A stretch of DNA of 64,000 bases from Candidatus Flemingiibacterium sp. (GCA_045632605.1 JAZQXA010000097.1:18020-82019); one strand, 5' to 3'; positions 1 through 64,000 are shown, counted from the stretch's first letter. A program made the numbers and translations. The notes: generated by a model not told the origin, from the sequence alone.

Positions 1-503
1 TCTGCGTTATGGAGGGCACACGCCCGATTATCGCAGAGGTTCAGGCACTTGTTACACAGACGGCATACCCGTCGCCAAGACGTACATCCAACGGTATTGA
101 CTACAACCGTATGTGCCTTATTTTAGCTGTTTTAGAGAAGCGTTTGGGATACCGTTTTTCGATAAATGATGCTTATTTAAACGTCATCGGCGGACTTCAT
201 ATTGACGAGCCGGCGGCTGACCTTGCTGTGGCTATGGCTTTGATTTCATCTATCAAGGACGAGGCAGTTGCTGATGACCTTATTGCGATAGGTGAGCTCG
301 GACTTGCAGGAGAATGCCGTGCCGTACAGAATTTTGAGCAGCGAGTTTCGGAGGCGGTAAGACTCGGATTCCGCAAGATAATCGTTCCGGCGAGAAATCT
401 TGAGCTTCGCGAAAAGTCGGGGAAGAAGCTTAAATTTGATGGCGTGGATATCGTTCCGGTAAAGAGTATTTTTGACCGCATAAATTGGGCGGCAGGGAAT
501 TAA
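1..503 (+). CDS. radA: DNA repair protein RadA/Sms, C-terminal Lon-protease-like part (5' end outside window)
   Basis: The reading frame of ORF 9..503 stays open to the window edge. Segments RPIIAEVQALV, GIDYNRMCLILAVLEKR, GGLHIDEPAADLAVAMALISS and IGELGLAGECR match the RadA C-terminal domain as I know it. A hairpin terminator follows. Confidence 0.85.
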   Translation, partial: CVMEGTRPIIAEVQALVTQTAYPSPRRTSNGIDYNRMCLILAVLEKRLGYRFSINDAYLNVIGGLHIDEPAADLAVAMALISSIKDEAVADDLIAIGELGLAGECRAVQNFEQRVSEAVRLGFRKIIVPARNLELREKSGKKLKFDGVDIVPVKSIFDRINWAAGN

Positions 504-515
504 CTGAAAAACACA

Positions 516-557
516 AACCGCATCGGAATACAAAACCGATGCGGTTAAATTTTTATT
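516..557. terminator. Bidirectional intrinsic terminator between convergent radA and the 553..972 gene
   Basis: Stem AACCGCATCGG (516-526) pairs with CCGATGCGGTT (536-546). A T-run follows on the plus strand and an A-run precedes it, which gives a T-run on the minus strand. Confidence 0.75.
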
Positions 558-972
558 CTCCAAACTCCTCAGCCGGATAGCCGAAGAATACAATACGTTC
601 GGAATCATCTGAAAACGGAATATCCCCGATTGACCGTGCACATCCCATAAATCGAGTGAGAACCGATTCTGTCGAATTCTCGTTATTATGCAGTATCATG
701 TGAACATATCCGAGGCCGTCAGTGAGTTCCGAGGCGAATTCAAGATGCAGTGCATATTTGCCGTTGGGGGAGGTGTGGGATAGCACGAGCTCCTTTAATT
801 CCGTGTCGGATAGTGCGCCCGTGTCAAGGCTAAAACGCTTGTATCTGTCCCCAGTGCGAAAAATAATACCGTCCCCGTCAAATGAGGGGGAATCTGCGAA
901 GAAGCCAAATTCCGCAAGGCGGCACATTCTGCCGTCAACGGTTATCATGTTAAGAAACGAGCGTTTCATCAT
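553..972 (-). CDS. Hypothetical protein (139 aa)
   Basis: From ORF 553..1029. I moved the start to ATG 972 (MMKRSF...), which overlaps the upstream TGA stop as ATGA (translational coupling). I recognise no motif. Confidence 0.55.
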   Translation of the reverse strand: MMKRSFLNMITVDGRMCRLAEFGFFADSPSFDGDGIIFRTGDRYKRFSLDTGALSDTELKELVLSHTSPNGKYALHLEFASELTDGLGYVHMILHNNENSTESVLTRFMGCARSIGDIPFSDDSERIVFFGYPAEEFGE

Positions 973-1526
973 CTGCCCTCGATTATATAGAAAAACGGGC
1001 TTGTGGGCGAGTTTACCATTTTGAAGCAAGCTACGGTGTATTTTTTTCTGTCAAGCTTCGAAAGACGCTCGCCGACGAGCTGGCCCTCAATGTCGCCCTC
1101 CGCGTGTCCGGGATAAACGGCGATGAGGATTATCGCATCTTTGTCCATAAGCTCAATAGCCGCTTCAATAGCCGCGAGGGTTGTGTCACGCATTGTCGTG
1201 ATTTTTTTGTCGCTTCCGGGAAGATAGCCGAGGTTGAACATTCCTGCCTTTACCGGCTTATCTACAAATTCCTTTACTCTGTGGTGCGAAGCGCAGATGA
1301 GAGTATAATTTTCGGCACAGCCTGCCGCTGTGAGATTCTTTTTGGTCGATTCTAATGCGGATGGCTGTATGTCAAACGCATAAACGTGTCCCGATTCTCC
1401 GACGGTTTTTGATAAAAACTCGGTGTCGTGCCCGTTTCCCATCGTGTAATCAACTGCGATATCTCCCTCGCGAAGATGCTGTAAAATAAAATATTTGTGC
1501 ATATCAAGCAAGTCTACCATTGCCAT
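969..1526 (-). CDS. mnmM: SAM-dependent tRNA (mnm5s2U34) methyltransferase MnmM/YtqB family
   Basis: From ORF 969..1586. I moved the start to ATG 1526 (MAMVDLL), which follows a GGAG. Blocks DYTMGNGHDTEFL, HVYAFDIQ, FNLGYLPGSDKKITT and VYPGHAEG closely parallel B. subtilis YtqB as I remember it. Confidence 0.75.
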   Translation of the reverse strand: MAMVDLLDMHKYFILQHLREGDIAVDYTMGNGHDTEFLSKTVGESGHVYAFDIQPSALESTKKNLTAAGCAENYTLICASHHRVKEFVDKPVKAGMFNLGYLPGSDKKITTMRDTTLAAIEAAIELMDKDAIILIAVYPGHAEGDIEGQLVGERLSKLDRKKYTVACFKMVNSPTSPFFYIIEGR

Positions 1527-1557
1527 ATTATATTTGCTCCTTAAAAGTGTTTTTTCA

Positions 1558-1586
1558 ATTATACCACATTCATATAAAAAAATCAA
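1558..1586 (-). promoter_or_regulatory. Sigma-A type promoter for mnmM
   Basis: On the minus strand: TTGATT (1586-1581), 17-nt spacer, TATAAT (1563-1558), preceded by a TG (extended -10). Confidence 0.55.
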
Positions 1587-1616
1587 TGGGTGAATACGAT
1601 TTAAACGTATTCACCC
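1575..1616 (-). terminator. Intrinsic terminator ending the oxidoreductase/isomerase operon
   Basis: Stem GGGTGAATACG (1588-1598) pairs with CGTATTCACCC (1606-1616). On the minus strand it is followed by ATTGATTTTTTTA. Confidence 0.8.
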
Positions 1617-1624
1617 AATATTAT

Positions 1625-2662
1625 TTAGAATTTGATGACCTGACCTAGTTCAGCTGATTTGAATGCCGCTTCCATAACCTTCATGTCAAGCATCATCTCT
1701 TCATGTGTTACAAGCTGCGGCTCAATGCCGTCGATTGCCTTTACGAAGTTGCGGTAGTAGTCGTGTACATCGGATACGGGACGCTCACACTCATATTCGT
1801 CAACAGTTACGCTGTCACGAGGCGCCATTGTCTTTGTAAGGCCAGCGGCAGTTTCAACCGGCATAACGTCCGATTCATGCCATGCCTTGCATTTTACGAC
1901 CTTGCAGTTCTCGCGCCAGTCGGTGATAAGCGCAGTACCTTTCATGCCCTGCATATAGAAACGGGGCAGGGGAATGAAATTGTATGTGCCGAGCTCGATG
2001 TAAGCTCTGCAGCCGTTTTCAAACATAAGTTCAAGCTTGAAGCCGTCGTCAACTTCGTTGTTAGTGATATGGTCAAGACGGCAGAAAACAGTATCAATTT
2101 TCGAGGGGACAATCTGGAGAATCTGGTCGATAAGATGAATACCCCAGTCGTAGATCATTCCGCCGCCGTACTGCTTCATGCCTCTCCAGTCGGAGGGGAT
2201 TCCGCGTGAACCGTGTACACGGGATTCAATGTTGAATATTTCGCCGATTTCGCCCGATTCGTAGAGCTTCTTCATTGCGAGAGTATCAACGTCAAAACGG
2301 CGGTTTTGGTGTACGGAAAAAATCTTTCCTGCCTTGTTTGCCGCATCAATCATATCCTGAAGATCTTCAGAGCAGAGTGTTACCGGCTTTTCGCAGATAA
2401 CATTTTTGCCTGCTTCGAGAGCACGGATAACAACCGACTTATGCTGGTCATTCGGGATTGCTACAGTAACAATATCGACATTTGAATCGTTAAGTACTTC
2501 TTCAAAGGAAGCGTAAGCATGAATGCCGCGTGATTCTGCAAGCTCTGATTTTTTCGGGTCTATATCATATATTCCGAGAAGATTTACGACATCACTTTTC
2601 TGCGCGTGACCGACGTGCCAGCCACCCATCCCGCCGTAGCCTATTACTACTAAATTTTTCAT
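1625..2662 (-). CDS. Gfo/Idh/MocA family NAD(P)-dependent oxidoreductase
   Basis: 345 aa. N-terminal Rossmann motif VIGYGGMGGWH and the family EKP motif (VICEKPV). RBS GAGGAA lies upstream. Confidence 0.85.
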   Translation of the reverse strand: MKNLVVIGYGGMGGWHVGHAQKSDVVNLLGIYDIDPKKSELAESRGIHAYASFEEVLNDSNVDIVTVAIPNDQHKSVVIRALEAGKNVICEKPVTLCSEDLQDMIDAANKAGKIFSVHQNRRFDVDTLAMKKLYESGEIGEIFNIESRVHGSRGIPSDWRGMKQYGGGMIYDWGIHLIDQILQIVPSKIDTVFCRLDHITNNEVDDGFKLELMFENGCRAYIELGTYNFIPLPRFYMQGMKGTALITDWRENCKVVKCKAWHESDVMPVETAAGLTKTMAPRDSVTVDEYECERPVSDVHDYYRNFVKAIDGIEPQLVTHEEMMLDMKVMEAAFKSAELGQVIKF

Positions 2663-2677
2663 TTTATTCCTCGATTC

Positions 2678-3646
2678 TCATGCCCAGGATATTGTTCCGG
2701 GCTTTACTTCTTTAATAATAACCTGTTTCAGAGCGTCAACGGCTTTTGAGAGCCCCTCGTCGATTGTCATAAGGCTGTCTTCATGCTCAATGGACATGAC
2801 CTTATCGTATCCGACAAGACGAAGCGCAGATACGATGTCTTTCCAGTATGCAATGTCATTTCCGTAGCCGACAGCGCGGAATACCCACGAACGGTTGATT
2901 TCATCGCCGTAATGCTTGGTGTCAAGTACGCCATTGCGGCTGGTGTTGATGTCATCAACCTTGGTGTCCTTTGCGTGGAAATGATAGACTGCACCTTTAA
3001 GCTCACGGATTGCGGCAACGGGGTCGATGCCCTGCCAGATAAGGTGCGAGGGATCGAAATTAGCGCCGATAGTGTCGCCGACAGCAGCACGGAGCTTGAG
3101 GAGAGTTTCTGGATTGTAAACACAGAAGCCGGGGTGCATTTCAAGTGCGATTTTTGTAACGCCGTGAGCGTTTGCAAACTTAACTTCCTCTTTCCAGTAG
3201 GGTATGAGAACGTCATTCCACTGATAGTCGAGAATGGAGAGGAAATCGTCCGGCCATGGGCAGGTTACCCAGTTCGGATATTTTGCGCCGGCATAGTCGC
3301 CGGGACAGCCCGAAAATGTGATTACAGTGTCAAGCCCCATCTTTTCAGCAAGAAGTATTGCCGCTCTGAAATCGGCTTCAAAGCCTGCGGCGATTTCCTT
3401 GTTCGGATGAACGGGATTGCCGTGGCAGGCAAGGGCACAGGGCTCGATGCCGTGCTTTTTGAATGTTTCTGTAAATTCGTTGTATTTTACATCATCATTA
3501 AGCAGAATAGCCGGGTCACAGTGTGCCTTGCCGGGATATCCGCCGCAGCCGATTTCAGCCGCTTCAATGCCGAGTGAAGCAAAAATCGAAAGTGCTTCGT
3601 CGAGGCTTTTTTCGCCGTAGCAGTTGGTAATAACAGAAATTTTCAT
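2678..3646 (-). CDS. Sugar phosphate isomerase/epimerase (xylose-isomerase-like TIM barrel) family protein
   Basis: From ORF 2678..3664. I moved the start to ATG 3646 (MKISVITN), 8 nt after GGAGG. Length and pattern (EIGCGGYPG, ALEMHPG, SIEHED) fit AP-endonuclease-2/xylose-isomerase-like TIM barrels. Confidence 0.75.
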   Translation of the reverse strand: MKISVITNCYGEKSLDEALSIFASLGIEAAEIGCGGYPGKAHCDPAILLNDDVKYNEFTETFKKHGIEPCALACHGNPVHPNKEIAAGFEADFRAAILLAEKMGLDTVITFSGCPGDYAGAKYPNWVTCPWPDDFLSILDYQWNDVLIPYWKEEVKFANAHGVTKIALEMHPGFCVYNPETLLKLRAAVGDTIGANFDPSHLIWQGIDPVAAIRELKGAVYHFHAKDTKVDDINTSRNGVLDTKHYGDEINRSWVFRAVGYGNDIAYWKDIVSALRLVGYDKVMSIEHEDSLMTIDEGLSKAVDALKQVIIKEVKPGTISWA

Positions 3647-3660
3647 GATATTACCTCCGC

Positions 3661-4755
3661 TCAAAAATTATAGATAGTACCGGTCTTTGCAGACTCGTAG
3701 ATGCCCTCCAGTATCTTTGTTACGCAGAGAGCCTGCTCGGGAAGAACGCAGGGGTCTTTATCCTCTCTGATAGCGGCAATCCACTGACGTGCTTCAACAT
3801 CTGCACTTGTAAGATCACCGCTGCCCTCGTTGAAAGCAACGCCGCCTCTGGTGAGGTCGGGAGTTGTAACGCACTGTCTGCCGTTAATGATGGAATTTAT
3901 ACGAAGACCGTTCATCATATCGCCGCCTGCCTTTGTTCCGCAGACGGATGTTACTGCTTCGCGAACATCGAGAGTGTTGAGCGCCCAGGCGGACTCAAGA
4001 ACTATAGTGGCACCGTTTTCCATAACGATGAATCCGAATGCGGAATCTTCAACGGTGAACTTTTCGGGGTCCCAGTCGCCCCATGCGTTTCCGGTGCGTG
4101 TGTCGTTGTTAAGTTTATGATATGCTGTTCCGACGCAGTACTTAGGCTTGTAGTTGTTCATCATCCAAAGTGTCAGGTCGAGAGCGTGTGTTCCTATATC
4201 AATAAGAGGTCCGCCGCCTTGTTCGTATTCATTTAGGAATACGCCCCATGTCGGAACGGCACGGCGGCGAAGTGCGGTTGCCTTGGCGTAGTAAATATCG
4301 CCGAAGGTGCCTTTTTCTGCTTCTTCATGCATAAATTCCGAATCCGGGCGGTAACGTCCCTGATATCCGATGGTAAGCTTTTTGCCGGTACGCTTTGATG
4401 CTTCGAGCATTTTTTCTGCCTCTGCGGAGTTGATTGCCATCGGCTTTTCGCACATAACATGCTTGCCCGATTCGAGCGCATCAACGGTGATAAAGCTGTG
4501 GCTTCTGTTCGGTGTACAAACGTGGATAACATCAATACTTGTATCTTTAAGCAGTTCTTTATAGTCTGTGTAAATTTTTGCATTAGGAGTTCCAAACTCC
4601 TTTGCGGAGGATTCTGCTCTATCTTTTATGATATCGCAGAAAGCGACCATTTCAACGCCGGCGATTTTTTTTAGGGCAGGCATATGCTTTTTAGTGGCTA
4701 TGCCGCCGCATCCAATCATGCCGATGCGGATGGTCTTGTCGGTATTTGCAGTCAT
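3661..4755 (-). CDS. Gfo/Idh/MocA family NAD(P)-dependent oxidoreductase
   Basis: 364 aa. Rossmann motif IGMIGCGGIA and EKP motif MCEKPMA. RBS GGAGG lies upstream of ATG 4755. Confidence 0.85.
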   Translation of the reverse strand: MTANTDKTIRIGMIGCGGIATKKHMPALKKIAGVEMVAFCDIIKDRAESSAKEFGTPNAKIYTDYKELLKDTSIDVIHVCTPNRSHSFITVDALESGKHVMCEKPMAINSAEAEKMLEASKRTGKKLTIGYQGRYRPDSEFMHEEAEKGTFGDIYYAKATALRRRAVPTWGVFLNEYEQGGGPLIDIGTHALDLTLWMMNNYKPKYCVGTAYHKLNNDTRTGNAWGDWDPEKFTVEDSAFGFIVMENGATIVLESAWALNTLDVREAVTSVCGTKAGGDMMNGLRINSIINGRQCVTTPDLTRGGVAFNEGSGDLTSADVEARQWIAAIREDKDPCVLPEQALCVTKILEGIYESAKTGTIYNF

Positions 4756-4767
4756 TATGAACTACCT

Positions 4768-4834
4768 CCAAAATAAAAAATTAACCGTACGACGCGCAGC
4801 GCCCATAATCCTTGACGTGCGTATGCCGTACGGT
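4768..4834 (-). terminator. Terminator-like hairpin plus U-tract inside the leader of the 4755 operon (possible attenuator)
   Basis: On the minus strand ACCGTACG (4834-4827) pairs with CGTACGGT (4791-4784), with inner ACGC/GCGT pairs. It is followed directly by TAATTTTTTATTTT and then the GGAGG RBS. Confidence 0.45.
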
Positions 4835-4837
4835 ATA

Positions 4838-4866
4838 ATGATACCCTTTTTTTTTTTAAAAGTCAA
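4838..4866 (-). promoter_or_regulatory. Candidate promoter of the oxidoreductase/isomerase operon
   Basis: On the minus strand: TTGACT (4866-4861), 17-nt spacer (TTT, A11, GGG), TATCAT (4843-4838). Confidence 0.45.
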
Positions 4867-4933
4867 TCCTTTTTGGAAAAAAACTTGTTTTTATGCGCAA
4901 TTTTGCGTAAATTTTTACCATTTTAAATTTTGC

Positions 4934-5275
4934 TTACTTTATATAATATGTATAGTAGACGATAATGGTTCGTTCACGTCCGTTTTGAGTTAAGTCAGGG
5001 GCGGTTAACATGGCTCCGTCGTTGCTCATAAGCTCCCATGCACGGAGCTCCGTCACCTTACAGCGAAAGACGATATCAGAGCTTGAGAGCACAATAAATT
5101 CGTCGTCCTTAATCGAAAGTGAGCCGGCGTGACCGATGACAGTATCCTTGCCGTCCGCTTCACGCTCTGTGCAGTATTTTATCGCACGTCCCGAAAGATG
5201 CTTTGCCATTTCTATGCGGAATGCGACGGAGTTTTCGTTCTTGGGTTTAAAAAGCTTTTTTATGAAACCAAACAT
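4934..5275 (-). CDS. Hypothetical protein (113 aa)
   Basis: From ORF 4934..5329. I prefer the start at MFGFIKKLF (ATG 5275). The predicted sequence looks strand-rich. I recognise no motif. Confidence 0.5.
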   Translation of the reverse strand: MFGFIKKLFKPKNENSVAFRIEMAKHLSGRAIKYCTEREADGKDTVIGHAGSLSIKDDEFIVLSSSDIVFRCKVTELRAWELMSNDGAMLTAPDLTQNGRERTIIVYYTYYIK

Positions 5276-5344
5276 TGTTTTATTTCCTCTCTGAATATAT
5301 ATATGCTTATGATACATCTTTTCATGCAAAATGTCAACTGAATT

Positions 5345-5376
5345 TTCTAAAAATAAGGCACGCCGGTCAGCGTGCC
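5345..5376 (-). terminator. Intrinsic terminator after the amidohydrolase gene
   Basis: Stem GGCACGC (5357-5363) pairs with GCGTGCC (5370-5376). On the minus strand it is followed by TTATTTTTAG. Confidence 0.75.
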
Positions 5377-5383
5377 CGTATAA

Positions 5384-6370
5384 TTATTTTTTAAAGAGTC
5401 TTGCTGCGTTGGAATAAAAGAGCTTTTCAACGGCATCCTCATTAAGGTCGGTGAGAATGCAGGCTTCTCTTGTTGCCATGAGGTTTTCGGTTCCGATAAG
5501 CCAAGTGTTAAAATCGGTGTTTGAATTAAAATTTTCAAGGTCTTCTTTGTAAATCCAGTAGAAGGTGTCGCCAAGTGATACCTGCTTCCCGACACACATT
5601 GTTATCGGCCAGTCAGAGCCCCACATACAGCGGTCGATTCCGATTTTGTTTATAATTGCAATCATCGCGGGAGATTCGCAAATACCGGAGAAATCGTACC
5701 ACACATTTTCGTAAGGTGCAAGCTCGCCAACTGTTTCTATTGTTGTCCAAGCTGCAAATCCACGTGCCGCATGAGCGAGAATGAGAGTTGCATTCGGATA
5801 ACGCTTTGCCATTTCTTTAATATATCTCATGTTATCTTCGTCAGCCAGAGATTTCGGACGAACCATGTGAAGTGTGATAACAAGCTTTCTTTCATTTGCA
5901 ACTTGCCATACTGTTTCGGGGAGATATTCTCCAATGGAAGCATAATATGTGTCCGGGCGGTCTGCCTGAAGATGATAGCACTTGAAGCCGCAGATTCCGG
6001 GATGAATAAGCTGCCCTTCAATTTCTTCAACGGTGTCGTCCGGGTGGACGAGAATTTCACCGACGTTTTTCGGATATTTTTTCAGTTCTTCAACAAGAAA
6101 GTCTGTCATCTTCTGACGTTCAGGCTTTGCGCGAAGCTCCTTATAGGGATTTGCAATTCCGTTGCAAATTACCTCGCGGTTACCGAAGATAGGTGCGGTA
6201 TCGGCATAATAATCGGTAAAGTTAAGATTTACCGGCTTTATTCCGAAAGGTCTGTCAGACAGATGCATATGCACGTCAAAAATCTTTCCCGGCAGAAATG
6301 CATCAAGCTTCTTGATTGCCTCTAGGTCGCTTGCTGTGTAAACTTCGTCTTTAAAAACTTTCTTTTCCAT
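5384..6370 (-). CDS. Amidohydrolase-2 family metal-dependent hydrolase (lactonase/decarboxylase-type)
   Basis: 328 aa. It shows an HxH near the N-terminus (FDVHMHLSD), then ILAHAARG and WGSDWP, which is the metal-ligand pattern of amidohydrolase_2-type TIM barrels. Confidence 0.7.
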   Translation of the reverse strand: MEKKVFKDEVYTASDLEAIKKLDAFLPGKIFDVHMHLSDRPFGIKPVNLNFTDYYADTAPIFGNREVICNGIANPYKELRAKPERQKMTDFLVEELKKYPKNVGEILVHPDDTVEEIEGQLIHPGICGFKCYHLQADRPDTYYASIGEYLPETVWQVANERKLVITLHMVRPKSLADEDNMRYIKEMAKRYPNATLILAHAARGFAAWTTIETVGELAPYENVWYDFSGICESPAMIAIINKIGIDRCMWGSDWPITMCVGKQVSLGDTFYWIYKEDLENFNSNTDFNTWLIGTENLMATREACILTDLNEDAVEKLFYSNAARLFKK

Positions 6371-6405
6371 GTTTCGTTTGAATCCTTTCCTGTATATTCT
6401 TTTCT

Positions 6406-7251
6406 CTATTTTTTCTTTACCTTGAAAAATGAATTTCTGTATTGATTAGGTGTTTCGCCTGTGTTTTCCTTGAAAACTTTAAAAAATGCAGATTTTGACG
6501 TATATCCGATTTGTTCGTAAATTTCTTCGATTGGCGTGTCTGTATTGCGCAGCATCCATGATGCATATCCAATACGGTGCGAAATTAGCTTGGCATTAAA
6601 ATTTACGCCGTAATTTGTTAGCAACACACGGTTTAACTGTCTGGTTGAAATATGAAGCTTATCAGCGAGGTCGGTTGCCGATAAACACAAATTTTGAGGA
6701 TCTGCAAAGAAATTATCAATGATTTCATTTTTTTCTTTTAGATTTCGGGCGTTATGAGCAGAGTTATTCTGACATTCTTCGTGAATTGAGCGGATTATCT
6801 CAGCTACAAACAGCTGCATTTTTAAATTCATAGTATCTTCTGTGAATATTGGAAATGCATCTTGATCGTTATGTATGCTTTTGCTGAGTGCAAACACGAA
6901 GTCATTAATTTTTATTTTTTTGCAGGAACCAACCATCTTTGAAAGCTCATCAGCCTCAGGCGAGGGGACAAGCTTAAACGGAATGCACGGAATCAAACAG
7001 TCTGTGCTGACATTCAGTATGCGGTGATTTATTTTTGGTGGAATTACAAGAATTTCACCTGCCATAAGTTCATATTTTTTTGAATTTACTTCGAACGTAA
7101 TTTCGCCGCTCAAATCAACAAAGCATTCAAAGCAATCCTCATGCGAATGTATTGTTGTGTAGTATGAGTTATATATATCAGGCCTTTGCGGTGCTTTGGA
7201 GACAGCGAGCATAATTTTATATTTACCGATTGAAAAGGTTTGTACGGGCAT
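6406..7251 (-). CDS. AraC family transcriptional regulator (cupin-like N-domain plus HTH)
   Basis: 281 aa. The C-terminal double HTH (LSATDLADKLHISTRQLNRVL ... GYTSKSAFFKVFKENTGETPNQYR) is typical of AraC/XylS regulators. Confidence 0.85.
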   Translation of the reverse strand: MPVQTFSIGKYKIMLAVSKAPQRPDIYNSYYTTIHSHEDCFECFVDLSGEITFEVNSKKYELMAGEILVIPPKINHRILNVSTDCLIPCIPFKLVPSPEADELSKMVGSCKKIKINDFVFALSKSIHNDQDAFPIFTEDTMNLKMQLFVAEIIRSIHEECQNNSAHNARNLKEKNEIIDNFFADPQNLCLSATDLADKLHISTRQLNRVLLTNYGVNFNAKLISHRIGYASWMLRNTDTPIEEIYEQIGYTSKSAFFKVFKENTGETPNQYRNSFFKVKKK

Positions 7252-7288
7252 GGATTATCCTCATTTCATATAAGATTGTAGGATGCCT

Positions 7289-8122
7289 TTAAGCGAAAGG
7301 TGACGACTCTCTGTACTGTGTCGGAGTCACGCCGATGCGCTCTTTGAAAACTTTGAAGAAAGCTGATTTTGAAGTATATCCTGCTTTTTCATAAATTTCA
7401 TCAATAGGTGTATCTGTGTTTCTGAGTAGCCACTGTGAATATAAAATGCGGCGTGTTATGATTATGTCTGTGTAATTACGGTTGTATTCTTTGTTAAGTA
7501 TACGGTTGAGTTGGCGAACGGATATATGCAGCATATCTGCGAGAACGTCGGCTGATGCTGAAAAATTTTGAACATCCGAAAGAAAATCGTCGATGATGTG
7601 TATTTGATGCTGTTCCGACAGAGTATAATCCGATTCAGAAATATTGTTTTTTTCTGTAACCATTAACACAAGCTCTGAAAAAATCATTTGAGCCACATTT
7701 TTCTTCCAATCGAAAAAATAGGGGTTTTTTGATATGTTGTTTTTTACAATAGAGTCAAACAGTGAACCAAAAAGCTCTGAACCCTTGAAATGCAGAAATG
7801 GGTGGACCATCTGTGAAAATTCTTTGTTTTTGGGAGTTTGATCCATATCAAATTGCAAGCAGTCAAGCCTGGAATCGGGAGAAAGCTGTTTTACGTAGTG
7901 AGTTGCCGGAGGAGCAATGATGATGGCATCACCTGCCGATATATTTAGTGTTGTTCCTTCGATAAGAAATTCAGCGGTTCCGGAATGGAGATAAAATAAC
8001 TCATATTTATCTTGATGAGAATGCTCGGGATACGAAAACATTCTTGTTACATCAAAATGAAAATCGGTAATTATACTTATATTGAAAGTGAATTCTCCCA
8101 TAGAATACTGTATCCGAGCCAT
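7289..8122 (-). CDS. AraC family transcriptional regulator, paralog of 6406..7251
   Basis: 277 aa with the same architecture. The C-terminal block RNTDTPIDEIYEKAGYTSKSAFFKVFKERIGVTPTQYR is nearly identical to its neighbour. Confidence 0.85.
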   Translation of the reverse strand: MARIQYSMGEFTFNISIITDFHFDVTRMFSYPEHSHQDKYELFYLHSGTAEFLIEGTTLNISAGDAIIIAPPATHYVKQLSPDSRLDCLQFDMDQTPKNKEFSQMVHPFLHFKGSELFGSLFDSIVKNNISKNPYFFDWKKNVAQMIFSELVLMVTEKNNISESDYTLSEQHQIHIIDDFLSDVQNFSASADVLADMLHISVRQLNRILNKEYNRNYTDIIITRRILYSQWLLRNTDTPIDEIYEKAGYTSKSAFFKVFKERIGVTPTQYRESSPFA

Positions 8123-8319
8123 TCATTAACCTCCATATTGAATATTAATGTTACCATAAAATAACGAATTTTATAACGGTATCAGTTCCGAATTTTCAAC
8201 AATAAATGTTACAAACGGATAACGGTGTAAATACAGTGAAGAATATACTGTCAAATTCGACAAAATGAATCGTTGGTTTTGTGCGCATCGCCAAAAAAAT
8301 ATTAATTTCCATATCCTAC

Positions 8320-8347
8320 TTGAAATTTCGAAAAAATATGGTATATT
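8320..8347 (+). promoter_or_regulatory. Candidate promoter of the ABC/DUF1854 operon
   Basis: TTGAAA (8320-8325), 16-nt spacer, TGgTATATT (extended -10, hexamer 8342-8347). This leaves a ~125-nt leader before ATG 8477. Confidence 0.45.
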
Positions 8348-8476
8348 TATTATAACATATTGTTTTTGATTGTCAATTGTTTTTTTAAAATAAAATAATT
8401 AAGTCATGAAAAAACGGTATGTCAAAATTTTGAAAGGAGAAGACTGCGCACAAAAATAGCACGGTCGTACACCTTT

Positions 8477-10942
8477 ATGCTGCCACTTGACAAGCTGTCC
8501 GAAGAAGCGCGTATCGGATTTGACGAACGAGGGATAGATTCGGGTAAATTCGATATTGTACTCGAACTTGATCTTGATCATGAAGGAAATTTCGGAGAGA
8601 CGTTCCTCGCTTTCAGCAGTGAAGAAAAAAAGCTTTGGGCGATGTCGGTAACGTCAGACAACGACACTGTAGAAAAACGCAAGAAGGCACGAAAAGCAGC
8701 AGAAGCTGCAAAGGCGAAGTCAGACAAAAAGGCGAAAGAGAAGAATGATGAAGCATTCACACCCGACCTTTACAAAAATGCGGTACTGCGTGTTTTTGAT
8801 ATGAAGCGTGTTTCGGATGCTTATGTTGACAATTTTGTTTCGTCAAACCGTTTGCTTGCCAAGGATCATCCTCACGAAATTGAGATTACTCCAAGTGATG
8901 TAAAGCTTGATTACGACGAGGAAAAGAAACTTCAGAAGAAGCGCGATGAGGATGCAACAACTGTTATCATCGCATATTCGACAAATGCTAAAAAACGCAA
9001 GCTCTTTGCATTCGTTGACCTCATGAACCGCCTTATCAGAGGTGATGATGTCAAGGACGATGACCCTATTTTCGAGCAATTTAACGCTAAATGCCCGAAA
9101 TGCGGACGTGTTTACGATGACCAGGAGCGAAAAATTTGTAATCACTGCACCAATCGCAAAGCGGTATTTGTAAGACTTCTCGGATATTTTAAGCCATTCA
9201 AGATCCAGCTTATCACAGTGCTTATCTGCATGCTTGCTACATCCGGCATACAGCTTATAAACCCGATAATTTCAAATCTAATACTCTACGACCAGGTTAT
9301 CTCCGAGCCAGGATTTATCGCCGGGAAAGAGGTTGGTACGCTTCACAGCGAAAACTGGCTTCTTATTGTGGTCGGCGGAATATTTGCCATAGCTTTGCTG
9401 TCACTTGGCGTTTCGATACTCCAGAACCGCGCAAATGCCACCATGTCAACAAAGGTGACGCTTAATATGAAGCTCGATATATTCACGGCGCTGCAAAATC
9501 TTTCACTGTCGTTCTTCAATAATAACCAGACGGGACGACTCATTACGAGAGTTAATTACGATGCTGACAGAATACGTGCATTTTTCATCGACGGTGTGCC
9601 GAATTTTGTTATAAACGCTGTTAACTTTATCGGTCTTACGATTTTCCTGTTTATCCTTAACTGGAAGCTGACGCTTATTGTCTTTATTCCGGTTCCGATA
9701 ATTGTCTGCATATTCAAATTCATGCTCCCGAAGCTTTGGAGAATGTATTCGAAGCAGTGGCGGCGTTCTTCGAGTCTTAACGCAATTCTTGGTGATTCGC
9801 TTACCGGTGTTCGAGTAGTTAAGGCGTTTTCAAAAGAAGCAGAGGAAACAGCACGCTTCTATGAGTATGCCGAGAGATTGACCAAAGCAAACTTGCAGAC
9901 GAATCTCGTTTCGCTGACTATTTTCCCGGTAGTCGGACTGCTTATCGGACTTTCGAGCCAGGTTATCTGGGGATTCGGCGGTCTTGAGGTTATGGGCAAG
10001 AACATGACATACGGTGACTTTGCGACATATCTCGGTTACATCGGAATGATTTTCGGACCGCTTAATTTCTTTACGAATTTTACAAATATGATAACCGATA
10101 CGGCAAACTGTGCACAGCGTATGTTTGAGATAGTTGATGCCGTTCCCGAAATAACCGACGCAAAAGACCCGATACATCTTGAAAAACTGAATGGCGATAT
10201 TGAATTTAAAAATGTCTGCTTCCATTATGCGGCAAACAGACCGATTCTCAAAAACGTGTCACTCAAAATTAATGCCGGTGACCACATCGGACTTGTAGGT
10301 CATACGGGAAGCGGAAAATCGACTATCGCAAATCTAATAAACCGACTTTACGACACGATAAGCGGCTCGATACATATTGACGGTTATAACGTCAAGGAGA
10401 TTGAAATGCAGTCGCTCAGAAAAAATATTTCAATCGTATCGCAGGAGATATTCCTTTTTAAAGGAACTATCGCTGATAATATCCGTTATGCAAGACCGGA
10501 AGCGACTATGGATGAAATCATTGCGGCGTCAAAGGCTGCGAATGCTCACGATTTTATTCTTCGTCTGCCGGAAGGTTACGAAACCCTCGTCGGTACGGGA
10601 AGCCGTTCGCTTTCGGGCGGTGAAAAACAGCGTATTTCAATTGCCCGTGCACTGCTGCTTGCTCCGTCGATACTGATTCTTGATGAAGCAACTGCGGCGA
10701 TGGACACGGAAACAGAGCGTCTTATTCAGGATGCGCTCTCCGAGCTTATCAAGGGACGTACCACTATTACCATTGCACACAGACTTTCAACGCTGAAAGA
10801 CTGTAACCACCTTTTTGTAATTGAAAACGGCGAGATTGCCGAGGAAGGCTCACACGCCGAGCTTCTTGCGAAAAAGGGAGTATTCTTCAGACTCTATACA
10901 CTTCAGAATGAGGCGAACAAAAAGATTATCGCCGGAATGTGA
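8477..10942 (+). CDS. ABC exporter half-transporter (TMD+NBD) with ~250-aa cytoplasmic N-terminal extension ending in a 4-Cys zinc ribbon
   Basis: 821 aa. Walker A GHTGSGKST, signature LSGGEKQR, Walker B ILILDEATAAMD, H-loop IAHRLST. Six TM helices begin after about aa 250. The ribbon CPKCGRVYDDQERKICNHC is encoded at 9092-9148. Confidence 0.9.
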   Translation: MLPLDKLSEEARIGFDERGIDSGKFDIVLELDLDHEGNFGETFLAFSSEEKKLWAMSVTSDNDTVEKRKKARKAAEAAKAKSDKKAKEKNDEAFTPDLYKNAVLRVFDMKRVSDAYVDNFVSSNRLLAKDHPHEIEITPSDVKLDYDEEKKLQKKRDEDATTVIIAYSTNAKKRKLFAFVDLMNRLIRGDDVKDDDPIFEQFNAKCPKCGRVYDDQERKICNHCTNRKAVFVRLLGYFKPFKIQLITVLICMLATSGIQLINPIISNLILYDQVISEPGFIAGKEVGTLHSENWLLIVVGGIFAIALLSLGVSILQNRANATMSTKVTLNMKLDIFTALQNLSLSFFNNNQTGRLITRVNYDADRIRAFFIDGVPNFVINAVNFIGLTIFLFILNWKLTLIVFIPVPIIVCIFKFMLPKLWRMYSKQWRRSSSLNAILGDSLTGVRVVKAFSKEAEETARFYEYAERLTKANLQTNLVSLTIFPVVGLLIGLSSQVIWGFGGLEVMGKNMTYGDFATYLGYIGMIFGPLNFFTNFTNMITDTANCAQRMFEIVDAVPEITDAKDPIHLEKLNGDIEFKNVCFHYAANRPILKNVSLKINAGDHIGLVGHTGSGKSTIANLINRLYDTISGSIHIDGYNVKEIEMQSLRKNISIVSQEIFLFKGTIADNIRYARPEATMDEIIAASKAANAHDFILRLPEGYETLVGTGSRSLSGGEKQRISIARALLLAPSILILDEATAAMDTETERLIQDALSELIKGRTTITIAHRLSTLKDCNHLFVIENGEIAEEGSHAELLAKKGVFFRLYTLQNEANKKIIAGM

Positions 10943-10959
10943 TAAGGGAGGACAATATC

Positions 10960-11577
10960 ATGGCAGAAGTTAAGAAAACAGTCGAAAAAGCTAACACCAA
11001 GCCGAAAAACGATATTCTCGGTGACGGAGATGACGGCGACTTAATACTCGAAAACGAGCGTGTTTCAATCGACCTTAATCCAGATAATGCAAAATTCAGC
11101 CGTTCGGGCGGTGACCTTATTTCGCTTGAAATTGTTAACAGTGAGGGGGAAATCGAAAAATTTGAGCGTGTTGTTGTACTTCGCTCGTTCCCGGTTACAA
11201 ATCCCGATGAGTTTTTGTCTGTGCGTGAGCCTGACTCGAAAAAGCAGGGACGCGGCAAGGAAATCGGTATGATACGCCGTATCACCGATTTTGACGGGGA
11301 AACACGCACGCTTCTTTTGGAGGAGCTTGACCGAAGATATTTCACTCCGCAGATTAAGCGTATTTTTTCGGTAAAGGATAAGTTTGGCTATCTTTACTGG
11401 GAGGCTGAAACAACTGCAGGACACGTTACGTTTGTAATGAACAATCCTTTTTCAAACATCCGTGTGCTTGAGGACGGAAGAATACTCATTAATGATATTG
11501 ACGGAAATGTTTTTGAGATACACTCTTCCGAAAAACTTGATGCGGCAAGTCTTAAAAAGATAGAAATCTACCTCTGA
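10960..11577 (+). CDS. DUF1854-like soluble protein encoded between the two ABC genes
   Basis: From ORF 10939..11577 (GTG). I prefer ATG 10960, 7 nt after AAGGGAGGA. It has no TM segment. The blocks RSFPVTNPDEFLSV, LLLEELDRRYFTPQIKRI and FGYLYWEAETTAGHVTF recall DUF1854 from memory. This is not verified. Confidence 0.6.
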   Translation: MAEVKKTVEKANTKPKNDILGDGDDGDLILENERVSIDLNPDNAKFSRSGGDLISLEIVNSEGEIEKFERVVVLRSFPVTNPDEFLSVREPDSKKQGRGKEIGMIRRITDFDGETRTLLLEELDRRYFTPQIKRIFSVKDKFGYLYWEAETTAGHVTFVMNNPFSNIRVLEDGRILINDIDGNVFEIHSSEKLDAASLKKIEIYL

Positions 11578-11601
11578 TAATTAAGGGAAGGAAGTGAGTC
11601 T

Positions 11602-13836
11602 ATGCGACTTATGTTTGAACTGCCCGAAAAAGAGAGGGCAGTATTCGATTCGGCGGTGCAGAGCGATGAAAAGCTCATGTACTGCATCCCGTTTAATATT
11701 CTTGAAGACAGATTTGTATCCGGTTTTATTGCAATAACGAACAGGAAAATTTATAAAATCCTCGATGACAGTCTGCTCGCGGAATATAATATCGCAGGTG
11801 CGACCGGCTTCAAAACAGAGGTTATGTACGGAAGCTGCGGATTTTACGCCGATTTCGGAGAGGGAACGACACTTATCTGTCAGTTTATTTCGGGACGTCA
11901 TTTGCCGAGATATGCTGTAATCGTAAAGGCTTGTGAGATACTCGCCGAGGATTCATCAAAGGATGAGCCCATAACCAACTCGGAAAAGGAGCGTTTCTGC
12001 CCGAAGTGCGGACGTCCGTTTGTTCGAGGAACCAATATTTGTCCGTATTGCCTTGACCACATGGAGGTTTATAAAAAAATCTTCGCGATGACAAAGGGAC
12101 TCAGGCTTATGATGTGCTTTCCGTTCATCGTCGCCGTATTCAACGTAATTTTCCAGTTCGTTGTACCGCATATTCAGAAGATTGCGCTTAATAATTATAT
12201 CCTCGATGAAGCAAAATACGGTCAGGCTGACATGATGACTGAGTTTATACTCATCGTTGCGGCGATTGTTTCGCTTGATTTGTTCCACCGTGCGCTTGCT
12301 GTGCTTCAAAGCCGTTTGTCGGCGATAACCGGTAACCGCTTTACACTCATGATGCGTACACTGCTTTATGAAAAGATACAGTCCCTCTCGCTGTCATCCG
12401 TTCAGCGAAAATCAACGGGTGACCTTATGGGACGTATAAACGGTGACGTAAACGTGGCGCAGGACTTTATCGTAAATCAGCTTCCGAATCTGTTTGTTCA
12501 GGTCTTTTCGTTCCTTACGGGACTTGTTGTCATGCTGGTGATAAGCCCGATAATGGCACTGTTTGTCTTTGTTCCGATTCCGTTTGTGGTGTTTCTCATT
12601 TCGAAATTCTGGAAGTCGGTACAGCTTCGCAACCGCCGTTTGTGGGTGCTTGGTCAGAGAACAAATCATCTGCTTCAGGACATACTTAACGGTATACGTG
12701 TCGTAAAGTGCTTCGGACGTGAGGAAAGTGAAATCAAACGCTTCAAGGATGCCTCTGTAAAACACGCGAGTCAGAATGAAAAGAACGCAAAGGTGTTCGA
12801 TACAATATTTCCTCTGCTCGGATTTGCGATAAAGCTGGGAAGTTATTTTATTCTTTGGTACGGAAACTGGCAGCTCTTCCACGGTGAAATGCTTGTCGGT
12901 GAACTGCACCAGATAAACTCTTATGCAAATATCATCTATGCACCGCTTATGTACATAACATTTATTCCGCGAAATATTTCGAACTTCCTTACAAGTCTGT
13001 CGAAGATTTTCGAAATAATCGAGGAAAATCAGGAGGTGCAGGATATTGACCTGCCGATTGATATACGCATTGAGGGTGAGGTTGATATTAAGAATGTGAC
13101 ATTCGGTTACGAGAGCTACAATCCCGTACTCGAAAATGTCAGCTTCCATGTTGAACCCGGCGAGATGATAGGTATTGTTGGACATTCCGGCTCGGGAAAG
13201 ACTACTCTTATCAATCTTCTTATGCGACTTTATGACGTAAACGAGGGCGAGATAATCATTGATGGCGTAAATATAAAGGATATTTCGCAGAATGCGCTTC
13301 GCACACAGATTGGTGTTGTGCTTCAGGAAACATTCCTTTTCAGCGGAACTATACGCGATAATATCCGCTATGCTATGCCGCACGCGACGGACGAGCAGGT
13401 TATCGCTGCCGCACGCATTGCAAATGCACATGATTTTATTCTCAATTTGCCAGAGGGTTACAACACGTTGGTCGGCGAAAAGGGATATTCGCTTTCCGGC
13501 GGTGAGCGTCAGCGTATTGCGATTGCACGTGCGGTCATACATAATCCGCGAATACTTATTCTCGACGAGGCAACCGCCGCGCTTGACACCGAAACGGAGA
13601 AGCTGATTCAGGATTCGCTTAACAAGCTGACCGAGAACAGAACGGTTTTTGCTATAGCACACCGTCTTTCAACGCTTCGAAATGCGGACAAGCTGCTTGT
13701 GCTTGACAAGGGACGTGTTGCGGAATTCGGAACACACGCCGAGCTTCTCGAAAATCACGGAATTTATTACAAGCTTGTTATGGCACAGCGTAAGATGGCG
13801 CAGTCGGTCGTTGAACAGCAGGGAATTGCAAACTGA
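11602..13836 (+). CDS. ABC exporter half-transporter (TMD+NBD) with ~165-aa cytoplasmic N-terminal extension ending in a 4-Cys zinc ribbon
   Basis: 744 aa. Walker A GHSGSGKTT, signature LSGGERQR, Walker B ILILDEATAALD, H-loop IAHRLST. The ribbon CPKCGRPFVRGTNICPYC is encoded at 11998-12051, just before TM1. Confidence 0.9.
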   Translation: MRLMFELPEKERAVFDSAVQSDEKLMYCIPFNILEDRFVSGFIAITNRKIYKILDDSLLAEYNIAGATGFKTEVMYGSCGFYADFGEGTTLICQFISGRHLPRYAVIVKACEILAEDSSKDEPITNSEKERFCPKCGRPFVRGTNICPYCLDHMEVYKKIFAMTKGLRLMMCFPFIVAVFNVIFQFVVPHIQKIALNNYILDEAKYGQADMMTEFILIVAAIVSLDLFHRALAVLQSRLSAITGNRFTLMMRTLLYEKIQSLSLSSVQRKSTGDLMGRINGDVNVAQDFIVNQLPNLFVQVFSFLTGLVVMLVISPIMALFVFVPIPFVVFLISKFWKSVQLRNRRLWVLGQRTNHLLQDILNGIRVVKCFGREESEIKRFKDASVKHASQNEKNAKVFDTIFPLLGFAIKLGSYFILWYGNWQLFHGEMLVGELHQINSYANIIYAPLMYITFIPRNISNFLTSLSKIFEIIEENQEVQDIDLPIDIRIEGEVDIKNVTFGYESYNPVLENVSFHVEPGEMIGIVGHSGSGKTTLINLLMRLYDVNEGEIIIDGVNIKDISQNALRTQIGVVLQETFLFSGTIRDNIRYAMPHATDEQVIAAARIANAHDFILNLPEGYNTLVGEKGYSLSGGERQRIAIARAVIHNPRILILDEATAALDTETEKLIQDSLNKLTENRTVFAIAHRLSTLRNADKLLVLDKGRVAEFGTHAELLENHGIYYKLVMAQRKMAQSVVEQQGIAN

Positions 13837-13863
13837 CATAAATTTTTGCATGAGGATAAAGAT

Positions 13864-14838
13864 ATGAATCTTAACTTGGAACAAATAAAATCTGTTACAT
13901 TTGGTGCTGTTGATATAACCGAGAATGACGGAGAATTTTCATTTTTCCGATTTACAAAGGAACAAACGAAAATTTATCCGAAATATCGTCCTTCTGACTA
14001 TGATGAACGAAGTCTCACAACAGCAGGAATACGGTTTTCCTTTGTAACTGATTCATCTATGTTTTCATTTGACAGTTCTCATAATAGAGAATGGAGTGCG
14101 GCATATTCTTATTTCGATGTTTATGTAAACGGTTCTTTGGTCGGACACTTTGGACTGAATCACGGCGAAAAAAATTCTCATGCCGAGGTTATGTTGCCGG
14201 GCGGAAACAATGCGATTGAAGTATATTTCCCCTGGAGTAAGGCGGCGTCCGTTTCAAATGTGACACTTGATGACGGAGCAACACTTATACCTAAAAAAAG
14301 GGACAAGGTTGCAATAAACTACGGCGATTCGATAACTCACGGCTATTATGCTGAATATCCGTCGCTGTCATATGCATCACGGATATCACGAGTGCTCGGT
14401 CTTGATTCCTATAACAAGGCTATCGGAGGAGATAAATTTTTTCCGGAGATACTTGAGCTTGATGAGCCCGTTAATCCTGAAATTATCACCGTTGCTTACG
14501 GTATAAATGATTGGTGTACGCAAACTCGCGAGGAACTTACTCATTTTAGCCGTGAATATCTTGTAAGGGTGTCGAAAAAATTTCCGGATGCGAAGATTTT
14601 TGTTATATCCCCAATTTGGCATAAGGGTGGGTATTCGGAAAAGTTTGGCGGAAAATATACCGAGGTACACAGTATTCTTGAAAACAACACATCCGACCTT
14701 GACAATATCATTCTTATTGACGGTAATAAGCTAACACCCCACAACGAAAATTTCTATACTGACGGTACACATCCAAATGACATTTGTTTCAGTATTCACG
14801 CTGAAAATTTAATTCGGGAAATCCGGAAGTATATTTAA
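13864..14838 (+). CDS. SGNH/GDSL family hydrolase with N-terminal beta-rich domain
   Basis: From ORF 13846 (TTG). I prefer ATG 13864, 7 nt after GAGGA. Block I is INYGDSITHGY, block III YGINDW, block V TDGTHPND. Confidence 0.75.
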   Translation: MNLNLEQIKSVTFGAVDITENDGEFSFFRFTKEQTKIYPKYRPSDYDERSLTTAGIRFSFVTDSSMFSFDSSHNREWSAAYSYFDVYVNGSLVGHFGLNHGEKNSHAEVMLPGGNNAIEVYFPWSKAASVSNVTLDDGATLIPKKRDKVAINYGDSITHGYYAEYPSLSYASRISRVLGLDSYNKAIGGDKFFPEILELDEPVNPEIITVAYGINDWCTQTREELTHFSREYLVRVSKKFPDAKIFVISPIWHKGGYSEKFGGKYTEVHSILENNTSDLDNIILIDGNKLTPHNENFYTDGTHPNDICFSIHAENLIREIRKYI

Positions 14839-14859
14839 TAATGCAAAGAGAGGTATATA

Positions 14860-15648
14860 ATGAAAGCATATGAACTTATTGACGAACTTTGCTCCTTTTC
14901 GGAAAAATTTGATAAATCAAGCACAGTTGATACATATAACATTGGTTCTTCGGAGGTTGAAATCTCAAAGGTTGCCGTTACCATGTTCGCAACGCCGTAT
15001 GTTGTTACAGCGGCACACGAATGGGGAGCAGAGCTTGTTATTACGCATGAGCCGCTCTGGTATAACCATGCCGGTCATAAGTCAGACGAAAAGCTTGAGT
15101 GCGAAAAGCGCAGCTTTATCGAAAAAACAGGTATGACGGTTTTTCGCTTTCACGACCATCCGCATTATACAAAGCCGGATATCATCGCGGAGGGGGAATT
15201 GAAGGCTATGGGACTCACGGGGCGAGTTGAGTATACCGATGAATTTGACCTTGTTCGTCTTACGCTTGATGAGCCTATGACCGCGCTGGAACTCGCAAAG
15301 CACATCGAAAAAACGCTTGGTATTCGGCGAGTGGCAATCTGCGGTGAGAGGGACAAAAAATCAACGAAGATTTCGTGTATGTTTGGCGCACCCGGAACGC
15401 AGATTTATGAAATTGCAAAGGATGAATGTGAGATACTTTTAACCGGCGAAGCGTGGGAATGGCGGCTTGGTGAATACGCGAGGGATGCATCACAGCTTGG
15501 ATACAATAAGTCGGTAATATTCATGGGACATATCGGCTCCGAGCGTGAAGGCATGAAATACACTGCCGAAATAATAAAAGAGAAGCATCCCGAGCTTGAC
15601 GTAAAATATTTTGAGTGCGGAGAGGTCTGCACATATACTGACGATTAA
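14860..15648 (+). CDS. Nif3-like dinuclear metal centre family protein
   Basis: 262 aa. His-rich ligand pattern VITHEP, FRFHDHPH and MGHIGSEREG resembles the NIF3/YbgI family. The assignment rests on motifs only. Confidence 0.55.
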   Translation: MKAYELIDELCSFSEKFDKSSTVDTYNIGSSEVEISKVAVTMFATPYVVTAAHEWGAELVITHEPLWYNHAGHKSDEKLECEKRSFIEKTGMTVFRFHDHPHYTKPDIIAEGELKAMGLTGRVEYTDEFDLVRLTLDEPMTALELAKHIEKTLGIRRVAICGERDKKSTKISCMFGAPGTQIYEIAKDECEILLTGEAWEWRLGEYARDASQLGYNKSVIFMGHIGSEREGMKYTAEIIKEKHPELDVKYFECGEVCTYTDD

Positions 15649-15680
15649 AAATATAACTTAATACATAGGAGGACACAATC

Positions 15681-15929
15681 ATGGATGAAATCAAGGAAAA
15701 AATTGAAGCAGTTATTGCAAAATTAAAGGGCGACGGTAACCTTATGGCGAAGTTTAAGAGTAACCCGATAGCGGCTCTTGAAGATATTCTCGGTGTTGAC
15801 ATTCCCGACGACATTGCCAAAAAGGTGGTCGACGGGGTTAAGGCAAAGCTTGCGGCAGGGGACATTGCTGACAAAGCAGACGACATCAAGGATGCGATAG
15901 GCGGACTTTTTTCAAAGTTCAAAAAATAA
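15681..15929 (+). CDS. Small Lys/Asp/Ala-rich hypothetical protein (82 aa)
   Basis: RBS AGGAGGA lies 7 nt before ATG 15681. It has no signal peptide or TM segment. A terminator follows at 15938..15970. Confidence 0.6.
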   Translation: MDEIKEKIEAVIAKLKGDGNLMAKFKSNPIAALEDILGVDIPDDIAKKVVDGVKAKLAAGDIADKADDIKDAIGGLFSKFKK

Positions 15930-15937
15930 TTTTTAAA

Positions 15938-15970
15938 GGAAGCTCTCACGCTGTGGGAGCTTCCTTTTTC
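15938..15970 (+). terminator. Intrinsic terminator closing the 8.3-16.0 kb operon
   Basis: Stem GGAAGCTCTCAC pairs with GTGGGAGCTTCC (one G-U pair), followed by TTTTTC. Confidence 0.85.
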
Positions 15971-15989
15971 ACTTTTTGCGAAATACAGC

Positions 15990-16018
15990 TTGACAAAGAC
16001 ATATTAATATAGTATAAT
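15990..16018 (+). promoter_or_regulatory. Consensus sigma-A promoter of the CNNM/CorC transporter gene
   Basis: TTGACA (15990-15995), 17-nt spacer, TATAAT (16013-16018). Confidence 0.75.
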
Positions 16019-16226
16019 AAATTAAATATATACAAAGAAAGAGGTGACAGTCTGAAATGGATGGCGGCGGCCATACGACCCCTCCTTTATGCACGGTGAT
16101 TTCTTGCCCAAAAGCATTTGAAATCTCCGTTTGGGTTACGCTTGAACGCAATCTGCCTTTGCGTGAATGATTTTTGCACAGTGCTTCAATTCGTAATTCA
16201 ATAAAAGTATTTCAGGAGGATTTATT
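16019..16226 (+). promoter_or_regulatory. ~200-nt structured 5' leader: possible metal-sensing riboswitch (M-box-like motifs) and/or a 37-codon uORF
   Basis: The promoter-to-start distance is about 200 nt. Helix CCCAAA (16107-16112) pairs with TTTGGG (16130-16135). Ordered motifs are AGGTGA (16042), GCCCAAAA (16106), TGGGT (16132) and ACAGTGCT (16178). A uORF at 16057..16170 is preceded by GAGGTGA. Confidence 0.4.
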
Positions 16227-17585
16227 TTGAAAGGCAATATAGTGCTTATGCTGTTGTTTCAATTGCTGCTTATCGCTCTTAATGCGGTGTTCGCAAGTGC
16301 GGAAATTGCAGTTCTCGGCATAAGTGAAGGAAAGCTCGAAAAGCTTTCCGAAGACGGCGACAAACGCGCCAAAAAATTACTTAAACTAACAAATCAACCC
16401 GCAAAATTCCTTGCAACGATTCAGGTTGCGATAACCCTTGCCGGATTCCTCGGCTCGGCTTTCGCGGCAGAGAATTTTTCAGAACCGCTTACAAAATGGA
16501 TTGTTTCGCTCGGTGTTACAATGATTCCCGAAGAATCAATTGAAGCTGTTGCGGTTATTCTGATTACGCTGATTCTCTCGTTTATTACGCTTGTGTTCGG
16601 CGAGCTTGTTCCGAAACGTATCGCAATGCGCAAGTCCGAAAAGCTGGCACTTTCTCTTGCAGGAACGGTATCATTCCTCGGAAAAGTGTTCAAACCGCTT
16701 GTGTGGCTTCTCACAGCGTCCACAAACGGCGTTCTCCGTATAATGGGTATCGACCCCAACGAGGACGACAATGACGTCAGCGAGGAGGATATACGCGTTA
16801 TGGTCGATTCGGCTGCCAAAAGCAGTCAAATTGACGATGAAGAACGCGATTTCATTCAGAATGTCTTTGAGTTTGATGACCTTACCGCAGGCGAAATTGC
16901 AACTCACCGCACCGATGTTACGATGCTCTGGCTCGACGAATCGGATGAGGAGTGGAACTCGATCATTCACGAAAGATGTCATATGTTCTATCCCGTGTGC
17001 GGTGAATCTGTCGATGATGTTGTCGGTGTGCTTTATCTGAAGGATTATTTCAGACTTGACACGCAGACTCGCGAAAATGTGATGGAAAAGGCTGTAAAGA
17101 CTCCGTATTTTGTTCCCGAAAGCGTTAAGGCTGACGTACTGTTCCGTAATATGAAAAATGGCGGCAAGACCTTTGCAGTCGTGCTCGACGAATACGGCGG
17201 TATGCGCGGTATCATAACGATGAATGACCTTATCACAAGGCTTGTCGGAAATCTCGGAAGCGATGAGGACAATGCAGCAAAGGACACTGCATCACTCACC
17301 CAAATCGGAGATGATACATGGAACCTCGTCGGTAATGTCCCGATTGAAGAAATTGCAGAGAAGCTTGACGTAAAGCTGCCTGAGGATGATTTTGACACAT
17401 TCAGCGGAATGGTATTCGCAGAGCTTGGAAACATCCCAGATGACGGCGAAACCTTTGAGCTTGAAGCATGGGGGCTTCATATTGCAGTAAGCGTTGTGCT
17501 TGAACATCAGATTGAGGCTGCAACGCTGACAAAGCTGCCCGAGCCTGACAGCGACGAAGAAGCTGACGACAGGGAAGACGTTTAA
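16227..17585 (+). CDS. CNNM/HlyC/CorC family transporter (DUF21 TM domain, CBS pair, CorC_HlyC domain)
   Basis: 452 aa. The TTG start lies 6 nt after AGGAGGA. It carries the hallmark FGELVPKRIAMR, four N-terminal TM helices, a central CBS region and a C-terminal transporter-associated domain with an acidic tail. Confidence 0.85.
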   Translation: MKGNIVLMLLFQLLLIALNAVFASAEIAVLGISEGKLEKLSEDGDKRAKKLLKLTNQPAKFLATIQVAITLAGFLGSAFAAENFSEPLTKWIVSLGVTMIPEESIEAVAVILITLILSFITLVFGELVPKRIAMRKSEKLALSLAGTVSFLGKVFKPLVWLLTASTNGVLRIMGIDPNEDDNDVSEEDIRVMVDSAAKSSQIDDEERDFIQNVFEFDDLTAGEIATHRTDVTMLWLDESDEEWNSIIHERCHMFYPVCGESVDDVVGVLYLKDYFRLDTQTRENVMEKAVKTPYFVPESVKADVLFRNMKNGGKTFAVVLDEYGGMRGIITMNDLITRLVGNLGSDEDNAAKDTASLTQIGDDTWNLVGNVPIEEIAEKLDVKLPEDDFDTFSGMVFAELGNIPDDGETFELEAWGLHIAVSVVLEHQIEAATLTKLPEPDSDEEADDREDV

Positions 17586-17592
17586 ATAAAGC

Positions 17593-17630
17593 AAAGAGAG
17601 CTGCCACACAATGTGGCAGCTCTCTTTTCA
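17593..17630 (+). terminator. Intrinsic terminator after the CNNM gene
   Basis: Stem GAGAGCTGCCACA pairs with TGTGGCAGCTCTC, followed by TTTTC. Confidence 0.85.
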
Positions 17631-17668
17631 AATAAAGAAAATCCCCGTCGGTTGTTTAATCGACGGGG
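17629..17668 (-). terminator. Intrinsic terminator after the SleB-like gene
   Basis: Stem CCCCGTCG (17643-17650) pairs with CGACGGGG (17661-17668). On the minus strand it is followed by ATTTTCTTTATTT. Confidence 0.7.
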
Positions 17669-17682
17669 AAGTTTGATTAAAA

Positions 17683-18636
17683 TCAGCGTCCGGGATAGAA
17701 TGTTGTAAGATGACCTTGAATCTTGTCAATGGTACCGTCAGCATTCTTTGCGAACATGAAAGAATTGTTCTTTTCAAACGAAGCTTCAATTCTTGTTGCA
17801 CAGAAGTAATAGTAATTGCTCGGGAAAACTGTTACTCCTTCTATAAGCACCTCACGTGCGGCAACAACTGCTTCTTCGGTGGGGGTGAATTTTGCGAGTT
17901 TGTCTGCCGGGCTGAACTGGTAGAGTGTAGCACCGGAAGCGGTTTTTGTTGACTGGAGAATTACTCCTTCAACGCTGTTGGGGAAGCGTGAACTTTCAGC
18001 GCGGTTTCTGATGCACTGTGCGACTGCGCACATTTCCCAGTATTTTTCCTGATAGTCTTCAAATCTGTAAAGACTGGAACCGTTGCCCATTACCTCAAGC
18101 TGAATGATAGTTGCCGCGAGGATGATTTCTTCCTCTGTTACACTGACTTTTGGAGTTTGTATTGTGTAGGAAACACCGAGCTCGTCCGCAAGAAATCCGG
18201 TTTTCATTTCGGGAACTACATAGTAAAAACCGTTTTCATCAACAGCCGAGTGAGATTTGCTTATGTTTGCGGCTTGGGTTTCGGGAATTACTGCTTCAAT
18301 TATTACTGTGGTTTCTTCAATGGGGGCAGGCGCTTCGGTTTCGGGTACAGCTGTTTCGGTTTCTGCATCCGTTAAAATTTCGGGAGCATCTGCGATGAGG
18401 TTGCCGGTATAATTAGTGATGATTTCGGGTTCGGTTTCCTCGGGTTCTGTAGTCGCTGCTTCGGTGACGGTAGGCGTGATTACACGAGTCGGCTCATCAA
18501 TGTCGCAGGAAGTGGTTTCCTGCTCCTGCACGTCGGTATAAGGTGCGGCTGCAATAATAGAGGTGAATACGATCAGAATGATCATAGCGAGCGCGATGGA
18601 ACGCGTTCTCTTTTTGTTGTCGGATAAGCCTGACAC
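17683..18636 (-). CDS. Membrane-anchored cell wall hydrolase, SleB/Hydrolase_2 family C-terminal domain
   Basis: From ORF 17683..18678 (TTG). I prefer GTG 18636, 7 nt after GGAGGTG. It has an N-terminal TM helix (IALAMIILIVFTSIIAAA), a Thr/Glu/Pro-rich linker and a C-terminal block CAVAQCIRNRAESSRFPNSVEGVILQ ... YQFSP typical of SleB-like hydrolases. Confidence 0.7.
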   Translation of the reverse strand: MSGLSDNKKRTRSIALAMIILIVFTSIIAAAPYTDVQEQETTSCDIDEPTRVITPTVTEAATTEPEETEPEIITNYTGNLIADAPEILTDAETETAVPETEAPAPIEETTVIIEAVIPETQAANISKSHSAVDENGFYYVVPEMKTGFLADELGVSYTIQTPKVSVTEEEIILAATIIQLEVMGNGSSLYRFEDYQEKYWEMCAVAQCIRNRAESSRFPNSVEGVILQSTKTASGATLYQFSPADKLAKFTPTEEAVVAAREVLIEGVTVFPSNYYYFCATRIEASFEKNNSFMFAKNADGTIDKIQGHLTTFYPGR

Positions 18637-19133
18637 GTCAATGCACCTCCGATCTGTTTGCGGCTGCTGTGTCCGCAAAAAACTCTTTTAATATGTTTGC
18701 TGTCATAAAATGCTATCCTTTCGTATTGCCGTTCTTCGGAAGAGATACAGTGAAGATTAGACTGAACGGTGTTTTAAGACCGATTATGATGCACAGAAAA
18801 ATTATATGCATCGGTGTTCCCATATATTACGTGCAAAGGTCTTTGCACACTGATGTTGATAACCCGGTCTTGAGGCGAGCAATTAATATTATACTCGAAA
18901 ACTTTCAATTTTGCAAGCCCTTTTCTAAAAAATGGGCACTATGCCGTAATAATCCGGGATAAAAATAACATCAATATGCGTTTTAAACAAGAATTTTCCT
19001 ATATTTTTACCATAAAATTACAGAAATAATCATTTTATCCAAAAATAAAAAAGTTTTTATACAGCGATATTCGCATAAAACTATGAATGAAAAACCATAG
19101 TTCAGCCAAATATGGGACACCTATAAAAAAACG

Positions 19134-19162
19134 ATGTATATTTTATGTATATTATGTATATT
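19134..19162. repeat. Short tandem repeat, 3 copies of ATGTATATT
   Basis: Copies at 19134-19142, 19145-19153 and 19154-19162, inside a ~730-bp AT-rich non-coding stretch. Confidence 0.8.
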
Positions 19163-19370
19163 TTTATACCGTATACAAAAAATACGCGGTTAAATTTACA
19201 GATGAAATTTTTGGATAAAAATGGCCGATTTTTTCAAAATCTCCTTATGCTACGGGGACTGTACGGTATATTTAATAAATGAAAGAAAATCTTCATTATT
19301 AATATATGAAAGATTAGAGCCGATTTTCTATTCCAATATTCATAATAACAGCTTGTTTTTAAGTCACCAC

Positions 19371-19399
19371 TTGACAAACTGAAAAAAACATGGTATACT
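19371..19399 (+). promoter_or_regulatory. Consensus-like promoter of the valS T-box leader
   Basis: TTGACA (19371-19376), 17-nt spacer, TGgTATACT (hexamer 19394-19399). Confidence 0.75.
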
Positions 19400-19404
19400 A
19401 TTTT

Positions 19405-19657
19405 TAAAGCAAAGACGGGAAGGAGTACGTTTCCGAGCGTGTTAAGAGAGCTGCCGTACGGTGCGAGGCGGTCACGCGGAGTTTCAGAAGTAGTCCCCGA
19501 GCTGCCAAGTGAACACAGATGTTACATCTGTTAAGTAGCCGACGCCGTTATCTTCACGTTACAGAAGAAGAAAAGTAATCGCTTTTCGCTGAGTTAAAAA
19601 TATCAGGTGGTACCGCGCATATGCGCCCTGACACAAACGTGTCGGGGCGTTTTTTGT
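19405..19657 (+). promoter_or_regulatory. T-box riboswitch leader (tRNA-Val sensing) with terminator
   Basis: AGAGAG at 19445. GGTGCGA distal motif at about 19460. Candidate specifier GTA/GTC at 19490-19495, upstream of AAGTGA. Conserved T-box sequence CAGGTGGTACCGCG at about 19604-19617. Terminator stem CGCCCTGACAC pairs with GTGTCGGGGCG, followed by TTTTTT (19622-19656). Confidence 0.9.
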
Positions 19658-19693
19658 ATCCCCGATGAAATATACACGAAAGGATATATTATA

Positions 19694-22315
19694 ATGAACA
19701 CCGAAATCAATCTTCCCAAAAATTATGCACCAAAGGATTTTGAAGACAGAATCTATCAGAATTGGTGCGACAAGGGTTACTTCACTCCCGAACGTGACCC
19801 TGAAAAGAAGCCTTTTACAATAGTTATTCCGCCTCCAAACGTAACCGGACAGCTCCACATGGGCCATGCTCTGGACGAAACACTCCAGGACATTCTCATC
19901 CGTTACAAGCGTATGCAGGGCTTTTCGACTCTGTGGGTTCCCGGTACAGACCATGCAGGTATCGCAACACAGATTAAGGTTGAGGAACAGCTTCGTGTCA
20001 ACGAAGGACTTACACGTTACGACCTCGGACGCGAAAAGTTCCTTGAAAGAGTGTGGGATTGGAAGAACAAGTACGGTTCGAGAATTATAAATCAGCTCAA
20101 GAAGCTTGGCTCGTCCTGCGACTGGACTCGCGAGCGTTTCACCATGGATGAGGGATGTTCAAAAGCTGTTAAAGAAGTTTTTGTAAATCTTTATGATAAG
20201 GGACTCATCTATCGCGGAAACCGTATTATTAACTGGTGTCCTCACTGCATGACTGCGCTTTCCGATGCGGAGGTTGAATACAGCGAACAGCCGGGTAATT
20301 TCTGGCATATCCGTTATCCGTTTGCTGACGGCTCGGGAGAGGTTATAATTGCGACAACACGTCCCGAAACACTTCTCGGCGATACTGCGGTTGCGGTAAA
20401 TCCCGAGGACGAGCGTTATTCTGCACTTGTCGGAAAGATGCTCATTCTTCCGCTCGTTAACCGTGAGATTCCCCTTATTGCCGACAACTATGTTGACAAG
20501 GAATTTGGTACGGGATGCGTTAAGATTACTCCTGCACACGACCCGAACGACTTTGAGGTCGGTCAGCGTCATAATCTTGAAAATATCCTCGTTATGAACG
20601 GCGACGGCAGTATCAATGCCGCTGGTGGAAAATATGAAGGTATGGATCGCTACGAAGCGAGAAAGGCAATTGTTGCTGATCTTGAAGCCGGCGGATATCT
20701 TGTAAAGGTTGAGCCGCACGCTCACAATGTCGGCTCGTGCTACCGTTGTGGAACAACAGTAGAGCCGCTTACTTCAAATCAGTGGTTTGTAAAGATGGCG
20801 CCTCTCGCAAATCCTGCACTTGCAGCAGCAGAAAACGGTGATGTCAAGTTCGTTCCCGAGCGCTTCACAAAGATATATAATAATTGGATGGAAAATGTAC
20901 ATGACTGGTGTATTTCCCGTCAGCTTTGGTGGGGACACAGAATCCCTGCATATTACTGCGACAAGTGCGGTGAGATGGTCGTTTCCAAGACTGATGTTGA
21001 CACCTGCCCGAAGTGCGGTGCAAAGATGCGTCAGGAGGAGGACGTTCTCGATACATGGTTCTCGTCTGCACTTTGGCCGTTCTCGACGCTCGGCTGGCCT
21101 GACAACACCGAGGATCTCAAGTATTTCTATCCGACAAGCGTGCTTGTAACCGGATATGATATCATATTCTTCTGGGTTTCGAGAATGATATTCTCCGCGC
21201 TTGAAAACACCGGTAAAGCCCCGTTTGAGCATATCTTCATTCACGGTCTTGTACGCGATGAGCAGGGAAGAAAGATGTCTAAATCGCTCGGAAACGGCGT
21301 TGACCCGCTCGAAATTATCGAAAACTACGGTGCGGATGCGCTTCGTTATGCGCTTATTACCGGTAATGCACCGGGTAATGATATGCGTTACTCTGATAAG
21401 AAGGTTGAAGCGGCGAGAAACTTTGCTAACAAGCTCTGGAATGCATCTCGCTTCACACTTATGAATCTTACTATCGACAAGGTAGAGCTTCCCGATACTG
21501 CTAATCTCAAAGCAGAGGATAAGTGGATTCTCTCGAAGCTTAATACGCTTATCGGAGAGGTCGTTGCTAATCTCGATAAGTTTGAGCTTGGTGTTGCACT
21601 TTCGAAGCTTTATGACTTCGTTTGGGATATCCTTTGCGACTGGTATATTGAGCTTGTCAAGCCCCGTCTTAACGAGGGTGACACTGTGGCACAAAATGTA
21701 CTTTGCTATGCTCTCGCTCAGACACTTAAGCTTCTGCACCCGTTCATGCCTTTCATTACAGAGGAAATTTATCAGGCAATACCGCACGAGAGCGAGTCTA
21801 TCATGATTGCCGAATATCCGAAGTACAATACTGCACTTGAATTTCCGACCGAAGAAGCACAGATGGCGAAACTCATTGAAGCTATTACGCTCATCCGTAA
21901 CCGTCGTGCAGAGATGAACGTTGCTCCCTCCAAGAAGGCAAAGGTTATCATTGCGACCGCAGACCGCGCAACCTATTCCGATGATACTGTTAAGTTCTTT
22001 GAAAAGCTCGCTTCTGCATCCGAGGTTGAGTTCGTCGAAGCTTATGCAGACGAGAATGCGGTTCAGATCGTAGCACAGGGCGCAAGCATATTTATTCCGC
22101 TTGGAGAGCTTATCGACTTTGCGAAAGAACGTGAGCGTCTTAACAAGGAACGTGAAAAGTATCTTTCCGAAATCGACAGAGTTGAAAAGAAGCTTGCCAA
22201 TGAAGGCTTTGTTGCAAAGGCTCCGGTTCAGCTTATCGAGGCTGAAAAAGCGAAGAAAGCAAAGTTTATCGAACAGCTTGCCGCTGTTGATGAAGCTATT
22301 GCAAAGCTCGGCTAA
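19694..22315 (+). CDS. valS: Valine--tRNA ligase
   Basis: ORF 19607..22315 runs through the T-box leader, so I moved the start to ATG 19694 ([11 protein letters not shown]), which follows AAGGA. HIGH-type motif [17 protein letters not shown] motif (RKMSKSLGN) and a C-terminal coiled coil. Confidence 0.95.
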
Positions 22316-22333
22316 ACGATAAACTCACATAAG

Positions 22334-22381
22334 AAAACCACTTGCATCCGTAAAAATCACGGAAATGCAAGTGGTTTTTTA
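22334..22381 (+). terminator. Intrinsic terminator after valS
   Basis: Stem ACCACTTGCAT (22337-22347) pairs with ATGCAAGTGGT (22365-22375), followed by TTTTTT. Confidence 0.85.
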
Positions 22382-22390
22382 TGAGCTTTT

Positions 22391-23392
22391 TTATCTGTCC
22401 TCGCGGAAATATGGCAGACCGAGTGATGCCGGGGCCTGATATTCCTTTTTCTTTCGGAGTGTAATAAATACGAGAACGATTATTGTCATGAGATAGGGAA
22501 GCATATCAAGGAACTGTGCGTTGATATGTCCAATAACGGGGATGTCCACGTTCTGGAGCTTCGGACCGAGTGCACGCATTGCACCGAAGAAATATGCTCC
22601 GAAGATTGCCTTTACGGGATTCCAAGTTGCGAAAATTACAAGTGCAACGGCAATCCAGCCCATACCGGCTGTGAGATTTTCTTTCCACTGGTCAACCGAA
22701 ACGAGCGAGAGATATGCGCCGCCCATTCCGCAGAGGAAGCCGCCGAAAGTGATATGGATATACTTATACGCTGCAATGTTAATTCCGGATGCATCAGCCG
22801 CGCCCGGGTTTTCGCCGATCATTCTCATGTTGAGTCCGAAGCGTGTACGCTTCATATAAATTGCGAGAATTACTGCAAGTAAAAGGGAAATATAAACGTA
22901 TATGCTCTGCGAGAACAGCATTTCGCCGAGAATCGGTATTTTTGAGAGCAACGGCATTTGAAAGTCAGACAGCGGCTCGGCAACACTTGCCGGCAGTTGT
23001 ACCTGCGTATACGGCTTTTCCTGGAATATGGTGGGTATTACTTCAACAGATATTTTCATGTTTCCGAGAAAACTTGAAAGACCCGTGCCGAATATCGTTA
23101 AAACAAGACCGGTTACAACGTGATTTCCCATGAGTGTTACAGTGATAAGTGCATAAATGAGCGAACAGAGAGCACCTGCAAGTCCTGCAGTGAGTATTGC
23201 AAGAAGCGGATTTCCTGACTTTACACCCATCATAAAGCCGGTGCAGGCACCCATAAGCATCATACCCTCAACGCCGAGGTTGGTGTGACCGACCTTTTCA
23301 TTGAGAATTCCGCCGAGTGTGCCGAAAAGAATCGGAGTACCCATCTGCACCGATGACTGCAAAAAGAGGGAAAGCTGATCTAAGAATTCCAT
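22391..23392 (-). CDS. ABC transporter permease (BMP/nucleoside-type importer, second permease)
   Basis: 333 aa polytopic membrane protein. Its ATG overlaps the upstream stop (TAATG). It lies in an operon with a BMP lipoprotein and a double-NBD ATPase. Confidence 0.85.
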   Translation of the reverse strand: MEFLDQLSLFLQSSVQMGTPILFGTLGGILNEKVGHTNLGVEGMMLMGACTGFMMGVKSGNPLLAILTAGLAGALCSLIYALITVTLMGNHVVTGLVLTIFGTGLSSFLGNMKISVEVIPTIFQEKPYTQVQLPASVAEPLSDFQMPLLSKIPILGEMLFSQSIYVYISLLLAVILAIYMKRTRFGLNMRMIGENPGAADASGINIAAYKYIHITFGGFLCGMGGAYLSLVSVDQWKENLTAGMGWIAVALVIFATWNPVKAIFGAYFFGAMRALGPKLQNVDIPVIGHINAQFLDMLPYLMTIIVLVFITLRKKKEYQAPASLGLPYFREDR

Positions 23393-24450
23393 TATTTTGC
23401 CTCCTTTCGCTTGATGACTATTTTGTAGTTGGTGAAAAATTCACTTGCCAATACGAAAAACAGGATTATACCCTGAATGGTTTCGGCAACGGATGCCGGT
23501 ATATCTGTCAGCGCTCCGAGTGAGCTTCCGCCTTGAAGGAGAACTGCGAAAAGGAAGGAACTTACAAGAATCATCGGTGCTGACAGCTTGGCAAGCCATG
23601 CTGTAATGATGGCGGTGAAGCCGAGTCCGGCGGAAATATTGTCGCCGAGTCTGCCCTCACTTCCAGTGGCTTGAAGCATACCTGCGAGTCCGCAGATGCC
23701 GCCCGAGATGATGACTGCAAGAATAAGTGTTTTGGTGACGTTCATGCCTGCATAGCGTGCAGTGTCGGGATTTTCGCCGAGAACAGATATTTCAAAGCCG
23801 AATTTTGAATATTTCATCAGAATATAAACGAGAATAACAAGTACAAGTGCCACTATCCAACCGATATGAACTCCAAAAACATCAGGAAGCTTTGCATTAT
23901 CAGTGAAAGCGTAAATCTTTGCCTGACCGCGTGCCTGCGGATCTTTCCACGGGCCGAGCGAAAGGTAGGTTATCCATTTTATTGCGATGTAGTTGAGCAT
24001 TAGCGTAACGAGTGTCTCACTTGTTCCGAGCTTGTGCTTAAGTATTGCAGGAATGAGTGCAAACAGTCCGCCGAATACAACAGCGGCAAGAGCCATAAGA
24101 GGAAGCATCAGATATATCGGCAGGTCAGGGCAGAGCAGCCATATCCATGTTGCGCCGAATGCACCCATATAAAACTGTCCCTCTGCACCGATGTTCCAGA
24201 ATTTCATCTTAAATGCAATTGAAACACCGAGTGACATAACAAGAAGCGGAATGCATTTTTCAATTGTAGCGGTACGGTTAAATGAGGTTCCAAGCGCACC
24301 TTTTATCATTTTTCCGTATACATCGATAGGGTTATAACCGAGAAATGCCATTATAATTCCTGCAGCAACAAGCGCAATTAATACAGAGGAGATTCGCAGC
24401 AACGATTCAGTTGCGGGAGAAAGGCCTTGTTTCTTTTGAATTTTAAGCAT
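23392..24450 (-). CDS. ABC transporter permease (BMP/nucleoside-type importer, first permease)
   Basis: From ORF 23392..24525. I moved the start to ATG 24450 (MLKIQKK), 8 nt after GGAGGA. It overlaps the end of the ATPase gene. Confidence 0.85.
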   Translation of the reverse strand: MLKIQKKQGLSPATESLLRISSVLIALVAAGIIMAFLGYNPIDVYGKMIKGALGTSFNRTATIEKCIPLLVMSLGVSIAFKMKFWNIGAEGQFYMGAFGATWIWLLCPDLPIYLMLPLMALAAVVFGGLFALIPAILKHKLGTSETLVTLMLNYIAIKWITYLSLGPWKDPQARGQAKIYAFTDNAKLPDVFGVHIGWIVALVLVILVYILMKYSKFGFEISVLGENPDTARYAGMNVTKTLILAVIISGGICGLAGMLQATGSEGRLGDNISAGLGFTAIITAWLAKLSAPMILVSSFLFAVLLQGGSSLGALTDIPASVAETIQGIILFFVLASEFFTNYKIVIKRKEAK

Positions 24451-25978
24451 TGCTTCTTCCTCCTTCGTTTTCAGTGTGTCCGAGCATGAGCATTCCGAGT
24501 TGCTGCTTATTGGTTTCTTTTGCATTGAGAATACCCATTATTTTACCCTCGTGAAGCACCATTATACGGTCGGAAATTCCGAGAAGTACGTCAAGATCTT
24601 CACCTATGAAGAGTATGCCGACTCCCTTTTTCTTCTGCTCATTGAGCACGTCATAAATGTTATACGATGCTCCGATATCAAGTCCTCTTACAGGGTATGC
24701 TGTTATGAGAAGCTCGGGATTCAGGTTAATTTCGCGTCCGAGAAGTACCTTTTGAATATTACCGCCCGAAAGCTTTTTTACAGTGTGGCTTGCAGACGGT
24801 GTAGAAATGTCAAAGCGTTCGATTATTCCGTTTGCAAGCTGTTTTCCGGCTTTACGGTTCATGAATATTCCGGGCATATTCTGGTATGATTTAAGGAGCA
24901 CATTGTCGGTGACTGACATTGAACCGACAAGTCCCATACCGAGTCTGTCTTCGGGAATAAATGACATTGTGATACCGCGTTTTATAATATCGCGCGGAGT
25001 AAGACCGACGATTGAAGAATCCTTGAAAATAATATCACCGTCTGCAACCTTATCGAGTCCGGCAATTGTTTCGCAAAGCTCCTTTTGACCGCTTCCGGCA
25101 ATTCCGGCAACGCCGAGTATTTCGCCGCTTGAAAGAGTGAACGATATGCTGTCAAGTGCTTTTCTGTGTTCGCCGTTAAGAACGGTGAGGTCTTGTACCG
25201 AGAGGATTTCGTGCTTCTTTTCAGGCTCAACATATGCACATTCGATATCAAGCGAAATCGGATGTCCGACCATAAGTTCGGTAAGCTCGTCCGCATTTGT
25301 TTCAGACGTGTTAAGTGTAGTAATGGATTCTCCTTTTCGAAGAATGGTAACACGGTCAGAGATATCAAGCACCTCAGCGAGCTTGTGTGTAATAATTACA
25401 ACAGAGCAGCCCTGCGCTTTCATCTTTCGAAGAATATCAAAAAGCACGGTTATTTCCTGCGGAGTAAGAACTGCGGTAGGCTCATCGAGAATGAGTATTT
25501 TTGCACCGCGGTAAAGAACCTTTAAGATTTCGCATGTCTGTTTTTCCGAAACGGACATATTATAAACTTTTTTATCCGGATCAAGAATAAGACCGTACTG
25601 TTCTTCGATTTTACGAATTTTTTCAGCCATGGCGCGTCCGCCGGTGAAAAGGGGATTATTTTTGTTTCCGCCGATGATATTTTCCTTTGCCGTCAATACA
25701 TCGACGAGCTTGAAATGCTGATGTACCATACCGATTCCGGCTGCTATAGAGTCCTGGGGAGAAGACAGAACTGCCGGCTTTCCGTAAAGCTCAATCGAAC
25801 CGTGGTCGGGCGAGTATATTCCCGAGAGGATATTCATGAGCGTTGACTTGCCGGAGCCGTTTTCACCGAGGAGAGCGTGTATCTCGCCGGTACGTACATC
25901 AAAGTTGATATTGTGGTTTGCTTTGACGCTTCCGAAGGACTTACAGATGCCTTGAAGCTTTACGCAGATATCATTCAT
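24443..25978 (-). CDS. ABC transporter ATP-binding protein with duplicated NBDs (sugar/nucleoside importer type)
   Basis: 511 aa. First NBD has Walker A GENGSGKST and Walker B ILILDEPTAVL. The second NBD carries LSGGNIQKV. Confidence 0.9.
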   Translation of the reverse strand: MNDICVKLQGICKSFGSVKANHNINFDVRTGEIHALLGENGSGKSTLMNILSGIYSPDHGSIELYGKPAVLSSPQDSIAAGIGMVHQHFKLVDVLTAKENIIGGNKNNPLFTGGRAMAEKIRKIEEQYGLILDPDKKVYNMSVSEKQTCEILKVLYRGAKILILDEPTAVLTPQEITVLFDILRKMKAQGCSVVIITHKLAEVLDISDRVTILRKGESITTLNTSETNADELTELMVGHPISLDIECAYVEPEKKHEILSVQDLTVLNGEHRKALDSISFTLSSGEILGVAGIAGSGQKELCETIAGLDKVADGDIIFKDSSIVGLTPRDIIKRGITMSFIPEDRLGMGLVGSMSVTDNVLLKSYQNMPGIFMNRKAGKQLANGIIERFDISTPSASHTVKKLSGGNIQKVLLGREINLNPELLITAYPVRGLDIGASYNIYDVLNEQKKKGVGILFIGEDLDVLLGISDRIMVLHEGKIMGILNAKETNKQQLGMLMLGHTENEGGRSNA

Positions 25979-26127
25979 TTGACTGCTTCCTTTTCAACAA
26001 TAAATATATAATACATTATATCATAATACGACGTGGTTCGTCAATAGAAAAGAAAATATTTTGCACAGTAAAAAATAAAAAAATCGACATCCCTTACGGA
26101 ATGCCGATTTATATAAATATTTAACGA

Positions 26128-27285
26128 TTACTGGATGGAGCCGATAACGCCCTCAACAAGCCAGTCGAACGACTGAAGCTCAGCATCGGTCATTTCAGCA
26201 CCTGCTTCTACACGAACTGCACCGGTGTTGTCCTTGAGTTCGCCGGCGAAAATCTTGATGGAGCCATCCTTGATTGCAGCTTCTGCTGCTGCAACTGCTT
26301 CAGCTGTACCCTCTGCACAGTTGTCTGTGAGAGTGTCAAGCGATACCATGCCTGCTGCAAGACCTTCCCAGTAGGTTCTGCCTTTCCATGTGCCTGCAAG
26401 GATAGCTTCGATATCCTGCTGATAGTAAACACCCCAATGGAAGAGCGGAGCTGTGAGGTATGCTTCGGGAGCTGCGGTAGGAGTGGAGGAGTTGTAGCCG
26501 ATAGCGAGAACGCCCTTTTCCTGTGCCGCAACCTGAGGAGCGGTGGAGTCGCAGTGCTGTGCGATGAGGTCACAGCCCTTGTTGATGAGCTCGAGAGCTG
26601 CATTTCTTTCAAGAGTGAGGTCAAACCATGTGTTTGTCCAGATAACTTCAACAGTAGCATCGGGATTTACAGAACGAAGACCGAGAGTGAACGCGTTGAT
26701 ACCGCGGATAACTTCTGCGATCGGCATTGCTGCAACATAACCAACCTTACCGGACTTGGAGTTAAGACCTGCAACGATACCTGCGAGGTAACGTGCTTCA
26801 TAAACTCTACCCATGTAGTTGCCGTAGTTGTCGCCGGTGATGTAACCGGTAGCGTGACCGAAGTATACATTCGGATAATCAGCTGCAACCTTTTCAACCC
26901 ACTCGCCGTGACCGAATGAGGTAGCGTAGATTACATTGTAGCCTTCTTCGCAAAGCTGACGGAGAGTAGCTTCGCAGTCGGAGGATTCAGGAACATTTTC
27001 AACATAGTGAGTCTTAATGCCCATAGCTTCGAGAGCAAGTCTGCCCTGGTCATGAGCGTAGGAATAGCCGAGGTCGCCGATAGGACCGACATAAAGGAAT
27101 GCTGCCTTGATGTCTTCCTTTGTGAGGAGGGTGCCTTCTGCATCCGCAACAGTTGTATCGTCTGCAACGGTTGTGTCATCGCCTGCTGTGGTTTCTTCAC
27201 CGTTATCGGTGTTTGTGCCGCATCCGGCAAGACAAAGGGTGAATGCCATGAGAACTGCTAAAAAGAGTGCTAAGAATTTTTTCAT
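26128..27285 (-). CDS. BMP family (PnrA/Med-like) ABC substrate-binding lipoprotein
   Basis: 385 aa. Signal peptide with lipobox LAGCG, a Thr/Asp-rich linker, then a BMP-type periplasmic binding fold (GPIGDLGYSYAHD, GYVAAMPIAEVIRGINAF). Confidence 0.9.
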   Translation of the reverse strand: MKKFLALFLAVLMAFTLCLAGCGTNTDNGEETTAGDDTTVADDTTVADAEGTLLTKEDIKAAFLYVGPIGDLGYSYAHDQGRLALEAMGIKTHYVENVPESSDCEATLRQLCEEGYNVIYATSFGHGEWVEKVAADYPNVYFGHATGYITGDNYGNYMGRVYEARYLAGIVAGLNSKSGKVGYVAAMPIAEVIRGINAFTLGLRSVNPDATVEVIWTNTWFDLTLERNAALELINKGCDLIAQHCDSTAPQVAAQEKGVLAIGYNSSTPTAAPEAYLTAPLFHWGVYYQQDIEAILAGTWKGRTYWEGLAAGMVSLDTLTDNCAEGTAEAVAAAEAAIKDGSIKIFAGELKDNTGAVRVEAGAEMTDAELQSFDWLVEGVIGSIQ

Positions 27286-27668
27286 TGCTTTTTTACTCCT
27301 TAAAAAATATTTTTAGGAAACACTAACTGTTTCCATAAAACAAATTATATCAGAAAAAGCGTCGAATGTCAATGAATCATAACGATTTTTTGAACGAATA
27401 GTGAAAAATTGTCATATTTACCACATTGACTAACTGAATAACTGCTTCGGTGTACATAATTTACCATACTGCCTATGATAAATATCTTATTGTTTTAAAA
27501 TTACGCACAGTATTTTACCCAAAATTCATGCAGAAATTTATATAGTTTTAATGAAATATTAAAAAATCTTAAAAACTATTTCCAATTGTCGAAATATGTG
27601 TTATAATATAAGTGTAATTAAATTGTCAATACGGTCAGAGCGACCGAGTTTCATGGAGGATTTTTCAG

Positions 27669-28784
27669 ATGAACGAGTCTTTGTACGGTGATCTCAGTGT
27701 GATAGGCACTCGCGGTTGTGAGAGCCTGACAGCCCAGGTCGATGCTTATTTAAAGGAATGGCGCGGAACTGATAAGAGCTTTGTGGTGCAGGCGGATTGC
27801 ACACGCTTCGGTACAGGTGAAGCAAAGTGCCTTATTCACGAATCTCTTCGCGGTCACGATGTTTATATCGTAAACGATTGCTTTAACTACGGTGTTACTT
27901 ACAAAATGTACGGTATGACAGTGCCGATGAGTCCAGATGACCATTATCAGGATTTAAAGCGTGTAATCGCTGCAATCGGCGGTAAGGCACGCAGAATTTC
28001 TGTAATTATGCCCATGCTTTACGAAGGACGTCAGCACAAGCGTTCCTCGCGTGAGTCACTCGACTGTGCAAGTGCACTTCAGGAGCTTGTTGCAATGGGC
28101 GTTTCAAACATTATCACATTTGATGCACACGATGCACGTGTACAGAATGCAATTCCGCTTTCCGGATTTGAAAATGTTCGTTGTACTTATCAGATGATAA
28201 AGGCTTTGTGCAAGACCGTTCCGGATATTCAGCTTGACCGTGACCACATCTCTGTTGTATCTCCCGATGAGGGCGGAATGAGTCGTTGTATGTATTATTC
28301 CTCTGTGCTTGGGCTTGACCTCGGTATGTTCTATAAGCGTCGAAATTATGCCGTTGTTGTTGACGGTAAAAACCCGATTGAAGCACACGAATATCTCGGA
28401 CGTGACCTCCACGGCAAGGATGCAATCGTCGTTGATGACATGATAAGCTCCGGCGAATCCATGCTCGATGTTGCGCTTCAGCTCAAGGGCAAGGGCGCAA
28501 AGCGTATATTCGTATTCTCGACGTTCGGACTTTTCTGCAACGGTCTTGAAAAGTTTGACGAAGCTTATGAGAGCGGTATTATTGATAAGATATTCACGAC
28601 AAACCTTATCTACGGCACAGAAGAGCTTATGAAGCGTGATTGGTATGTTCAGGTTAATATGTGCAAGTATATTTCCTACATTATCGACACCCTCAATCAT
28701 GACCACTCGATAAGCACACTTCTCAACCCCGTAACCCGTATCCACAATCTCGTTGAAAGACGCAAGAATCAGGAAAATCAGTAA
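27669..28784 (+). CDS. prs: Ribose-phosphate pyrophosphokinase (PRPP synthetase), long form
   Basis: 371 aa. PRPP-binding loop AIVVDDMISSGESM and a two-domain PRTase-like layout. RBS GGAGGA lies upstream. Confidence 0.8.
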   Translation: MNESLYGDLSVIGTRGCESLTAQVDAYLKEWRGTDKSFVVQADCTRFGTGEAKCLIHESLRGHDVYIVNDCFNYGVTYKMYGMTVPMSPDDHYQDLKRVIAAIGGKARRISVIMPMLYEGRQHKRSSRESLDCASALQELVAMGVSNIITFDAHDARVQNAIPLSGFENVRCTYQMIKALCKTVPDIQLDRDHISVVSPDEGGMSRCMYYSSVLGLDLGMFYKRRNYAVVVDGKNPIEAHEYLGRDLHGKDAIVVDDMISSGESMLDVALQLKGKGAKRIFVFSTFGLFCNGLEKFDEAYESGIIDKIFTTNLIYGTEELMKRDWYVQVNMCKYISYIIDTLNHDHSISTLLNPVTRIHNLVERRKNQENQ

Positions 28785-28832
28785 TTTGCAACGGTATTTT
28801 TGTTTTAAAAAATCAGTATAAAGGAGATTTTT

Positions 28833-30923
28833 ATGATGAAAACGAAAATTCTTGCAGCGGTGCTGGCTGTTATGATGCTGCTGGCTGCTGTGCCGATAAA
28901 TGCAGTGGTTTGTACTCATGAAGACGTTAATGCTGACGGAGTATGCCAAGACGAAAGCTGCAGTATGCAAGCACTTGCAAAGTTTGTCTGCGAAGACACA
29001 GTCGAATATCTCTTTACAGCAAATGCATTGGCGCTTAAGACTATCAACATGAACAATAACGGTACTGACGATACCTATACAATAACGGTTCTTGATGATA
29101 TTCCATCCGTTTCGCTTACCATTCTTGCGGATACAGTGACCCTTGATTTGAATGGTTTTACGATGGGATATACCAGAGGCGATTTCGGTAATATCGTGTA
29201 TCTTGAAGAAGAGGGTAATCTTACTATTATAGATTCATCCGAAAATAAAACCGGTTCGATGATTAATCCAACAGGCCCGGTTGTGGACTTTGCCCGTGCA
29301 GGTGCGGCTCCTGAATCCAATACTGTACTTACAGTCGAAAGCGGCACATTCAGCGGAAATGGAATCACCTTCTGGCTTGGCGGCGGTACGATCTATATTA
29401 AGGGCGGCACTGTTATCGGTAAATATCAGGCAAGCGACGGAAGCATTACCGGCGGACGTTTCTCGATTGACCCTTCAGAGGATCTTACCGATGAATATGA
29501 AGCTGTGGTAAAAGACGAATATTTTGTTGTACAGAAAAAGTCTGTTTCCGTTACCGTTCCGATTATAAATTCCGGCGACGGCAAGTCAGCGGAAGTTTCT
29601 GCCGCTATCAGCGGAGAAATCGCAACTGTGACTAATCTTGATCTTTCGGTAATTGGTGACGAGGCTGACAACGGTACTGTTACAATTGACTTTTCTGCAA
29701 TTGATACGGAGCTTACCGAAGTTGCGATTCCTGCTCAGGCAGTCAATGAAATTGCCGAAGCGGTAAGCACCTCGCAGTCGTTTGAAATCGTTTTTGCGGA
29801 CGGCGTTTCTATCGCGTTTGATGACAGTGCATTAGCGGGAATCACATCGCAGGCACAGTCCGGAGATATTACCGTTTCGATTAAGGATTTTGATATTTCC
29901 TCTGCCGAACCTGCACAGGCTGCTGTTATAGGTGAGCGTCCTGTATATGACATAACAGTAAAGAACGGTCAAAACAACATTTCAGCTATAGGCGGTAAGA
30001 TATCAATAAGTGCACCGTATACTCTGAACGAAAACGAGAATGCTTCCGGTATTGTAGTATATTATGTCGATGAAGCAGGCAATCTCGAAGCGTGTGAAAC
30101 TGAATATAACAGTGCGCTTGGTTGCGTCACATGGCTGACGAACCATCTTTCAGCCTATATGATTGCTTATGAGGAATCCACAACATATTCGGGAAGCCTC
30201 AACGGTCCCTTTGGAGTGATACTCTGTATGTTGAACCGTAAGGTTGATATTACTGCAGCTGCCAACGAAGGCGGAACAATTACTCCTGCCGGTGTATCCG
30301 AAGTTAAGTTAAACGACAGTATTACGTACACTATTACTCCTGATGAGGGTTATTATATTTGCGAGGTTCTTGTCGATGGAGTTTCCGTCGGCGCTGTGAG
30401 CGAATATGTATTTGAAAATGTCACAGAAGAACACACAATTCGCGCGCTTTTTGCTCCGAATGTAATTGATCCCGACGGAACAGTTACGCGTGCGATGCTT
30501 GTTTACAGTCTTTGGGGCATGGAGGATTGTCCCGTTGTAAACTATATTATGCCTTATTCTGATATCGATGAGAGTGCAGATTATGCAGAAGCGATACGTT
30601 GGGCGGCTGCTTCCGGCATTGTGCTCGGTTACGGCGACGGTACTTTTGGTCCCGAGGATACTTTGACCCGTGAACAGATGGCTGCGATTTTGTATCGCTA
30701 TGAGCAGTACCATGGTGGCGGCTTCAAAGGAATGTGGATGCTTTTTCTCGATTTTGAAGACCGTGCCGAAGTGTCCGACTGGGCATACGAAGCGATTTGC
30801 TGGCTTTTGATGAATGACATTTATGTTACTCGTGACGCTCTGCTTGCACCCGATGCTTATGCAACAAGATTGGAAATGGCAGAAGCTATATTAAAATACT
30901 GTGAATCCAAGGAACAGGAATAA
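28833..30923 (+). CDS. Secreted surface protein with C-terminal SLH (S-layer homology) repeats
   Basis: 696 aa. Signal peptide MMKTKILAAVLAVMMLLAAVPINA. Two C-terminal SLH-like repeats (YSDIDESADYAEAIRWAAASGIVLGYGDGTFGPEDTLTREQMAAILYRY, and FEDRAEVSDWAYEAICWL ... ATRLEMAEAIL). Confidence 0.7.
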   Translation: MMKTKILAAVLAVMMLLAAVPINAVVCTHEDVNADGVCQDESCSMQALAKFVCEDTVEYLFTANALALKTINMNNNGTDDTYTITVLDDIPSVSLTILADTVTLDLNGFTMGYTRGDFGNIVYLEEEGNLTIIDSSENKTGSMINPTGPVVDFARAGAAPESNTVLTVESGTFSGNGITFWLGGGTIYIKGGTVIGKYQASDGSITGGRFSIDPSEDLTDEYEAVVKDEYFVVQKKSVSVTVPIINSGDGKSAEVSAAISGEIATVTNLDLSVIGDEADNGTVTIDFSAIDTELTEVAIPAQAVNEIAEAVSTSQSFEIVFADGVSIAFDDSALAGITSQAQSGDITVSIKDFDISSAEPAQAAVIGERPVYDITVKNGQNNISAIGGKISISAPYTLNENENASGIVVYYVDEAGNLEACETEYNSALGCVTWLTNHLSAYMIAYEESTTYSGSLNGPFGVILCMLNRKVDITAAANEGGTITPAGVSEVKLNDSITYTITPDEGYYICEVLVDGVSVGAVSEYVFENVTEEHTIRALFAPNVIDPDGTVTRAMLVYSLWGMEDCPVVNYIMPYSDIDESADYAEAIRWAAASGIVLGYGDGTFGPEDTLTREQMAAILYRYEQYHGGGFKGMWMLFLDFEDRAEVSDWAYEAICWLLMNDIYVTRDALLAPDAYATRLEMAEAILKYCESKEQE

Positions 30924-30931
30924 TTTTATCA

Positions 30932-30966
30932 AAGAGGTTAAGTTTGGTGCTTAACCTCTTTTTAAC
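30932..30966. terminator. Bidirectional intrinsic terminator between the SLH gene and the TauE-half gene
   Basis: Stem AAAGAGGTTAAG pairs with CTTAACCTCTTT, flanked by a T-run on the plus strand. Confidence 0.8.
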
Positions 30967-31306
30967 TTTTTTTAAAAAGCGTCATAATGCCCGAGCCGAT
31001 AAGCAGTATGCCGAATACTTTGCGAATCAGCTCGGGTGAAGTATTTTTTGCAAGTACACTTCCTATGAGTGCACCTATCGAGCCGAAAATAATCAGAAAG
31101 CCGATGAGCTTCCAGTTGAAGCGGCGTTTTGTCAGATGAACAAGCATTGCTGCGCTTGATGAAAAAAGAAAATATACGAGGTTTATACCTTGTGCGGTTA
31201 ACTGTTCAACTGACGAAAAGAGCACGAGCCATATTACAAGCAGTCCGCCTCCTCCGATTCCGAGTCCAGACAAAACCGCGGTAAGAAATCCAACGATAAA
31301 GGTCAT
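30962..31306 (-). CDS. TauE/SafE (TSUP) family permease, half-size (4 TM), C-terminal-half equivalent
   Basis: 114 aa with four hydrophobic helices and Gly-rich helices (GLGIGGGGLLV). It has its own RBS GAGGTGA (31319-31313), 6 nt before ATG 31306. Confidence 0.7.
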   Translation of the reverse strand: MTFIVGFLTAVLSGLGIGGGGLLVIWLVLFSSVEQLTAQGINLVYFLFSSSAAMLVHLTKRRFNWKLIGFLIIFGSIGALIGSVLAKNTSPELIRKVFGILLIGSGIMTLFKKS

Positions 31307-31312
31307 TTCATA

Positions 31313-31711
31313 TCACCTCATAAAGCTGATTCCTGCCCAAATTACCATGATGGCAAAGAGCTTTTTTATAATTTTTACATTTAAGCGGTCAAGCAGCAGT
31401 GCGCCTGCAATACCGCCGAGCATTCCGGGAATAAGATATGGGACGGCGGCTCGGAAATCTATACTGTCGCCGTACGATACTGTTGATATAAGTGAGAGGG
31501 GAAGTATGACTGCAATCAGGGCGGCGAAACGGTCGCGGACGGCATTTTCATCCTTGTTCGGAAGCATTGACAGAGCAAACATCAGCACAATTCCGCCGCC
31601 CGTGCCGAGAAATCCGTTGACAACTCCGGCTAAAATTGCGAGAAATGCTATGAGGATGTTTTTAAATAGCGTTTTTTGCGATAATTTTGTTAAAGTTTTC
31701 ATGTTAATCAT
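31313..31711 (-). CDS. TauE/SafE (TSUP) family permease, half-size (4 TM), N-terminal-half equivalent
   Basis: From ORF 31313..31783. The start is probably ATG 31711 or 31702 (MINMKTL). It has Gly-rich helices (GFLGTGGGIVLM). The stop TGA lies inside the RBS of the next gene. Confidence 0.65.
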   Translation of the reverse strand: MINMKTLTKLSQKTLFKNILIAFLAILAGVVNGFLGTGGGIVLMFALSMLPNKDENAVRDRFAALIAVILPLSLISTVSYGDSIDFRAAVPYLIPGMLGGIAGALLLDRLNVKIIKKLFAIMVIWAGISFMR

Positions 31712-31837
31712 AATTTTTGGGTTGTATTTTTTAAAATTATATGTTATAATAATATAGTATATATTTTTTATACATAATTTCAATATTAAGTATAACCGCG
31801 CTTATACTTTAAGATACATCAAAAAAGGGGACAAAAA

Positions 31838-34594
31838 ATGCCTTCAAACAAGACTCCTGCGAAAAAATCAACCAAAAAACCTTCACGTCCGACAACGGCT
31901 CAAAGCCGCTCGTCCGCAAAGGGGAAAAATAATCAAAAGACAAAAGGCGGCGACCCGTCAACTCTTTTGCATCAGCTGATGCCTTATATACTCTGTCTTG
32001 TCGGAGTATTTATTCTTGTCAGCTATTTTATTGCCGATTCAACCGGATTTCTCGGCGGATTTTTGCGCAATATGATGTTCGGTCTTTTCTCCGGCGGTGC
32101 TTGGTTTGTGCCGTTTTTGCTTGTCAATATAGCTTTCTTCTGGAAGCGTGATGTTGCCGCAGGTTCGACCGGATATAAAATTACATTTTCTCTTATCTGC
32201 ATAAGCCTGCTTTCGGCTCTTATTCATGCCTTTTCGAGAAACGGCGGTGTCGAGGGCGTTTCCACATTCAATTTTATTGAGCTGTTCAAGCTCGGATGTG
32301 AGGCCAAAGGCGGAGGAATTATCGGCGGACTCGTTGGAAATATTCTTTTCGCTGCGCTCGGTTTTGCCGGAACGCTTATATTCTCAATTGCGCTGATACT
32401 CCTTTTTGGAATATTCCTTTTTGGAATGACGCCTCATATGTTTGCTGTTTATATTATTACCGGCATACGTGAGTGGCGGATGAGATTTTCCGACCGAATG
32501 GACGATGCCAAAGCGGAACGTGAGCAGATGCTTGCCGAATATGAAGCTGAACGTGCCGCACGTGCCGCTGAACGTGAGGCGGCAAGGGCTGCGGCTGAAC
32601 GTGAACGTGCGAAAAAGCAAAAGCAAAGCCGCCGTCAGGCTAACGACATAATCGACAGCGAAATTGACGACGAGGATGACGGTGAAATTTTCGATGCGGC
32701 AAAGGCTGTTGAAAGTGATGCGGCTGTAAATGTTCCGATTGACCCGTCGATTTTTGAAACCGTTAATGAAATTGAAACAGATGCACCGCCGTTTGATATT
32801 GACGCAATTTCGAAAGAGAGAATAGCGCCGCTTCCTCTTACCGGAGAGCAGGAGCTTGAAGCTCTTGAAAACGATGAAATTGATTTATCTAAAATATTTG
32901 TCGAACCAAGCAGTTCCGGAAATGATAGTCTTTCTGACGGTGTGTTTGAAAACAGCGAGGAGATTGTAACCTCTGCGGAAATTGACCTTATGGTTGAAAA
33001 GAGCAGACTTGCGTTAGAACCGATAATGACCGAGGTTTATGGCGAAGATGACCCGTCTGATGATACGTATATGAGCGTTTCAAACGGTCAGGTTAAGGCA
33101 GAACCGATTCAGGTTCCCGATTATATATTCCCGCCGATATCCCTGCTTCATTTTGATACATCTAACAGTAACTCTGATATGTCCGGCGAAATTCAGCAGA
33201 CGGCGACTAAACTCGTCGAAACGCTTCGCAGCTTCAACGTAAAAACCAAGATAATCAATGTGTCACGAGGCCCGACAATCACACGCTACGAGCTTCAGCC
33301 AGAGGTTGGAACAAAGGTGCGTTCCATTGTCAATCTTGTTGACGATATCGCACTTCACCTTGCGACTAGCGGTGTTCGTATCGAAGCGCCGATCCCCGGA
33401 AAAGAAGCTGTCGGTATTGAGGTTCCGAACCGTTCCACTGCAACTGTATATATTAGGGAGCTTTTAGAGGAAAACGCATTCAAGACCTCGCAGAGTAAGG
33501 TTACGACTACACTTGGCGTTGACGTTGCCGGTGCGCCGGTTTATCTTGACGTTGCAAAAATGCCTCACCTGCTTATTGCGGGTACTACCGGCTCGGGTAA
33601 GTCGGTATGTATAAACTCGCTTATCGTTTCGATGCTTTACAAGGCTCGTCCCGATGAAGTCAAGTTTATCATGATTGACCCGAAAAAGGTTGAGCTTAAT
33701 GTTTACAACGGTATTCCGCATTTGCTTGTTCCGGTTGTGTCTGACCCCAAAAAGGCGGCAGGCGCACTGCACTGGGCGGTAACGGAAATGGAACGCCGCT
33801 ATGAGCTTATTGAAGGTGCTGGCGTTCGTAATATCAAGGGCTACAATCAGTCTGTAGCGAATGATCCCGATGCGGAAAAACTGCCGCTTATCGTAATTAT
33901 CATCGACGAGCTTGCCGACCTTATGATGATGGCACGTGATGATGTTGAAGAAGCAATCTGCCGTATTGCGCAAAAGGCTCGTGCCGCAGGTATGCATCTT
34001 GTAATCGGTACACAGCGTCCGTCTGTTGACGTTGTTACCGGTCTTATCAAGGCAAACGTACCGTCGCGTATTGCTTTTACAACTGCTAACCAGGTTGACT
34101 CTCGTACTATCATTGATACTGTCGGAGCAGAAAAGCTCATCGGACGCGGTGATATGCTCTATGCGCCCATCGGAAGCCTAAAGCCGATGCGTGTTCAGGG
34201 ATGCTTTGTTTCCGACGATGAGGTTGAAGAAGTTACGACATTTATCAAAAACAATTACGGCACTAAAGAATATGACCAGAACGTCATGGATACTATTGAA
34301 CGTGAAGCACAGCTTTGCGGAAACAAAAAATCCACTGTTCTTGGTGACGGTGACGAGGAAGCAAATGATGGAGATCCCATGCTCAAACCTGCAATTCAGC
34401 TTGCAGTTGAATCCGGTAAGATTTCGACTTCGCTGATACAGCGCCGTTTACAGCTTGGTTACGGACGTGCAGCAAAGCTTATTGATACGATGGAGCAAAT
34501 GGGAATCGTCAGTCCCCCGCAGGGACAAAAACCTCGTGATGTGCTCATTTCAAAGCAGGAATACATGGAAATGGAATTACGGCGCGGAGAATAA
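31838..34594 (+). CDS. ftsK: DNA translocase FtsK/SpoIIIE
   Basis: 918 aa. N-terminal TM helices, a charged/acidic linker, a motor domain with Walker A GTTGSGKSV and Walker B VIIIDELADLMM, and a C-terminal gamma winged helix (SLIQRRLQLGYGRAAKLID). Confidence 0.95.
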   Translation: MPSNKTPAKKSTKKPSRPTTAQSRSSAKGKNNQKTKGGDPSTLLHQLMPYILCLVGVFILVSYFIADSTGFLGGFLRNMMFGLFSGGAWFVPFLLVNIAFFWKRDVAAGSTGYKITFSLICISLLSALIHAFSRNGGVEGVSTFNFIELFKLGCEAKGGGIIGGLVGNILFAALGFAGTLIFSIALILLFGIFLFGMTPHMFAVYIITGIREWRMRFSDRMDDAKAEREQMLAEYEAERAARAAEREAARAAAERERAKKQKQSRRQANDIIDSEIDDEDDGEIFDAAKAVESDAAVNVPIDPSIFETVNEIETDAPPFDIDAISKERIAPLPLTGEQELEALENDEIDLSKIFVEPSSSGNDSLSDGVFENSEEIVTSAEIDLMVEKSRLALEPIMTEVYGEDDPSDDTYMSVSNGQVKAEPIQVPDYIFPPISLLHFDTSNSNSDMSGEIQQTATKLVETLRSFNVKTKIINVSRGPTITRYELQPEVGTKVRSIVNLVDDIALHLATSGVRIEAPIPGKEAVGIEVPNRSTATVYIRELLEENAFKTSQSKVTTTLGVDVAGAPVYLDVAKMPHLLIAGTTGSGKSVCINSLIVSMLYKARPDEVKFIMIDPKKVELNVYNGIPHLLVPVVSDPKKAAGALHWAVTEMERRYELIEGAGVRNIKGYNQSVANDPDAEKLPLIVIIIDELADLMMMARDDVEEAICRIAQKARAAGMHLVIGTQRPSVDVVTGLIKANVPSRIAFTTANQVDSRTIIDTVGAEKLIGRGDMLYAPIGSLKPMRVQGCFVSDDEVEEVTTFIKNNYGTKEYDQNVMDTIEREAQLCGNKKSTVLGDGDEEANDGDPMLKPAIQLAVESGKISTSLIQRRLQLGYGRAAKLIDTMEQMGIVSPPQGQKPRDVLISKQEYMEMELRRGE

Positions 34595-34647
34595 CAACGT
34601 CACGGAACAAATTTACAAAGTTTTCGTCAAAACGAAAGGAATACCCA

Positions 34648-35325
34648 ATGTCCACATTTATTGCAATCGATGGGCTTGACGGCTCGGGTAAGGAAACCCA
34701 GTCCACAATGCTCGTCAGTACCCTTAAAATAAACGATTATGCGGTCAGATATCTGAGCTTCCCGATGTATGAGTCGGAGTCGTCGGCGCTTGTTCGTATG
34801 TATCTTGACGGCAAGCTCGGAAGCCGTCCGTCTGACACAAATGCATATGCGGCATCCACGTTTTTTGCGTGTGACCGATATGCTTCGTATAAAAGCGACT
34901 GGAAGCGTGACTATGACACGCTTGACAAGATAATTGTCGCTAACCGCTACACTTCGGCAAATGCGGTTCATCAGCTTTCGAAGATGCCCAGATCTGATTG
35001 GAACGGTTTTCTCGACTGGCTGTGGGATTTTGAATTTATAAAGCTCGGACTTCCGGCTCCGGATCTCGTTATTTATCTTGAACTTCTTCCCGAACATTCG
35101 GCGATGCTTGTTAACAGCCGTTCGGACAAGACAGGTCGCGTTAAGGATATTCACGAAAAGGATGCGGACTTCATGCGACGCAGCTATGAGGCGGCGCAGT
35201 TTGCTTCCGAAAAGCTCGGTTGGACGAAAATTAAATGCTATGATGATAACGGCATACGTCCGAGAGCAGACATATTTAAGGACATCCTTTCCGCTGTAGT
35301 TAAAAAAACTGGAATTTTACTGTAA
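34648..35325 (+). CDS. Thymidylate kinase-family (dTMP kinase-like) nucleotide kinase
   Basis: 225 aa. P-loop IAIDGLDGSGKETQ at the N-terminus, as in Tmk. The remainder is divergent, so the exact substrate is uncertain. Confidence 0.6.
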   Translation: MSTFIAIDGLDGSGKETQSTMLVSTLKINDYAVRYLSFPMYESESSALVRMYLDGKLGSRPSDTNAYAASTFFACDRYASYKSDWKRDYDTLDKIIVANRYTSANAVHQLSKMPRSDWNGFLDWLWDFEFIKLGLPAPDLVIYLELLPEHSAMLVNSRSDKTGRVKDIHEKDADFMRRSYEAAQFASEKLGWTKIKCYDDNGIRPRADIFKDILSAVVKKTGILL

Positions 35326-35398
35326 AATTTGAGGATATCTTTCCGAAAGGGAATATTCCTGCGAAACAATAATCTATAATTAATTCAGGAGGTATAAA

Positions 35399-35947
35399 AT
35401 GGTATATATGTTTCTTGCCGAAGGCTTTGAAGAGGTAGAAGCACTTTGTCCGCTCGATCTTCTGCGCCGTGCCGGTGTGAAAATTTCGACTGTCGGTGTT
35501 GGCAGCAAAGTTGTCCGCGGTTCTCACGGGATTGAGGTGATTGCCGATATCACTACCTACGAAGCGGAAAAAATGCTTCAGAAGAATCCGGCAGATATGG
35601 TCATTCTCCCCGGCGGTATGCCCGGCACTCTCAATCTGCAGGCGGATGATACCGTTAACCGTTTTATCACCTACGCTGTTGAAAACAGCAAATATCTTGC
35701 TGCTATCTGTGCGGCTCCGCTGATACTCGGTGAACGAGGACTGCTTGAGGGAAAAGAAGCTATATGCTATCCGGGATTTGAGGACAAGCTTCACGGTGCG
35801 GTAATATCGGAAAAGTCTGTTGTATGCGACGGTAAGTACATCACCGGCAAGGGAATGGGCGTTGCACTTGAATTCGGGCTCAAGCTCGTCAGTGTGCTTG
35901 TTTCAGAGGAAAAAGCAAACGAGCTTTATGTCGCTGTTCAGGCGTGA
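35399..35947 (+). CDS. DJ-1/PfpI (ThiJ) family protein
   Basis: 182 aa. Nucleophile-elbow context LAAICAAPLILG. RBS AGGAGG lies upstream. Confidence 0.85.
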   Translation: MVYMFLAEGFEEVEALCPLDLLRRAGVKISTVGVGSKVVRGSHGIEVIADITTYEAEKMLQKNPADMVILPGGMPGTLNLQADDTVNRFITYAVENSKYLAAICAAPLILGERGLLEGKEAICYPGFEDKLHGAVISEKSVVCDGKYITGKGMGVALEFGLKLVSVLVSEEKANELYVAVQA

Positions 35948-35960
35948 CTGCGAGGTCGGA

Positions 35961-36548
35961 ATGTACGAAATAAGAAGAAGAAAAAATGACATACGCGAAA
36001 AATTCAAGGCTCTGCGTGCGGCAATTCCGCCCGAGAAAAAAGCGCAGATGGATGAAAAGATATGTCAGAGCTTTATTTCACTTGCAACTTACCGATACGC
36101 CTCGGTACTCCTCATGTATGCTCCGAAGGGCGATGAGGTTGACGTGTTTCCTATAGCTCGGCGTGCGCTTGAAGACGGAAAACAAGTCGCTTTTCCGCGG
36201 TGCATACCCGAAACTCACGATATGGAATACCATTATGTGACATCGCTCGACCAGCTCAAAAAGGGAACATACGGACTGCTTGAACCAACTCCCGATCTCC
36301 CCATTTATGACCGTGCATCGACAGCTCCGTCTGCCTGCATTGTACCGGCGCTTGTTTACGACAAGGGCGGTTACAGACTCGGATACGGAAAAGGATATTA
36401 TGACCGGTATCTCGGCTCATACATCGGCTCGAAGGTCGGAATGATATACAGCGATTATATAATCGATTCACTGCCGCGCGGACGGTTCGATCTTTCGGTC
36501 GATTTTATTGCCACCGAAAAAGGAATCCGTGTTGTTGACAAAAAATAA
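35961..36548 (+). CDS. 5-formyltetrahydrofolate cyclo-ligase
   Basis: ORF 35820..36548 overlaps the previous gene, so I moved the start to ATG 35961 (MYEIRRRKNDIREKF). Family pattern: IREKF...R, GYRLGYGKGYYDRYL. Confidence 0.8.
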   Translation: MYEIRRRKNDIREKFKALRAAIPPEKKAQMDEKICQSFISLATYRYASVLLMYAPKGDEVDVFPIARRALEDGKQVAFPRCIPETHDMEYHYVTSLDQLKKGTYGLLEPTPDLPIYDRASTAPSACIVPALVYDKGGYRLGYGKGYYDRYLGSYIGSKVGMIYSDYIIDSLPRGRFDLSVDFIATEKGIRVVDKK

Positions 36549-36603
36549 TAAAGGAAGCGTTTTCGGGTGATTAATATATTTTCCGAAAAGCTATAATTTA
36601 ATA

Positions 36604-37515
36604 ATGAAGTTTAAATCTACCTTTATGGCACCGCTGCTCGTTACAGTGGTTATGCTGCTTCTGGCGGCATCACGCTATATCGACCTTGAAGTGCTGTCAT
36701 ATCAGGAGAATATCTGCCTTGCAGTGATTGTACTGCAGATAGTCATTCTCCTCGTGCCAAGTGCATTTTACGCCAAGCTTAAAGGTGAAGGCTATGTAAA
36801 AAAGCTGCGGCTTGCACCTTTCGGAATTGAGAAGATTCTTGTCACTCTGCTTGGCTCAGTAACGCTTATTCTGGGAGATTCTCTCCTCAAGCTTATCATC
36901 TATAATATAAGCGGCTACAGCAGTGACTATTCCGTTTATTCATATTATCTTAACGGGGCTGACCCGGGTGTATTGTATCTTTTAATTACATTTGCCGTGA
37001 TGCCTGCGATATGTGAAGAAATTCTGTTCCGCTCAATACTTTGTGCCGAATATGAGTCAAGCGGAATTGTAACGTCAATCATAGCTTCCTCTGCACTTTA
37101 CGGTATGTTCGGAATTGCGTTCGGTAATTTCCCGGTGTACTTTTTCGCAGGTATTATGTTTGCGGTGATTATGTATATGACCCGTTCTGTTTTTGCCTCG
37201 ATGTTTTGTCATCTGATATACGCTGTGTTCAATCTTGCGGCGGGCGATACGGTGCGCACCGTTATAACAAAGCCGCAGAGTACTGGATTCCTTATATTCG
37301 CACTCGGCAGTTTGTTTTTAGCTTGTCTTGCCGTATTTCTCGGCGAATGTGAGCGTGTATATTACGGCTATGCGTTGTCTGGAAAAAAAGCTGAATATGC
37401 CGATGCCTGTCCGAAATTTAATCTGAAAAAGTTTTCGGAAGCACTTCTTGCTCCCCCGTTTTTAGTGGCGGTACTCGTTTTCATCGTTGCCGCAATACAG
37501 TTTGGAATTTTATAA
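36604..37515 (+). CDS. CPBP family intramembrane glutamic endopeptidase (CAAX protease/Abi-like)
   Basis: 303 aa polytopic protein. Motif 1 is EEILFRS. The later motif FCHLIYAVFN carries the conserved His. Confidence 0.75.
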   Translation: MKFKSTFMAPLLVTVVMLLLAASRYIDLEVLSYQENICLAVIVLQIVILLVPSAFYAKLKGEGYVKKLRLAPFGIEKILVTLLGSVTLILGDSLLKLIIYNISGYSSDYSVYSYYLNGADPGVLYLLITFAVMPAICEEILFRSILCAEYESSGIVTSIIASSALYGMFGIAFGNFPVYFFAGIMFAVIMYMTRSVFASMFCHLIYAVFNLAAGDTVRTVITKPQSTGFLIFALGSLFLACLAVFLGECERVYYGYALSGKKAEYADACPKFNLKKFSEALLAPPFLVAVLVFIVAAIQFGIL

Positions 37516-37550
37516 ATATGTAACCGATTTCCTTGAAAGGATTTTCATAT

Positions 37551-39413
37551 ATGCAAGAAAACAAAGATAAGCGTTTGACGGATTTTGGTGACGATACGGT
37601 GGTTTTCACCCGTCAGCCGTCTGCAAGCAAGCCCTCGGCGGCTGATATGCAAAATACTGCCAAGCTTCAGGGCGGTGCAGTTATACGTCCGCTGAAATCG
37701 CAAACACCACAGCGACCGGCGCAAACTGTGCAAAAACAGCAGCCGGGACAAAAGCTTACACCGATGCAGGAGGCACAGCGTCGTCAGCAGCAGCTTCGTG
37801 AGCAGCAGGCAGCACAAAAGCCGTCTGTTTCAAACACTCAAAGAGCGCAAAAACAAAATATTCAGACTCCGGCTTTTGCTCAAGCTTCTGCTACCAGCCC
37901 GGCAAAAACTTTTGTTCAGCCGCAGATGGCACAAACGAAGCCGCAGGCTCGAACAGAACAGAAGCCGCCGGTGTCGCCGACGACAATACGTCCGATCCAG
38001 CCGGCAAGACCGAATACTGCCGCACAGAATAATATAGGACCGCGTGCTGCGATGCCGTCTGCGCCTCAAAATGCTTCAATTCAGCGCAGTATGTCTCCGA
38101 TTGCACCCAAAGGTCAGACTATACAGCGCCCGGTAAACGGTATCACTGCACCGAATCCTACACAGACGAGCGGAGTTAATTTCAAAAACAGTTCTTCTCC
38201 GATTCGTGGACGTAATACCCCGGCACAAAATAATCTTCCTGCTGTACCCCAGACAAAGAAACGTACGGAGGAAGACGATTTCGAAATTGATGAGGTCACA
38301 TGGAGCCGTAAATCAAAGTGGTTTTCGAGAGATAACGGTGCTTCCGACTCTGCGACAAGTGCGGTTATGAGCATCGTTAAGGCGATGGTGTATATTGTCG
38401 CCGTTATTGCGGTTGCTGTCGGACTTTCTGTGTTCATTATAAACACAGGAAACGATGTTTTTAAATTTGTTGTTGAAGAAAAGATGGTGACGGTTAACAT
38501 TCCTGAATATGCAACTATTGAGGATGTTTCCGATGCGCTCTACGATGCCGGTGCTATAAAATATAAGTGGGCATTCAATTTTTGGAGTAAGCTTAAGGAT
38601 TCGGGGGCGGAATTTATTCCCGGAACATATGAAATTTCCACATCGCTGAACTATGACTATCTGCGCGCTTCCTTTAAGGAGAGTACGGCAAAGGTTGAGG
38701 TTCGAATAACAATTCCCGAGGGCTTTACCGTTGACGAAATAATTAACCGCTTTGTTGAAAACGGAATCGGTACACGTGAGGGATTTGTTGACGCTATACA
38801 GAACTATGATTTCGACTACCGATTCCTTGAGGGACTTGAGGTAAGTCCGGATAGAATTTACCGGCTTGAGGGATATCTTTTCCCTGATACGTACGATTTC
38901 TATCAGGATTCGACCGAGGTTGCAGTACTCAAGAAGCTGCTTGATAACTTCGACAGAAAATTTGTTGACGAATATTACAACCGCTGTGTTGACCTCGGTA
39001 TGACCGTTGATGAAGCGATAACACTTGCTTCTATGGTCGAAAAGGAAACACGTTATGCTGATGAGCTTGGTTATGTTTCGTCTGTTTTCCATAACAGACT
39101 TAAGTATTCGGGGTCGTTCCCGTTCTTAAACTCGGATGCCACAATCATGTATGCTATGCAGCATGATCTCGGCGGACGTCCCGATAATATGTCGGGTGAT
39201 GATACAGGATATGAGACCCCTTATAACACCTATACCAATAAGGGATTACCACCCGGACCGATTGCTAACCCGGGTCTTAACTCAATAAAGTATGCTCTTT
39301 ATCCAAACGACAGTAATTATTTCTATTTTGTTTCCGACAGTGCAGGACGCATGCTCTTTGCGACAACGGAATCCGAGCATATAAAGAATATCAATACTGC
39401 TCGCGGTAATTGA
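37551..39413 (+). CDS. mltG: Endolytic murein transglycosylase MltG (YceG-like) with a long Gln/Pro-rich N-terminal region
   Basis: From ORF 37533 (TTG). I prefer ATG 37551, 9 nt after AAAGGA. One TM helix (VYIVAVIAVAVGLSVFII), then a YceG domain with LEGYLFPDTY and NTYTNKGLPPGPIANPG. Confidence 0.85.
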   Translation: MQENKDKRLTDFGDDTVVFTRQPSASKPSAADMQNTAKLQGGAVIRPLKSQTPQRPAQTVQKQQPGQKLTPMQEAQRRQQQLREQQAAQKPSVSNTQRAQKQNIQTPAFAQASATSPAKTFVQPQMAQTKPQARTEQKPPVSPTTIRPIQPARPNTAAQNNIGPRAAMPSAPQNASIQRSMSPIAPKGQTIQRPVNGITAPNPTQTSGVNFKNSSSPIRGRNTPAQNNLPAVPQTKKRTEEDDFEIDEVTWSRKSKWFSRDNGASDSATSAVMSIVKAMVYIVAVIAVAVGLSVFIINTGNDVFKFVVEEKMVTVNIPEYATIEDVSDALYDAGAIKYKWAFNFWSKLKDSGAEFIPGTYEISTSLNYDYLRASFKESTAKVEVRITIPEGFTVDEIINRFVENGIGTREGFVDAIQNYDFDYRFLEGLEVSPDRIYRLEGYLFPDTYDFYQDSTEVAVLKKLLDNFDRKFVDEYYNRCVDLGMTVDEAITLASMVEKETRYADELGYVSSVFHNRLKYSGSFPFLNSDATIMYAMQHDLGGRPDNMSGDDTGYETPYNTYTNKGLPPGPIANPGLNSIKYALYPNDSNYFYFVSDSAGRMLFATTESEHIKNINTARGN

Positions 39414-39423
39414 TAAATTAACA

Positions 39424-39452
39424 GAGCCGCAGTTTTTACTGCGGCTTATGCA
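39424..39452 (+). terminator. Weak intrinsic terminator after mltG
   Basis: Stem GCCGCAG pairs with CTGCGGC around a TTTTTA loop. The trailing T-tract is poor. Confidence 0.4.
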
Positions 39453-39480
39453 TTATATAATTATGTAAGAAAGGTTTAAT

Positions 39481-41394
39481 ATGAAACACGGATTTATAAA
39501 GGCTGCGGCAATATCACCGCGTGTTACGGTTGCTGACACAAGGGGAAATGCCGAAAAAATAATTGAGGCTTGTAATATTGCCGCCGGACGGGGCGTTAAG
39601 CTTGCGGTTTTTCCCGAGCTGTCGGTAACCGGTGCGACTTGCGGTGATTTATTTTTGAATGCAACGCTTTTGAACGGTGCGGAAAACGCTCTTTTTGAAA
39701 TTGCCGGTGCAACAGCTTCGCTTGATATGGCGATTGTTGTTGGCGCCCCCGTCAGACGTGAGGGAAAGCTCTACAACTGCGCTGTTGCAATGTATGCCGG
39801 AGAGATACTTGGTGTATCTCCAAAGAAAACCGTTTACAGTATTGCACAAATGCGTTCTTTTTCGTCTGCACCGGAAAAATGCGGCACGGTAAAGCTCGGG
39901 GAAATGTTTTATCCGTTCGGTGCGAATATGCTATTTTACTGCGAGGCGCTTCACGAATTTAACTTTGCGTGTGAGTTTGAGGACGGACTCTATCTTTGTG
40001 ACAGCATTTCCACCTCTCATGCCCGTGCAGGGGCGACTGTAATCTGCGTTTTAGGTTCATCCGGTGAAGCGATTGGAAAAGCAAAGTCACGCCGTATGCA
40101 AATGGCGGCACACTCTGCAATTACTCACAGTGCATTTGTCTGTGCCGGGGCAGGGTATGGTGAATCAACCACAGACTGCGTTTTCGGCGGGCATCATATA
40201 ATATACGAAAACGGAAAATTTCTTGCGGAATCCAAACCGTTTGAAAGGGAAGCTGGCGAGTGTTCAATTACCGTTTCGGATGTTGACGTTTCAATGCTGA
40301 CGGCAGAACGTATGAAGCATAGGGAATTTACACCGATTGAGGTTACGGCAGAGAATTATTACAGCTTATCGTTTGATATGCCGCTTGAGGATAATGCGCT
40401 TGACCGTAATATCAGTGCTTCTCCGTTTATACCGCAGGATGCAGATGAATGTTCACGCAGATGCGAGCTTGTGCTTGATATTCAGTCGCACGGGCTCTGT
40501 AAGCGTATTGAGCACACGAACGCCAGAACGGTGGTTCTCGGAATTTCGGGTGGACTTGATTCAACTCTTGCTTTGCTTGCTGCTGCACGTGCTATGGATA
40601 TTCTGAAGCGCCCGAGAACCGATATTATTGCTGTTACAATGCCGTGCTTCGGAACTACGAAAAGAACTCGTACAAATGCCGAGAAACTTTGCGAAAAGCT
40701 TGGTGTTACACTAAAAACTGTTGATATTAAAGAATCTGTTAAACTCCATTTTGCCGATATCGGTCACGACGAAAACAATCGGAATGCCGTTTACGAAAAT
40801 GCGCAGGCAAGGGAGCGTACGCAGGTTTTGATGGACATTGCAAACGCAGAAAACGGACTTGTAATCGGAACCGGAGATATGTCCGAGCTGGCACTCGGTT
40901 GGGCTACCTATAACGGCGACCATATGTCTATGTATGCTGTAAATGCGTCTGTTCCGAAAACCTTGGTGCGGAAGATTGTTGCGTATATCGCCGATAAGTG
41001 CGGCGACGGAGAGCTTGCGGACATTCTATATGATATAGTGGATACACCGGTAAGTCCCGAGCTTCTTCCACACGACAGCGATGGCGAAATTTCGCAGAAA
41101 ACCGAAGATCTCGTTGGACCTTATGAACTGCACGATTTCTATATGTATTGGTTCCTGCGGCACGGATTTTCGCCTGAAAAAATAGCATACATTGCGTGTC
41201 ATGCCTTTGAGGGAGTATACAGTGAGGAAACTGTGGAAAAATGGATGGATGTGTTCATGCGCAGATTTTTCAGCCAGCAATTCAAGCGTTCATGTCTGCC
41301 GGATTCACCGAAAATAGGTTCGGTAGGAGTGTCGCCGAGAGGGGAACTTGCTTTGCCGAGCGATGCCTCATCAGTGCTTTGGCGCGAATGGTAA
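39481..41394 (+). CDS. nadE: Glutamine-dependent NAD+ synthetase (nitrilase-like domain plus NAD synthetase domain)
   Basis: 637 aa. N-terminal CN-hydrolase region (KLAVFPELSVTG). C-terminal PP-loop GISGGLDST and GTGDMSELALGWATYNGD. Confidence 0.9.
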   Translation: MKHGFIKAAAISPRVTVADTRGNAEKIIEACNIAAGRGVKLAVFPELSVTGATCGDLFLNATLLNGAENALFEIAGATASLDMAIVVGAPVRREGKLYNCAVAMYAGEILGVSPKKTVYSIAQMRSFSSAPEKCGTVKLGEMFYPFGANMLFYCEALHEFNFACEFEDGLYLCDSISTSHARAGATVICVLGSSGEAIGKAKSRRMQMAAHSAITHSAFVCAGAGYGESTTDCVFGGHHIIYENGKFLAESKPFEREAGECSITVSDVDVSMLTAERMKHREFTPIEVTAENYYSLSFDMPLEDNALDRNISASPFIPQDADECSRRCELVLDIQSHGLCKRIEHTNARTVVLGISGGLDSTLALLAAARAMDILKRPRTDIIAVTMPCFGTTKRTRTNAEKLCEKLGVTLKTVDIKESVKLHFADIGHDENNRNAVYENAQARERTQVLMDIANAENGLVIGTGDMSELALGWATYNGDHMSMYAVNASVPKTLVRKIVAYIADKCGDGELADILYDIVDTPVSPELLPHDSDGEISQKTEDLVGPYELHDFYMYWFLRHGFSPEKIAYIACHAFEGVYSEETVEKWMDVFMRRFFSQQFKRSCLPDSPKIGSVGVSPRGELALPSDASSVLWREW

Positions 41395-41408
41395 AATTTA
41401 ATTACAGA

Positions 41409-41453
41409 ACAGCTGTACGGCCGAATGTTCGGTTGTACAGCTTAATATTTTTT
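41409..41453 (+). terminator. Strong intrinsic terminator after nadE
   Basis: Stem AGCTGTACGGCCGAA pairs with TTCGGTTGTACAGCT (two G-U pairs), followed by TAATATTTTTT. Confidence 0.85.
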
Positions 41454-41553
41454 GAAAAAAGTGATATTACAACAACGAAAAATCTCAAAAAGTACGATTA
41501 CAGCAGGAAAAATCTCTGCAAAAAAATATATGAAATAAATTTTCAAAAAACCA

Positions 41554-41582
41554 TTGACAAAACCGAACATTTGTGCTATAAT
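41554..41582 (+). promoter_or_regulatory. Consensus promoter of the orphan 111-aa gene
   Basis: TTGACA (41554-41559), 17-nt spacer, TGcTATAAT (hexamer 41577-41582). Confidence 0.75.
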
Positions 41583-41637
41583 TTATTCAACAAGAAAAAC
41601 CGAACAAATATTCGGTTGTAAAAACGGAGGATATAAC

Positions 41638-41973
41638 ATGACCGCAGCAGTAAGACAAACGGTAAAAGTATATACAGCAAATTTTGAGGGATGCACAAGC
41701 CGTGCAGGCTTTATTTTCAGACTTGCCCGTGCGATTTCAATCGATGCGGCAAGAGTGATAAAAGGTGAGGTGTGGCGTGCACTTTGTGAGCGTATTGCTT
41801 CGCTTGGTGCAGGAAATTCCCCGGTGCGTGTCCGCCTTGTCGGACTCGAAGACGCATATCCGTCGCTTACTCATGAATGCGAGTCGCTTTTGCGTATTCT
41901 TCGCACTGCACAAAGCAACTGCGATACTTTCAGTGCAGAGGCTATGGTCGGCGACAGAAGCTGGAAAATATAA
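41638..41973 (+). CDS. Hypothetical protein (111 aa), orphan
   Basis: ORF 41554..41973 begins inside the promoter, so I prefer ATG 41638, 7 nt after GGAGG (41626-41630). It has its own promoter and terminator. I recognise no motif. Confidence 0.6.
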   Translation: MTAAVRQTVKVYTANFEGCTSRAGFIFRLARAISIDAARVIKGEVWRALCERIASLGAGNSPVRVRLVGLEDAYPSLTHECESLLRILRTAQSNCDTFSAEAMVGDRSWKI

Positions 41974-42051
41974 ACACTTGTTCGGTGCTATCCAAGTTAA
42001 GTATCAGAATAATGCTTTGCAAAATTTGAAGTGTAGAAAAAAAGTTCTCGA

Positions 42052-42081
42052 ATACCCGTAAAATTTACGGGTATTTTTTTC
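42052..42081 (+). terminator. Intrinsic terminator after the orphan gene
   Basis: Stem ATACCCGTAAA pairs with TTTACGGGTAT, followed by TTTTTTT. Confidence 0.85.
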
Positions 42082-42090
42082 GTTTACTAC

Positions 42091-42119
42091 TTGAAAAATC
42101 CGCCAAAATGTGGTATACT
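42091..42119 (+). promoter_or_regulatory. Promoter of hprK
   Basis: TTGAAA (42091-42096), 17-nt spacer, TGgTATACT (hexamer 42114-42119). Confidence 0.65.
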
Positions 42120-42177
42120 GTAAAGAGATGTATTATATTTTGAAAGGAGATTCGGGGATAACCCCGAAATTCGATAT

Positions 42178-43122
42178 ATGTCAGACGTTTATACTGTTGA
42201 ATTGTCAAAAATAATTTCTGAATTTTCACTCGAGAAAATCTATATGCCGGATGACAGTGACAAGATTCTCGTTCATCTTATGGATGTCAATCGTCCTGGA
42301 CTTCAGCTCGCAGGTTTTTTTGACCATTATGAGTCACAGCGTATTCAGATTATTGGCAAGGTTGAACACAGATATCTTCATTCCCTCAGCGAAGATCAAC
42401 GCCGCAATGCAATTTTGGGCTTCCTTGAAAGCAAGCCGGTTGCGGTTGTGATTTCTTCTTCCCTTGAGGTTTATCCTGAGTTTGTTGAGCTCGGTGAATA
42501 TTTTGAGGTGCCGATACTTCGTACTGCGGATACAACGAGCACATTTATGGCGGCGTTGATTGCATTCCTCAATGTGCAGCTTGCGCCGAGGCTTACAAGA
42601 CACGGCGTTCTCGTTGAGGTTTACGGTGAGGGTGTTCTTATCCTCGGCGATTCCGGCGTTGGTAAATCAGAAACCGCTATCGAGCTTGTTAAGCGAGGTC
42701 ACCGTCTTATCGCAGATGATGCGGTTGAAATCAAGCGTGTTTCGGCGAAAACGCTTGTCGGCAGTGCGCCGGAAATTATACGCCACTATGTTGAGCTTCG
42801 CGGAATCGGAATTGTTGATGTTCGCCGTATTTTTGGTATGGGTGCTGTCAAGCTTACCGAGAAAATTGACATGATAATTAACCTTGAGCCGTGGGTTCAG
42901 GGCAAAATGTATGACCGCTTCGGACTTGAATGCGAATACACTGAAATTCTCGGAATCAAGATTCCGACAACAACAATTCCGGTTAAGCCGGGACGTAACC
43001 TTGCAATTATCCTCGAAATCGCCGCAATGAACAACCGTCAGAAAAAGATGGGATTCAATACGGCGGAGGAATTCAACAAAAAGCTTATGGGACAAATGGG
43101 TATTGAATCAAACGAATTTTAA
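42178..43122 (+). CDS. hprK: HPr(Ser) kinase/phosphorylase
   Basis: 314 aa. P-loop GDSGVGKSE, plus LIADDAVEI and VELRGIGIVDV, which are hallmark HprK blocks. Confidence 0.9.
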   Translation: MSDVYTVELSKIISEFSLEKIYMPDDSDKILVHLMDVNRPGLQLAGFFDHYESQRIQIIGKVEHRYLHSLSEDQRRNAILGFLESKPVAVVISSSLEVYPEFVELGEYFEVPILRTADTTSTFMAALIAFLNVQLAPRLTRHGVLVEVYGEGVLILGDSGVGKSETAIELVKRGHRLIADDAVEIKRVSAKTLVGSAPEIIRHYVELRGIGIVDVRRIFGMGAVKLTEKIDMIINLEPWVQGKMYDRFGLECEYTEILGIKIPTTTIPVKPGRNLAIILEIAAMNNRQKKMGFNTAEEFNKKLMGQMGIESNEF

Positions 43123-43145
43123 GTTGATTATAAGGAGAAACGAAT

Positions 43146-44045
43146 ATGACACTTGTTATTATGGCAGCCGGAATGGGTAGCCGCTACGGTGGACTCAAGC
43201 AGATTGACCCTATTACACCTCACGGCGAATTTATTGTCGATTTTTCAATCTACGATGCAATCCAGGCAGGATTTGATAAGGTCGTTTTCATCATCAAAAA
43301 AGAAAATTACGAAATTTTCCGCGAAACCGTTGGCGCACGAATTGAGGGCGCGATAAAGGTTGAATATGTATTCCAGTCACTTGAAGATATCCCGGAAGGA
43401 TTCACTGTTCCCGCGGGACGTGTTAAACCGTGGGGCACAGCTCATGCGGCACTTATGGCGGCTGATGCCGTAAATGAGCCGTTTGCTATTATAAATTCTG
43501 ACGACTTTTACGGCAGAGATGCATTCAAGCAACTTTATGCTCAAATGGCAAATGCAAAGGACAACGGTCATTTCGCTATGGCAGGTTATATACTCGAAAA
43601 TACGATTACCGAAAACGGTTATGTTTCACGCGGAATCTGTGACGTTGTTAACGGCTATCTCAAAAATGTTGTTGAGCGCACCAAGATTCAGGAAAACGAC
43701 GGTGTGGTTCAGTATTCGGAAAATGACGCTTGGTATGACCTCGACCGAAAGTCTGTGGTTTCGATGAACTGTTGGGCATTTACTCCCGATGTTTTCAAAA
43801 TGCTGCGCGATGGCTTTGTTGCATTTTTAAAGGATCTTCCCGAAGCAAAAGATCCGCTTAAGGCAGAGTATTTCCTGCCGTTCCTCGTTCAGAGCCGTAT
43901 TGATTCCGGGGAATGTGATGTTCGTGTTCTCGAAACGAGCGCGAAATGGTATGGCGTTACATATGCTGAAGATAAGCCGAAATTTGTTGAGTTTATCAAG
44001 TCGCAGACCGAAGCCGGCGTTTATCCCGACGGTCTTTGGAAATAA
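43146..44045 (+). CDS. Sugar-phosphate nucleotidyltransferase family protein
   Basis: 299 aa. N-terminal Gly-rich NTP-binding loop MAAGMGSRYGGLKQ. It sits immediately upstream of galE and galM, which suggests an NDP-hexose pyrophosphorylase role. That role is inferred. Confidence 0.65.
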   Translation: MTLVIMAAGMGSRYGGLKQIDPITPHGEFIVDFSIYDAIQAGFDKVVFIIKKENYEIFRETVGARIEGAIKVEYVFQSLEDIPEGFTVPAGRVKPWGTAHAALMAADAVNEPFAIINSDDFYGRDAFKQLYAQMANAKDNGHFAMAGYILENTITENGYVSRGICDVVNGYLKNVVERTKIQENDGVVQYSENDAWYDLDRKSVVSMNCWAFTPDVFKMLRDGFVAFLKDLPEAKDPLKAEYFLPFLVQSRIDSGECDVRVLETSAKWYGVTYAEDKPKFVEFIKSQTEAGVYPDGLWK

Positions 44046-44073
44046 TTTCAGTTTGTTAGATAGGAGATAAAAT

Positions 44074-45087
44074 ATGTCTATTTTAGTAACCGGCGGTGCC
44101 GGATTCATCGGCTCACACACTGTTGTTGAGCTTCTTAACATTGGCAAGGAGGTTGTCATTGCTGACAATTTCTGCAATTCTAAGCCTGTTGTTCTTGACC
44201 GTATCAGAAAGATTACGGGAAAGGATTTTAAGTTTTACAATGTTGATCTCTGTGACAAAAATGCGCTTGAGGTTGTGTTTGCATCTGAGAAGATTGATTC
44301 TGCAATTCACTTTGCAGGGCTCAAGGCTGTTGGCGAATCGTGTTCGATCCCGCTGCGCTACTATCAGAACAATCTCATCAGCACTCTTAATCTTTGCGAG
44401 CTGATGGCGAAATATAACTGCAAAAATCTTGTTTTCTCATCGTCCGCAACTGTTTACGGCAAGCCGGCTTCTGTACCGATTCGCGAGGACTTTCCGAATT
44501 CTGCAACAAATCCGTACGGTGAAACAAAGCTGATGATTGAGCATATTCTTAAAGATCTTTACCGTGCCGACTCCGAATGGAACACAGCAATTCTTCGTTA
44601 TTTCAATCCAATCGGTGCTCATGAATCCGGTATGATAGGTGAAGATCCGTCAGGAATCCCGAACAATCTCATGCCGTATATCACTCAGGTTGCTATTGGA
44701 AAGCGTGAATGTCTGTCCGTTTTCGGCGACGACTACGATACACATGACGGAACCGGTGTACGTGATTACATCCACGTTGTTGACCTTGCAAGAGCGCATC
44801 TTGCGGCTCTTTCGTGGCTTGAAAACAAGCCGGGACTCGACGTATTCAATGTCGGTACCGGACACGGATATTCGGTGCTTGATATTGTAAAGGCTTATGA
44901 GGCTGCTACGGGAAAGAAGATCAATTACAAGATCGCTCCGCGCCGCCCCGGCGATATTGACGAATGTTACGCAGACCCGACAAAGGCACGCGAGGTGCTC
45001 GGCTGGCAGGCAAAGCACGGTATTGAGGATATGTGCCGTGACAGCTCACGCTGGCAGACACTCAATCCGAACGGATACGATGAATAA
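44074..45087 (+). CDS. galE: UDP-glucose 4-epimerase
   Basis: 337 aa. Rossmann motif GGAGFIGSH, SSSATVYG, catalytic YxxxK (YGETKLM). Confidence 0.9.
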   Translation: MSILVTGGAGFIGSHTVVELLNIGKEVVIADNFCNSKPVVLDRIRKITGKDFKFYNVDLCDKNALEVVFASEKIDSAIHFAGLKAVGESCSIPLRYYQNNLISTLNLCELMAKYNCKNLVFSSSATVYGKPASVPIREDFPNSATNPYGETKLMIEHILKDLYRADSEWNTAILRYFNPIGAHESGMIGEDPSGIPNNLMPYITQVAIGKRECLSVFGDDYDTHDGTGVRDYIHVVDLARAHLAALSWLENKPGLDVFNVGTGHGYSVLDIVKAYEAATGKKINYKIAPRRPGDIDECYADPTKAREVLGWQAKHGIEDMCRDSSRWQTLNPNGYDE

Positions 45088-45108
45088 AATTTTTCAGAGG
45101 AATTTCAG

Positions 45109-46167
45109 ATGATAACAAAGGAACTTTTTGGCAAAAAGCCTTGCGGAAGCGAGGTTTATGCATATACACTCACAAATAAAAACGGAGCATCGGTGAAGAT
45201 TCTCACGATGGGGGGCATAATACAGTCGCTTCTCGTTCCTGACCGCAACGGTAATATGGCGGACGTTGTTTTCGGATTTGACACGCTTGACGGATATCTC
45301 AAAGATAATGGCTATCAAGGTGCTGTTATCGGACGTTACTGCAACCGTATTGCAAACGGACGTTTTACACTCAACGGAATAACATATCAGCTTGCACTCA
45401 ACGAGAACGGAAAGGTTCATCTTCACGGCGGCAATGTCGGATTCAACAAAAAGATTTGGGACACGGTGCCGTATGAGAAGGTTGGAGAGCAGGGAGTTAT
45501 TATGACAACAGTCAGCGAGGACGCCGAGGAAAATTATCCCGGAACACTCCGCGTTAAGGTAACTTACAGCTTTACTGATGAAAATGAGCTTAAGATTCAC
45601 TATGAGGCAACGACTGACCAGGATACGGTTATAAATATGACGAATCACTCATATTTCAATCTTGGCGGTTATAATTCCGGTTCAGTTCTTGAACATTCAC
45701 TTGTGATTGATTCTGATGCAATATCGGCGATAAATGATAAGCTGATTCCGACCGGCGAGGCTTACAGCGTTGAAGGGACTCCGTTTGATTTCAGAGAAGC
45801 TAAAAAAATCGGCGAGCGCATTGATGATACCTCCGATGCACAGCTTGCTCTTGTCGGAGGATATGACCACAACTATATTCTGAATTCTGACGGCGAAATG
45901 AAAAAGGCTGCCGAGCTTTACGACGAAAAGTCCGGCCGTGTGATGTCGGTTATAACCGACCAGACATCGGTTCAGCTTTACGCTTCGCTCGGCATGAACG
46001 GTGAAATACCCATGAAGGGCGGAATGAAGCAGACACCGAAAACTGCGGTTTGCCTTGAAACACAGCACGCCCCCGACAGTCCGAATCACGATAATTTCCC
46101 GTCAACAAAGCTTCGTGTCGGCGAAAAATACGATACTACCACGATTTATGCGTTTGGTATAAAATAA
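45109..46167 (+). CDS. galM: Aldose 1-epimerase (galactose mutarotase)
   Basis: 352 aa. Family blocks GRYCNRIANGRFTLNG, HLHGG and TNHSYFNL. Confidence 0.85.
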   Translation: MITKELFGKKPCGSEVYAYTLTNKNGASVKILTMGGIIQSLLVPDRNGNMADVVFGFDTLDGYLKDNGYQGAVIGRYCNRIANGRFTLNGITYQLALNENGKVHLHGGNVGFNKKIWDTVPYEKVGEQGVIMTTVSEDAEENYPGTLRVKVTYSFTDENELKIHYEATTDQDTVINMTNHSYFNLGGYNSGSVLEHSLVIDSDAISAINDKLIPTGEAYSVEGTPFDFREAKKIGERIDDTSDAQLALVGGYDHNYILNSDGEMKKAAELYDEKSGRVMSVITDQTSVQLYASLGMNGEIPMKGGMKQTPKTAVCLETQHAPDSPNHDNFPSTKLRVGEKYDTTTIYAFGIK

Positions 46168-46184
46168 CTCCACTTGGAGGATAA

Positions 46185-47078
46185 ATGCAAGAATTTTTTA
46201 ATCATTTGTTTCATACCCTTGTCCATACGCTTGAGCATACCTGGTATATGCTCCCCTTGCTTCTCCTCATTTACCTACTCATTGAGGTTGTTGAGCATAA
46301 GGCGATGGATAGGGTTCGCCGTGTGCTTGCAAGCGAGAATCTCGGAATAGTCGGTGCATCTGCGCTCGGACTTTTTCCGCAGTGCGGTTTTTCGGTTGCG
46401 GCGGCTAATTTGTATGCAGAGCGTCTTGTGAGTGCCGGAGTTGTTGCGGCGGTTTTTGTTGCAACAAGTGATGAGGCCTTCCCGATACTCATAGCAAATC
46501 CCGGCAGTGCAAAATGGTTTCTGCCGCTGCTTGCGGTGAAATTTATTTATGCGATTGCGGTTGGCTTCCTTGTCAATTTTATTTTTCGCATCACCGGACT
46601 CGATAAGGCAAAGCACCGAGAAGCTCACAGTCACGGAGAGCATATACATGAGGGCGGAGAACATCACCACTGCTCTCACTGCGACAGTAGAAACGGTATT
46701 ATCTCCGCTGCTTTAAAAAGAGGTATATCCATATTTGCGTTCGTTTTTGTGACGAGCTTTGCGCTTCATCTTGTAATCGACCTTGTTGGCGAGGACAAGC
46801 TTGGTGCTTTTATGATGACAGACAGCATATTCCAGCCGTTTTTGACCGCACTTATCGGGCTTGTTCCAAACTGCGCGGCAAGTGTTGTCACAACCGAGCT
46901 TTTTGTTTCGGGAACACTTGGATTCGGTTCGCTTGCGGCGGCACTTTCAGCAGGTGCAGGCGTTGGTATGCTTGTACTTTTCCGAGTTAACCGTTCATAC
47001 AAACAAAACTTTGCTTTTGTGGGGATTTTATATCTTGCATCGGCTCTGCTCGGCGTACTTATAGAAATTCTGATTTAA
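46185..47078 (+). CDS. Putative 10-TM metal exporter (ArsP_2/putative manganese transporter-like) with a His-rich loop
   Basis: 297 aa polytopic protein. The central cytoplasmic loop is HREAHSHGEHIHEGGEHHHCSHCD. The family call is from memory of proteins annotated as putative manganese transporter and is not verified. Confidence 0.5.
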   Translation: MQEFFNHLFHTLVHTLEHTWYMLPLLLLIYLLIEVVEHKAMDRVRRVLASENLGIVGASALGLFPQCGFSVAAANLYAERLVSAGVVAAVFVATSDEAFPILIANPGSAKWFLPLLAVKFIYAIAVGFLVNFIFRITGLDKAKHREAHSHGEHIHEGGEHHHCSHCDSRNGIISAALKRGISIFAFVFVTSFALHLVIDLVGEDKLGAFMMTDSIFQPFLTALIGLVPNCAASVVTTELFVSGTLGFGSLAAALSAGAGVGMLVLFRVNRSYKQNFAFVGILYLASALLGVLIEILI

Positions 47079-47083
47079 CACTT

Positions 47084-47118
47084 CCGCACACGTGATACGT
47101 GTGCGGCGGCTGTTTTCT
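47084..47118 (+). terminator. Intrinsic terminator after the metal-exporter gene
   Basis: Stem CCGCACACG (47084-47092) pairs with CGTGTGCGG (47098-47106), followed by CGGCTGTTTTCTT. Confidence 0.6.
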
Positions 47119-47143
47119 TGAAACAAAAAGGAAAACCATAAAA

Positions 47144-48208
47144 ATGTTTGAAAAGCTTAAAATTACTGAAGAAAATTACGAAAAAATGGCAGAGGAGCTT
47201 GCTCTTCCCGAGGTTATAAGCGACCAGGAACGCTATACGAAGCTGATGCGTGAGCATAAACGGCTTACTCCTATTGTCGAAAAATATCGAGAATATACTG
47301 CGTGTGAAACACAGTTCCACGATACGGAAGAAATGCTCGGTGAGAAGCTTGATCCTGATATGGAGGAGCTTGTGCGAGAGGAGCTTAATGAGCTCAAAGA
47401 AAGGCTTCCTGTGCTCGAACAGGAGCTTCAGATACTTCTCCTGCCGCACGATCCGAATGATGACAAGAATGTAATCATCGAAATTCGCGGCGGTGCCGGC
47501 GGTGAGGAAGCAGCACTCTTTGCGTATGTGCTTTACCGTATGTACAATATGTATGCGGCAAGTGTCGGTTGGAAGACAGAGATAATCTCCTGCAACGAAA
47601 CTGAGCTTGGCGGATTTAAGGAAGTAAGCTTCATGGTTGAGGGGGAGGGTGCTTATTCAAGATTAAAGTTTGAATCGGGCGTTCACCGTGTACAGCGCGT
47701 CCCCGTTACCGAATCGCAGGGAAGAATACAGACCTCGACGGCGACTGTTGCAGTGCTTCCCGAAGCGGAAGATGTTGAAATTGAAATTAATCAATCCGAT
47801 CTTGAGATTGAAACTATAAAATCAAGCGGTGCCGGCGGTCAGCACGTTAATAAGACGGAATCGGCGATAAGACTGCTTCATAAGCCTACCGGAATCGTTA
47901 TTGAATGTCAGGACGAGCGTTCGCAGTTCAAGAATCGCGACAAGGCAATGAAGCTGCTTCGCACCAAGCTTTTTGATATGAAACAAGCAGAACAGGATGC
48001 TAAAATTGCATCCGAGCGAAAGAGTCAGGTTGGCACGGGTGACAGAAGTGAACGTATACGTACTTACAACTATCCGCAGAGCCGTGTTACCGACCACAGA
48101 ATCGGTGTTACTCTCCATTCGCTTGAGGAGTTTTTGAACGGCGATATTGCCGAAATGCTTACTGCCCTCGCTACGGCAGACACTGCCGCAAAGCTCGCGA
48201 ACGGCTGA
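47144..48208 (+). CDS. prfA: Peptide chain release factor 1
   Basis: ORF 47099..48208 runs into the terminator, so I moved the start to ATG 47144 (MFEKLKI). RF1-specific PVT tripeptide ([10 protein letters not shown]) and GGQ motif ([13 protein letters not shown]). Confidence 0.95.
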
Positions 48209-48235
48209 TATATCTAAAAAATCGAAAGGACAAAA

Positions 48236-49273
48236 ATGGACACTATAATATCACGTCTTACCGATGATGAAAAATTAAACAGCGAAATATTTGCCTATGC
48301 AGGCAAAATGCTTCGCGATGGCGGACTTGTTGCATTTCCGACTGAAACAGTTTACGGTCTTGGTGCAAATGCGCTGAATTCCGATGCGGCGGCAAAAATT
48401 TACGCTGCAAAGGGAAGACCTTCCGATAATCCTTTGATAGTTCATCTCTCAAAGGTTGAGGATGCTGACAAATACTGCTATACAAGCGAGCTTTTTTGGC
48501 GTATTGCAGAAAAATTCATGCCGGGACCGATAACGGTTGTTATGCCAAAGCGCGAATGTATTCCCGATACTGTAACGGGTGGACTTGATACGGTTGCGAT
48601 ACGTATTCCGTCAAATGAATCTGCAAGACGGCTTATTGAGGCGGCGGGTGTACCGATAGCTGCACCGAGTGCAAATTTATCGGGCAAGCCGAGCCCGACG
48701 TGCTACGAGCACGTTGCGGCAGACATGGTGGGACGAATCAATATGATTGTTGCCGGTGACGAATCCGACATCGGAGTGGAATCTACGATTATAAAGATTG
48801 ACGACGGCAAAATAACACTGCTCCGACCGGGCGGTGTTACCGTTGAGATGCTCGAAGAAATCGGCGAAGTCGAATTTGACCGTGCTATAATTGGAAAGCT
48901 TGCTGACGGTGAGCGTCCACTTGCACCGGGTATGAAATACAGACATTATGCACCGGAAACACGGCTGGTCATGCTTGACGGCTCGGATGAGCAGATATAT
49001 GAGTTTTTATCGGAGCAGGCAGAGTTAAAAAAGGTTGGCATACTTATGTTTGATGACGAAACCGAGAAATTCTCCGACCTTGCGATATGCCGGGTTTCGC
49101 TTGGTGAGCACTGTGCCGAAAATGAGGCGCACAGTCTTTTTAAGATGCTCCGGGCAATTGACAATGAAAATTGCGATGTTTTCTATACCAAGGTTCCCGA
49201 AAAGACGGGGATCGGACTTGCGGTATATAACCGTCTTTTAAAGGCGGCAGGACATGAGATAATTAAGCTTTAA
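48236..49273 (+). CDS. tsaC: L-threonylcarbamoyladenylate synthase, long Sua5/YwlC type
   Basis: 345 aa. YrdC domain blocks (FPTETVYGLGANA, KGRPSDNPLIVH, SANLSGKPSPT) plus a Sua5-type C-terminal domain. Confidence 0.85.
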   Translation: MDTIISRLTDDEKLNSEIFAYAGKMLRDGGLVAFPTETVYGLGANALNSDAAAKIYAAKGRPSDNPLIVHLSKVEDADKYCYTSELFWRIAEKFMPGPITVVMPKRECIPDTVTGGLDTVAIRIPSNESARRLIEAAGVPIAAPSANLSGKPSPTCYEHVAADMVGRINMIVAGDESDIGVESTIIKIDDGKITLLRPGGVTVEMLEEIGEVEFDRAIIGKLADGERPLAPGMKYRHYAPETRLVMLDGSDEQIYEFLSEQAELKKVGILMFDDETEKFSDLAICRVSLGEHCAENEAHSLFKMLRAIDNENCDVFYTKVPEKTGIGLAVYNRLLKAAGHEIIKL

Positions 49274-49316
49274 AAGGCTTTTTGGATAAATTTTTAGAAC
49301 GAAACGGAGAACGACG

Positions 49317-51563
49317 ATGGCACGCAAAACCAAAGAAATCAAGCGCACTACAAGCGGTATAACTGCCGAGATTACCGATCAGGCGATAACCGATACCATA
49401 CGCACAAATTTCATGCCATACGCAATGTATGTCATACGCGACCGCGCTATTCCCGAAATTGACGGATTCAAGCCGTCACACAGAAAGCTCCTTTACACGA
49501 TGTATAAAATGGGTCTGCTCACCGGTAACAGAACCAAATCGGCAAATGTCGTCGGTCAGACGATGAAGCTGAATCCTCACGGTGATGCGGCAATTTATGA
49601 AACGATGGTTCGTTTGACACGCGGACATGAGGCACTGCTTCATCCATTTGTTGATTCAAAGGGAAGCTTTGGAAAGCAGTACAGCCGCGATATGGCTTAC
49701 GCCGCATCGCGTTATACTGAGGTTAAACTCGATTCATTCTGTTCAGAGCTTTTCCGCGGTATTGACAAGGATGCCGTTGACATGGTTGACAACTATGATG
49801 CGACAATGAAAGAGCCGGTGCTCCTGCCGACGACATTTCCAAATGTGCTTGTAACGCCAAATCTCGGAATTGCAGTTGGTATGACGAGTAATATCTGTTC
49901 ATTTAATCTCGGAGAAATATGCGACGGTGCAATACAGCTTTTGCGCAGACCGGATACGCCCGTTGACAAAATGCTCGATATCATAAAAGCTCCCGATTTT
50001 CCCGGCGGAGCGTACATCATATATGACCGCGACAAAATGCGCGAGATTATGAAAACCGGACGCGGCGGAATTACACTGCGCTCACGTTATAATTATGAGA
50101 AAAAGGACAACTGTATTGACATAACGCAGATTCCTTATTCAACGTCAATTGAGCTTATAATGAACCGAATTACTGACCTTGTTAAAGAGGGCAAGCTTAA
50201 GGAAATCGTTGATTTCAGAGATGAGATTGACCTTTCGGGATTTAAACTCACACTTGATTTGCGTCGCGGAGTTGACCCCGATAAGCTCATGACCAAGCTC
50301 TTTAAGATGACGTCACTTGAAGATAATTTTAACTGCAATTTCAATGTGCTTATCGACGGAACACCGCGTCAGATGGGCGTTATTGAGATACTTAACGAGT
50401 GGATACGCTTCCGTATGGGATGTGTACGCCGTGAGCTTTCATATGAGCTTAAAAAGAAGAAGGACAAGCTGCATCTTCTCATGGGGCTTGGAAAGATACT
50501 GCTTGATATCGACAAGGCGATTAAAATTGTCCGCGAAACAGAGCTTGAAGCTGACGTTGTTCCGAACCTCATGGCAGGCTTTGGAATCGACGAAATTCAG
50601 GCAGAATATATTGCGGAAATAAAACTCCGTTATCTCAACCGTGAATATATCATCAACCGCATTAAGGAGATTGAAACTCTGCAAAAGGAGATTGCCGAGC
50701 TTGAAGCGAAGATTGGCGATGATATAAAGGTTCGTGAGCATATTGCAAACGAGCTTCGAGAAATCAAAAAGAAATATGGAAAGCCGCGTCTTACACAGCT
50801 CATTTATCCCGATGATATCGAGGTTTACGAGCCTGAAAGCGAAATTGAAAACTACAATGTTCGCGTATATCTCACCCGTGACGGCTACTTCAAGAAGATC
50901 ACTCCGCAGTCACTCCGCGGAAGTGATGTTCAACAGCTCAAAGACGGCGATGTTATCGTTCATGAGCAGGATACTGAGAATATAGCTGAGGTTATATTCT
51001 TCTCCGATAAGGCGCAGTGCTATAAGGCGAAGATTGATGACTTCGACAATGTAAAGGCATCACAGCTCGGTGACTATATTCCTGCAAAGCTCGGCTTTGA
51101 CGAGGGCGAAAAGGTTGCGGCAATGGCGGTGCTTACGGAGTACCGTGACGATGCTTATATGCTGTTTGTTTTCGAAAACGGCAAGGGCGTACGTGTACCG
51201 ATAAGCGCATATCAGACCAAGACAAACCGCCGTAAGCTGACGGCCGCATATGCCGATTCCTCGCCGCTTGCAGGTGCGATGTATCTGACCGCTCCGTGTG
51301 AGGTTATGCTTGTTAATAATGCGAACAGAGCGATTTCTTTAAAGAGCGAGCTTATTCCCGAAAAGACAACAAGAAACTCGGTTGGCGTCCAGGTAATGCA
51401 GATGAAGCGAGGACAAAAGGTGACATCACTAATGCGTGACTTTGAGGGACATATCGCAAATGCATCGAAATATCACAAGATTAAAATTCCGGCGGCATCA
51501 ATACTGCTTGAGGAATACGATATAAATAAAATTCAAATTCGTTTTACTGACGAAGAAATGTGA
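49317..51563 (+). CDS. Type IIA DNA topoisomerase subunit A family protein (divergent GyrA/ParC-like, 748 aa)
   Basis: N-terminal blocks PYAMYVIRDRAIPEIDGFKPSHRKLLY, NPHGDAAIYETMVRL and the catalytic-Tyr context AASRYTE. No B subunit gene is adjacent. Confidence 0.8.
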   Translation: MARKTKEIKRTTSGITAEITDQAITDTIRTNFMPYAMYVIRDRAIPEIDGFKPSHRKLLYTMYKMGLLTGNRTKSANVVGQTMKLNPHGDAAIYETMVRLTRGHEALLHPFVDSKGSFGKQYSRDMAYAASRYTEVKLDSFCSELFRGIDKDAVDMVDNYDATMKEPVLLPTTFPNVLVTPNLGIAVGMTSNICSFNLGEICDGAIQLLRRPDTPVDKMLDIIKAPDFPGGAYIIYDRDKMREIMKTGRGGITLRSRYNYEKKDNCIDITQIPYSTSIELIMNRITDLVKEGKLKEIVDFRDEIDLSGFKLTLDLRRGVDPDKLMTKLFKMTSLEDNFNCNFNVLIDGTPRQMGVIEILNEWIRFRMGCVRRELSYELKKKKDKLHLLMGLGKILLDIDKAIKIVRETELEADVVPNLMAGFGIDEIQAEYIAEIKLRYLNREYIINRIKEIETLQKEIAELEAKIGDDIKVREHIANELREIKKKYGKPRLTQLIYPDDIEVYEPESEIENYNVRVYLTRDGYFKKITPQSLRGSDVQQLKDGDVIVHEQDTENIAEVIFFSDKAQCYKAKIDDFDNVKASQLGDYIPAKLGFDEGEKVAAMAVLTEYRDDAYMLFVFENGKGVRVPISAYQTKTNRRKLTAAYADSSPLAGAMYLTAPCEVMLVNNANRAISLKSELIPEKTTRNSVGVQVMQMKRGQKVTSLMRDFEGHIANASKYHKIKIPAASILLEEYDINKIQIRFTDEEM

Positions 51564-51573
51564 GGTTAATATC

Positions 51574-52356
51574 ATGGAAATCAAACTTTGGGAAAACAAC
51601 ATTCCGTATCTTCTTGAAGATGCAAAGACACCGAACTTAATGACAACTTATTTTATTGATACCGATAAGCCGCTTCCGTGTATCGTAATTTATCCTGGCG
51701 GCGGATATCATAATCTTGCGTGGTATGAAGGTTCGCCGTATGCCGAATTTTTCAATAAGCGCGGTATGCACGCGGTTGTTGTTGATTACAGAATTGATCC
51801 CAACCGTGATCCGGCACCGCTTGCTGATGCACAGCGTGCAATTAAAATTTTGCGTGCCAACGCCGAAAAATGGAAAATTGACCCCAATCGAATCGTAACT
51901 ATGGGTTCATCTGCCGGCGGACATCTTGCGGCTTGCACTATCACTCTCCCCGATGTTTGTGAGGAGCCTCAGGACGAAATCGACAAAATGTCCTGCAAGC
52001 CGAACGGCGCGATACTTTGCTATCCTGTAATTTCGGTAATTGACAGCTTTGCTCATACCGGAAGCGGTATGCATCTTCTCGGTGAAAAGCGTTATCCGAG
52101 AGAGGGTGCATATTTCTCGCTCAATAATCAGGTTACTCCCGAAACCCCTAAGGTTTTCATCTGGCATACCTCAGATGACGAATGTGTAAACGTCAAAAAT
52201 TCGCTCGTATTTGGTGAAAAGCTCCGCGACAACGGTATTCCGTTTGAAATGCATATTTATCCGCACGGAAAGCACGGACTTGGACTTGCGCTTGACCGTG
52301 AAGATATCCGTCCGTGGGCAGATCTCGCTGCAGATTGGGTTGAACGCAATATATAA
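51574..52356 (+). CDS. Alpha/beta hydrolase (acetyl esterase/lipase-like)
   Basis: 260 aa. Oxyanion region YPGGGY, nucleophile elbow GSSAGGHLA, late HxxxD/H region (HTSDD ... HG). Confidence 0.75.
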   Translation: MEIKLWENNIPYLLEDAKTPNLMTTYFIDTDKPLPCIVIYPGGGYHNLAWYEGSPYAEFFNKRGMHAVVVDYRIDPNRDPAPLADAQRAIKILRANAEKWKIDPNRIVTMGSSAGGHLAACTITLPDVCEEPQDEIDKMSCKPNGAILCYPVISVIDSFAHTGSGMHLLGEKRYPREGAYFSLNNQVTPETPKVFIWHTSDDECVNVKNSLVFGEKLRDNGIPFEMHIYPHGKHGLGLALDREDIRPWADLAADWVERNI

Positions 52357-52357
52357 A

Positions 52358-53764
52358 ATGTTTTTTATAGGAAAGAAAAAAGCGTATAGCAGAGAATATA
52401 CGCTTTTTTCGAACAAAGATATAATCAGACTTGTTCTGCCGCTTATAGTTGAACAGTTTCTCGCAATTTCGGTGGGAATGTTCGATACGATGATGGTGTC
52501 AAGCCTCGGTGAAAGTGCGGTTTCAGGCGTTTCGCTTGTAGATATGATAAGCAAGCTGATGATAAACATTTTCGCCGCACTTGCAACCGGCGGTGCGGTC
52601 ATATGTGCTCATGAGGTCGGTTTTGCCAAGACACAAACGGATAAGCCCGATTATTCTGCGGCACGTGCGGCGGCAAAGCATTTACTGCTTATTTTAAGCG
52701 CTGCATCATGTATTATTGCACTTTTATGTTATTTTCTGCGTGCTCCGATTCTGAATTTGCTTTTTGGAAAAATTGAAGAAGATACGATGAACAGCGCGCT
52801 TACTTATTTTGCAATTTGTGCGGTATCTTACCCGTTTCTGGCACTTTATAACGGCTTTGCCGCACTCTTTCGCACTATGGGTAACTCAAAGGTTACCATG
52901 GTGACATCCATAATAACAAACATCGTAAACCTCATCGGAAACGCACTGCTCATATTTGTTTTTGACATGGGTGTTGCCGGTGCGGCTTGGTCAACAGCTT
53001 TTTCGCGTATGCTCGGTATGCTTATTCTCGCCGTACTGATTGTGAATAAAAAACATGATATTCACATAAACTTTTTCGAGCGCTTTAAGGTTAAATTCAC
53101 AACTGTAAAACGTATACTCGGCATAGGACTTCCCAACGGGTTTGAGAACAGTGTTTTCAGCCTCGGTCGCATTCTTGTAATTTCGATGATATCCGGCTTC
53201 GGTGAGATTCAGCTTGCAGCAAATTCGGTTGCAAATAATCTCGATCAGCTCGGTTGTATTCCCGGGCAGGCTATATGCCTTGCAATGGTCACAGTTGTAG
53301 GTCAGTGTATCGGTGCAGGTGATCTTGATGCGGCTGACTATTACCGAAAAAAGCTTACACGTATGAGCTTTATGTTTATGGCGGCTGTTGAAGTCGCGAT
53401 TATTATGACATTGCCGCTTACACTTCGTCTTTATGACCTTACTGCCGAAACGCTGAAGCTTGCGGCGGTACTTATTTTGATTCACGATGGGCTTGGAATG
53501 TTTCTTTGGACTCCCTCGTTCGTTACGCCGAATGCCTTGCGTGCGGCGAAGGATGTTAGGTACACTATGATTGTTTCAGTTTCATCAATGATCGGATTTC
53601 GCGTACTGTTTTCATACATAATCGGTGTCGTATTTGAGGTCGGTATTATCGGTGTGTGGATTGCGATGGTGTTTGACTGGATATTCAGAGCAACGATGTT
53701 TGCGCTTCGCATACACAGCCAAAAGTGGCTTTCACATATTCCTAAAAAGCTTAGTGAGGGATGA
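52358..53764 (+). CDS. MATE family efflux transporter
   Basis: ORF 52211..53764 overlaps the previous gene, so I moved the start to ATG 52358 (MFFIGKKK), just after the upstream TAA. It has 12 predicted TM helices and the typical N-terminal LPLIVEQFL ... DTMMVS block. Confidence 0.85.
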   Translation: MFFIGKKKAYSREYTLFSNKDIIRLVLPLIVEQFLAISVGMFDTMMVSSLGESAVSGVSLVDMISKLMINIFAALATGGAVICAHEVGFAKTQTDKPDYSAARAAAKHLLLILSAASCIIALLCYFLRAPILNLLFGKIEEDTMNSALTYFAICAVSYPFLALYNGFAALFRTMGNSKVTMVTSIITNIVNLIGNALLIFVFDMGVAGAAWSTAFSRMLGMLILAVLIVNKKHDIHINFFERFKVKFTTVKRILGIGLPNGFENSVFSLGRILVISMISGFGEIQLAANSVANNLDQLGCIPGQAICLAMVTVVGQCIGAGDLDAADYYRKKLTRMSFMFMAAVEVAIIMTLPLTLRLYDLTAETLKLAAVLILIHDGLGMFLWTPSFVTPNALRAAKDVRYTMIVSVSSMIGFRVLFSYIIGVVFEVGIIGVWIAMVFDWIFRATMFALRIHSQKWLSHIPKKLSEG

Positions 53765-54867
53765 TAATGGCTGGAATTTTTGATTACCTTGAATGGCGCG
53801 GAGATATATCACTGACTGCAGTGCCTCTGTGTGACGCTGACAGACTGATTTTTTCCGAGCTTTCATATATCGACCTCGGTGCAGATGAGCCTTTACCGAT
53901 GCCGGAGCTTTGCCCTAAAACTCTAAAAAAGCAGGAAGTTATAAAAAATAGCGGTTCACGCCAAACTATTCTTCATCATAAACAGGACGAAAAACTGCTT
54001 GAGATGCTTTCAAAAGCGCCGCGTTACGCTGACGTTAAAATCGGGTACTGCGAGTCAAAGACTAATAAAAAACGCGAGGAGCAGTTTGCCGCAATGACGG
54101 TTTTTTTGCCCGATTCATCATTGATTATCGTATTTCGCGGTACGGATTGGTCGCTCGTTGGATGGAAAGAGGACTTTAACATGTCATACTGCGAAGTGGT
54201 ACCTGCACAAAAAAGCGCGCTCGATTACCTTATAAGAATAGCCTCGCTCTGCGACGGAAAGCTGCACATTACAGGTCACTCAAAAGGCGGAAATTTGTCG
54301 ATATATTCTGCGGTTTCCGCTCCGTCCGAAATAGCTGAAAGAATCATTGACGTGACGAGCCTTGACGGCCCGGGCTTTTGCGAAAGTTTAATTTCTTCGC
54401 CTGAATATGCCGCAATTAAGGAACGTATTCAAACATATATGCCGAGTGCTTCAATTGTCGGAACTCTCTTTTCCCATACCGGAAAATTTGCGATTATAAA
54501 GAGTCGCGGCAGAGGCTTTATGCAGCATATTCCTTACAATTGGGAGATAATGGGCGGCGGCTTCGTTACTGCGGCAGTGCGTGACGGTACAAGTCAACTT
54601 ATTGAAACAACACTCAACGATTGGCTTTTCGGAATCCCGATTGACGAACGGCGAAAATTCATCGATACGGTATGGTCTGTAATTACCGAGCTTGGAATTG
54701 ATGAGCTAGGAGAACTGCTTGATGGCAAAAATGCACGTGCTATAATAAAGAATTACCACTCTCTCGACGAGGATTCACGTTTGCTGATATCAGATATATT
54801 GACGAAGCTCCGCGAGTCTGCAAAGGCATCGCTCGGAGAGCTGATTTCGCAGGCGAAGAAAAAATAA
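53761..54867 (+). CDS. DUF2974/Mbeg1-like alpha/beta hydrolase family protein
   Basis: 368 aa. The start is ATG 53761 (ATGA overlap with the MATE stop) or ATG 53767. Family-typical N-terminus IFDYLEWRGDISL and nucleophile elbow GHSKGGNL. Confidence 0.7.
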   Translation: MIMAGIFDYLEWRGDISLTAVPLCDADRLIFSELSYIDLGADEPLPMPELCPKTLKKQEVIKNSGSRQTILHHKQDEKLLEMLSKAPRYADVKIGYCESKTNKKREEQFAAMTVFLPDSSLIIVFRGTDWSLVGWKEDFNMSYCEVVPAQKSALDYLIRIASLCDGKLHITGHSKGGNLSIYSAVSAPSEIAERIIDVTSLDGPGFCESLISSPEYAAIKERIQTYMPSASIVGTLFSHTGKFAIIKSRGRGFMQHIPYNWEIMGGGFVTAAVRDGTSQLIETTLNDWLFGIPIDERRKFIDTVWSVITELGIDELGELLDGKNARAIIKNYHSLDEDSRLLISDILTKLRESAKASLGELISQAKKK

Positions 54868-54874
54868 ATAAAAC

Positions 54875-54913
54875 GAGCTGTCCGTTTAAATTGTTACGGA
54901 CAGCTCATTTTTA
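54875..54913. terminator. Bidirectional intrinsic terminator between the DUF2974 gene and cimA
   Basis: Stem GAGCTGTCCGT (54875-54885) pairs with ACGGACAGCTC (54896-54906). A T-run lies downstream and an A-run upstream. Confidence 0.85.
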
Positions 54914-54920
54914 TATGGCG

Positions 54921-56522
54921 TCATTTATGCAGGACGGGAGTTTCGTCCATTGTGAGCTTATATTCGAGAGCATCGGCAAGGGCGATGAAGCTTGCCTCGA
55001 TGATATCGTGTGAAACACCGACTGTTGTCCATACACGGTGTGAGTCGGTTGATTCAATTAAAACACGAACCTTTGCTGCTGTGGTCGAGTTGGCTTCCAA
55101 AACGCGCACCTTGAAGTCGGTAAGCTTAACCTCGGAAAGAACGGGGTAAAATACAGTGAGAGCTCGTTTTAATGCGATATCGAGAGCGTTTACGGGACCG
55201 TTTCCGAGTGATGCGGTGGTTTCTGTACGTCCGCCGACCTCGACCTGCACCATTGCCGAGGATTGCAGCTTTCCGTCTGTTGATGGGAAATCATCAGTGG
55301 TTTTATAAAGGACAACATCAAAATGAGGCTTATAATCACAGACAAGCTTTCTGATTAGCAACTCAAAGCTGGCATCTGCGGCTTCAAATTGGTATCCCTC
55401 ATGCTCAAGCTCTTTTAGCTTTTCAGTGATAAGCGCTGTTTCGGGCGATGTACGTTCAAGACTTGGTATAACCTGACGGGCAAGTTCAGCTACGGTTGTC
55501 CGTCCAGAAACTTCAGAGGCGAGCAGTCTGCGCTTATTTCCGACGAGTTTCGGAGAAATATGCTCATATGCACCGTCGAGCTTTTCAATTGCATCAATAT
55601 GCATTCCACCCTTGTGAGCGAAGGCGGATTTTCCGGTATACGGCTTTGTCGGGCGGACAGCAACATTTGAAATATCGGAGATTCTTCGTGCAGTTTCCAT
55701 TAGTGAAGCGAGCTTTACCGAGGAATCTCTGCCGCACTGCATATTATATTTGAGGGTAAGATTCGGAATTATAACACTCAAATCACAGTTTCCGCATCGT
55801 TCACCGATTCCGGTGAATGTGCCCTGAACCATAGATGCGCCGGATTTTATAGCAGACATCGCTGAGGCAACGGCAAGCCCGGAGTCGTCATGAGTATGTA
55901 TGCCAATACGCTTGCCGGGGAATTCTTTGCAGATGAGAGCGGTGATTTCAGCAATATTTTCGGGAAGGGTACCGCCGTTTGTGTCGCAGAGTGTAACACA
56001 GTCTGCACCGCCGTCAAATGCAGCTTTTATTACTGCAAGTGCGTGCTCGGCATTGTATGCATATCCGTCGAAGAAGTGCTCCGCATCGAAAATGACTTCA
56101 TCAAGGCGCGGTTTCAGATATTCAATTGTAGTTGCAACAAGCTCAAGATTTTCAGCTTCGCTTATGCCAAGTACACGCTCGGCATGAAGCAGATGCGCTT
56201 TTCCGAAAACGGTTACGCACGGAGTGCCTGCACCGAGAAGTGCGGCAAGGTTCGGGTCGTTTTCAGGAGAAAGATTTTTTCGGTGTGTCGAGCCGAAAGC
56301 GCATAGCTTCGATTTGACGAGCGAAAGGGAACGAACACGCTCGAAAAATTCTGTGTCCTTCGGATTTGAACCCGGGATTCCGGCTTCAATGTAATCAACG
56401 CCGAATTCGTCAAGAGCCTTTATTATATGCAGTTTATCTCGAACAGAGTAGGATATTCCTTCACCTTGTGCGCCGTCGCGCAGAGTGGAGTCGAAAATTT
56501 CAACGATGCGATTGTTTGGCAT
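54921..56522 (-). CDS. cimA: Citramalate synthase (2-isopropylmalate synthase family)
   Basis: 533 aa. N-terminal DSTLRDGAQGEGISYS, HTHDDSGLAVA, and the length and C-terminal LeuA-dimer-like domain typical of CimA-type enzymes. Confidence 0.75.
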   Translation of the reverse strand: MPNNRIVEIFDSTLRDGAQGEGISYSVRDKLHIIKALDEFGVDYIEAGIPGSNPKDTEFFERVRSLSLVKSKLCAFGSTHRKNLSPENDPNLAALLGAGTPCVTVFGKAHLLHAERVLGISEAENLELVATTIEYLKPRLDEVIFDAEHFFDGYAYNAEHALAVIKAAFDGGADCVTLCDTNGGTLPENIAEITALICKEFPGKRIGIHTHDDSGLAVASAMSAIKSGASMVQGTFTGIGERCGNCDLSVIIPNLTLKYNMQCGRDSSVKLASLMETARRISDISNVAVRPTKPYTGKSAFAHKGGMHIDAIEKLDGAYEHISPKLVGNKRRLLASEVSGRTTVAELARQVIPSLERTSPETALITEKLKELEHEGYQFEAADASFELLIRKLVCDYKPHFDVVLYKTTDDFPSTDGKLQSSAMVQVEVGGRTETTASLGNGPVNALDIALKRALTVFYPVLSEVKLTDFKVRVLEANSTTAAKVRVLIESTDSHRVWTTVGVSHDIIEASFIALADALEYKLTMDETPVLHK

Positions 56523-56557
56523 GGCTGAGTCCTCACATGAAATTAATAGTTATCAAT

Positions 56558-56586
56558 ATTATAATATACATTTTCAAAATTGTCAA
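56558..56586 (-). promoter_or_regulatory. Consensus promoter of cimA
   Basis: On the minus strand: TTGACA (56586-56581), 17-nt spacer, TATAAT (56563-56558). Confidence 0.65.
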
Positions 56587-56751
56587 GAGCGAGAGAAATT
56601 TACGAAATTTTTACACAGAACACCTTACAAAAAATACATAAAAATAGTATGATTATGATGTATTATAATAAATTTTGTTAACACGCTTTTAAAAGACGGC
56701 AGGAAACTGCAAAAAGCGATACCGTGAAATGCGGTCTGATGGAGGGATTTT

Positions 56752-57435
56752 ATGATATTTATCGTTGAAGATGATGAGAACATCCGAGAAATGGAGAGCT
56801 ATGCGCTCAAAAACAGCGGATACGATGTTCGCGGATTTGCTGACGGAGTGGCACTTTTCGCCGCTCTTGAGGAAGAACTTCCAAGACTTATTCTGCTCGA
56901 CATCATGCTTCCGGGTGAGGACGGTCTTGCGCTTCTCAGAAAGCTTCGCTCGGATGACAGAACAAGAAAAATTCCGATAATGATGGTTACGGCAAAGACA
57001 ACCGAGCTTGACAAGGTGCGCGGACTCGACATGGGTGCTGACGACTATCTTGCAAAGCCTTTCGGAATCATGGAGCTTGTTTCAAGAGTGAAAGCTTTGC
57101 TCAGACGTACGGAATCCGCAGAAAAAACGGAGCCTGCAAAACGCTCTGTTTATGAATACTGCGGCATTATCATGGACGATTCTTCACGGCGTGTAACTTC
57201 ATGCGGCGAGGACGTTGACCTTACTTATAAGGAGTATGAGCTTTTAAAATATCTTCTTCTTAATATCAATATCGTAATGAGCCGCGACAGACTTCTTTCC
57301 GAGGTTTGGGGCTATGACTATGAGGGCGAATCGCGTACGGTTGATATGCACATAAAAACTCTGCGCCAGAAGCTTGGTGCTTTGGGCGGTGCGATAAAGA
57401 CCGTTCGAAGTGTCGGTTACAAGCTTGGTGACTGA
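56752..57435 (+). CDS. OmpR/PhoB-family response regulator (PhoP-like)
   Basis: 227 aa. Receiver domain with phospho-acceptor context LILLDIMLPGEDG, and a C-terminal winged-helix (VDMHIKTLRQKL ... IKTVRSVGYKL). Confidence 0.9.
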   Translation: MIFIVEDDENIREMESYALKNSGYDVRGFADGVALFAALEEELPRLILLDIMLPGEDGLALLRKLRSDDRTRKIPIMMVTAKTTELDKVRGLDMGADDYLAKPFGIMELVSRVKALLRRTESAEKTEPAKRSVYEYCGIIMDDSSRRVTSCGEDVDLTYKEYELLKYLLLNINIVMSRDRLLSEVWGYDYEGESRTVDMHIKTLRQKLGALGGAIKTVRSVGYKLGD

Positions 57436-57442
57436 TAAAGCC

Positions 57443-58840
57443 ATGAAGAATAAAATACTTCGCACGATTATACTGACGGCTGTTATTTCATATATTATCG
57501 GGCTGTCATTTTCGTGGATAGCATCGGCGATACTTACGCTGACAGTTGGTGATATCGAAGATTTTACCGCTGTGATTATTTTTGCATTACCTCTTCTTGT
57601 TGCTCTTGGGGCTGTTATAATTGGCTCTCATATGGCGTCATCACACATTTCACAAAGTATGCAAAGGGAATACTACAATATGTCTGTTCCCGGAGCTTGC
57701 GAAACGGAGAAATATCCGGAGCTTACGCCTTTTTTTGAGATGTTAAACGCACAGCAAAGAGAAATCGAAAAACAGCTTGCGAGAGTTGCAAAGGAGAAGA
57801 ACCGTCTTTCTACTATAATTAATAATATGGATGAGGGGCTTATAATTCTCGACAACGACCTTCGTGTTATTATGCTCAATGAGAGCGCATATTCATGGCT
57901 TGGCTCGCCGGTTCAACGGTCTGAATGTGCCGGCAGACATATAAGCGAGATATGTGTTAGCAGCGAAATATGTGAATGCATTGAAAGGGCAGATTCTGTG
58001 AATCTTATGCTCGGCGGACGTAATCTCCAGCTTCATGTGAATCATGTTGTGTCAAGTGCGGAGCAGGTTGGACGTATCGGACTTTTGCTCGACCTTACCG
58101 AACGCTCTGAAATTGACCGCATAAAGCAGGAGTTTACCGCAAATGTTTCACATGAGCTTAAAACGCCGCTGACCTCGATTTCCGGTTATGCAGAGCTTAT
58201 TGAATCGGGTATGGCGCAAGGGGCTGATGCACCCGTGTTTGCAGGACGAATCAGAAAAGAAAGTCAGCGTATGCTTGCGCTGATTTCCGATATAATCAAG
58301 CTTTCAAAGCTCGACGAGGCGCCGGATGGCGAAAATGTTGAGACTGTTGACCTCTTAAGGGTTGCACACGAATGCCGCGATATGCTCGAAATGAGTGCCA
58401 ATCAGCACGATGTTACAATTAATGTTGAGGGCGAGCGCAGTGAAATTTCCGGTGTTGCCACTGAACTTACCGAGCTTTTATATAATCTTATCGACAATGG
58501 TATACGATACAATCGCAAAAACGGTGAGGTTAACGTGAAAATTACATCACCGGCACACGGTGTCGGCGATGCTATCGCAATAATTACCGTTGCCGATACC
58601 GGTATCGGTATTGCAGACGAGCATCAGGGACGAGTATTTGAGCGATTCTACCGAGTTGATAAATCGCGCTCTAAAGCAACGGGGGGGACGGGTCTTGGAC
58701 TGGCCATTGTAAAGCACGTTGCCGAAAGACACAACGCAAAGATTTTTCTCGACAGCCGTATCGGCGAGGGAACAACGGTGCGTGTGGAATTTTATGGAAT
58801 GAATATTGAAAAAAATAATTTGGGAGATAAGTTTAGATGA
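57443..58840 (+). CDS. Sensor histidine kinase (PhoR-like: 2 TM, PAS, HisKA, HATPase)
   Basis: ORF 57410..58840 overlaps the regulator gene, so I moved the start to ATG 57443 (MKNKILR). H-box FTANVSHELKTPLTSI, N-box DNGIRYN, G-boxes DTGIGI and GGTGLGLAIV. Confidence 0.9.
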   Translation: MKNKILRTIILTAVISYIIGLSFSWIASAILTLTVGDIEDFTAVIIFALPLLVALGAVIIGSHMASSHISQSMQREYYNMSVPGACETEKYPELTPFFEMLNAQQREIEKQLARVAKEKNRLSTIINNMDEGLIILDNDLRVIMLNESAYSWLGSPVQRSECAGRHISEICVSSEICECIERADSVNLMLGGRNLQLHVNHVVSSAEQVGRIGLLLDLTERSEIDRIKQEFTANVSHELKTPLTSISGYAELIESGMAQGADAPVFAGRIRKESQRMLALISDIIKLSKLDEAPDGENVETVDLLRVAHECRDMLEMSANQHDVTINVEGERSEISGVATELTELLYNLIDNGIRYNRKNGEVNVKITSPAHGVGDAIAIITVADTGIGIADEHQGRVFERFYRVDKSRSKATGGTGLGLAIVKHVAERHNAKIFLDSRIGEGTTVRVEFYGMNIEKNNLGDKFR

Positions 58841-60714
58841 ACAAATCACGCTTAAAGAAAATTTCGGTTTTAGTTTTAACCTTGATGTTTGCCGCGATTT
58901 TTGCAGTATGCGTTTCTGCTGACGGTGATGCTGTCGTAAACGACGGAAAATTGGACATTTTCAATTTTCTTAAGCTGTTTGGTGGCGTTGCACTTTTCCT
59001 TTTTGGTATGGATTATATGGGCAAGGGACTCGAAAAAAGTGCCGGAAGCTCGCTTGAACGTATTCTCGAAAGACTCACCAGCAATCCTATAAAGGGTGTT
59101 CTGCTCGGTGCTATAGTAACTGCGGTTATTCAATCGTCCGGTGCAACAACGGTCATGGTTGTCGGTTTCGTTAACTCCGGAATCATGAAGCTCACACAGG
59201 CTATCGGTATCATCATGGGTGCAAACATCGGTACTACAGCGACCGCATGGATACTTACTCTCGCAGGCGGCGATGGCGGCGGAGCATGGTATATCGAAAT
59301 ATTCAAGGCAAGCAATCTTGCGGCGATATCGGCGTTTGTCGGCATTCTCATGATTATGATCTGCAAGAACAGTCGCAAAAAGGATATCGGTGGTATTTTC
59401 ATAGGCTTTGCTGTACTTATGTTCGGTATGACTATGATGACAGATGCACTTGCTCCTCTCAAATATAATCAGGGCTTTGCTGAAATTCTCGCACTCTTTA
59501 CAAATCCCGTCCTCGGTATTCTCGCAGGTGCGATAATTACAACTATTATGCAGTCATCGTCTGCTTCTGTCGGTATCATGCAGGCAATTTCTGCAACCGG
59601 AGCACTCTCATTCGGCGCGGCAATTCCGATGATTATGGGACAGAATATCGGAAGCACGACTACAGCAATGATTTCGACCATCGGTGCCGGAAAAAATGCA
59701 AAGCGTACTGCGGCGGTTCATTTCTACTTCAATGTAATCGGAACTGCAATATTCCTCATTGCTTACTATACGCTTGATGCGATTTTTGATTTCGGACTTG
59801 ATAAGGTACAGATTAATTCCACAACGATTGCGATAACTCATACTTTATTTAATATATCAACGACTATTTTGCTGCTTCCGTTCTATAAGCTTCTCGGAAA
59901 GCTTGCAGAGCTCACTATACGTGATTCTGCAGATAAAGTACAGATTAATGCGACAGATGACCATCCGCTTTTAGACGAGCGCTTTCTCCAGACTCCCTCG
60001 TTTGCGCTTGAACAGTGTGTAACCGTAATGAGCAAAATGGCAGAGTTGTCGGTTGACAGTATCAATATGGCGATGGATCTCGTTGAAAAGTATACCGACG
60101 ACGAGGGCGATGAAATTCGTGCGATTGAAAATGAGGTTGATAAGTATGAGGACAGACTCGGTACTTATCTTGTCAAGCTGTCCTCGAAGAATCTTTCAAT
60201 TGAAGATTCCAAAACCGCTACACGTCTTCTCCATAATATAGGCGACCTTGAGCGTATCAGCGACCATGCGGTTAACATTCAGGAAGCCGCAAAGGAAATG
60301 AGCGAAAAGGGAATTACGTTTTCACCGGAAGCACAAAATGAGCTTCGCATAATTTCGATGGCTCTTTCGGAAATTCTTACCCTCACAGTGGATGCTCTTA
60401 TCAGAAACGATCTTCATGCTGCAACTCATGTTGAACCGCTTGAGCAGGTTATTGATGACCTTAAAGATAAAATCCGCGAAAAGCACATCGACCGTCTGCA
60501 GGGCGGAAAGTGTACCATTGAGCTTGGCTTCATACTCTCTGATCTGCTTACAAATTACGAGCGTGTATCCGACCATTGCTCCAACATTGCTGCTTGTATG
60601 ATAAAGGCGGCAGAGCAGTCTTACGATATGCACAAATATCTGTCTGATCTCAAGAGCGAGCACTCTTTCATGGACGAATACCGTGCTTGTTCGGCAAAGT
60701 ATGCCATAGATTAA
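58837..60714 (+). CDS. Na/Pi cotransporter family protein with C-terminal PhoU-like domains
   Basis: 625 aa. The ATGA start overlaps the kinase stop. N-terminal NptA-type membrane domain (QSSGATTVMVVGF, QSSSASVGIMQA). The C-terminal helical repeats end in ERISDHAVNI and ERVSDHCSNI (PhoU-like). Confidence 0.85.
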   Translation: MNKSRLKKISVLVLTLMFAAIFAVCVSADGDAVVNDGKLDIFNFLKLFGGVALFLFGMDYMGKGLEKSAGSSLERILERLTSNPIKGVLLGAIVTAVIQSSGATTVMVVGFVNSGIMKLTQAIGIIMGANIGTTATAWILTLAGGDGGGAWYIEIFKASNLAAISAFVGILMIMICKNSRKKDIGGIFIGFAVLMFGMTMMTDALAPLKYNQGFAEILALFTNPVLGILAGAIITTIMQSSSASVGIMQAISATGALSFGAAIPMIMGQNIGSTTTAMISTIGAGKNAKRTAAVHFYFNVIGTAIFLIAYYTLDAIFDFGLDKVQINSTTIAITHTLFNISTTILLLPFYKLLGKLAELTIRDSADKVQINATDDHPLLDERFLQTPSFALEQCVTVMSKMAELSVDSINMAMDLVEKYTDDEGDEIRAIENEVDKYEDRLGTYLVKLSSKNLSIEDSKTATRLLHNIGDLERISDHAVNIQEAAKEMSEKGITFSPEAQNELRIISMALSEILTLTVDALIRNDLHAATHVEPLEQVIDDLKDKIREKHIDRLQGGKCTIELGFILSDLLTNYERVSDHCSNIAACMIKAAEQSYDMHKYLSDLKSEHSFMDEYRACSAKYAID

Positions 60715-61395
60715 TTATTCAACTGAAAATATCAGATCTGAAACGGTTACGAATTCGTAACCGTTTTCTATTAGTTTCGGAATAAATTGCCGCAGAGCAT
60801 CGGGGGTTGGACTTTCGCCACCGATGAAATCATGACAGAGAATAATCGAACCGGATTCGGTGTTGTTAAGCACCGTTTCGACAATTTTATCTGTTGGAGT
60901 ATGCGCCCAGTCACGAGTGTCAACTGTCCAGAGTATTACTTCGTAGTCGAGCTTCCCGGCAACACGCAATAGATTTTCGCCGTATTTTCCCTCAGGTGGA
61001 CGTAAAAGTGTAGGTCGGTATTCAGCAAGTTCATATAAAAATTCTTCTGTAGCTGAAATTTCATCTTCAAGTGATTTGTCGGATAACAGCGTGAGATGTG
61101 CGTGTGACCATGTGTGACTTGCAACCTCGTGTCCCTCTGATATTTCGCGGAGAATAATGTCAGGGTACCTTTCGGCAAGCTGTCCGACGACGAAGAATGT
61201 TGCCTTGATATTATACTCTTTCAGAATATCGAGAATTTCAGCAGTGTATTTATAGTGCGGTCCGTCGTCGAATGTCAGGGCGATACGTTTTTCGGCGTTT
61301 TCACAGGAAAAATACACATCTGCCATCTGTTCATCCGCACGAAGCGGCAGGAGTACGAGCAGTACTGCAAACAGTGAAATTATTAGCCGCCGCAT
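60715..61395 (-). CDS. Polysaccharide deacetylase (NodB homology domain), secreted
   Basis: 226 aa with a signal peptide. NodB motifs LTFDDGPH and HTWSH. Confidence 0.85.
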   Translation of the reverse strand: MRRLIISLFAVLLVLLPLRADEQMADVYFSCENAEKRIALTFDDGPHYKYTAEILDILKEYNIKATFFVVGQLAERYPDIILREISEGHEVASHTWSHAHLTLLSDKSLEDEISATEEFLYELAEYRPTLLRPPEGKYGENLLRVAGKLDYEVILWTVDTRDWAHTPTDKIVETVLNNTESGSIILCHDFIGGESPTPDALRQFIPKLIENGYEFVTVSDLIFSVE

Positions 61396-62159
61396 AATTC
61401 ACTAACTGAGGCAAAGCGATAGCCGTGTGACTCGAGTATGGTCAAAAATTCATCGAGTATTGTTGCATTGGTTTCGGATGTCGGATGCAGTAAGAGAATT
61501 TCGCCGTTATGCAGGCGGTCAGTCAGCTTTTTTAATGCAGATGCGGGGCTTGGCTGATTTTTGTTGTCCCAATCGGCGTATGCACAGCTCCAGAAAACTG
61601 TTTTATATCCCATGTCCGACAAAATTTCCATGTTTGATTTTGAGAAGCATCCTTCCGGCGGACGGTAGAGCTTTGCCATAGTGCCGCCGGTCAAATCGGT
61701 GCAGAGTTTTTCGAGCCCGTAAAGCTCACTCTCAAATGCTGCACGGTCGGCGCTTGACATATTTTTATGCGACATTGTGTGATTAGCGACAGTGTGTCCC
61801 TCGTCAAACATTCGCTTTACAAGATCGGTATTGCCTGTTATAACGTGCTCGAGGATGAAAAATGTTCCGGGAGCGTTGTGCTTTTTTAATATATCGAGAG
61901 TTTTTGTAACGTTGCCGTTTTCGTATCCGACGTCGAATGTGAGGTAGATTACCTTGTCTGCAGAGTCGTCGCCGTGGAGCCGGTCAATATATATGCCCCC
62001 ATAATCTTCAATGAATGAAAATTCATTCGGAATCGGCGGCTGGGTGTGCGCGCTGTTATATTTGCAGTACCAGCGAAGCTCGTTTGTTTCTGCTCCGAGG
62101 GGCAAGATAAATGTCAGCAAAAGCAAAATGCTTGCGGTTGTTTTTATGATTTTTTTCAA
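61383..62159 (-). CDS. Polysaccharide deacetylase, PdaA-like (delta-lactam-biosynthetic de-N-acetylase type)
   Basis: 258 aa with a signal peptide. YLTFDVGYENGNVTKTLDILKKHNAPGTFF and ANHTMSH resemble B. subtilis PdaA blocks as I remember them. Confidence 0.75.
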   Translation of the reverse strand: MKKIIKTTASILLLLTFILPLGAETNELRWYCKYNSAHTQPPIPNEFSFIEDYGGIYIDRLHGDDSADKVIYLTFDVGYENGNVTKTLDILKKHNAPGTFFILEHVITGNTDLVKRMFDEGHTVANHTMSHKNMSSADRAAFESELYGLEKLCTDLTGGTMAKLYRPPEGCFSKSNMEILSDMGYKTVFWSCAYADWDNKNQPSPASALKKLTDRLHNGEILLLHPTSETNATILDEFLTILESHGYRFASVSELCGG

Positions 62160-62394
62160 AATTATCAGTCCTTTCTGATGACAGATTCTGTATGCATCGG
62201 TGTATGTCGAAATTCACATTGCAGCATAATATAATTTACTCAACTTTTTTAAAAAATAACCTTGATTTTTCTGCGCCGATAGGGTATAATATAATATAGT
62301 ATTCAAAAGCTTCCTGGAAAGCGAAAATTTTGCATAAACTGCGGCTGTATACACGGTTTTTATACATATTTATGACTTTTGAATAAAAGAATTT

Positions 62395-62465
62395 GATGAA
62401 TAATTATACATCTTATGCATCTAAAGACTTGAATTTATGCATTTGAAGGTGTATAATATATGCAT
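62395..62465 (+). promoter_or_regulatory. argG promoter with an overlapping candidate ArgR/AhrC operator array
   Basis: -35 TTGAAT (62429-62434), 17-nt spacer, -10 TATAAT (62452-62457). An ARG-box-like 18-mer GATGAATAATTATACATC lies at 62395-62412. ATGCAT cores lie at 62415, 62437 and 62460, spaced 22 and 23 bp. Confidence 0.5.
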
Positions 62466-62496
62466 AAATAAAAAACACAAAAAAGAGGTACATATC

Positions 62497-63720
62497 ATGG
62501 ATAAGAAAAACATTAAAAAAGTAGTTCTTGCATATTCGGGCGGACTTGATACTTCTATTATCATTCCGTGGCTGAAAGAAAACTATAACAACTGCGAGGT
62601 TATCGCTGTTTCCGGTGACGTTGGTCAGGGAACCGAGCTTGACGGTCTTGAAGAAAAGGCTATAAAGACCGGTGCTTCCAAGCTTTATATCGAAGACTTA
62701 AAGCAGGATTATATCGAAAATTACATCTGGCCCTGCCTTAAGGCTGATGCAAAATATGAGGATTATCTGCTCGGTACTTCTCACGCTCGTCCCTGCATTG
62801 CAAAGCGACTTGTTGAGATCGCACTTGCTGAAGGTGCAGATGCAATCTGCCATGGCTGTACCGGTAAGGGTAACGTCCAGGTTCGTTTCGAGCTTACTAT
62901 AAAGGCGTTTGCTCCCGATATGGCAATTATAGCTCCCTGGCGTGAGTGGGATATCAAGTCCCGTGACGAGGAGATTGACTATGCGGAAGCACACAACATT
63001 CCTCTTAAAATAAACCGTGAAACCAACTACAGTAAGGACAAGAACCTCTGGCATCTTTCGCATGAAGGTCTTGACCTCGAATCTCCTGCAAACGAGCCGC
63101 AGTACAATAAGGAAGGCTTCCTTGAACTCGGTGTATCGCCCGAGCAGGCTCCCGATAAGCCCACTTATGTAACCATCCACTTTGAAAAGGGTGTTCCCAC
63201 AGCAATCGACGGCAAGGCAATGGGTGCTGTTGAGCTTGTTACCGCTCTTAATGAAATTGGCGGTGCAAACGGCATCGGTCTTCTTGATATCGTAGAAAAC
63301 CGTCTTGTCGGTATGAAGAGCCGCGGTGTTTATGAAACTCCCGCAGGAACAATACTCTATAAGGCTCACAATGTTCTCGAAACAATCTGCCTTGATAAAG
63401 AAACATTCCACTTTATGCAGGCTCAGATCGCTCCGAAGATGGCTGACCTTACATACAACGGTCAGTGGTTTACACCTTTACGTGAGGCACTCTGCGCATT
63501 CGTAGACAAGGTTAACGAAACTGTTACCGGTGACGTTACTCTGAAGCTCTATAAGGGCAATATCATCAATGCCGGCGTAACCTCTCCGTATACCCTCTAT
63601 GATGAGCAGACCGCATCCTTCGGCGAGGATGAGGATTACAACCAGGCTGATGCGGCAGGATTTATCAATCTGTTCGGTCTGCCGATAAAGGTTAAGGCAA
63701 AGCTCGACTCCAAGAGATAA
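62497..63720 (+). CDS. argG: Argininosuccinate synthase
   Basis: ORF 62437..63720 runs through the promoter, so I moved the start to ATG 62497 ([20 protein letters not shown]), which follows AGAGG. PP-loop AYSGGLDTS and [13 protein letters not shown]. Confidence 0.95.
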
Positions 63721-63747
63721 TTTATAATTTACGCAAAAACCAATACC

Positions 63748-63790
63748 GCTTGGGAGGAGAATATCTTCTCCCAAGCATACGTTTTTTATT
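63748..63790 (+). terminator. Hairpin plus T-run between argG and argH (partial terminator?)
   Basis: Stem GCTTGGGAG (63748-63756) pairs with CTCCCAAGC (63768-63776), followed by ATACGTTTTTTATT. Confidence 0.55.
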
Positions 63791-63833
63791 ATAACATAAC
63801 GAAAGGATGCAGGAGATTCCTGCTTTGTGATTT

Positions 63834-64000
63834 ATGAAACTCTGGCAAGGACGCTTTAAAAAAGATGTCGATTCACGCGTTAACGACTTTAATTCTTCAA
63901 TCTCCTTTGACGGACGTATGTACCGTCAGGACATAACCGGTTCAATTGCACACGCCACAATGCTCGGTGAGTGCGGAATTATTGAAAAGAGCGAATCGGA
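63834..64000 (+). CDS. argH: Argininosuccinate lyase, N-terminal part (3' end outside window)
   Basis: This ORF is absent from the ORF track because it has no stop inside the window. Translation from ATG 63834 gives [44 protein letters not shown], the classic ArgH N-terminus. Confidence 0.85.

Follow-up and report, generated by a model that had tools for sequence, protein, structure and literature searches.

A conserved ABC1-DUF1854-ABC2 exporter module with PH-like and putative zinc-ribbon N-terminal extensions in uncultured gut Clostridia

Gene content and organization of the locus

The ABC1-DUF1854-ABC2 cluster analyzed in this study is a genuine gene module, strongly conserved among uncultured gut Clostridia, and belongs to an exporter family that is already catalogued and biochemically uncharacterised. 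In the window, by which we mean the whole 64-kb stretch of DNA that was analyzed, three genes follow one another on the plus strand: ABC1 (8477..10942), encoding an 821-aa half-transporter; the DUF1854 gene (10960..11577), encoding a protein of 205 aa; and ABC2 (11602..13836), encoding a second half-transporter of 744 aa. Each half-transporter consists of an N-terminal domain predicted to be PH-like, a putative zinc ribbon, a transmembrane domain (TMD, six-helix in ABC1) and a canonical nucleotide-binding domain (NBD). The TGA stop codon of ABC1 (10940-10942) is followed by AAGGGAGGA at 10944-10952 and the DUF1854 ATG at 10960, and the DUF1854 stop codon (11575-11577) by the ABC2 ATG at 11602, leaving short gaps of 17 nt and 24 nt, respectively. 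The stop, ribosome-binding site, ATG positions and 24-nt gap reported in an earlier reading of this DNA from the sequence alone (the sequence-only reading) all match these ORF coordinates, and every other sequence detail given there was verified as well. The module is single-copy and is set among housekeeping genes.

A promoter-like site for the ABC1-DUF1854-ABC2 transcript (TTGAAA, 16 nt, TATATT, with an extended TG) was identified by consensus scan at 8320..8347 on the plus strand, and a comparison of 23 orthologous upstream regions showed at least 80% conservation of the block CTTGAAA..TATG.TATATTTAT. Further downstream on the same strand, RNA fold prediction and comparative analysis point to a structured 5' leader (8432..8482; MFE -12.8 kcal/mol), in which AAAGG (8433-8437) pairs with CCUUU (8472-8476) around a variable hairpin (8442-8449 with 8459-8466). 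RNAfold predicted the same nested fold in most of the 23 close-relative leaders folded. In an alignment of 18 leader sequences, 80% of cells were paired versus 72% in shuffles (0/500), and the covariation score was 0.318 versus 0.183 (0/500); six of the eight inner pairs showed changes on both sides, and slid controls were 26-53% paired. The leader has no Rfam match. There is no Shine-Dalgarno sequence within 15 nt of the ABC1 ATG, and the one that is present, GAAAGGAGA, lies approximately 35 nt before the AUG, a distance explained by the covarying leader hairpin between them.

Transporter cores and conservation of the module

ABC1 and ABC2 both have the TMD-then-NBD architecture and the full motif set of type IV (ABCB/MsbA-like) half-transporters. 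Pfam places ABC_membrane (PF00664) at aa 246-529 of ABC1 and aa 175-449 of ABC2, and ABC_tran (PF00005) at aa 591-740 and aa 510-659, respectively. The first hydrophobic helix spans about aa 240-264 in ABC1 and 170-188 in ABC2, consistent with the late first membrane helix (about aa 250 and 165) that had been suggested. Walker A reads GHTGSGKST at aa 608 of ABC1 and GHSGSGKTT at aa 527 of ABC2, the ABC signature LSGGEKQR and LSGGERQR, and Walker B with the catalytic Glu ILILDEATAAMD and ILILDEATAALD; the H-loop is IAHRLST in both. Because the complete motif set including the H-loop is present in both halves, both ATP sites look canonical, as the sequence-only reading had held in proposing that neither is degenerate. 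From the ribbon onward the two proteins are 37% identical (BLASTP). Outside the family NF052233 (see below), their best NCBIfam matches are MsbA, HepA, glucan and type I secretion exporters, with the MsbA models ranking next after NF052233 (446 and 399 bits).

The order ABC1-DUF1854-ABC2 is constant in all 80 genome loci where the contig allows, and also in three remote loci (L084, L092, and L093) with N-domain identities of 24-27%. The module is conserved across a broad clade, ABC1 orthologues (71 loci) being 48-91% and ABC2 orthologues 60-95% identical. Since the ABC1-type and ABC2-type lineages stay distinct, the two genes appear to derive from an old duplication and to form an obligate pair, and from these separate lineages and the invariant co-occurrence we infer that they encode the halves of one heterodimeric exporter.

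No cphA, cphB, C39 peptidase or obvious cargo gene, and no ATP-grasp/Mur-ligase or Peptidase_S51 domain, was found among the window ORFs scanned, namely the plausible genes among ORFs of 150 aa or more, apart from a few short ones near the window start; the suggestion that the window contains no cargo gene, peptidase or cyanophycin synthetase holds for this set. Likewise, cphA/cphB-type genes were absent from ten sampled large flanking ORFs of the 80 related loci, and none of the large flanking genes recurs in more than five related loci.

N-terminal domains and putative zinc ribbons

The N-terminal domain of ABC2 (11602..11955, plus strand; aa 1-118) comprises a helix (9-18), seven strands (25-95) and a second helix (97-116), as assigned by DSSP on an AF2 model. 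The model, which covers aa 1-160 (pLDDT 91, pTM 0.79), shows a PH-like β-sandwich followed by the ribbon. Almost all of its top 50 Foldseek matches are PH/PTB structures (prob 0.75-1.0, E 6e-3 to 7e-2), including the bacterial PH structures 3dcx and 3b77. As modelled, the ABC2 N-domain is thus a PH-like fold, a seven-stranded β-sandwich closed by a C-terminal α-helix, which bears out for ABC2 the earlier guess of a PH/GRAM-like domain.

Pairwise BLASTP detects similarity between the ABC1 and ABC2 extensions only from the ribbon onward. Profile-profile comparison of the N-terminal regions including the ribbon gave a full-length alignment (prob 96.7%, E 4.7e-10), and a ribbon-less hhalign comparison of a more diverse ABC2-type profile with ABC1 still aligned 120 columns (prob 95.5%, E 1.3e-8). 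By these profile alignments the extensions are paralogous even without the ribbon, and the N-terminal domain of ABC1 (8477..9076, plus strand; aa 1-200) probably shares the PH-like fold of its ABC2 paralogue. The three by-eye alignments of the sequence-only reading fall in the same register as the ribbon-less alignment. Two variable insertions interrupt the ABC1 N-domain, at aa ~55-99 and ~131-158, the first of which contains the Lys/Ala/Glu-rich stretch KRKKARKAAEAAKAKSDKKAKEKN (aa 67-90, nt 8675-8746) pointed out previously. Mean identity among orthologues is 43% for the ABC1 N-domain, and the ABC2 PH-like domain is constrained like its TMD (63% versus 67% conservation).

For the N-terminal regions of ABC1 and ABC2, neither a PDB sequence match nor an above-threshold Pfam family was found, and neither protein matches Pfam bPH_1 to bPH_6 or Peptidase_C39 at E up to 1; a match to a well-characterised domain, which would have told against the proposal of a distinct module, was thus looked for in Pfam and PDB and not found. 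A search run exhaustively over 1.84 billion representatives recovered the domain exclusively from the N-terminal end of ~710-810-aa proteins or from fragments, and the eight such proteins with loci inspected are ABC half-transporters.

The extensions are present in all orthologues (~70 per half). A reading in which the long N-termini are miscalled starts and the cysteine motifs arose by chance, to which the lack of a nearby Shine-Dalgarno sequence before the ABC1 ATG might lend some weight, is practically negligible in probability: the N-termini (MLPLDKL... and M(K/R)LM(Y/F)(D/E)LP...) are conserved from the very start of the protein in dozens of orthologues, remote ones among them, the four cysteines are invariant, the AF2 model of ABC2 aa 1-160 is confident, and the leader hairpin accounts for the distant Shine-Dalgarno sequence. 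Miscalled starts were rejected given the conservation of these N-termini.

The CxxC-x10/11-CxxC ribbons proposed to precede TM1 in both halves were located as CPKC-x11-CNHC at 9092..9148 in ABC1, ~15 residues before TM1, and CPKC-x10-CPYC at 11998..12051 in ABC2, both on the plus strand. All four cysteines are kept in 71 of 71 ABC1 and 78 of 78 ABC2 orthologues (149 in total), and the mean identity of the ABC1 ribbon is 73%. The ribbon starts between aa 118 and 260 among ABC1 orthologues and between aa 131 and 170 (median 133) in ABC2. Pfam zinc-ribbon matches (Zn_Ribbon_1, DZR, and Zn_ribbon_15) are all below threshold, and the ribbon segment of the ABC2 AF2 model has a pLDDT of ~80. With two CxxC knuckles that could form a Zn(Cys)4 site, these putative ribbons may bind zinc.

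DUF1854 protein

The middle protein is a bona fide member of PF08909 (DUF1854), with 136.3 bits (E 7.2e-40) against a gathering threshold of 26.8 bits and residues 68-202 aligned to model positions 1-128 of 130, so that the resemblance to DUF1854 proposed in the sequence-only reading is correct. A disordered Lys/Glu-rich tail (aa 1-32) is followed by two β-rich halves, each terminated by a helix; the AF2 model has a pLDDT of 75.6 overall and ~85 in the core, and 81 columns are invariant across 18 homologues. At one locus (L087) DUF1854 is fused to the C-terminus of ABC1, giving a protein with N-domain, TMD, NBD and DUF1854 in this order (PF08909, 51.8 bits over residues 872-979). DUF1854-ABC fusions have also been remarked on by Pfam curators and by Price et al. 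(10.1101/072470).

Foldseek returned no convincing structural relative of the DUF1854 model (TM at most 0.26), and the role of the protein is consequently not readable from its structure. Several weak, non-significant matches (prob 0.15-0.28) fell on MalK chains and on 3gd7, a construct that joins CFTR NBD2 to the regulatory domain of MalK.

Upstream small gene

An unannotated gene on the minus strand (4934..5275) encodes a cytoplasmic protein of ~113 aa (MFGFIKKLFKPKNENS...YYTYYIK), which is probably a fourth component or a co-regulated partner of the module. Homologues were found in 46 of the 61 related loci with enough upstream DNA, and in approximately 43 of these 46 the gene is divergent and lies 40-400 nt upstream of ABC1. 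The small gene recurs beside the module while the remaining flanking genes differ, and no other gene recurs in an adjacent position. Its family has 1119 members, all of ~111-117 aa and without Pfam domains. The protein looks globular, with many invariant residues and with neither leader nor signal peptide; it has no Pfam or PDB match and shows weak similarity to the profile of the PH-like N-domain (hhalign E 0.0037, prob 9%). It is absent from distant relatives of the module and thus is not essential to the core machine. The sequence-only reading had described a three-component exporter: the three genes are indeed conserved together, but because the small gene co-occurs with them in this clade, that count is probably incomplete.

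The small gene is the immediate neighbour of ABC1 in most relatives, whereas in the window it lies 3.2 kb away, behind a block of three minus-strand genes (5384..8122) that encode an amidohydrolase (5384-6370; Pfam Amidohydro_2) and two AraC-type regulators, one (6406-7251) called from sequence alone and the other (7289-8122) matching Pfam HTH_18/AraC_binding. The block, closed by a terminator-like site on the same strand (5377-5356), is probably an insertion that stands outside the system.

Comparison with known systems

DUF1854-partnered ABC exporters are already catalogued. The best NCBIfam family of both transporters is NF052233, cyanophycin metabolism-associated ABC transporter (554.3 bits for ABC1 and 519.8 bits for ABC2, neither reaching the equivalog cut-off of 880 bits), and that of the middle protein is NF052234, cyanophycin metabolism-associated DUF1854 protein (80.2 bits, below the cut-off of 150). 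The NF052233 model aligns with aa 7-737 of ABC2 over positions 15-751 of 766, and aa 1-160 of ABC2 alone give a colinear match (aa 6-154 on model positions 14-163; 21 bits, E 8.2e-5). The ABC1 N-terminal region alone has no match to NF052233 and is linked to it through hhalign with ABC2-type profiles. By these alignments, the N-terminal module is common to NF052233 and implicitly covered by it, rather than unique to this locus.

In two β-proteobacteria, DUF1854, an ABC transporter and CphA-like synthetases (CphA/CphA') are cofit (Price et al., 10.1101/072470), and a cphA-cphA-ABC cluster without cphB has been described (PMC10687191). The mutant-fitness study of Price et al. is the only functional evidence that we found in the searchable literature on DUF1854-partnered exporters, for which that literature gave no structure and no substrate. 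As at the present locus, the DUF1854 gene of the cphA/cphA'-linked system adjoins an ABC half-transporter, and DUF1854-ABC fusions are known. The proteobacterial system has one ABC gene, however, whereas two diverged paralogous halves surround DUF1854 here; the present module also differs in its clostridial host, its sub-cut-off scores, the extra ~113-aa gene, the variable charged insertions of the ABC1 N-domain and the lack of a linked cphA-type synthetase among the scanned ORFs. Automatic transfer of the label "cyanophycin-associated" to the clostridial homologues, which number in the hundreds, is not warranted.

PCAT/HlyB-type exporters (TIGR01193 and TIGR01846) similarly carry a cytoplasmic accessory domain right before TM1 of an ABCB-type half, and they resemble ABC1 and ABC2 at the level of the TMD-NBD core. 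Their N-domain is papain-like (C39), whereas a PH-like β-sandwich and ribbon are predicted here, and the module lacks both cargo with a double-glycine leader and a partner of the membrane-fusion or outer-membrane kind. Membership in PCAT (TIGR01193 and TIGR03796) was rejected on the PH-like N-domain and the absence of a Peptidase_C39 match. MsbA/Sav1866-type exporters share the six-helix ABC_membrane and canonical NBD, but they are homodimeric and start at the elbow helix, unlike the present proteins with 165-245 extra N-terminal residues, a dedicated soluble subunit and a heterodimer-like gene pair.

Bacterial PH domains (PHb/bPH; 3dcx and 3b77; PMC2817789) have the fold modelled for the ABC2 N-domain, seven strands with a C-terminal helix cap; the domain here differs in being fused to a transporter, in being followed by a ribbon and in having no Pfam bPH match. 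The PH-domain proteins DdE and DdF, required together with an ABC transporter for export of the leaderless bacteriocin enterocin DD14 (PMC8657885; PMC9865063), are separate proteins of a bacteriocin locus, whereas the PH-like domain here is transporter-fused. The MalK regulatory domain, the ModC TOBE domain and MetN C2 are β-rich modules at the C-terminal end of the NBD, as is DUF1854 in the L087 fusion; these proteins are importer ATPases, though, DUF1854 is normally a free subunit, and the likeness of its model to MalK chains is not significant (prob at most 0.28, TM at most 0.17).

A PH-like domain and putative zinc ribbon fused ahead of TM1, which we regard as the hallmark of the family, were not found described in Pfam, PDB or the searchable literature. 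New in this study are the module order in 80 loci and remote relatives, the ABC1::DUF1854 fusion, the travelling ~113-aa gene and the N-module common to NF052233. In Clostridia the system looks like an obligate heterodimer with an asymmetric pair of N-domains, and the fusion protein places DUF1854 at the ABC1 NBD.

Proposed mechanism and alternative explanations

The reading that we favour, and on whose correctness we put even weight, is that of a heterodimeric exporter whose PH/ribbon modules, DUF1854 and perhaps the small protein make up a docking or gating apparatus in the cytoplasm. The two gene products would pair as halves of a single exporter of the ABCB/MsbA type (type IV fold), with both ATP sites catalytically competent. 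Each half would bear a cytoplasmic PH-like β-sandwich tied by the four-Cys ribbon to the elbow/TM1 region, so that the two modules would lie against the inner membrane face, next to the point where the transport pathway opens to the cytoplasm. DUF1854, encoded on the same mRNA and translated between the halves, would be a third subunit at the C-terminal end of the ABC1 NBD, and in this clade the divergently transcribed ~113-aa protein probably joins or controls the complex. We infer both the position of DUF1854 and its part in docking or gating. Together, the cytoplasmic parts may select a hydrophilic cargo made in the cytoplasm and couple cargo binding to the ATPase cycle; by analogy with the C39 and C39-like domains of PCAT and HlyB exporters, this would be a polymer or peptide rather than a drug, and the enzyme that makes it would be encoded elsewhere. 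Such C39 and C39-like domains dock cargo beside the TMD entrance. Because no cargo gene or enzyme is linked to the module in the window or in related loci, the cargo class rests on analogy. For the N-modules, cargo docking appears at least as likely as regulation. It counts against docking that some PH-like domains bind lipids or have a purely regulatory function, and that a constitutive envelope function would suit the variable, housekeeping genomic context just as well.

An MsbA-like exporter of lipids, glycolipids or small molecules, in which the PH-like/ribbon modules and DUF1854 act as purely allosteric regulators that switch the ATPase on a signal from the cytoplasm or the membrane and bind no cargo, seems rather doubtful. 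The rank of the MsbA models after NF052233, the housekeeping context without a linked cargo gene, and the common binding of anionic lipids by PH domains would all agree with it. Regulation has precedents in the C-terminal domains of MalK, ModC and MetN and in the FHA domains of Rv1747, and DUF1854 can be fused C-terminal to the NBD, the site of importer regulatory domains, with weak Foldseek matches on MalK chains and 3gd7. These matches are non-significant, however, three to four dedicated and strongly conserved cytoplasmic modules would be an unusually heavy regulatory load for a lipid flippase, and the only functional genetics of the family points to a polymer (10.1101/072470). That cofitness of DUF1854, the ABC transporter and CphA/CphA', together with the cphA-cphA-ABC cluster without cphB (PMC10687191), invites the more specific idea that the module is the clostridial equivalent of the β-proteobacterial system and exports cyanophycin or a similar poly-amino acid made by a CphA-type synthetase encoded elsewhere. 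Best NCBIfam matches of all three proteins to NF052233 or NF052234 and the colinearity of the ABC2 N-domain with the NF052233 N-terminus are in line with this idea, but we consider it quite unlikely: the three scores are far below their equivalog cut-offs (880, 880, and 150), the gene arrangement differs, and no ATP-grasp/Mur-ligase synthetase or S51 cyanophycinase occurs among the scanned ORFs of the window or the ten sampled large flanking ORFs of the 80 related loci.

Export of a leaderless peptide or bacteriocin assisted by PH-like accessory proteins, as for DdE and DdF of enterocin DD14 (PMC8657885; PMC9865063), would give the modelled PH-like fold of the ABC2 N-domain (AF2, Foldseek) a role but is very improbable. 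Next to the module, the window has no gene that Pfam recognises as one for a bacteriocin, immunity or modification, and only the small gene, whose globular product lacks a leader or signal peptide, recurs beside it in relatives. The single-copy, housekeeping setting and broad conservation are likewise unlike those of bacteriocin loci, and a Pfam bPH match is absent.

Returning to the docking apparatus, a bolder and somewhat unlikely extension is that the module represents an undescribed class of ABC export machine that is widespread in gut Clostridia. Its PH-like/ribbon "N-gates", NBD-docked DUF1854 and small free protein, the last possibly a truncated PH-like paralogue, would form a cytoplasmic cargo-recognition ring, a functional counterpart of C39/CLD domains with a different fold, serving a macromolecule produced elsewhere, for instance a leaderless protein or a non-ribosomal poly-amino acid. 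The locus yields testable hypotheses on the coupling of ABC exporters to a cargo or signal in the cytoplasm.

Gene Structure and Conservation of the Module

The layout described in the sequence-only reading was confirmed in the form of three open reading frames: ABC1 (8477-10942, +; 821 aa) and ABC2 (11602-13836, +; 744 aa), the two halves of an ABC exporter, flank the gene of a soluble protein (10960-11577, +; 205 aa counted from the ATG). The stops, the ribosome-binding site AAGGGAGGA and the ATG at 10960 are all located as that reading had reported, as is the 24-nt spacer 5' of ABC2; for the middle gene, an alternative start at a GTG (10939) is unlikely. Walker A, the signature, Walker B and the catalytic Glu proved canonical in both halves, as claimed, and the H-loop His is canonical as well. 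The late first membrane helix was recovered by hydropathy at residues ~240-264 in ABC1 and 170-188 in ABC2; Pfam identifies ABC_membrane and ABC_tran in both proteins, with matches starting at aa 246 and aa 175, respectively. Both CxxC...CxxC motifs and the Lys/Ala/Glu tract of ABC1 also lie at the positions first noticed, and the proposed identity of the middle protein as DUF1854 is unambiguous (PF08909, 136 bits versus a cut-off of 26.8).

With a DUF1854 alignment as query, a scan of a single genome for each species yielded 80 loci, all belonging to uncultured Clostridia of gut or digester origin (Candidatus Flemingiibacterium, Oscillospiraceae and "Eubacteriales" MAGs among them). Gene order in these loci was read by comparing the window proteins with all of their ORFs by BLAST. 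The order ABC1-DUF1854-ABC2 occurs in every one of the 80 loci with a long enough contig. It is kept even in the distant loci L084, L092, and L093, at 24-27% identity of the N-terminal domain, where the upstream transporter is still ABC1-like and the downstream one ABC2-like; the duplication is therefore old. The ABC halves represent an old, invariably linked paralogous ABCB-type pair with two canonical ATP sites.

Some loci vary in layout. The ABC2-type gene of L029 is present as a tandem duplicate (737 and 736 aa) 3' of ABC1-DUF1854 (10664-15084, +). A looser arrangement is found in L089 (832-6046) and L090 (282-5496, +), with an unannotated protein of ~253 aa and two GNAT acetyltransferases encoded between DUF1854 and an 810-aa ABC2-type transporter further downstream.

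N-Terminal Domains of the ABC Halves

Each half carries a cytoplasmic extension before TM1 composed of a PH-like domain (N-domain) and a four-Cys putative zinc ribbon. Orthologue N-termini of ABC1 and ABC2 are conserved from the first residues, and miscalled starts as the source of these long extensions are refuted. The four ribbon Cys are kept in all 71 ABC1 and all 78 ABC2 orthologues compared, and Pfam zinc-ribbon models match the two proteins only below threshold. The ABC2 N-domain is about as conserved as its TMD (mean identity 63% versus 67%); the ABC1 N-region is less conserved (mean identity 43%) and variable in length, with the ribbon starting anywhere from aa 118 to aa 260 across orthologues (median aa 133 in ABC2). 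The CxxC...CxxC pattern was not found in the ABC1-type orthologue of L093 (2211-4460, +; 749 aa), and the ribbon may have been lost in this lineage.

Pairwise BLASTP between ABC1 and ABC2 reveals similarity from the ribbon onward only (37% identity). Profile-profile comparison relates the whole N-regions (prob 96.7%, E 4.7e-10), as it does after removal of the ribbon and with a more diverse ABC2-type profile (prob 95.5%, E 1.3e-8, 120 columns), and it reproduces all three alignments of the two extensions that had been made by eye. Two ABC1-specific insertions are apparent in the ribbon-less profile alignment, at aa ~55-99 (containing the K/A/E tract) and aa ~131-158. The ABC1 insertion at 8675-8746 and the DUF1854 tail at 10960-11055 (+) are both Lys/Glu/Ala-rich and of low complexity, and the lengths of the N-domain insertion and the tail vary strongly across orthologues.

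An AlphaFold2 model of ABC2 aa 1-160, based on an alignment of 54 diverse homologues, is confident (pLDDT 91, pTM 0.79) and shows seven β-strands (25-95) preceded by a short helix and followed by a long C-terminal one (97-116), after which come a linker and the ribbon. The top 50 Foldseek matches of this model in the PDB are almost exclusively PH/PTB-type domains, including the bacterial PH domains 3dcx and 3b77, at marginal E-values (6e-3 to 7e-2) and probabilities of 0.75-1.0. The N-terminal regions matched neither any Pfam PH family nor any PDB sequence. A word-indexed search with ABC2 aa 1-170 returned only 18 matches, mostly fragments, and an exhaustive phmmer search over 1.84 billion representatives just 122 matches to the N-domain. 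The domain is always at the extreme N-terminus in the phmmer matches (712-810 aa when full-length), and all eight whose loci were inspected are ABC half-transporters, indicating that the module is specific to this transporter family.

DUF1854 Protein and Its Natural Fusion

Eighteen clostridial DUF1854 homologues have 81 invariant columns in common; their Lys/Glu-rich N-terminal tail is variable in length, and a conserved acidic motif, DDGDLILE, follows it. The AF2 model (pLDDT 75.6; aa 1-32 disordered; core about 85) contains two β-rich halves with a helix at the end of each. No significant PDB match was obtained with the sequence, and Foldseek returned nothing convincing for the model (TM at most 0.26), the weak matches being tandem-OB HIN domains and MalK chains. 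A further copy of the N-domain and an internal duplication (N-half versus C-half) were both rejected at the sequence level by hhalign, which also found nothing between either half and the PH profile (E at least 0.18 in each case). A tblastn search of PLSDB plasmids with DUF1854 gave no match.

A natural fusion of 984 aa, in which an N-domain, TMD and NBD are followed by DUF1854 at the C-terminus (PF08909, 51.8 bits, residues 872-979), is encoded at 4896-7850 (+) of L087, a more distant locus from a termite-gut MAG, and also in L088. The fusion speaks for the C-terminal end of the ABC1 NBD as the site at which DUF1854 acts. The ABC2-type gene of L087 lies two genes downstream, past a 57-aa ORF and an LRR/Big_2 surface protein.

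A Small Gene Associated With the Module

Clustering of the flanking ORFs of all loci revealed a single broadly conserved neighbor, an unannotated gene (~113-117 aa) that lies immediately 5' of ABC1 and is encoded on the other strand. Of the 61 loci whose upstream DNA extends far enough, 46 contain it by tblastn, mostly divergent from ABC1 and at a distance of 40-400 nt, and its family of ~1,100 members is comparable in size to the 1,076 DUF1854 matches; it is missing from the distant loci. The small gene is a clade-specific partner that travels with the module. Its product is unnamed, belongs to no Pfam or NCBIfam family and lacks a PDB relative; the top PDB alignment, with the C-terminal strands of the MsbA NBD, is insignificant (E 0.07). 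Its profile matched neither the ABC1 N-domain, DUF1854 nor the narrow ABC2 profile; a weak colinear match to the broad PH profile (E 0.0037, prob 9%) is only a lead toward a possible relationship with the PH-like domain.

In the window, the small gene (4934-5275, -; ~113 aa) is 3.2 kb from ABC1, separated from it by an amidohydrolase (PF04909) and two cupin/AraC-type regulators (5384-8122, -). The block is missing from most relatives and thus has the look of an insert in the divergent promoter region. Facing the AraC gene is a sigma-70-like promoter of perfect consensus at 8376-8349 (-).

Family Assignment and Possible Function

The best NCBIfam match of ABC1 and ABC2 is NF052233, the "cyanophycin metabolism-associated" ABC transporter (554 and 520 bits), followed by MsbA (446 and 399 bits), and that of the middle protein is the DUF1854 model NF052234; all three scores are well below the equivalog cut-offs (880, 880, and 150 for ABC1, ABC2, and DUF1854). 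ABC2 aligns end to end with NF052233, its N-domain alone covering model positions 14-163 (E 8e-5), which makes the PH-like/ribbon module a trait of the family rather than a peculiarity of this locus. The system is of a known, named and biochemically uncharacterised kind, the DUF1854-associated ABC exporters.

We consider it about an even chance that ABC1 and ABC2 form a heterodimer in which the PH-like domains would be anchored by the ribbons at the cytoplasmic entrance, beside the elbow helix, DUF1854 would dock on the ABC1 NBD, and PH-like domains and DUF1854 would jointly select or gate a hydrophilic macromolecular cargo from the cytoplasm, made by the products of unlinked genes. The C39/CLD domains of PCAT and HlyB exporters offer an analogy for such cargo selection. 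A purely regulatory role of these parts on an MsbA-like exporter of lipids or small molecules is possible but rather unlikely. PH-domain proteins assist an ABC transporter in the enterocin DD14 system (PMC8657885); by analogy, leaderless-peptide export might be envisaged here, which we regard as very improbable.

Export of true cyanophycin or a cyanophycin-like polymer, with cphA elsewhere in the genome, appears improbable to us. The literature on DUF1854/PF08909, cyanophycin exporters and zinc-ribbon ABC exporters yielded, apart from incidental mentions, one study, also the only functional one found, in which the genes cofit with DUF1854 in two β-proteobacteria were those of one ABC transporter and of two CphA-like synthetases; its authors proposed amino-acid polymer export and noted DUF1854-ABC fusions (Price et al., bioRxiv 10.1101/072470). 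A cphA-cphA-ABC cluster without cphB is known from activated-sludge genomes (PMC10687191). The Pfam scan of the window covered its gene-like ORFs of 150 aa or more, except a few short ones at its start, and those scanned are housekeeping or unrelated (ValRS, FtsK, a nucleoside ABC importer, NAD synthase, YceG, ParC/GyrA, RF, a Pho system and ArgG among them). No ATP-grasp/Mur-ligase synthetase, S51 cyanophycinase or C39 peptidase is among them, in line with the sequence-only reading, which had seen neither a peptidase nor a cyanophycin synthetase; a local cphA was rejected, the two ~900-aa ORFs being ValRS and FtsK. Ten sampled large flanking ORFs of related loci encode unrelated enzymes and no cphA, and any given large flanking gene is shared by at most five loci.

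The analysis newly assigns a fold to the N-module, demonstrates diverged copies of it in both halves, places DUF1854 through a natural fusion, and adds the small partner gene and a clostridial, putatively heterodimeric architecture that has no linked cphA. The module is a good structural and genetic target, although it reveals no new principle yet.

Transcription and the ABC1 Leader

A conserved extended -10 promoter is located at 8320-8347. Downstream of ABC2 follow a GDSL hydrolase (about 13864-14838, +), a NIF3/DUF34 gene (14860-15648, +) and an 82-aa Lys/Asp/Ala-rich ORF (15681-15929, +) with no Pfam match; all three are conserved in the closest relatives only. No terminator-like site was found between ABC2 and these genes, and the first strong terminator lies at 15935-15967, so that all three may be co-transcribed with the module in this genome.

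The ABC1 leader (8432-8482, +) is structured. In the window's clade, the Shine-Dalgarno sequence GAAAGGAGA lies ~35 nt 5' of the AUG, and AAAGG (8433-8437) pairs with CCUUU (8472-8476) just 5' of the AUG, enclosing a hairpin of variable sequence with compensatory changes. Rfam identified no riboswitch or known RNA/leader over 4500-14500, and RNAalifold predicted no pairs on the leader alignment. The structure was instead defined by folding single sequences, and as a test its pairs were counted in an alignment of 18 close relatives. In this alignment, 80% of cells are paired versus 72% after shuffling (0/500), covariation scores 0.318 versus 0.183 (0/500), and six of the eight inner hairpin pairs show changes on both sides. 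Translational control is one possible role of the leader, a split ribosome-binding site another. L024 is without the hairpin and has its Shine-Dalgarno at normal spacing, and more distant relatives have ordinary ribosome-binding sites.
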